Shown piece after piece: positions 1-29,129 of a stretch of 29,129 nucleotides of DNA. The notes beneath the pieces are model-generated. The model was not told the DNA's origin, made no database searches, and saw only the letters and a list, made by a program, of their open reading frames with translations. Within the stretch, counting starts at the first letter, position 1, and every line of letters starts with the position of its first letter. This DNA is from Planctomycetota bacterium. GTDB taxonomy: Bacteria; Planctomycetota; GCA-002687715; DRQF01. The DNA is taken from contig JAZGFI010000282.1 in the NCBI GenBank assembly GCA_036479435.1, forward strand, positions 1 to 29,129, written 5' to 3'. Both the position numbers and the translations under genes were made by a program.

Positions 1-33
1 CACGCCCATTACAAATTCGCTATCGTCACTCAT
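1..33 (-). CDS. 5' end of a gene running off the left edge (MSDDSEFVMGV...)
   Basis: ATG at 33 on the minus strand with GGAG 7 nt upstream; open to the window edge; same orientation as the upstream SDR. Only 11 codons are visible. Confidence 0.5.
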   Translation of the reverse strand, partial: MSDDSEFVMGV

Positions 34-137
34 GGCCGGTCTCCGCTTTTGTTTTGAGAAAAACACTGAGCCCCATTTTAGGTGAGCTCGACGACGGAGG
101 CCGGCCCTCTCATCTCATCTGGCACCCCTTGTGCATT

Positions 138-932
138 TCAGTCGGTGCTCATGGTCTTGGCGGCGGCTTTCGTTAACCACGAGCGCGGGATCTTGGTTCC
201 GAGTTTGAGGAGGAGGCGGTTTCGGAAACCGGGCACGACTTGAACTTGTCCCCTTAGCAAAGCGTCGAGGCCGATCTTCGCGACTTCGGCCGCATCCATG
301 CGCTTCATGCGGTAGACCGGGCTTTGGGTCGAGTACTTTCCGGCGTCGAAAAACTCCGTGTTGGTGACGCCGGGACAAAGCGCGGTGACCCGAACGCCTT
401 GCTTGGCGACTTCGGCCGCCAAGGTCAAGCTGAAGCTCTTAAGGCCGGCTTTGGTGGCGGAATAAAGGGCATGGAAGGGCGTCGGGACGAAGGCGGCGAC
501 GCTTGCGAGGTTGAGGATCGCGCCCTCGCCGCGTTCGCACCCGGCTTCCGCAAACGCGCGGGCTAACTCCATCGGCGTTCGCAGTCCCAGTTCGACCAGA
601 TCTAAGAGTCGTTCGGGATCGGCGTCAAGGAATCGGCCGTTCATGCCAAAAGCAGCGTTGTTGATCAAGATTTCGCAGGCCTGCTCGCCGCGACAATATC
701 TTGCCAAGAGGCTTTCGCGAAAAGTCAGGTCGAGGAGATCTCCCACTTCGATGTCGACCGTGATGCCGTAGGTGCGTAGGTCTTTGGCGAGAGTCTCAAG
801 ACGATCGCTGCGCCGCGCCGTCAAGACGAGGTTGACTTTTCGCCTAGCGAGTTCCCGGGCGATGGCAGCTCCGATACCGCTGGACGCTCCAGTAACGAGG
901 GCGCGTTTTTTCTCCAACTCAAATGGAGTCAT
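138..932 (-). CDS. Short-chain dehydrogenase/reductase (classical SDR)
   Basis: TGASSGIG Rossmann motif, INNAAFG, NLAS and catalytic YSATK; ATGA overlap with the upstream gene. Confidence 0.95.
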   Translation of the reverse strand: MTPFELEKKRALVTGASSGIGAAIARELARRKVNLVLTARRSDRLETLAKDLRTYGITVDIEVGDLLDLTFRESLLARYCRGEQACEILINNAAFGMNGRFLDADPERLLDLVELGLRTPMELARAFAEAGCERGEGAILNLASVAAFVPTPFHALYSATKAGLKSFSLTLAAEVAKQGVRVTALCPGVTNTEFFDAGKYSTQSPVYRMKRMDAAEVAKIGLDALLRGQVQVVPGFRNRLLLKLGTKIPRSWLTKAAAKTMSTD

Positions 933-1471
933 CGGCGCTTGACCTCGAATGGCAACAGTTGGCAGTCGGATCTGCCGCTCAGGCGTCGTTGCGGTGCGGG
1001 TTGAGTCAAGGTCGCGGAGTCGGGTAAGGGGACACCATTCTCGTTCGAAAAAACGGCGATGACGCCGCGGCCCGGTTTGCGAAGGCTAAAAGAGGTGTCG
1101 GCACCCGGCAGTCGCCAAGGATCGCGATCATGAGTGCTCGTTAGAGGCCAGGGGAGATTCTTCGGTGCGGACAAAGGAGGGAAGAGGCGTTCCGCCGCAC
1201 CGCCAGTTTCTTCGAGTCGGTAGATAGCCAAGTAGAGCGGGCCTTCGAGCTGAACGTTGAGTTTGAAACTCTCGAGCGGATCTAGTTGTTTAAGAGAGGT
1301 GCTGGCACGAACACTTATCAGCCGAGGACCCGTGGGAGTTGGTTTGGGGTCTGGCGAGAATAGGGCGCCCAGTCCCGCGACGAGGAGCAGCAAGAACAGG
1401 CAGAAAAACGCGAAGTCCATCGGCCCTGACTTTGACCTTTTGGGCTTCAACGAGTTGGTCCTTGACGGCAT
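929..1471 (-). CDS. Membrane-anchored hypothetical protein, DUF4384-like domain
   Basis: N-terminal hydrophobic helix (FAFFCLFLLLLVAGLGALF), then a beta-rich pattern FKLNVQ..LYLAIY..GG..ERLFPP..W.LP..F.L..PG..VIAVFS reminiscent of DUF4384; operon-like spacing to both neighbours. Confidence 0.65.
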   Translation of the reverse strand: MPSRTNSLKPKRSKSGPMDFAFFCLFLLLLVAGLGALFSPDPKPTPTGPRLISVRASTSLKQLDPLESFKLNVQLEGPLYLAIYRLEETGGAAERLFPPLSAPKNLPWPLTSTHDRDPWRLPGADTSFSLRKPGRGVIAVFSNENGVPLPDSATLTQPAPQRRLSGRSDCQLLPFEVKRR

Positions 1472-1481
1472 TTCGAACTCA

Positions 1482-2285
1482 CTATATTCCGCCCGCTCGC
1501 TCGGACCGGCGAGCTTCTCGAGCGAGTTTTCGGCTCGGAAAAACGAGGGCGCGGCCCGCTTTGAGACCCTTGAACCCGCGTTCGACGACGGAGAGATAGT
1601 CGTCTCGTAAATCGACGTTTCCGGTTCTTTCGTCGGGCGCGGGTAGACAAAGAGTTGTCAGGCGAATGTTGTCGCGGCGCCACTCTTCGGCCAAGGATTG
1701 ACCGAGACTATTGAGCCAAGCTGCGACCAAGCAGGCTGAGGACCGTCCCTTCTGCGCCCGAAACCCCAGCATCGAGGACAACAAGAGTACCTTGCCCTTG
1801 ATCCCGCTGCGGCTGCTTGTGGCGAACTCCTCTCCGACTTGACGCAACAAGACCAGTGTTGCCACGACTCTGCGGTTGAAAACCTGTTCGAGCCTGTCCG
1901 GCAGAATCTTGACGACCGGCCGAGGTGCCACCCTGGCTTCGTCTCCACCCAAGCCGCATACGAGTCCCTCAATCGTGATGAGTTCGGCTGTTCTTTTGAG
2001 CACGGACTCCGCATCGCTAGGCCCCGCATCGAGCCCATTGTCAATGAGGTCGACTTGCGGTGCGCCGAGACGTTTCGCTTCGGCGGCAGCATCACGAAGG
2101 AACTTTGGTTCTTCGCCAACCAACACCAGTCGTTGTTTTCGCGCCGCCAAAGCCAAGGCCGCTGCCCGCGCTGGGCCACGACTCACGCCGACCACTAGCC
2201 AGCCGTTCGGCCGGTGAAGAGGACGACTCAACTCTTTGGCGAATAGATCGTCGTCCAGGTAATTTTCGTGTTGGGGGTTGGTCAT
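1482..2285 (-). CDS. Atypical, catalytically degenerate SDR-fold protein
   Basis: SDR layout (VVGVSRGPARAAA; GKVLLLSSMLG; WLNSLGQSLAEEW..IRLTTLCLP) but YxxxK is replaced by ACLVA. Start placed at ATG 2285 (MTNPQH); the ORF track opens at 2324. Confidence 0.75.
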   Translation of the reverse strand: MTNPQHENYLDDDLFAKELSRPLHRPNGWLVVGVSRGPARAAALALAARKQRLVLVGEEPKFLRDAAAEAKRLGAPQVDLIDNGLDAGPSDAESVLKRTAELITIEGLVCGLGGDEARVAPRPVVKILPDRLEQVFNRRVVATLVLLRQVGEEFATSSRSGIKGKVLLLSSMLGFRAQKGRSSACLVAAWLNSLGQSLAEEWRRDNIRLTTLCLPAPDERTGNVDLRDDYLSVVERGFKGLKAGRALVFPSRKLAREARRSERAGGI

Positions 2286-2537
2286 GGTCTTGAGGCATTT
2301 TGCCTCGGGCGGGCGACCACCCAAAGCCCCACTTTTTGTCTAAGCGGCTGGCGGTTCTGGATTTGCCGCAATCCGGGGAAAATTGTCGCGTCCTCGGAAG
2401 GGCTGGCTTTCGGAAGCGTAAGGGCGGGAAGAACTTACAAGAATCGCCGTCTTTGTGCGGCTCTGAGGCTGGCGGGGCGCAACTCGCCCTGCGGCGCCGT
2501 TTTCCCGCTCGCTCGCAACGCCGCGACCAACGACAAC

Positions 2538-2566
2538 TAAAAACTCGTGCCCCTTAGGGCCGATAA
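2538..2566 (+). promoter_or_regulatory. Putative sigma28 (FliA/SigD)-type promoter
   Basis: TAAAAA at 2538-2543 and a perfect GCCGATAA at 2559-2566 (spacer 15-17 nt depending on the -35 register), about 94 nt upstream of a CheX-like gene. Confidence 0.5.
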
Positions 2567-2659
2567 GGGCAAGAGCCACCGCCAGGGAAGCGGGATCGCG
2601 AGAGCGGCCGCCGCGGAGGAAAACAGATCCAAACGATCTACAGCTAGGGAGATAAGTTC

Positions 2660-3181
2660 ATGACTGCCGTCGCCACCGATTTACGCCACGATTTGGAAGA
2701 GCGTTTTGCCGCTGCGGTTCTCGAGAGTTTTCGCTCCCGGACGCAGATCGACGCCTATCGGATTTGCGTTGAAGACCAGTCCCGCCACAAAGGCCGGATG
2801 GCCACGGCCACATCGACGGTGTTTGGTGAGAATTGGTTGGGTTCCACGTCCTTGCTCATCCCGGCCGAGAGCGCACGCTGTATCGTCTTGGGTTCGAACG
2901 GTGAATTAGAAGCCATCAATCCCTCCGAGGCGAAATCGCGACCGGTGCGCGGTACGGCGGTTGCCGACGTACTTGGTGCGCTCGTGGCGTCGGCGGCGCT
3001 GAGATTCGGCGAGACTTTTCCCGGCGAAACCAAGGTGAACGTCGGGCCGCCCACCGTCGTCATTGGCGACGCTTGTTCCGTGTGTTTTCCCTGGGGCCAA
3101 CACTTCGAATCGAGGCTTTGTTTCGAAAGCGTTGCGGGACCGTTCTGGGCGATCTTGCGCTTGAGCCGAATGGACTCCTAA
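2660..3181 (+). CDS. CheX-like (CheC/CheX fold) protein with degenerate phosphatase motif
   Basis: RBS GGGAGA; CheX-like pattern F.GENWLGS.SLLIP..SAR.I, ADVLG.L, V.VGPPTVVIG, F.S.AGPFW; the canonical ExxN is absent. Confidence 0.7.
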   Translation: MTAVATDLRHDLEERFAAAVLESFRSRTQIDAYRICVEDQSRHKGRMATATSTVFGENWLGSTSLLIPAESARCIVLGSNGELEAINPSEAKSRPVRGTAVADVLGALVASAALRFGETFPGETKVNVGPPTVVIGDACSVCFPWGQHFESRLCFESVAGPFWAILRLSRMDS

Positions 3182-4128
3182 GAGCCGGTTAGGATGCGGT
3201 CGATCGCCTCAAGCGAGGCCTGATCCAAGGTGTAGCCCGAGGCCTTGGCGTTCTCTTTGATCTGCCCCGGCCGCGAAGCTCCGATGATGACACTGGCCAC
3301 CGCGGGCTGCCTCAGACACCAACTGAGCGCCAGTTGCGATGCTGGAATCTCCAAAACCTTCGCCAGCTGTGCGAACTTGTCGGCTCGTTCGAGGTTTTCG
3401 GGCGTCATGTTTCGACGGATGAATTCGCCCGATTCGCCAAGCCTAGCTCGCGAGTCCTTTGGCATTGCGCCGTCGCAATACTTCCCGGTGAGGAGGCCCT
3501 GCGCGAGCGGTGAGTAGACGATCTGGCCCATTCCGACGTTGGCGGCAGTCTCGATGATTTCGTCTTCGATGACGCGGTCCAATAAGTTGTAGCGCGGTTG
3601 ATTGGTCACCGGAGGCTCGGCGCCGATCGCCAAGGCGATTTTTACGACCTCAAGTATCTTGTCCGCCGGCCATTGGCTGACTCCCCAGTACAGGATGCGG
3701 CCGCGGCGGATAAAGTCATCCATCGTTCGCACCAATTCGCGTATTGGCACATCCGGGTCGTAACGGTGGCACTGGTACAGATCGAGGTAGTCAGTGCCGA
3801 GGCGAGCCAAGGAGGCGTCCAGGCTTTCGGTAAGATGCTTACGCGAGAGCCCCTTGTCATTGGGCCCGTCGCCGGTGGGAAAAAACGCTTTGGAAGCTAG
3901 AACGTAGTCTTTGCGCGACACTCCCCTTATCGCTCGCCCCAGGGCCTCTTCGCAGGCCCCTAAACCGTAGACGTCGGCGGTATCGATGAAGTTGATGCCG
4001 CAATCAAAAGCGGCCTTCACGCAGCTCTCAGTGGTTTTCTGATCGATGCCCTGGCCGTAGGTTAGCCACGACCCCAAGGCTACTTCCGAGACAAACACGC
4101 CGCTTCCGCCCAGTTTTCGGTATTTCAT
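3178..4128 (-). CDS. Aldo/keto reductase (Kv-beta/YghZ-like)
   Basis: MKYRKLGGSG..VSEVALGSW, DTADVY, ASK, LYQCHRYD, YWGVSQW, YSPLAQGLLTGKY, IIGASR. Start placed at ATG 4128. Confidence 0.95.
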   Translation of the reverse strand: MKYRKLGGSGVFVSEVALGSWLTYGQGIDQKTTESCVKAAFDCGINFIDTADVYGLGACEEALGRAIRGVSRKDYVLASKAFFPTGDGPNDKGLSRKHLTESLDASLARLGTDYLDLYQCHRYDPDVPIRELVRTMDDFIRRGRILYWGVSQWPADKILEVVKIALAIGAEPPVTNQPRYNLLDRVIEDEIIETAANVGMGQIVYSPLAQGLLTGKYCDGAMPKDSRARLGESGEFIRRNMTPENLERADKFAQLAKVLEIPASQLALSWCLRQPAVASVIIGASRPGQIKENAKASGYTLDQASLEAIDRILTGS

Positions 4129-4331
4129 GGCGGCATCATGTCGCGTCACAGCGAAAGAGAAAAGCCCGGGGATGGCCATGATTTCAGCTCAGCTGCGTTC
4201 TAGAGGCTTCGTTAAGCAGGAGCTTTTTTTTTATCCCGGGCCCCATATCAAGGATCTTAAGTCTATTAATTAAAATGGTTTACGTTGATTGTGGAGGGGC
4301 CAAGACCCCCTTCTTTCGCTAGAGGGCCCTT

Positions 4332-4359
4332 TTGACTTTCGACGAACGGGATCTATGGT
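4332..4359 (+). promoter_or_regulatory. Putative sigma70 promoter for the topoisomerase gene
   Basis: TTGACT-N16-TATGGT, 39 nt upstream of ATG 4398; an AT-rich tract lies further upstream (about 4224-4290). Confidence 0.4.
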
Positions 4360-4397
4360 CGTCCGGTCTGGACGCGATTTAGGGAGTAGAGCAGGGC

Positions 4398-7064
4398 ATG
4401 AATAAGACTCTCGTCATTACCGAAAAGAAGTCGGTCGCCGACGAGTTCGCGAAAGTTCTCGGAGGGAGCCCAGCTCCTGACGGAGAGCCGCGGGAATTCG
4501 CGAAACACGATATTTACTACGAGAGCCAAGACCTCGTCATCGCTTGGGCCTCTGGCCACTTACTCGAACTCCAACAGCCCGGCGAGTACGACAAGGCTTG
4601 GAAGTTCTGGAGCCTCGAGAAGCTTCCGATCATTCCTGAGAAGTTCGTTCACCGTCCTCGCGGCGACGACGCGAAATCCAAGAAGCTTCTTACGAGCCTC
4701 GTGAAGCACATTCGGCGCGACGATGTCGACAAGGTTGTGAACGGCTGTGATGCCGGGCGCGAGGGAGAGTTGATCTTCAACCTCATCATGGATCACGCCC
4801 TTAGTGGGCGCGGCAAGACCAAGGCTCAGAAACCCGTCTCACGCATTTGGCTTCAGTCGATGACGGCGGACAGCATCCGCGCGGCATTTAGAGACATCCG
4901 CCCGGCTGCGGAGTACCAAGAGCTTCGCGACGCAGCCTATTCCCGCGACCGTGCCGATTGGTTGGTGGGCATGAACGGAACCCGTGCTCTCACCAAAAGG
5001 TTTTTGGGAGGCAAGAATCGCGTCAGCCTCGCGGTGGGACGAGTCAAGACTCCAACCTTGGCTTTCCTTGTCGATCGCGAGCGCGAAATCGACAACTTCA
5101 ATCCCAAGTCCTATTGGGAGATCAGCGCCAAATTTTCGACCGACACCCAAGGCAAGGGTGCCGAAGAAACCCACTACGAATCGAGATGGACCGGCAAAGA
5201 TGCCGACGGCAAGACAAGCGATCGTCTCGAGAATCTCGAAACGGCTCAGGCCATCGTCGACAAGGTCAAAGAGAAGGTTGGGCGCGCCGAGGACTCCATT
5301 CGGCGATCGAAAGAAAAGCCGCCACAGCTTTTTGACCTCACAACATTGCAGCGCCGCGCGAGTTCGGCCTTTGGATTCACGCTGAAGCGCACGCTCTCGA
5401 TTACGCAAACGCTCTACGAGGCCAAGAAAGCCGTAACCTATCCCCGTACCAGTTCGCGATACTTGCCAAACGACTACCGGGGCGAAACTCCAAAGATCCT
5501 CAGCCGGCTCGCCTTGGGAGGGTATGCCGAACTTGTCGCCAAGATCCCGAACCGCGACGCGCCCGATTCCGAGCGCAAAGGCATGGTTTACGACGACAAG
5601 AAAGTCTCCGATCACTTTGCGATCATCCCCACGGGCGAGGTTCCCACGAGCCTCCGCGCGGACGAAAAGAAGCTCTACGATCTCATCGTCAGGCGCTTCT
5701 TGGCCGCTTTTATGCCCAGTGCTGAACGTGAAACGATCACGCGCCGGACATTTGTGGAAGAAGAAACCTTCAAAGCCACGGCACGCAAACTTGTCGTTGC
5801 CGGTTGGCGGACGGCGGAGCCCATTGCGGCCGATGACCAACCCTTTCCAGAGCTCGATGCCGACGGCGGCATCCTCTGCCTTGAAAGCGAACTGCTCGAG
5901 AAAGAAACCTCGCCGCCTTCCCGTTACACGGACGGTACTTTGGTGGGGGAAATGGAGACCTGCGGCAAACACGTCGAAAACGAAGAAGAAGCCGAGGCGC
6001 TCAAAGACACGGGCATTGGAACGCCAGCCACTCGGGCGGCGATCGTCGAAGACCTCATCTACAAGCGGCTAGCTCGTCGTGATGGCCGCACCTTGGTGCC
6101 GACGGCTCTCGGTTCAACGCTCGTTCGCATCGTCCGCAACATGGATCTTGGAGCTCTCGCCAAGCCAGACTTGACCGGAGTTTGGGAACAACGCCTGCGC
6201 CAGATAACCGATGGCGAGTATCCCGCGTCCAAATTTCAAGCGGCCATCGTCTCCGACGTCGAAGAACTCGTTGCGAAAGTCAAAGGCGCCGACGACGCCG
6301 GCGCGATTTTCGCCGTCGATCACGGCGGCGAACTTCACTGCCCCAAGTGTGACAAACTCATGGTGGAAAAAGCGTACAGCTACTTTTGCACCGACCCCGA
6401 GGATTGCGACACCAAGATCTACAAGGATGCTGGTGGCAAGCATGTCTTCCCGGAAATCCTGCGACGGGTTTTGGAGGCCAAGGGCGAACTCGTCGGTCCC
6501 TTCACCGGATTCGAGCGTCCCAAGGCCCCCTGCAAGATGAAAATCGGCGACAACGCGCTCATCGTTCTCGAGCCAGAAGGCGACATCGAGTACGAGCAGA
6601 TGGGCGAGTGGAAAGTTGAAGAAGTCCCCGACGGCGAAGTCATGGGCAAGTGCCCGAAGTGCCAAGCTGAAGTGAAAGCTGAAGGCACGGGCTTCAAGTG
6701 CCAAAAGTGCAAATTCCGCCTCGGTAAGAAACTTCTGCTGCGCGACCTACCGCCCGAAGACGTCCGCAAGATGCTCTCCGGTCCGAACGAAGCCACTTCG
6801 CTCATCGAGGGCTTCATCAGCCGTCGTGGCCGCCCCTTCAAGGCCCAACTCCTCTTCGACGAAGAGGGTGCTCTCCAATGGAAGTTCCCCCCCCGCGCCG
6901 CCAAGAAGAAGACCACCAAGAAAAAGGTGGCCAAAAAGAAGACGGCGAAGAAGAAAACCGCGAAGAAGAAAACAGCTGCCAAAAAGAAGACCACCAAGAA
7001 GAAGGTCGCCACTAAGAAGAAGGTGACCAAAAAGAAGGCCCCCGACAAAGACTCGCAATCCTGA
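4398..7064 (+). CDS. topB: DNA topoisomerase III (type IA) with Zn ribbons, C-terminal repeat and Lys-rich tail
   Basis: TOPRIM LVITEKKSVA and DAGREGELIF, GRVKTPTL, catalytic TYPRT, DHFAIIPT, GIGTPATRA; CPKC zinc ribbons; IEGFISRRGRPFKA C-terminal repeat; RBS AGGGAG. Confidence 0.93.
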   Translation: MNKTLVITEKKSVADEFAKVLGGSPAPDGEPREFAKHDIYYESQDLVIAWASGHLLELQQPGEYDKAWKFWSLEKLPIIPEKFVHRPRGDDAKSKKLLTSLVKHIRRDDVDKVVNGCDAGREGELIFNLIMDHALSGRGKTKAQKPVSRIWLQSMTADSIRAAFRDIRPAAEYQELRDAAYSRDRADWLVGMNGTRALTKRFLGGKNRVSLAVGRVKTPTLAFLVDREREIDNFNPKSYWEISAKFSTDTQGKGAEETHYESRWTGKDADGKTSDRLENLETAQAIVDKVKEKVGRAEDSIRRSKEKPPQLFDLTTLQRRASSAFGFTLKRTLSITQTLYEAKKAVTYPRTSSRYLPNDYRGETPKILSRLALGGYAELVAKIPNRDAPDSERKGMVYDDKKVSDHFAIIPTGEVPTSLRADEKKLYDLIVRRFLAAFMPSAERETITRRTFVEEETFKATARKLVVAGWRTAEPIAADDQPFPELDADGGILCLESELLEKETSPPSRYTDGTLVGEMETCGKHVENEEEAEALKDTGIGTPATRAAIVEDLIYKRLARRDGRTLVPTALGSTLVRIVRNMDLGALAKPDLTGVWEQRLRQITDGEYPASKFQAAIVSDVEELVAKVKGADDAGAIFAVDHGGELHCPKCDKLMVEKAYSYFCTDPEDCDTKIYKDAGGKHVFPEILRRVLEAKGELVGPFTGFERPKAPCKMKIGDNALIVLEPEGDIEYEQMGEWKVEEVPDGEVMGKCPKCQAEVKAEGTGFKCQKCKFRLGKKLLLRDLPPEDVRKMLSGPNEATSLIEGFISRRGRPFKAQLLFDEEGALQWKFPPRAAKKKTTKKKVAKKKTAKKKTAKKKTAAKKKTTKKKVATKKKVTKKKAPDKDSQS
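6903..7037 (+). repeat. Coding tandem repeat of nine KKK(x2-3) units (15-18 nt period)
   Basis: KKKTT KKKVA KKKTA KKKTA KKKTAA KKKTT KKKVAT KKKVT KKK read directly from the translation. Confidence 0.9.
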
Positions 7065-7133
7065 GACCTGTTGGATCGCTCGAGGAAAAGGAGACTATCG
7101 GCCTTCGCCGCCCCGCCGCTTCTGATTTTTGAG

Positions 7134-7222
7134 GGGTGGTGACTTTGGTCTGACGCGATTCTTCAGGGTTTGCGGATTGAAAGGGTGGTGAAAAGCGTCT
7201 GACGCTAACCTTGCGGGTTTGC
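7134..7222. repeat. Two-copy imperfect 40-bp direct repeat (49-bp period) in a convergent intergenic region
   Basis: 7134-7173 gggtggtgactttggtctgacgcgattcttcagggtttgc versus 7183-7222 gggtggtgaaaagcgtctgacgctaaccttgcgggtttgc; 30/40 identical by hand alignment. Confidence 0.75.
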
Positions 7223-7242
7223 TTTTGGGACTCTGGTGGCGT

Positions 7243-8316
7243 CTAGTTTTTTTCTTGGGGTGGGTCGACTACTTCTTCTTTTGCTTCATCTTCTTGCTCT
7301 TCGAGGAGGTCGGGAAGTTTGACGTCGACTATATCCGATAGCGTCCAGTCGGAAGCGGCGAATAAGTACTCGGATTGGCTGCTGAGGACGGGCCGGCGGT
7401 TTTTTTGGTCCTTGGCACCGATCAGGATCGTGATCTCTTGACCTCCCTCTAACTTGAGTTTGGCGCTAGTTGTGGGCTGGTCTAAGCCCTGAGTCGCCGC
7501 GGTCTTTTTGCCATAGACGAACTCGGCCCTGAGGCCGCAGAGCTTCTTCAGCAAGCCGTCGATTTTGTCTTTTTTGGCATCACCCGTTTTTGGTGACGCC
7601 ATCTTCCAGATGTATGTTGATTCGGCATCGTCTTTGGCTGTGGCCGCGTCATCACCCTCGGTCTTGGGCTCGTCGGGGCTTTTGGTCTTAAAGCGAACAA
7701 AGACCCAGTCTTTTGAGGCCCCAGCCGGACGTAGTCGCAATTCGCTGATTTGGTCCGCTTCGATCTTGAAGAGCTCACTCGATATCCAGTCCGCCATGTC
7801 GGGACTGAGATCCCAAAGTTGCAGGTCTTCGGTTTCGTAGACCTCGGCTTCGCCGCTGTTTCTGACGTAGACGGCTCGCCCGCGACTGCCCCGAGCCACG
7901 AAGAGGCTCGAGAGTGTCTTGCCCGCGGCGTCGGCCAACTCGATTTTTCTCTCGTAGAGCGCATCGGCGACTTTAGCGGGTTCGTGGTTGGACTCATTTT
8001 TGATGATGGGGCGCGCGACCTCGACGGCAATGAGCTTGCCCAAGAACTCGTCGATCTTGTCGGCTTTCGCCAAGAACCCGTCACTGCCGTCAACCGTCCA
8101 GCCAGCATCGCTCTTGGTAAGGCCGATTTCCTTTTCGTTTTGCCCATCGCGACTCGAGATTCGGATGGCTGCGACTTCGTCTTGTGCCACTTTGAGCAAG
8201 GCTTGGGGTTCGCGTTTATTCGATTCCGGGGTGTCACTACCCGAGAAGCAAAGGACCGCGAGTACGATGCCCTGGGTCAAGGCGAGGCCAATGAGGATGA
8301 GATTAAATCGACTCAT
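7243..8316 (-). CDS. DUF4340 domain protein (GldG-type ABC system accessory)
   Basis: N-terminal TM anchor, two repeats of ..I.I....I.L.K....W......AK.DKID.LL.KL; last gene of a gldA/F/G-like operon. Confidence 0.85.
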   Translation of the reverse strand: MSRFNLILIGLALTQGIVLAVLCFSGSDTPESNKREPQALLKVAQDEVAAIRISSRDGQNEKEIGLTKSDAGWTVDGSDGFLAKADKIDEFLGKLIAVEVARPIIKNESNHEPAKVADALYERKIELADAAGKTLSSLFVARGSRGRAVYVRNSGEAEVYETEDLQLWDLSPDMADWISSELFKIEADQISELRLRPAGASKDWVFVRFKTKSPDEPKTEGDDAATAKDDAESTYIWKMASPKTGDAKKDKIDGLLKKLCGLRAEFVYGKKTAATQGLDQPTTSAKLKLEGGQEITILIGAKDQKNRRPVLSSQSEYLFAASDWTLSDIVDVKLPDLLEEQEDEAKEEVVDPPQEKN

Positions 8317-8328
8317 GTCTTATTTCCG

Positions 8329-10560
8329 TTAAAGGGCGGCTTTGCGTTGGCGGCGTTGAATGACGGTCACGATGCCGATGAGAGCTAACAATCCGATCGG
8401 CACTAAGAAATTCCAAAGCTGAATGCGCTCCGCTTCGCCGTCTTCGAGGCGCTCGAGGGGACGATAGCTACGGCCGCGGTTGCGAATGCGGATAAGATCG
8501 TCGTCTTCGAGCATCCACCCGATGGCATCGAGCATGAAGCGCTGATTGAGTGAGAAGAGTCCATAGGGCGGGCCGATGTTTTGGCTAAGGCCCGCCTCCA
8601 TGTCGTCTAGCCAGTCGTCGTTTCCGACCACGATGACGCGGGTGCGTCGGGACAACTTGAGCGGTGCCGTGGCTTGAGTTTTGGGTTCTTTGTGCTCGCT
8701 CTCTTTGCCGTCTTCATCGGCGTCGTGCTTTTCGTCGCCCTCTTTCTCGTGCTCGTCACCATCTTGGTGTTCTTCGTCGTCGGCATGCTCAGAGTCAAGC
8801 GAGCCCGGAATGCTCCGCTTTGCCCAGTACGAGGGGAATTCGCCCTCGAGCAAGACTGCGAAGACCCGCTGCTTGAGTTCTTTCTCCGATGGGACCGCAA
8901 CACCCGTATCGGGGTACTTATCGACAATGGGCGCCAGAGACTGACTGGGATCGACCGTCCAAGTTCGCTCTGACGAGCGCAAAAGCCAAGTCGAGTCAAT
9001 TCCCTTTTTGTCGGTGATGGTCAACGGCGACGGAAAACGCAGCCGTGCCAATTCAAACCCGGACATGAACGGCGCGTCGCGATTGGCCGTGCTACTCTCG
9101 CGACCAAGCTGCGGGAAGGCAGCCCATCTAAAGTTGACCGTACGCTGGCGCGTGCCGGCCCGCCCGACGGCCCAAAAGAACTCACCGGCGTTGTCGGCAT
9201 CCATGGCGATGTCTTTGCCAACTTCAACACCCCAACTGGCCAATAGGTTCTCAAGGCCGCTATCGCGGGCCGAGCTGGTTAGAGCGAAGGCCTGCTGAAA
9301 TTCGGCGTGGTGGCGGTCGGTCAAAAAGATCGCTTTGCCACCGGACATGATGTACTGGTCGATGGCGTAGGCGCCTTTTTCTTCGATGCGGTCTCGCCCG
9401 GTGACAATCAAGACGTCGATTTCCGGTGGCACGCTGCTGAGCGTCCCGGCGTCGAGGCTGCGGACTTCATACTCATCGCTTAGCATCGCTTCGAGCTGCG
9501 CGAAGGGGGCGCGTGGCGCCCCTCCCCGCATCCCCATCATGGGATTCGGCGGCGGCGGGGATTTCTGCACGATTCCGATCGTGCGCAGGCTGCCCGGCGA
9601 AAGACGGCGAAAGTAGCCCTCGAACTGGCTTTTCAGATCAAACTCGCTGAAGGGACCATCCAGGGTCAGTAAGGGCAAAAGATTGGCGGGCTTGCCGTCG
9701 ATCTCAATTTTCGCCCACAGGTAAAAGGCCTGATCGGACAAAGGGAATGAGATGGGGCGCACGCCGGCGCTGGCCATCAACATGCGCTGGCCGTCTTCAT
9801 CTTTGGGGATGAGTTGGGGGCGATACTCCAACTTGCCCCCGGCTTCCGCCGTTAGCTCTTCAAAGACTTTCTTGGCCTCGGCGGGAAACTTCGCGAAGGA
9901 CTCCGGAAGCTCCTCTGCGGCCGAGATCCAGGTGCTGATGACGGCCTTCCCCCCAAAGCGTGCAAAGACGCCCCGTTGGTTTTCGAATCCGTGTACCACT
10001 TTCTTGATCGCTCGGGTCAAGGCGAACTCAACGCTCTTGAGCTGTACCTTAGGTTCGCGATCGAAGACACTGCCTTGACTGACGAGGTCCTGGTACGGAA
10101 TCGTCTCCGGTCGCGTCCCCGCGTATTCGACGGCGATGCCGAAGAAAAAGGAACGCACGCCTTGTTCGCTCTTGCCTTTGAACAAAAAAGCGAGCGGCTG
10201 AATGTTGTAGGTGTCCTGCGCTTTGCGCTCGGCATCTTCGTCGTCTTCAGGAACGTAGAAACTCACGCGCACGCGACCGTCAGATCGCGCGCCGTATTCT
10301 CGCAACAGATCTTGGATCTGGGGGACGACGGGGCGCAACTCCTCCGGCAAGTTCTCGTCTTTGGATAAAAAGACTTTGACGACCACTTCTTCATCAAGGC
10401 TGCCGATGATCCCCTCGGTGACTTTGGACAACGAGTAGATCTTGCCCTCGGTCAAATCGGCCCGCATCGAGTTGGAGCGCTGCAAGATGAGGTTGAAGAA
10501 CGCGACGTTGACGACCACGAAGGCGACGCCGATCCAAATTTGTAGTTTTAGATTCGTCAT
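8329..10560 (-). CDS. GldG-family ABC-type uncharacterised transport system component
   Basis: N-terminal TM, RADLTEGKIYSLS, DLLREY, YAIDQYIMSGGKAIFL, RVIVVGNDDWL, NQRFMLDAIGWM..DDDLIRIR.R, C-terminal TM followed by RRQRK. Start placed at ATG 10560. Confidence 0.9.
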   Translation of the reverse strand: MTNLKLQIWIGVAFVVVNVAFFNLILQRSNSMRADLTEGKIYSLSKVTEGIIGSLDEEVVVKVFLSKDENLPEELRPVVPQIQDLLREYGARSDGRVRVSFYVPEDDEDAERKAQDTYNIQPLAFLFKGKSEQGVRSFFFGIAVEYAGTRPETIPYQDLVSQGSVFDREPKVQLKSVEFALTRAIKKVVHGFENQRGVFARFGGKAVISTWISAAEELPESFAKFPAEAKKVFEELTAEAGGKLEYRPQLIPKDEDGQRMLMASAGVRPISFPLSDQAFYLWAKIEIDGKPANLLPLLTLDGPFSEFDLKSQFEGYFRRLSPGSLRTIGIVQKSPPPPNPMMGMRGGAPRAPFAQLEAMLSDEYEVRSLDAGTLSSVPPEIDVLIVTGRDRIEEKGAYAIDQYIMSGGKAIFLTDRHHAEFQQAFALTSSARDSGLENLLASWGVEVGKDIAMDADNAGEFFWAVGRAGTRQRTVNFRWAAFPQLGRESSTANRDAPFMSGFELARLRFPSPLTITDKKGIDSTWLLRSSERTWTVDPSQSLAPIVDKYPDTGVAVPSEKELKQRVFAVLLEGEFPSYWAKRSIPGSLDSEHADDEEHQDGDEHEKEGDEKHDADEDGKESEHKEPKTQATAPLKLSRRTRVIVVGNDDWLDDMEAGLSQNIGPPYGLFSLNQRFMLDAIGWMLEDDDLIRIRNRGRSYRPLERLEDGEAERIQLWNFLVPIGLLALIGIVTVIQRRQRKAAL

Positions 10561-10562
10561 GA

Positions 10563-11294
10563 TCAGGCCCACCTTTGGAGTCGCAGGCGACAAGTATTTA
10601 AGTAGAGAAAAAGTCCGGTAACTGAAAGGTAGTAAGCGACGTCTCTAAAGTCGAGGACGCCACGTTCGATGGAGTCAAAGCGACTCCAAAAACCAACGAA
10701 TCCGAGGGTGTCGGCCAAGGTCTTCGAAATATCCGTCGCCCAGAAAAGCACGGACTCGTGACTGATAGCGGCCATGAATACGCAGATCATCCAGCCGGTG
10801 ATCAGCGCCACAAACTGGTCTGTGAACCAGCTCGATACCAACAGGCCAATGGCGATGTAGGCCGAGCCCAACAACAAGGCGGCGCAATAACCGCCGACGA
10901 CGGGGCCCCAGTCAAGATCGCCAAGAGATGAGGCCGTGATCGGAATGCCCAGGGTGAACAATAGGGCGACGAAGACGAGCGCCAAACAGCCGAAGAACTT
11001 CCCCAAGACCAGTTCCGAGGTACTCGCTGGCAGCGTGAGAAGTAGCTCAATGCTTCCCATTTCACGTTCACGCGCCCATTGGCGCATGGTCAGGCCGGGG
11101 ACGAGAATGGCCAAAGTGAGCGGTAGCCATTCAAACAACCCGCGGATCTCAGCCCGTCCACGGCCAAAGAACTCGGCGTGGAAGAAAAAGAACCAAAGGC
11201 TCGCCATGACAAAAACCAAGATGAAAAAGTAGGCCACCCAGGAGCTAAAGAAGCTCTTGAATTCTTTGGCGGCAAGGACGCAAATCCGGCTCAA
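10563..11294 (-). CDS. ABC-2 permease, GldF-like
   Basis: KEFKSFFSS..AY, TMRQWAREREMGSIELLLTLP, LVLGKF, DWGPVVGGY, RGVLDFRDVAYY; multiple TM helices; TTG start overlapping the upstream stop. Confidence 0.92.
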   Translation of the reverse strand: MSRICVLAAKEFKSFFSSWVAYFFILVFVMASLWFFFFHAEFFGRGRAEIRGLFEWLPLTLAILVPGLTMRQWAREREMGSIELLLTLPASTSELVLGKFFGCLALVFVALLFTLGIPITASSLGDLDWGPVVGGYCAALLLGSAYIAIGLLVSSWFTDQFVALITGWMICVFMAAISHESVLFWATDISKTLADTLGFVGFWSRFDSIERGVLDFRDVAYYLSVTGLFLYLNTCRLRLQRWA

Positions 11295-12217
11295 GACTTT
11301 TCACCTCCGGCGGCGCGACTGGCTTCGCGGAAAACGTTCTCTAAGCTGCGCCGCTCGCGGGCGAGTTCGGCAACTTGCCAACCTTGTTCGACGGCGAGCG
11401 CGAACAGTGTGGGGGCAAGATCAGCGTTGTTTTTGGACTCAATCCAAAACTCACGCTTGTCGTTCGACGCCTCGACTTTTACCACCTCGTCAAGTCCCTC
11501 GAGCTTCTTCAAGACTCCGTCCGTCGTTTTGGACAGGGCGAGTCTTGTGCGCTGCCCACCGGACAAAGTTTCGATCTTCTCATCGACGGCGAGACGCCCG
11601 GCGACGATCATGATCGCACGCGAACAAGTCTCTTCGACCTCGGAGAGGATGTGCGTCGAAAGGATGACGGTCTTGTTGCGACCAAGCTCTTGAATGAGAT
11701 CTCTGATCTCGACGATCTGGTTGGGGTCAAGGCCCGAAGTCGGTTCGTCGAGAATGAGGATGTCGGGGTCGTGAATGATGGCCTGAGCGATGCCGACACG
11801 CTGGCGAAATCCCTTCGATAGCTGGCGGATGGGGCGTTGGATCACGCTCCTAAGATCACAGGCGGCCGCCGCAGTGCGCAAGCGCACTGCAAGCTGGCTT
11901 CCTCTTAGCCCGCGCATCTTGCCCATGAAGGACAAGTAGTCCTGCACGACCATTTCGGGGTAGAGCGGGTTGTTCTCCGGCAAGTAGCCGATGCGCGCCT
12001 GGGCGTGGATCGGATCGGACAGGACGTCTTTGCCGTCCACGACGAGCTTTCCGCTCGTAGGCGCGAGATACCCGGTGATCATCTTCATGGTGGTGGTCTT
12101 GCCGGCCCCGTTGGGCCCGACCAATCCGATGATCTCGCCCCGGTCCACCTGGAAGGAGATCCCGTGGACCGCGACGACATCGCCGTAGCGCTTGGTGACC
12201 TCGATTAGTTCAATCAT
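11291..12217 (-). CDS. ABC transporter ATP-binding protein, GldA-like
   Basis: Walker A GPNGAGKTT, signature LSKGFRQR, Walker B ILILDEPTSGLDP, H-loop STH, C-terminal SLENVF. Confidence 0.95.
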   Translation of the reverse strand: MIELIEVTKRYGDVVAVHGISFQVDRGEIIGLVGPNGAGKTTTMKMITGYLAPTSGKLVVDGKDVLSDPIHAQARIGYLPENNPLYPEMVVQDYLSFMGKMRGLRGSQLAVRLRTAAAACDLRSVIQRPIRQLSKGFRQRVGIAQAIIHDPDILILDEPTSGLDPNQIVEIRDLIQELGRNKTVILSTHILSEVEETCSRAIMIVAGRLAVDEKIETLSGGQRTRLALSKTTDGVLKKLEGLDEVVKVEASNDKREFWIESKNNADLAPTLFALAVEQGWQVAELARERRSLENVFREASRAAGGEKS

Positions 12218-12383
12218 GAGCAGTACTTCGTCCCATCGTATCGGTGTTTCGATGTCCTCGCCCGGTCATGGCTCTTTTTGGAGCTGCCTCGGACGTTCTC
12301 AAAGGTGGCAATCATAGCCGTTAATTCAAGCTCTTGAGGCCGCGAATTCAAACTGGCGCCGAAGTCTCGCCCGATGGCGTAGG

Positions 12384-13787
12384 ATGCGCGCGATGAAGAT
12401 CCTCTTGCCCGTCCACATCTACCTACCCCAACACCGTGCCGGGGTAGAAAACTACACGCACCAGTTGGCTCGTGCTTTGGGTGAACGACACGAGGTCATG
12501 GTGCTCACCACCGAGAAGGTGATCTCTCGCAATACGGGCTCGGCCCGCGAGTACTCCCTTAATGGGGTGAAGATCACGGCAGTCGTCAATAACCTCTGTT
12601 TTGATGACTATGCCGAGAGTTGGTCTTCAGCGGCGCTGGCAGCGAGTTTTCGCAAGATTTGCGATGATTTTGCCCCCGATGTGGTCCACGCCCAACATTT
12701 GATGTATTGGTCATTGGCTTTGCCGCGAATCGTGGCTGAAATGGGCCGACCCTTCGTCCTGACCCTCCATGACTATTTTTTGGCCTGCGGGCGGCTCGGT
12801 CAACTGGTGAACGCCGATGGCGAGATGTGTCCGGGGCCCTCCCCAGAGCGTTGCGCGCCCTGCCTGGGCCGCACCTCCTGGCGCCAGTCCGAAAGAGCCT
12901 CAAAGTGGATCGGTCGCCTTCAGGCCCTGCGTCGGGCTACCGGCATTGCCCTCGACGATCCGATGCGCGCGCTCGAGCGACTGGGAAGCCGGGTTCGCGT
13001 GGGATCTCGGTCGTCCATGCCGAACGCAACGGCCGCGCCGGATCTGGATTTGTGGCAAAAGCGCTATCAAGCTCGGCGCCGGGCCTTTTTGGCATTGTCC
13101 GAAGACGTTGATCTTTTTGTGACCCCATCGAAAACGCTGCTTCAATTCATGGTCAAATGGGGCTTGCCTCCAAACAAGACGCGCCAGGTGCCCCAAGGAC
13201 TCGATCACCGGCTCTTTGAAAACTCGAAACCGAGAACGAAGCCGGCGTCGGGTCGATTGCGCCTTGGATACCTCGGCACCATCGCGCCCCACAAAGGACT
13301 TCACATCCTCATGGAGGCGGTGGCTAAGTTGAATGCTGATGAGGTCGAGCTTGCGATCTTCGGCCCGGCATCTCAGCACCGTAAATATGAGGCCGAGTTA
13401 AGGACGCGCTTTGCCGGATGTTCCCAAATCCAATTCATGGGGGCCTTGCCGCGCAAGGAAATCCCCGCCGCCTACGAGGCACTTGATCTTTTGTGCGTGC
13501 CGTCTTTGTGGAACGAATGCTGCCCCTTGACGATTCAGGAGGCGGCGATGGCTCGGGTGCCCAGTTTGGTTTCCGGCATCGGCGGCATGGCCGAACTCGT
13601 CCGCGATGGCGTTGACGGACGTCACCTCGCCCCGGGCGACGTCGATGCTTGGGAATCTTGCCTGAAAGAACTCATTGCAGATTCATCGTTGGTGACGGCT
13701 ATGGCGACGAAGACGAGGCCGCCGATCCGCCTCGACGAACATGTGAGGACTTTGGAGGCGATCTACGGCGAGCTAAAAGCCAACTAA
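12384..13787 (+). CDS. Glycosyltransferase family 4 (GT-B)
   Basis: PQHRAGVENY, PDVVHAQHL, LTLHDYF, LGTIAPHKG, VPSLWNECCPLTIQEA, GGMAELV. The start may be 12393. Confidence 0.92.
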   Translation: MRAMKILLPVHIYLPQHRAGVENYTHQLARALGERHEVMVLTTEKVISRNTGSAREYSLNGVKITAVVNNLCFDDYAESWSSAALAASFRKICDDFAPDVVHAQHLMYWSLALPRIVAEMGRPFVLTLHDYFLACGRLGQLVNADGEMCPGPSPERCAPCLGRTSWRQSERASKWIGRLQALRRATGIALDDPMRALERLGSRVRVGSRSSMPNATAAPDLDLWQKRYQARRRAFLALSEDVDLFVTPSKTLLQFMVKWGLPPNKTRQVPQGLDHRLFENSKPRTKPASGRLRLGYLGTIAPHKGLHILMEAVAKLNADEVELAIFGPASQHRKYEAELRTRFAGCSQIQFMGALPRKEIPAAYEALDLLCVPSLWNECCPLTIQEAAMARVPSLVSGIGGMAELVRDGVDGRHLAPGDVDAWESCLKELIADSSLVTAMATKTRPPIRLDEHVRTLEAIYGELKAN

Positions 13788-13804
13788 GGCTGCCGATAGT
13801 CGCG

Positions 13805-14851
13805 CTACCAAAGGGCACTCAGGACTCGATCCAAGCCGCGTTGCAACTTCGGGATCATCCCCTTGCGTTCAATGAGGGGCGAGACGGTCAAAGGGTCTGC
13901 CGTTAACAACTGACGATCCGACACCCGGCGGCTTTTTTGAATGACCCGGCGTTCGGCCCAAAGCTCAGGAAGGAGCTTCAGCCAAGCAAGTTTGCCACTT
14001 ATCCAGGCTAAGGTGCTGCCGTTCTTCAGGGCGAAAAAGAAGTAAGCACCTTCGTAGAGCAAGATCCCCGGTAGCCCCAGCACCAGCGTGCTCGCGGCGG
14101 CGCACTTGGTCAACACAATCCAACGATTGCGGCTGTGAAGAAAAACGCGCTGCGGCGTGTACTGACCTTTTTCGCGAAACGAAATCCCCGCCGTTCCCTC
14201 GCGGTGCAACAGCCGAGCCTTGGGGGCGTGGATGATGCGATAGCCGCGCATCCGAACGCGGTAGGAAAAATCGTGATCTTCAAAGAGGATGAAGTGCCTC
14301 TTGTCGTAGGCGCCGACCTCCAGACATTTGTCACGATCCAGCAGCAAGGCCACCGAGATCGCCGCCCCCAGGTCACTGTATTTGTCCGAAGCTTCGCTCA
14401 CCGGACGGTAAAAGTTTCGGAGCGTCATGATCCCCGCGTAGTGCATGTCCGCGCCGTCGTAGTGAATCAAGGTCGGATCGGCATCGAAAAGGGCCCGCGG
14501 TTGCACGATGGCGACGTCATCGGCCAGACCCTTCAAGAGTTCTTCGAGGCAGTTGGGCTCGAGCATCGCGTCGTTGTCGATCGACAAGACGTAGCGGGTC
14601 TGAGCTGCTTCGAGGCCGGCGTTTCGCGCGGCCGACGGGCCGTCGTTTGAGTCGAGTTGCAAGACTTCAACATCGGGGTGCTGGTCCACAAGGTACTCGA
14701 CACTGCCATCGGTGGAAGCGTTGTCCACCACGATGACCCGGGCGGGCGTTACCGTCTGAGTCTGAACCGCGGCAATGCAGGGCTGAAGGTAGTGCTGACC
14801 ATTCCAGTTGGTGATGGTCACCGTCACGTCTTGTCCCATCGGTTTCGTCAT
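13805..14851 (-). CDS. Glycosyltransferase family 2 (RfbF/WbbL-like)
   Basis: ITNWNG, VVDNASTDGS, N.GPSAARNAG, DND metal-binding motif, FILFEDHDFSYR, RNRW. Confidence 0.92.
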   Translation of the reverse strand: MTKPMGQDVTVTITNWNGQHYLQPCIAAVQTQTVTPARVIVVDNASTDGSVEYLVDQHPDVEVLQLDSNDGPSAARNAGLEAAQTRYVLSIDNDAMLEPNCLEELLKGLADDVAIVQPRALFDADPTLIHYDGADMHYAGIMTLRNFYRPVSEASDKYSDLGAAISVALLLDRDKCLEVGAYDKRHFILFEDHDFSYRVRMRGYRIIHAPKARLLHREGTAGISFREKGQYTPQRVFLHSRNRWIVLTKCAAASTLVLGLPGILLYEGAYFFFALKNGSTLAWISGKLAWLKLLPELWAERRVIQKSRRVSDRQLLTADPLTVSPLIERKGMIPKLQRGLDRVLSALW

Positions 14852-14898
14852 GAGGCTTGTGCTATAAGCAATCCGGTCGGTCTGCGCGAGGTGCCTCT

Positions 14899-16263
14899 TT
14901 GAAGATCTTGAAGGTCACGCATGGTTTTCCGCCAGACCAAATGGCGGGCGCTGAGATCTACGCCTTCAATCTGGCCCGCGAGATGAAGGCCCGTGCCTTA
15001 GACATATCGGTCCTCAGCCCCGCCCATCGTAAGGGCGTTCCCGAGTATTCCGTGGTCGAAGAGATCTATCAGGATCTCCGGGTGTTGCGGCTCAATAATA
15101 ACTACACCGCTCTGCACGCCCTGGATCTTAGCTACGCCGACCCCGATCTTGAGGCGCGCTTTGATGAAGTCCTCGCCAGTGAAAAGCCCGACATCATCCA
15201 CCTTCATCACACGATTGGAACCACCGCCAATTCTGCAACGATTGCCAAAGCCCGCGGCATCCCCGTCGTCCTGACACTTCACGATTTTTGGTTCCACTGT
15301 CCGCGTGGCCAACGCATGACGCCGCGCCGGCATTTGTGCAAAGAAGTTCAGCCCTGGCGATGCGCTTTATGCGTGGCCAAAAAACGCGGCCGCTACGGCT
15401 TTGACTGGCTGCATTCTTTTTTGGCCGGTACTAGCCGAGACGCCATCGGGAAGAACGCCTTGAGTCGGGCGGTGGAAGTGCTGCCTAGGCTCGCGGGGCA
15501 AGTCTTCCGCGAGGCGGGAACGGCGCCGATCAAACGACGCCAGCGAGTGATGGTTAAAAACTTGGCAGCCGTCGATCTCATCTTGGCGCCCTCGCGTTTT
15601 ATTGCCGATGAGTACATCCGCCAGGGGGCTCCCGCCGATCGCGTCGTGTTCTCCGAGTACGGCATGGACCACAGTCGCTTTGAGCAAATGAAAACCAAGG
15701 CGCGAAAACCCGGCGATCCCATCCGATTTGCTTTCACCGGAACCTTGCTGCAGACCAAAGGCATCGAGTTGTTGATCAAGGCCTTTCAAGGCATTCCGTT
15801 TGGCGCCGCGACCTTGGATCTTCACGGTTCGGCCCAGGGGCCAGACCCGCTGGGCTATACCGTTCGCTTGAAATCCATGAACCAACATCCGGGCCTTCGT
15901 TTCCGCGGCCGCTTCGACAATCTCAACATTGCAGAAATCATGGCTGAAATCGATGTGCTCTGCGTCCCAAGTTTATGGTGGGAAAATGCTCCCTTAACCC
16001 TGCACGAAGCCGCGATGTCCAATACTGCAGTCGTGACGTCCGGCCACGGCGGGATGGCAGAATTCGTCGAAAGATTCGGTAACGGTCTCACTTTCGAGCC
16101 CGGAAGCGAAGATTCTTTGGCCGCCACCCTGCGGCGCTTCCTCGACGAACCAGACTTGCTCTCTTTTTGTTCGACGCCCAAGCGGCCCGTCCGAAGCGTC
16201 GCCGAGGACGTCGATGGTCTGGTTGAGCACTACCAAAGGCTTTTATCTATACGTCCGAGCTGA
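14899..16263 (+). CDS. Glycosyltransferase family 4 (GT-B)
   Basis: TTG 14899 with GAGGTG RBS; HGFPPDQMAGAEIY, PDIIHLHH, LTLHDFW, TKG, VPSLWWENAPLTLHEA; paralogous to the GT4 at 12384. Confidence 0.92.
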   Translation: MKILKVTHGFPPDQMAGAEIYAFNLAREMKARALDISVLSPAHRKGVPEYSVVEEIYQDLRVLRLNNNYTALHALDLSYADPDLEARFDEVLASEKPDIIHLHHTIGTTANSATIAKARGIPVVLTLHDFWFHCPRGQRMTPRRHLCKEVQPWRCALCVAKKRGRYGFDWLHSFLAGTSRDAIGKNALSRAVEVLPRLAGQVFREAGTAPIKRRQRVMVKNLAAVDLILAPSRFIADEYIRQGAPADRVVFSEYGMDHSRFEQMKTKARKPGDPIRFAFTGTLLQTKGIELLIKAFQGIPFGAATLDLHGSAQGPDPLGYTVRLKSMNQHPGLRFRGRFDNLNIAEIMAEIDVLCVPSLWWENAPLTLHEAAMSNTAVVTSGHGGMAEFVERFGNGLTFEPGSEDSLAATLRRFLDEPDLLSFCSTPKRPVRSVAEDVDGLVEHYQRLLSIRPS

Positions 16264-16321
16264 GGCGGCTATTATCCAAGCCTTGTCCAAATGTTGGCCG
16301 ATCCACTTGGAAATCTTCAAC

Positions 16322-17371
16322 ATGAGCCAACGATCCCTTGATCGACGCACTTTCCTCAGCACCGGAGTGGTGGCGGCGACCGGCGCCTTTCACTACCGAC
16401 CCCGCCGCAAGGCCCCTGCGGGCATTGTGCGCAAGGTCGCTCCGGCTGCGGTTTGCAGCAGCAACGGCCAGCCCTATCTCGAAGAGACCCTCGAGCGTTT
16501 AGCGCGCGGCGACGACACTCTCGATGTTGCCGTCTGGGCCGTTAGCAACGTCGAGAAAGACCCGAAGGACATGAGTGTCGGCTACGGCGGCTACCCGAAC
16601 GAGGACGGCATCGTCGAACTCGATTCCTGTTGCATGCACGGCCCCAGTAACAACTGTGGCAGTGTCGCTTCGCTCCGCAACATCAAAACCCCCGCCGCGG
16701 TGGCGCGTGATGTTTTGTGGACTACCGACCACGTGATGTTGGTCGGCGAAGGGGCGCTGCGATTCGCCAAGTCGAGAGGCTTCAAAGAAGAAGACCTCCT
16801 CACCGAGCCCGCCCGCCGCGCTTGGCTTAGGTGGCGCGCTCGCCGCTCAAAAACCGACGATTGGCTCGAGGATTGGGAAAAGCGTCCTCAAAAAGAAAAA
16901 GACAAACCGAGTGGTAAGCGGGAAACCGGCACCATCAACTTCGACTGCTGCAATGCCAAGGGCGAAGTCTCTGGCGTCACGACCACCAGCGGCCTCGCCT
17001 TCAAGATCCCCGGCCGCGTCGGCGACTCACCCATCATCGGTGCCGGCCTCTACGTCGACGGAGCCTACGGCGCGGCCGGCAGTGCCGGCCGCGGTGAATC
17101 GGTCATCCAAGCCTGTGCCTCCCACGTCATCATCGAAGCCCTCCGCCGCGGCCTCCATCCCACCGACGCCTGCCTCGAAGCCACCAAACGCATCATCGAG
17201 ATGAACAAGGTTCCCTACCTTCGCGACGAAAAGGGCCTTCCCAACTTCCAAGCCCAATTTTACGCCGTTGACGTCAAGGGTCGCGTCGGCGCCGCCTCCC
17301 TCAAACCATCCAAATTCGCCTGCGCCGACGCCAAGGGCGTCCGCCGCATGGATTGCGCCACCCCAAGTTAA
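16322..17371 (+). CDS. N(4)-(beta-N-acetylglucosaminyl)-L-asparaginase / isoaspartyl peptidase family (Ntn hydrolase), Tat-exported
   Basis: DRRTFL twin-arginine motif; SVGYGGYPNEDG.VELD, HVMLVGEGA, G/TIN nucleophile site, TTTSGLAFKIPGRVGDSPIIGAG, G.GE. Start placed at ATG 16322. Confidence 0.9.
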   Translation: MSQRSLDRRTFLSTGVVAATGAFHYRPRRKAPAGIVRKVAPAAVCSSNGQPYLEETLERLARGDDTLDVAVWAVSNVEKDPKDMSVGYGGYPNEDGIVELDSCCMHGPSNNCGSVASLRNIKTPAAVARDVLWTTDHVMLVGEGALRFAKSRGFKEEDLLTEPARRAWLRWRARRSKTDDWLEDWEKRPQKEKDKPSGKRETGTINFDCCNAKGEVSGVTTTSGLAFKIPGRVGDSPIIGAGLYVDGAYGAAGSAGRGESVIQACASHVIIEALRRGLHPTDACLEATKRIIEMNKVPYLRDEKGLPNFQAQFYAVDVKGRVGAASLKPSKFACADAKGVRRMDCATPS

Positions 17372-17758
17372 GGACCCCGAGGAATCTGGACCTAGGACCA
17401 TCGCGCCGGACGCCCTTAGTGTACTAACCTTGTTGACTCGGGGGCGGGCGTCTGTAGTTCCGTCGTTGTCGCTGGCAGCCCCAAAAACTGAAGAAGATCA
17501 AACGAAGAAGTACCTGAAGTTGACCTAGGTCCTTCAGACACCATAGTCGTTTTCCATGATTCCGCCGGAGGTTCGTTGGCAGGCGTGCCGGGTGGACTCG
17601 CCGTGATCGCATCGTCACTAGCAACCGGCTTGTTTTTCCGGCGCCATTTCCAGCTCTTCCGAGTGTCCTTCACAACCGGTGAGTGACGACTACAAAGAGT
17701 GGGGGAAGTCGGAGTCTGAGGATTTAGTTGGTGATTGTCGACGGAGCCTTGAGCAACC

Positions 17759-18319
17759 TCAGCTCAAAGAATCGGTGAGCCTGCGGACGCCGGAGCAAAA
17801 TACTATGAAACTTCGAGAGCAGTTGGTCGTCGGATCGAGGCGCAGGCCCATGCGTCGGGCGCCTTCGCCCTTTCGGTAATCGGGATAGAGGGTAAGCAGT
17901 TCCGAAACCGGGTTTGGCAGCGAGTCGGGATCGTTGTATTTGCTCTTGTTCATTTGCCGAGAAGCTTGGGGGCAAGAGAATTCATCTGCGAATAGGGAAA
18001 GGTCTCCAACGATCCAGGCTTCGAGCTCATGGCAAGCGACTCTTACCAAGGAATCTGGCTTGTTGGCTATCTTGCATCTGGAGACGAGACCCGCTTTGAC
18101 GGATTTGCAATCTCCATGGTCTTGGTCGCGAAGGACGACGAACTTGGTGTCGGGTGTTAGCCAAGCGCGGAGTTTTCGGCCCATTCGCTTCTCCAGGTCT
18201 TGCTTGCCTTCAAAGACGATGAATTTGCAATCCCACTGTTTCGGGAGAATTCGAGGAAGGAGACCTTGAAGGAGATTTCGCGCCGAAGGTTCTTCCAAGA
18301 GGAAGACCAGCTCAGGCAT
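17759..18319 (-). CDS. DUF4276-family TOPRIM-like protein (OLD/PARIS-type nuclease partner)
   Basis: LVFLLEEPS (conserved Glu), FEGKQDL, VLRDQD (DxD), ELEAW, N.SRSF; 8-nt overlap with the upstream ATPase. Confidence 0.85.
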   Translation of the reverse strand: MPELVFLLEEPSARNLLQGLLPRILPKQWDCKFIVFEGKQDLEKRMGRKLRAWLTPDTKFVVLRDQDHGDCKSVKAGLVSRCKIANKPDSLVRVACHELEAWIVGDLSLFADEFSCPQASRQMNKSKYNDPDSLPNPVSELLTLYPDYRKGEGARRMGLRLDPTTNCSRSFIVFCSGVRRLTDSLS

Positions 18320-19511
18320 GTGGACTAGCTCCGTCGAATAGGCCTTCTTTCCACAGGTAACCCAGTTGATCCCCTTCGGCGACCAAAGCCATGATTTGCT
18401 CGTTCTCGCTCGCCCGGTGGATAGAGGTGTAGCCTTTTTCTTTGACTAACCAGTAAACGTTGTTGGGCTTGATCGCGTTTAGGAAATCTGGCGAGTGCGT
18501 GGAGACGAACACTTGGCCGCCTCTGGCTGCGTAACTTTGAAACTCTTCGGCTAGGTCCCAAAGAAGGGTGGGGTAGAGTTGGTTCTCAGGTTCCTCTACA
18601 CAAAGCAGCGTGTGCGGATCGGGGTCAAAGAGCAAGACGAGGTAGGCGAGCATCTTGATCGTTCCGTCTGATACGAAGCGGGCCAAGAACGGGTCTTCGA
18701 AGGCGCCGTCTTGGAACTTGAGTAGGACGCGTCCTTCCTCGGTGGTCTTAGCAAGCACTTGAGTGATGCCGGGCACGCGGGACCTAAGGCGGCACAAGAT
18801 GTTCTTGAAGACTTCGGGATGCTGTTTGTGGAGGTATTCGATGACGAGGGAGAGGTTTTCGCCTTCGCGCGAGAGATGCTCGGCGTAGCCAGCTTCCTGC
18901 TCGGGGCGGGCACGGTTGATATGGAAATCTGAGAGATGCCAGTTTTCGATGAGATTGCCCAAAGCTACTGCGGCAGGAAACCTTTCGAACTGGGCCAGGC
19001 CTTTGATCGCCAGGATGTCCGAACTCTTCAAAGTTTGAGTTTCACGATTAAGTTGGGATTCGTCGTTTACGGTGTCGAGTTCATTCGTGACAGCATTTCC
19101 AACACCATTTTTGAAATCCAAGAAATGCCAAGGCTGGCCCCTACTGCCACGTCGGTACTTGAGTACTTCGCGAGCGACGAAGGGGCGTCCGTTCTTCTCG
19201 TCAATGGCAAGAGTGTAGGTGATCAAGTTTTGGGTGGGGCGCCCGAGGTCGGCCCGAATCTTGAGCTCGATTTCGATGGGGCCCTCGCAACCACGTGATC
19301 GGACTTCAGAAAAACCTCGGCTGCCGCCAATCAACCCCAGAGCGGCCGTGACATTGCTGGCCATTGCATTGCGCAAGAAGCCGAACACCGAAAACAGCGT
19401 ACTCTTGCCGCTGCCATTGGCCCCGACCAAGACGCAAAACTCGGGAAGGTCACGGAGATCGATGTCGCGGAACGCCCGGAAGTTCTTCAGGCGGATGGCT
19501 TCAATTTTCAC
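18312..19511 (-). CDS. ABC-type ATPase, AAA_21/AbiEii-like (SMC/OLD family)
   Basis: GTG 19511 with GGAG RBS; IRLKNFRAF, Walker A GANGSGKS, SDGT signature, Walker B CVEEPEN, STHS; no TM partner gene. Confidence 0.92.
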   Translation of the reverse strand: MKIEAIRLKNFRAFRDIDLRDLPEFCVLVGANGSGKSTLFSVFGFLRNAMASNVTAALGLIGGSRGFSEVRSRGCEGPIEIELKIRADLGRPTQNLITYTLAIDEKNGRPFVAREVLKYRRGSRGQPWHFLDFKNGVGNAVTNELDTVNDESQLNRETQTLKSSDILAIKGLAQFERFPAAVALGNLIENWHLSDFHINRARPEQEAGYAEHLSREGENLSLVIEYLHKQHPEVFKNILCRLRSRVPGITQVLAKTTEEGRVLLKFQDGAFEDPFLARFVSDGTIKMLAYLVLLFDPDPHTLLCVEEPENQLYPTLLWDLAEEFQSYAARGGQVFVSTHSPDFLNAIKPNNVYWLVKEKGYTSIHRASENEQIMALVAEGDQLGYLWKEGLFDGASPHA

Positions 19512-19703
19512 GGGAGGCTCCAGCAGGCATGGCCATGTTGGCTTTGGCCTCGCCCTTGCTGAGGGAAAGAGGAGCAAAGCGTCCAAGGGAGGATAGGCGA
19601 CCAAAGTGTCCTTGGCCACCCTAGTTCGCGCGGCGGTGCCAACTCACCTTGTACTGGCGTCGCGGCGAAGGTCGGCGGTGTCGATTGATGGGGCAGAGTG
19701 GTC

Positions 19704-20930
19704 TTAGGCGAACATGGCTTTGCGGACGAAGCGGCGGACGAAGAATAAGAAGGTGAGGACGGCGGCGGCGGCGCAGAGGCCGATGAGGGCGAGTTCGCCG
19801 AACTTGCGGCCAGCGATTTGGGATTCGAGTTTGGCGATGAGCTGGTTGCGATAAGGGTTGTCGCCAGGCAGGTTTTCGGTTTCGGCGTAGTCGATCCAAT
19901 CTTCGATGCTGGTGACGCGGCGATCGCCGTTGATGGCGCGGGCCATGGACAGAACTCTCACTTCTTCGGGGCGGTCGCGGTCTTTGGCGAAGTTGCGGTA
20001 GATCGCTTGGACCTCGCCGCCAGCATGGACGCGTGAGTCGAAGAGGATGTCGAGGGGCTTGTCGAGTTTGTCGGTGATGCCCGCGGCCATGGCGGCTTGC
20101 TCGACGTGGTGGGCGGTGAAGGCCATTTGGAAATTCATGAAGTTTTGCCGGCGGGATCGTCCCAGCCCCAATCCCGGCATGTTGGCAGCTGCGGTTAGGG
20201 CCGAAAGGCGTGCTTCGATGTGCGTTTGTAAGGGGATAAATCGAGCGAGGTTGAGGATGTTCATGGCGAGCGCGGGATTGGGATTGTCGTCGAGACTTTG
20301 GAGCAGGTGGTCGAGGACGGCTTGGGGGCTGAAGTCCTCGATGGCCTCTCCCCACTCGAGTTCGTCTTGGGAACCGCGCAATCGAAATAAGACGTAGGTG
20401 TGGTGCAGCGTGCGGTCCGAGTACCATTCTGGAGAGTTGAAGCGGACGCGGTTACCGGGAAGGATCGGGGTGTCATTTTCCATGGACCAGCGGTGCCCGC
20501 CGGTGAGGGGCGAGTTGGCGCCATTTCGGCTCAAGTTGAGCCATGGGCGATAGTTCTTACGGCGGTTTTTTTTGAACGACAAGCGAAAAACCTTGCCGGA
20601 TCGGGTTTGGGGATCTAAGCGCTTGAACTCGATGTTGTCGCCAACTCCGACTTCGATACGTTGCAGGTAAACCTCAAGGCCTGAGCTTGAGGGGAAGCGT
20701 GTCGAGTCCGCTAAGTCAATTGAATAGTCACTGGCGCTGCGGTCGGAATCAGACTTCACAAAAACGTCTAAGACGAAGGCGATGAGGGTCGGCGTGCCCG
20801 CCGATTTCGATGAGTGCGGGGCGTGTTTAGGGGCAAAGTCAAAGACCTTGGGTCCGCTTTGACTCCAGCCACACGGGGCCAGGAGGCAAACGGTCAACAG
20901 GACGCGCGAAAAAAGGTGCATAACGATCAC
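19704..20930 (-). CDS. Hypothetical exported protein with C-terminal membrane anchor
   Basis: Signal peptide (FSRVLLTVCLLAPCGWS), C-terminal TM LALIGLCAAAAVLTFLFFV followed by RRFVRK; directly downstream of apt. Confidence 0.75.
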   Translation of the reverse strand: MIVMHLFSRVLLTVCLLAPCGWSQSGPKVFDFAPKHAPHSSKSAGTPTLIAFVLDVFVKSDSDRSASDYSIDLADSTRFPSSSGLEVYLQRIEVGVGDNIEFKRLDPQTRSGKVFRLSFKKNRRKNYRPWLNLSRNGANSPLTGGHRWSMENDTPILPGNRVRFNSPEWYSDRTLHHTYVLFRLRGSQDELEWGEAIEDFSPQAVLDHLLQSLDDNPNPALAMNILNLARFIPLQTHIEARLSALTAAANMPGLGLGRSRRQNFMNFQMAFTAHHVEQAAMAAGITDKLDKPLDILFDSRVHAGGEVQAIYRNFAKDRDRPEEVRVLSMARAINGDRRVTSIEDWIDYAETENLPGDNPYRNQLIAKLESQIAGRKFGELALIGLCAAAAVLTFLFFVRRFVRKAMFA

Positions 20931-20944
20931 TCAGCCCTCAACAC

Positions 20945-21496
20945 TCAATACCGAATCAGACTTTCGATGGGCAAGCCATCGAGGCGCGAACGCCCATCCA
21001 AAAACCCAAGCTCGATCAAAAACACGGCCCCCACCACGGTGGCTCCACACTTTTCGACGAGCCGCTTCGAAGCGGCCATCGTGCCGCCCGTCGCCAAGAC
21101 GTCGTCGACCAAAATGACCTTTTGGCCCGGTGAAAACGCGTCGGCGTGCACCGCGACGGTGTCTTTGCCGTACTCAAGCTCGTAGCTCTCTTCGATGGTG
21201 CGGTAGGGAAGTTTTCCTTTTTTTCGAATTGGCGCGAATCCGGTGTCGATCGCCATCGCGACGGGGACTCCGAAAAGGAAGCCTCGGGCCTCAGGACCGG
21301 CCACGATCTGCGGATCCTTCGCTCGGCAGCGGTCGGCCAAAAATTTGATCGAGGCCGCGAAATGTAGGGCATTGGACAACAAAGGCGTGATGTCTTTGAA
21401 GACAATGCCCGGTTTGGGGAAGTCGGGAACGTCACGGATGAGGGCGTCGATACCCGCAATGAGGGCGGTCTCGGATTTGTTGTTGGCTTGATTCAT
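20945..21496 (-). CDS. apt: Adenine phosphoribosyltransferase
   Basis: IRDVPDFPKPGIVFKDITPLL, EARGF, IRKKGKLP, YELEYG, PRPP-binding VDDVLATGGT. Confidence 0.97.
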   Translation of the reverse strand: MNQANNKSETALIAGIDALIRDVPDFPKPGIVFKDITPLLSNALHFAASIKFLADRCRAKDPQIVAGPEARGFLFGVPVAMAIDTGFAPIRKKGKLPYRTIEESYELEYGKDTVAVHADAFSPGQKVILVDDVLATGGTMAASKRLVEKCGATVVGAVFLIELGFLDGRSRLDGLPIESLIRY

Positions 21497-21927
21497 GAGT
21501 TGGTGGTTTCGCGCAGGTGTTCGTGGGCGGCCATGAGGATTCGTCTTGAGTCATCCCATTGGAGGGTCTTGCGGGCTTCGGTCAAGCTGACCCAGCGCAT
21601 TTCGTCGTGCTCGGGCGAAATCTCGACGCGGCCCTGGGTGATTTCGGCCAATAAGTACAAGACCTCTTTGATGTGTCGCCCCTCGGCCGTTCGGACCTCG
21701 TAGCGGGTGAGCTCTTTGAAGTCGGGGTCGACTACGGGGTCGCGAAGGCCGGTCTCTTCTTCGAGTTCGCGGCGGGCGGTGCATTCTAAGGACTCGTCGC
21801 CGTCACGATGGCCCTTGGGAAAGCCCCAGGTCCCGTGGCGGGCGTTGCGAAGGAGAAGATATTGTCGTCCCTCTTCCGTGTTTCGATAAACGAGGTAGCC
21901 CGCAGCTTGTCTGATATCTTCAGTCAT
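21493..21927 (-). CDS. NUDIX hydrolase, bis(5'-nucleosyl)-tetraphosphatase (Ap4A hydrolase)-like
   Basis: AAG.LVYR, YLLL, WGFPKGH....ES...ARRELEEETGL Nudix box, KEV.Y.LAE, S.EH...RW; ATGA overlap with apt. Confidence 0.88.
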   Translation of the reverse strand: MTEDIRQAAGYLVYRNTEEGRQYLLLRNARHGTWGFPKGHRDGDESLECTARRELEEETGLRDPVVDPDFKELTRYEVRTAEGRHIKEVLYLLAEITQGRVEISPEHDEMRWVSLTEARKTLQWDDSRRILMAAHEHLRETTNS

Positions 21928-21975
21928 GAGCTGAGTGTAGCCTCAGCTGGGGTTTTCGAACCAGGAGTTCCCAAC

Positions 21976-22533
21976 ATGTTGTTGCCTCGATTGAGCCTTG
22001 TGCTGGCGTTCGCCATCTTTGCCGTCGGCTGTGCCACCCGCTCGGAGAGCGGAGGGCTCTACCGCGAAAGCGAGTCTGGGGCGCGACAACTCGCCGATTC
22101 CAAGATTCAACTCGAAACAACGGGCTCCTTTAAGCGGCGTGCCAAGGCTTCCGTGCGGACGATGTTGGCGCGAGACGGCGTGGTTCACGCCACCGTCGAT
22201 ACCGGCCAGCGGCAGGGCGAGGCGGAGATCCCGGCGGACGTCTACGCAGCGCTTTGGCGCGACCTGATGGCGGACAAGGCCATGACCTTGACCGTCGAGC
22301 CTCCTGACACTTCCGGCGGGCTCTACCACATTGTTCGCTTGACTTTGGCGGGGAAAACCGGTGAATTCAGCGGGCAACAGAAAACCAACATCTTGGGCCT
22401 TCAAAGCGCGTCGATTAGGTCGCGGCTCGAAGTTGTCAACCAGATCGCTAGGGTCTTCAATCAATACGTTGAGACCAGTCCCAAAACAAAGCCCGCCGAA
22501 AGCTCGGCAGAAACAAAGAAGTCGACTCCGTGA
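21976..22533 (+). CDS. Hypothetical lipoprotein
   Basis: AGGAG RBS, ATG 21976, signal peptide ending in the lipobox AVG-C; GTGA overlap with the next gene. Confidence 0.8.
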   Translation: MLLPRLSLVLAFAIFAVGCATRSESGGLYRESESGARQLADSKIQLETTGSFKRRAKASVRTMLARDGVVHATVDTGQRQGEAEIPADVYAALWRDLMADKAMTLTVEPPDTSGGLYHIVRLTLAGKTGEFSGQQKTNILGLQSASIRSRLEVVNQIARVFNQYVETSPKTKPAESSAETKKSTP

Positions 22534-23078
22534 CTTCGGAAAGCCCGATGACGGGGGCTTTGAAAACGGCCTTGGAGCGACGGCTCGTGGACTTGCGCCT
22601 GGTTCTGGCCGGCGTGGACGATTCTGGGTGGGCTGAGATTCGGCGCCAAATTGAAGGCGCTCGTAAGATCTACTGCGGTGGCATGGGCCGATCGGGGGTC
22701 ATCATGAGTGCCTTTGCGAATCGCCTTGCTCGCGCAGGATTTCGGGTACACGGTCTATTCGAGGCCAGCGCACCGCCGGTGGAGGCCGGAGATTTCACCC
22801 TCATCGCTTCGGGATCTGGCGCCACCGCTACGGTGCTTGCGGTAGCCGGACGCATCCAGGGCGAGGGCGCCAAGTTGGGCCTCTTTACCGCTAATGCTCT
22901 ATCGCCGATGGGACGCTTGGCGGACTTTCGAGTGGTGCTTCCGCCGCTTTTGCCGCCCCGGGATCCCTCGGCCCAAAAGGCCAGTGAGCAGGTGCTCGCT
23001 TCCCTCCAAGTCCTATTTGAGCAGGCACTGCTGATCGTCCTCGACACTCTTGCCGATCAGATCGCGGACTCTAACTAG
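22530..23078 (+). CDS. SIS-domain protein, 6-phospho-3-hexuloisomerase (HxlB/PHI)-like
   Basis: IYCGGMGRSG..MSAFANRL, GD..LIASGSGAT, TAN..SP.G.LAD, LFEQA.LI.LD. The start may be ATG 22548. Confidence 0.8.
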   Translation: MTSESPMTGALKTALERRLVDLRLVLAGVDDSGWAEIRRQIEGARKIYCGGMGRSGVIMSAFANRLARAGFRVHGLFEASAPPVEAGDFTLIASGSGATATVLAVAGRIQGEGAKLGLFTANALSPMGRLADFRVVLPPLLPPRDPSAQKASEQVLASLQVLFEQALLIVLDTLADQIADSN

Positions 23079-23120
23079 CTTTTTCGTAGGGAGTTGTGGC
23101 GGATTGTTACCACCTTCCCT

Positions 23121-23150
23121 TTGAAACAGGGGGCGCTTCGTGGCTACCAT
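23121..23150 (+). promoter_or_regulatory. Putative sigma70 promoter for the thiolase operon
   Basis: TTGAAA-N18-TACCAT, about 84 nt upstream of ATG 23234. Confidence 0.35.
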
Positions 23151-23233
23151 AGCTCCCTTGCCGAACGACCACTGCGTGGCCGTTGCCGCAATCCGATGAC
23201 GCTGACACCCCTGAACAGATCCGGACCTCGACT

Positions 23234-24421
23234 ATGAGCGAAGCTTTTATCGTCTCCGCAGCCCGCACCCCGATCGGCAAGTTCCAAGGCGGACTGGCGA
23301 CCACGCCGGCCACCGTTCTCGGCACCCGCGCCATTGCCGCGGCGCTCGAACGCGGCGGCGTCGACCCAAAAAGCGTTCAAGACGTCATCATGGGGAATGT
23401 CCTTTCGGCGGGGCTCGGTCAAAACCCGGCTCGCCAAGCCCTGCGCGGCGCGGGCATTCCCGATTCAGTTGGTGCGATGACGATCAACAAGGTCTGTGGT
23501 AGCGGTCTCAAGGCCGTCGCATTGGCGGCGCAGGCCATCAAGGCCGGCGACCTGGATTGCGTGGTGGCTGGCGGCATGGAGAACATGAGCCGAGTTCCCT
23601 ACCTCGCGCCGGGGATTCGCGACGGCTTGCGACTGGGGCACGGTCAGCTCATCGACAGCATGGTGCAGGATGGACTGTGGGATGTCTCCAACGACTTCCA
23701 CATGGGTATGACGGCTGAACTCGTCGCCGAAAAGTACGGCATCAGCCGCGAAGAGCAGGACGCCTACGCCTACGAAAGTCACCAACGAGCCGTCGCGGCG
23801 CAAAGCAAAGGAGCCTTCGATGCTGAGATGGTCGGTATCGAAGTCAAAGGCCGCAAAGGTGCAGTCACCCTCGTCGACAAAGACGAGAGTCCGCGCGCAG
23901 ATACCAGTGTTGAAAAGCTCGCCAAACTCAGGCCGGCCTTTAAGCGCGATGGCGGCACCGTCACGGCGGGCAACGCCCCCAGCGTCAACGACGGTGGCTC
24001 GGCCTTGATCGTTGCGAGCGGTGAGTTTGTCGAACGAGAAAACCTGAAGCCACTGGCCCGCATCACCGGCTATCAAACCGGCGGCATGGCACCTGAGTGG
24101 GTGATGATGGCCCCGGTCGATGCGGTGACACGACTCTTTGCGCGCACCGGCGACAAGATCGGCAACTTCGATCTCATCGAATTCAACGAGGCCTTCGCCG
24201 TCGCCGCGGTCGCGGTGACCCGCGAACTTGGTGCTGATCCCGCGCGCGTCAATGTCAACGGTGGAGCCGTCGCGATGGGGCATCCCATCGGGGCTTCCGG
24301 GGCTCGAATCTTGACGACCTTGTTACACGGTCTAAAAAACCGCGGCGGCAAAAAGGGCCTCGCGGCTCTTTGCCTCGGCGGTGGGAACGCCGTGGCTCTC
24401 AGCGTCGAGATGGTGGGCTGA
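23234..24421 (+). CDS. atoB: Acetyl-CoA C-acetyltransferase (thiolase II)
   Basis: [22 protein letters not shown] (catalytic Cys), [18 protein letters not shown]. Start placed at ATG 23234. Confidence 0.95.
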
Positions 24422-25767
24422 TGAAGTCAAGGATTGCGACGATCGTATTGACCCAGACCGCAGGGCAAACCAAGAGAACCGCTGCAGTCTTAAGTCTGGT
24501 TTTCTGCATGGTCTTAGTGTCGGCTTGCGATCGCCAAGCTGGCCAACCCTACGTCATCACTGGTGAGCTTACGATCAAGAGCGACTTCAACGTCGACCCC
24601 GACGAGATCAACTCTCGCGGCGGGCGCGTGAACCTCATGATGACCGTTCGCAGCGGTCCCAACATCGGCGATGTCCTGGTACAACGCCGCTGGATAGGCA
24701 TCGGCAGCCGCCACCACTTTGGCTTGGGAAAAGGCGATGACATCGTCACCCGAATTAAAGCGAAAACAGATCGCATTTATGTCACGGCTTTACTTGACGT
24801 CTACGATCGCGGTGGTGAACGCATCACCCGTTCCTACGTCGGTTGGACCCGCGACGCTCTCCCGGTGGGCAGCGACAACTTAGTCTTAGAAATCGACAAT
24901 GCCTACGGTCAAGCCGACCCTCGGAAGGTGAAGAACTTTCCGGTCGGAGGCTGGTATTCACCCTCCGCGACGGAAGAGGCACCGCCGCCCGGAACGGCGC
25001 AGATCAATCCTGGTGCTCGCGCGTTTTCAGGGACGATCGATGTTCCTGAAGACCTGCGCTATGCCTTTCGGCAGTTTGTGCTTTACGTCGGCGCCGGCGA
25101 TGACGCCAAGGCGACCCGCGAATTCAAGGTGCGGGCTCGCTACGACACACCGAGCTTTCCCCTGAATTTCTCGCTGCACCTCAATCAAACTGCGAGCAAA
25201 GGCTCCAAAGTGATCGAAAATCCCAAGCTTGTCGTGGCGATCTTGGATTTCGACGGCAACCTCGCAACGGCGCAGGATCAATGCCGCGTCTCAACCCCGG
25301 CGCCAGTGGCACCGGGCACCACCGACATCAAGCTTATGATCGACCCGCGCAAGATGCTCGAGTTCATCATGAAGCGATCTTCTCCCGCAGGCGGCGAGAA
25401 AGCGCCTCAGAAAATCGATGCGTCAAAGGCGCGATCGGTCACGAAGGGACGCATCGAGTTGGCTGACGAACTGAAAGCTATGGTGTCCGGGAAGACGACG
25501 CTGTGGCTAACCGTACGCGATGCCGCGAGCGATGCTTTGGTCCTCGTGAAGAAACTTAGCGCGGAGTTTCCGCAGGACTTTGAGTTGAGGGAGACCGACA
25601 CGATGAGCGGAGCTGCCATGCGCGTCGAGGGCGCTTTTCGCATCCGCGCGACGTTGACGGACGGTGACCCATCGGGAAGCGACCCCAATACCATCAGGGT
25701 GACCTCGGACGTCATCCCCGGGGTTGGAGCGACGGGAATTGTGATTCGCCTCGAAAAGAGCAAATAG
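24421..25767 (+). CDS. Putative lipoprotein with three tandem CcmI/CycH-C-terminal (YbaY-like) Ig-type domains
   Basis: TGATG coupling to the thiolase; lipobox LVSA-C at residue 36; three roughly 110-aa beta-rich repeats. Confidence 0.7.
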   Translation: MKSRIATIVLTQTAGQTKRTAAVLSLVFCMVLVSACDRQAGQPYVITGELTIKSDFNVDPDEINSRGGRVNLMMTVRSGPNIGDVLVQRRWIGIGSRHHFGLGKGDDIVTRIKAKTDRIYVTALLDVYDRGGERITRSYVGWTRDALPVGSDNLVLEIDNAYGQADPRKVKNFPVGGWYSPSATEEAPPPGTAQINPGARAFSGTIDVPEDLRYAFRQFVLYVGAGDDAKATREFKVRARYDTPSFPLNFSLHLNQTASKGSKVIENPKLVVAILDFDGNLATAQDQCRVSTPAPVAPGTTDIKLMIDPRKMLEFIMKRSSPAGGEKAPQKIDASKARSVTKGRIELADELKAMVSGKTTLWLTVRDAASDALVLVKKLSAEFPQDFELRETDTMSGAAMRVEGAFRIRATLTDGDPSGSDPNTIRVTSDVIPGVGATGIVIRLEKSK

Positions 25768-25797
25768 AAAACCGACAAGAACGCAGAGGAGTCTGGC

Positions 25798-26658
25798 ATG
25801 AGTATTTCGAAAGTCGCCGTGATCGGCGGCGGGACGATGGGGAACGGCATCGCGCAAGTCTTCGCGATGAAGGGACTCCAAGTCGCCTTGGTGGATCAAA
25901 AACCTGAGTTCCTCGACCGCGCGAAGGCCACGATCGAAAAGAACATGTCCCGGGTCGTCAAAAAGGGCAAGTTGGATCAGGCCGAAGCCGACCAGGCTCT
26001 GAGGCAGATTCGATACACCACGGATCTCGGCACTTGCGACGGCGTCGATCTGGCGATCGAAGCCGTCTTCGAGAATTTCGAAGTCAAAGCTGACATCTTC
26101 CGCAACCTCGACAAAACCCTGGCGAAGGGAGCGATCTTGGCGACCAATACGTCGTCGATTTCGATCACCCAGTTGGCGGCCGTCACCGAGCGCCCGGGCC
26201 AAGTCATCGGTATGCACTTCATGAACCCGGTGCCGATCATGAAGCTGGTCGAGGTCATCCGCGGTGAAGAGACGAGCGACGAAACCAACGCTGCGGTGCT
26301 CGCGGCCTGCGAAATCCTGGGCAAAATCCCTTGCGTTGCGAACGACTATCCCGGTTTCGTGGCGAATCGCATCTTGATGCCGATGATCAACGAGGCGGCC
26401 TTCGTGCTCATGGAAGGCGTTGCGACTAAAGAGTCGATCGACAACATCATGAAGCTGGGCATGGCCCACCCGATGGGCCCGCTGGCTTTGGCGGATTTCA
26501 TTGGACTCGACATCTGCCTCGATATCTTGAATGTGCTTCACAGTGGGCTGGGCGACCCCAAGTATCGCGCTTGTCCTTTGCTGAAGAAGCTCGTCGCGGC
26601 GGGCCACCTCGGTCGAAAAAGCGGTCGCGGGTTTTGCGACTATCGCGAACAGGCTTGA
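25798..26658 (+). CDS. hbd: 3-hydroxybutyryl-CoA dehydrogenase
   Basis: [62 protein letters not shown]. Confidence 0.96.
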
Positions 26659-26666
26659 GGTCGACT

Positions 26667-27812
26667 TTGGACTTTGCACTCGACGAAAAATTGCTCGCTC
26701 GACAGGCCGAAGCTCGCGCTTTTGCCCGCGATGAAGTGGCGCCAGGTGCAGCCGAGCGCGACCGCAAAAAGGAGTACCCTGAGAAGTTGGTGCGCCGTGC
26801 GGCGGAACTCGGCTACATGGGATGTCTCGTGCCCGAAAAAATGGGCGGCAGCGGATTGGGCAACCTCGGCCAATGCGTCGTTTTGGAAGAAGTGGCGGCA
26901 GCCTGCGCCGGAACCCACGTTACTTTGAGCGTGCACAACTCGCTCGTGTCCGCGCCGATCTACAAGTATGGCGGCCCTGAGGTTCATGAGCGTTGGCTCG
27001 GTGCCGTTGGCAGCGGCGAGAAGCTTGGCTGCTACCTGCTGACCGAGCCCGGCAGCGGCAGTGATGCGGCCGCGATGAGCACCACCGCGACCGAAGACGG
27101 CGATTACTTTGTCATCAACGGCGACAAGATGTGGATCACCACGGGTGATGTCGCCCAGGTCGGCGTTGTGTTTGCGATTACCAATTTGGACCGTTCGGTT
27201 CGGAACACCAAAGCGATCTCGGCTTTCGTTATCGACTTTGACGACCCGGGCGTGACTTTTGGCAAACGCGAACCCAAACTCGGGCTGAGAGCGAGCACCA
27301 CGGTGGCGGTCTTTTTGAAAGACGTGCGGGTACATAAATCACAAATGCTCGGCGAGCGCGACCGCGGATTCAGTATCGCCATGGATATGTTGAACGGCGG
27401 ACGCATTGGCATCGCAGTCCAAGCCATCGGCATTGCGCGCGCGGCCTTAGAGTTGGCGCTCGAACGGTCCGAAATCTCCAAGCGTAACGGCAAACCCTTG
27501 GGGAAAAGCCAACTGGCGCGCTTTAGAATGGCCGAAATCGCGACGTCGATCGAGGCCTCGAGGCTCTTGGCCTGGCGCGCGGCCTTATTGCGAGATCGCA
27601 AAGAGAATCACATCCGCGAGGCGTCGATGGCAAAACTCATGGCGACGCAATCTGCGAACGATGCTTGTCGTCGGGTGGTCGAGCTTTTGGGAGAGGCTGG
27701 CTACAGCGACGACTGCGCAGCAGAACGGCTGATGCGGGACTGTCGCGTTACCGAACTCTACGAAGGAACAACCGAAGTTCAGAAACTCGTGATCTCAAGG
27801 CAGCTGTTGTGA
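26667..27812 (+). CDS. Acyl-CoA dehydrogenase (subunit carrying the catalytic Glu)
   Basis: TTG 26667 with GAGG RBS; LTEPGSGSDA, NGDKMWIT, KLGLRAS.T, LNGGRIGIA, ELYEGTTEVQ. Confidence 0.93.
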   Translation: MDFALDEKLLARQAEARAFARDEVAPGAAERDRKKEYPEKLVRRAAELGYMGCLVPEKMGGSGLGNLGQCVVLEEVAAACAGTHVTLSVHNSLVSAPIYKYGGPEVHERWLGAVGSGEKLGCYLLTEPGSGSDAAAMSTTATEDGDYFVINGDKMWITTGDVAQVGVVFAITNLDRSVRNTKAISAFVIDFDDPGVTFGKREPKLGLRASTTVAVFLKDVRVHKSQMLGERDRGFSIAMDMLNGGRIGIAVQAIGIARAALELALERSEISKRNGKPLGKSQLARFRMAEIATSIEASRLLAWRAALLRDRKENHIREASMAKLMATQSANDACRRVVELLGEAGYSDDCAAERLMRDCRVTELYEGTTEVQKLVISRQLL

Positions 27813-27843
27813 ATCGGATCGCTACAAACAACGAGGCCGCGAA

Positions 27844-29034
27844 ATGACGGACTACGGCGAGTATCTGGGGCTCGACCTCGACGAAGATCAAAAGATGATC
27901 CTCGAAATGGTCGCACAGCTTAGCTCTGAATTGCTGGCTCCTGCGGCGGATGTGATCGATCGCGATGAAGCGATACCCGCCAACGTGCGCGCGACCTTGG
28001 CGGAGTCCGGACTTTTTGGCCTTCGAGCCCCGGAGACTTTTGGCGGCGTCGACTTGGATGACAGTTGCTATCAGTTTTCCTTGGCAACGCTCGCCCACGG
28101 GTCGGCGTCCGTGGCGCTCGACGTGTTGGTTCAGTCCTCGTTGCTGTTGGAGCCGCTAGCCAAGTTCGCGCTCGACGATGAGGGGATTTCGGCCTGGGCC
28201 GAGTCCGTGGTTTCGGGTGAGGCGCGCGGTGCTTTGGCTTGGCAAGAATCTTCGAATTCGTTGAGCAATTCCGACCTCAAGACTGAGTTAAGAACCATCG
28301 ACGGAGAAATCCAGCTAAGCGGCGTCAAAAACTGGGTCTTAGGTGCTCCTGAGGCCGATCGTTTTTTGGTCTTGGCGAAAGAGGGTGACTACTCCTCTTG
28401 GTTCATGGTCGCCGCGGACGCCGCGGGCGTTGAGATTGGAAAAAAGCGAACGCGACTCGGCATGCGCGGAATCTCCGTCGCCGCCGTCGAGTTCACCAAC
28501 GTCGCCATCGCCGAGTCGAATCGCATCGGCACCGTCGGTAATGGGAAGGAGATTCTGGAGTTTATCTCCTGTCGCGCCCAAGTTGGTTTGGTGGCCCTCG
28601 CAACCGGGTTGATCGCGGCCGCGCGCGATGCCGCCGCTCAGTACGCTACTGAACGCCGCCAGTTCAAACGGCCGATTGCCGATTTCGAGGCGATCCGCGA
28701 AAAGCTCGCTGGAGCCGAATCCGCCCACGCGAGCGCTGCGAGTCTTCTCGCCAGTTGCGCTCGTCTTTCGGATGGAGGAGGGGGCCATGATCGAAAACGT
28801 CTCCACTTCGGGATGGCGGCTCGCATTCAAGCGACTGATCTCGCCATGAAGGTCGCCGACGACGCCCTTCAGACTTTTGGGGGCTATGGATATAGCCAGG
28901 AGTATCCCGTCGAGCGGTTTTACCGCGACGCGCGGTACCTAGCCCTCGCTTTTGGTGGCAACGACCCCATTCGCCTGCGTTTGGCACGTTCCATCCTGCC
29001 CTCCAGCGATTCCGCATCGAGAAAAAGTGACTGA
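27844..29034 (+). CDS. Acyl-CoA dehydrogenase-family protein lacking the catalytic Glu
   Basis: ACAD layout (PETFGG, SGVKNWV, RLGMRG, YATERRQF, ALQTFGGYGYSQEYPVERFYRDA), but YEGT is replaced by AFGG and LTEPxxGSD by WQESSNSLS. Confidence 0.9.
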   Translation: MTDYGEYLGLDLDEDQKMILEMVAQLSSELLAPAADVIDRDEAIPANVRATLAESGLFGLRAPETFGGVDLDDSCYQFSLATLAHGSASVALDVLVQSSLLLEPLAKFALDDEGISAWAESVVSGEARGALAWQESSNSLSNSDLKTELRTIDGEIQLSGVKNWVLGAPEADRFLVLAKEGDYSSWFMVAADAAGVEIGKKRTRLGMRGISVAAVEFTNVAIAESNRIGTVGNGKEILEFISCRAQVGLVALATGLIAAARDAAAQYATERRQFKRPIADFEAIREKLAGAESAHASAASLLASCARLSDGGGGHDRKRLHFGMAARIQATDLAMKVADDALQTFGGYGYSQEYPVERFYRDARYLALAFGGNDPIRLRLARSILPSSDSASRKSD

Positions 29035-29129
29035 GGCGAACCTCCCGTAACCCTCATTTCGAGGCCGTTTTCAACGACTTTTGTTTCGTCGTAGACAAAA
29101 AGCAAATTCGCATCCACTTTGATCTAGAT

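Follow-up and report, generated by a model that had tools for sequence, protein, structure and literature searches.

The products of two adjacent acyl-CoA dehydrogenase (ACAD) genes of a Planctomycetota bacterium, AcdA and AcdB, probably form an obligate heteromeric ACAD of the short-chain type in which each heterodimer has one FAD and a single active site, as far as can be judged from their sequences, and the complex is probably alpha2beta2, a state that is assumed by analogy with the family. The two proteins are expected to depend on each other because each has lost the opposite half of the flavin site, and each gene, if expressed without the other, would seem inactive. In the reports consulted, split-site ACADs figure as an architecture specialised for steroid catabolism. 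AcdA and AcdB are likely a real and conserved heteromer that places this known design in the short-chain clade, where it would work with a different catalytic base and apparently arose more than once. The main value of the pair lies in its surviving ancestors and intermediates, which together with fused forms offer a natural series for the transition from a homomer to an obligate heteromer by neutral loss and entrenchment.

The acdA-acdB locus and its complementary half-sites

The window, i.e., the whole stretch of 29,129 nucleotides that was analysed, is contig C282 of the source genome (G000; Planctomycetota) and carries on its plus strand thl, a lipoprotein-like gene, hbd, acdA and acdB in this order, with the following features:

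23234..24421 (+): thl, acetyl-CoA C-acyltransferase (thiolase), ATG at 23234; TIGR01930 455 bits, cut-off 240.55
24370..25767 (+): lipoprotein-like passenger gene between thl and hbd, 465 aa, Ig_CycH-like domains
25798..26658 (+): hbd, 3-hydroxybutyryl-CoA dehydrogenase; PRK05808 416.7 bits, cut-off 408
26667..27812 (+): acdA, predicted catalytic (alpha) subunit, SCAD/Bcd-like, 381 aa, TTG start; best solved match rat SCAD 1jqi, 344 bits
27042..27065 (+): AcdA flavin-ring loop TEPGSGSD (residues 126-133), kept; T/E/G/S/D in 19/19 orthologues
27126..27140 (+): AcdA flavin-ring strand KMWIT, kept; W156 and T158 in 19/19
27477..27491 (+): AcdA lost RxxF half-site, now SKRNG; F in 0/19 and R in 5/19, against 36/36 for each in intact acd1
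27681..27701 (+): AcdA lost QxxGGxG half-site, now ELLGEAG; Q and second G each in 0/19, against 36/36 for each in intact acd1
27762..27764 (+): AcdA Glu366 (GAA), putative catalytic base of the MCAD/SCAD type, from alignment to SCAD Glu368; 19/19
27844..29034 (+): acdB, predicted non-catalytic (beta) subunit, full ACAD fold, 396 aa
28243..28266 (+): AcdB flavin-ring loop, decayed to QESSNSLS; all 21 orthologues have a ring score of 0-3 of 5
28651..28665 (+): AcdB ERRQF, FAD ADP half-site, kept; R, Q and F in 21/21; predicted contact with AcdA 132-133
28870..28890 (+): AcdB QTFGGYG, FAD pyrophosphate half-site, kept; Q, G, G and G in 21/21; predicted contact with AcdA 363-370
28951..28953 (+): AcdB Phe370 (TTT) at the catalytic Glu column, read from the sequence
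29003..29129 (no strand assigned): end portion of a repeated element, which gives acdB its last 9 codons and stop

The initial annotation of this DNA had placed the two ACAD genes in a thiolase-hbd operon, and both open reading frames as well as every motif that it named could be confirmed; thl and hbd do lie upstream, with the nuance that the 465-aa lipoprotein gene stands between them. For this passenger gene 0 matches were found in Pfam and NCBIfam, and an Atlas feature score of 0.91 to PF23892 clusters is a lead only. The hbd stop and the acdA start are 8 nt apart, and the gap between acdA and acdB is 31 nt in G000 and 0-17 kb across the order. A scan of the locus for promoters and terminators gave hits at chance level only. 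The repeated element at the 3' end of acdB occurs in 15 copies in G000, 12 of them at contig ends, with an about 20-fold higher depth. Positions 25700-29032 are identical (0 differences) in contigs of two further runs from one sample, which rules out an assembly error as cause of the motif loss. Close AcdB homologues carry the source names Planctomycetes or Planctomycetota.

AcdA aligns best with rat and human SCAD (344 bits), whereby its SKRNG falls on RHAFG and its ELLGEAG on QILGGMG of the rat enzyme. Y-E-G at residues 365-367 and the flavin-ring residues are invariant in all 19 orthologues of AcdA (in the following A), the CoA-binding Arg is kept, and the column of the alternative IVD/LCAD (helix) base is occupied by Gly245 in 19/19. 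AcdB, modelled as a single chain, has a complete ACAD fold (pLDDT 92.4), and its top fold matches are short-chain-type ACADs. The replacement of the catalytic Glu by Phe, to which the initial annotation had pointed, applies to AcdB itself; 12 of the 21 AcdB orthologues (in the following B) keep this Glu as G-E, though the ring motifs are lost in 21/21. The further statement that subunit 2 has no Glu at the IVD/LCAD position proved right throughout, with Ala in AcdB and Glu in 0/21 orthologues.

Conservation and the predicted split-site complex

The order comprises 23 genomes, and motif states were scored on 19 aligned A and 21 aligned B sequences. Single-copy A and B occur together in all but one of the 23: searches detected B in 22 genomes, A in 21 at threshold and additionally as a copy cut by the contig end in G019, and neither of the two was found in G003 (81% complete). 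The complementary loss first seen in one pair is conserved in the orthologous pairs (19/19 A, 21/21 B), so the initial annotation's own refuting condition, a lack of such conservation, does not apply, and this fixed pattern rules out chance as its cause. B is an open frame even when it lies 4-17 kb from A, and dN/dS of acdB is 0.07-0.32 in five of six pairs, the sixth being saturated. AcdB is therefore under purifying selection, and the possibility that acdB is a pseudogene was ruled out by dN/dS together with the conservation of the half-sites. The latter was measured over the interface residues of the predicted A-B complex: in A the ring half reaches 0.87 versus 0.56 for the ADP half (protein mean 0.67), and in B the ring half reaches 0.39 versus 0.79 for the ADP half (protein mean 0.49). 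In the intact relatives the values for ring versus ADP half are 0.81 versus 0.81 (acd1) and 0.83 versus 0.70 (acd2). Conservation in A and B tracks only the one composite site.

The complex predicted from A, B and FAD has an ipSAE of 0.92, the best of three controls having 0.00, in a heterodimer model where the placement of FAD lies outside the score; the mark applied is reached by 116 of 157 solved pairs and by 2 of 215 mismatched pairs. Contact agreement between runs is at least 95%, partner pLDDT is at least 90, and the surest contacts, A 132-133 with B 273-274 and A 363-370 with B 343-349, would make up one complete site. The high score may be due to the likeness to solved ACAD dimers and homodimers. 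The initial annotation had suggested a heteromer in which every heterodimer has a single FAD site, and this is backed by the conserved complementary loss, by half-site-specific conservation and by the predicted interface. In such an enzyme acyl-CoA and the flavin ring would be seated in AcdA and AcdB would clamp the adenosine and pyrophosphate of FAD; Glu366 of AcdA would take the alpha-proton, the hydride would pass to FAD, and the electrons would go on to ETF encoded elsewhere in the genome (ETF genes are present in G000). The second, symmetry-related FAD site would be empty.

ACAD folds with non-catalytic roles exist, like ACAD9, a complex I assembly factor, and AcdB could likewise be a pseudoenzyme that serves separately as a scaffold or regulator, beside an AcdA that acts as a homomer and whose FAD site has been remodelled and weakened. 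That A retains all catalytic residues and that A and B are not constantly adjacent would fit this reading, which we nevertheless hold to be very unlikely: the ADP-half interface of A is conserved below the protein's own average (0.56 versus 0.67) and shows no newly conserved motif, the half that is missing from A is precisely the one conserved in B, and a decayed A beside an intact acd2 occurs in 0 of 58 genomes.

Ancestry, probable repeated origin and proposed order of loss

A search with AcdA of 251 genomes of the phylum matched 97, of which 85 lie outside the order, and the loci were fetched for 65 of these 85. Most of them have the order thl-hbd-acd1, followed by meaB and acyl-CoA mutase genes and then by acd2, with both ACADs intact. 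Since intact acd1 and acd2 are 41-55% identical and both are intact elsewhere, the ancestors of the pair are, by their sequences, old paralogues and not fresh duplicates. The subfunctionalisation that had been proposed for the pair has to be amended in this respect, and B seems to have been the first to lose its catalytic half. Among intact pairs, Gln282 is lost in one partner in 13/28 and in both in 0, with about 1.4 expected, which is not significant.

An origin from short-chain/Bcd-type ACADs, apart from ChsE, had been put forward for both subunits. For A it is well supported, with respect to PimCD as well: A nests among intact acd1, and the alphas of the known heteromer family, which was represented by the steroid-cluster pair of plasmid pNL2 and the PimCD-like pair of G030 rather than by M. 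tuberculosis sequences, form a distant clade. For B profile and pairwise scores agree with the proposal, trees give no firm placement, and descent from acd2 is most likely. The competing idea that the heteromer is real and only its alpha new, AcdB having been recruited from the known ChsE/IpdE2/PimD beta family, draws on trees in which B often stands beside known betas: when 27 B sequences were placed one at a time, 13 came out as sister to known beta subunits, and a free mixture tree groups B with them at support 64. However, B has long branches in these trees and is not settled next to either acd2 or the known betas, and long-branch attraction is expected. B occupies the acd2 position of the operon; the acd2 profile scores higher than the acd1 profile in 28 of 29 decayed B, the exception being B of G000 itself (227 with acd1, 220 with acd2); the mean score to intact acd2 exceeds the best of four known-type betas in 29/29; and a tree constrained to unite B with acd2 has a likelihood higher by 11.5 (p-AU 0.785). 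AcdB (P0002) reaches 64 bits on PimD and 27 on IpdE2 versus 174 on AcrC. Of the solved betas, the B profile places Tcur3481 (6wy8_A), which comes first for a control beta, 54th and 4x28_D 58th of 60. Recruitment of AcdB from the known betas is therefore very unlikely.

Among 58 genomes with both genes, 30 have both intact, 3 only acd2 decayed (G039, G044, G073), 25 both decayed and 0 only acd1 decayed, counts that overstate the pattern as kin are not independent. According to the proposed course, two intact paralogues of a thl-hbd-acd1-meaB-icmA-icmB-acd2 operon would have co-assembled, acd2 would have lost its catalytic half first, and the half-site of acd1 for which acd2 now stood in would have been lost next; this decay of both partners would have occurred at least twice in the phylum. 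Trees of hbd plus acd1 were built without the trait columns, AU tests were run on 28-row subsets, and the group of all decayed pairs was defined by motif state. On the hbd+acd1 tree the decayed state needs five changes, of which the starred branches force two. A tree that unites all decayed pairs in one clade is rejected on hbd+acd1 (p-AU 0.0003 with LG+G4, 0.0001 with the mixture) and on acd1 alone (p 0.028), from which we infer at least two origins.

A single origin of the heteromer in Planctomycetota, with transfer or replacement by intact genes making parallel origins only apparent, would agree with hbd alone, which does not reject one clade (p 0.17), with the grouping of decayed B sequences in FastTree and with the poorly resolved backbone. 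A narrower, nine-row main group, named after seeing the tree, gave p 0.018 and 0.004 in the concatenation and is not rejected by acd1 (p 0.525) or hbd (p 0.12) alone; its non-rejection by acd1 also suits a single origin, and more than two origins were set aside for these reasons. With the rejection of the all-decayed clade by acd1 and the concatenation, the intact A of G044 inside the second group and an alpha-like and beta-like pair from other paralogues outside the phylum (G303), we regard one origin as unlikely.

Beyond the phylum, a search with the B profile yielded 146 new representatives including 63 single-chain beta-like proteins, many of which are <45% identical to any Planctomycetota B; such chains are easily mis-annotated as active enzymes or pseudogenes. 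Longimicrobiales and Deltaproteobacteria are the named sources of two beta-like proteins. In G303, which shares its phylum with a Myxococcota record, meaB is preceded by a beta-like gene and, at an unlinked place, a mutase gene by an alpha-like one; G265 also has both kinds, and in these genomes the two proteins may pair. The 13 closest Myxococcota-group relatives of the beta-like protein of G303 (P0248) are all intact. A genome scan of 79 loci gave 0 beta-like matches and one alpha-like neighbour (L183), and a metagenome scan of 80 loci gave only intact or truncated relatives; neither scan yielded a further pair. Natural two-domain ACAD fusions show the same complementary loss as A and B in varying degree, with both halves still intact in P0122 and full complementarity reached in P0147, P0138, P0143, P0166 and P0211. 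They lie outside the acd1 clade, which rules out that they are fusions of the acdA/acdB pair, and are analogues. Operons of the type thl-hbd-acd-acd-mutase occur also in Bacillota and Myxococcota. A real possibility, though somewhat less likely than not, is that the intact acd1/acd2 pairs of such operons in Planctomycetota, Myxococcota and Bacillota already form mixed two-site heterotetramers, from which a one-way ratchet repeatedly led to obligate one-site heteromers. If so, split-site ACADs would be a recurrent outcome across the whole family and not peculiar to steroid catabolism, the models of many enzymes annotated as 'homotetramers' would be wrong, and the intact, one-sided, complete and fused stages would all be available for expression today.

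Putative substrate and comparison with known ACADs

The likeliest task of AcdA-AcdB, which we hold to be somewhat more probable than not, is the oxidation of butyryl-CoA. The substrate would be butyryl-CoA or a similar short straight chain, formed downstream of isobutyryl-CoA mutase and fed into hbd and thiolase. Phe and Gln occupy the two specificity sites of the mutase encoded in 24 operon loci, which we take to indicate isobutyryl-CoA mutase. Methylmalonyl-CoA mutase is described with Tyr and Arg at the specificity sites (PMC7238569). Alternatively, the heteromer could be as described and act on another substrate, e.g., a branched C4-C5 acyl-CoA that was once handled by the now dead acd2 site, and this has a lesser but appreciable probability. 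Position 84, beside the pocket, is an order-specific His in A (Gly84His, 17/17) and Gly in 36/36 intact acd1, and the substrate may have shifted because this His adjoins the pocket; furthermore, the operon no longer has the Gly-Glu type acd2 activity, and none of the decayed loci examined contains icmA. Against another substrate, AcdA equals SCAD at Val85, Val89, Ile249 and Tyr365 (Val90, Val94, Ile251 and Tyr367 of SCAD are presumably its pocket residues), hbd scores above the cut-off for 3-hydroxybutyryl-CoA dehydrogenase, and G000 has an IcmF-type ORF elsewhere in the genome.

Literature searches, whose reach was limited so that absence is weakly shown, returned no split-site ACAD of the short-chain type or from Planctomycetota. 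The sequences and folds nearest to both subunits are the homotetramers SCAD, butyryl-CoA dehydrogenase and Bacillus MmgC, and AcdA shares the YEG motif and the short-chain pocket residues with SCAD/Bcd and differs in His84. However, the chains of SCAD, Bcd and MmgC carry both half-sites, whereas AcdA and AcdB each carry only one. FadE23-FadE24 of M. tuberculosis is a published example of a heteromeric ACAD pair outside the steroid group (PMC11980559); it resembles AcdA/AcdB in this respect and is known here by description only. PimC-PimD is an adjacent ACAD pair that was suggested to be heteromeric (bioRxiv 10.1101/2025.02.21.639450), and the PimCD-like pair in G030 has the same complementary loss as AcdA/AcdB. 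Nevertheless, the two are distant in the tree, and AcdA reaches 99 bits on PimC (TIGR03204, cut-off 624) and AcdB 64 bits on PimD (TIGR03203, cut-off 653); the third family profile, NF050027, gives 27 bits at a cut-off of 450.

In the alpha2beta2 ACADs of steroid catabolism, alpha is described as binding the isoalloxazine and the substrate and providing the Glu, and beta as holding the ADP portion of FAD, so that each heterodimer contains one FAD (PMC11153573, PMC8399759). The same division of labour as in ChsE1-ChsE2, ChsE4-ChsE5, IpdE1-IpdE2, Tcur3481/3483, Scd1AB and ScdC1C2 is predicted for AcdA/AcdB, and two ACAD genes in one operon with complementary half-sites are common to acdA/acdB and to ChsE, IpdE and PimCD. 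AcdA belongs to a different ACAD clade, though, as AcdB probably does, and the base of AcdA lies at the C-terminal YEG, whereas the steroid-cluster (pNL2) and G030 alphas have E-R-G or E-R-x at the helix and no YEG. ChsE2 and ChsE4 reportedly use this IVD/LCAD (helix) Glu position. By these comparisons AcdA and AcdB would function like ChsE/IpdE/PimCD but are not members of that family, because the Glu position, the family profiles, the alpha clade and the gene context all fail: acdA/acdB have neither steroid genes nearby nor a dicarboxylate context, and the neighbours in the order and its relatives are thl, hbd, meaB and acyl-CoA mutase subunit genes. In contrast to the steroid ACADs, intact ancestors and intermediates of AcdA/AcdB survive.

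Residues outside the named motifs

Two AcdA positions outside the named motifs are of note:

window 26916-26918, codon of AcdA His84, which adjoins the substrate pocket
window 27510-27512, codon of AcdA Gln282, an additional complementary position

His84 is present in all AcdA proteins compared within the order (17/17), and Gly occupies the same position in 36/36 intact acd1. Gln282 is kept in 19/19 AcdA and lost in AcdB; among the intact acd1/acd2 pairs it is missing from one partner in 13/28 and from both in 0/28, which is not significant.

Neighboring genes and the 3' end of acdB

The following features surround the pair or lie elsewhere in the source genome (G000):

window 17759-19619, minus strand, AAA_21 ATPase and DUF4276 gene pair
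window 21808-23078, lipoprotein-like gene and SIS (HxlB-like) gene, upstream of thl
window 24370-25767, gene lying between thl and hbd, lipoprotein-like and encoding Ig_CycH-like domains
window 29003-29129, end of a repeated element, within the last acdB codons
G000:C174:26459-34253, fused mutase of the IcmF type, with methylmalonyl-CoA mutase subunits immediately downstream

The AAA_21 ATPase and DUF4276 genes have an arrangement known from defense-type modules. The lipoprotein-like and SIS genes are also found before thl in many relatives, distant families included. The lipoprotein-like gene between thl and hbd belongs to a family of approximately 450 aa, and one further genome within the order contains a short match. 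The final nine residues and the stop codon of AcdB come from the repeated element, of which G000 has 15 copies, 12 of them at contig ends. The operon as read stops at acdB because this element breaks the contig there, and the start of contig C174, which carries the mutase locus, bears the same element. In one genome, G019 (locus L050, 1949-3050), AcdB is apparently encoded in two overlapping frames, and this split appears to be a frameshift or an assembly error.

Fused, unlinked and decayed acyl-CoA dehydrogenases

Two-domain ACAD fusions of 740-800 aa (P0122, P0123, P0127, P0133, P0134, P0136, P0138, P0141, P0143, P0147, P0166, P0211, P0232) occur in both domain orders, their states range from both domains intact to fully complementary, and their source names include Cyanobacteria, Ardenticatenia, and Helarchaeota. 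Outside Planctomycetota, alpha-like and beta-like ACADs are unlinked in G303 (G303:C54:239464-240597 and G303:C105:15706-16842) and in G265 (loci L341, L344, and L346), and these genes adjoin mutase, meaB or hbd genes. Within the phylum, G225 (L069, 789-3092) has an acd1 with a decayed ADP half-site, whose sister is an intact acd1 and which may represent a further origin of decay; the contig stops before any acd2. A PimC/PimD-like pair, resembling the large and small subunits of pimeloyl-CoA dehydrogenase, shows complementary loss in G030 (L130, 343-2682) and is the sole such match at E <= 1e-70 among 151 genomes of the phylum.
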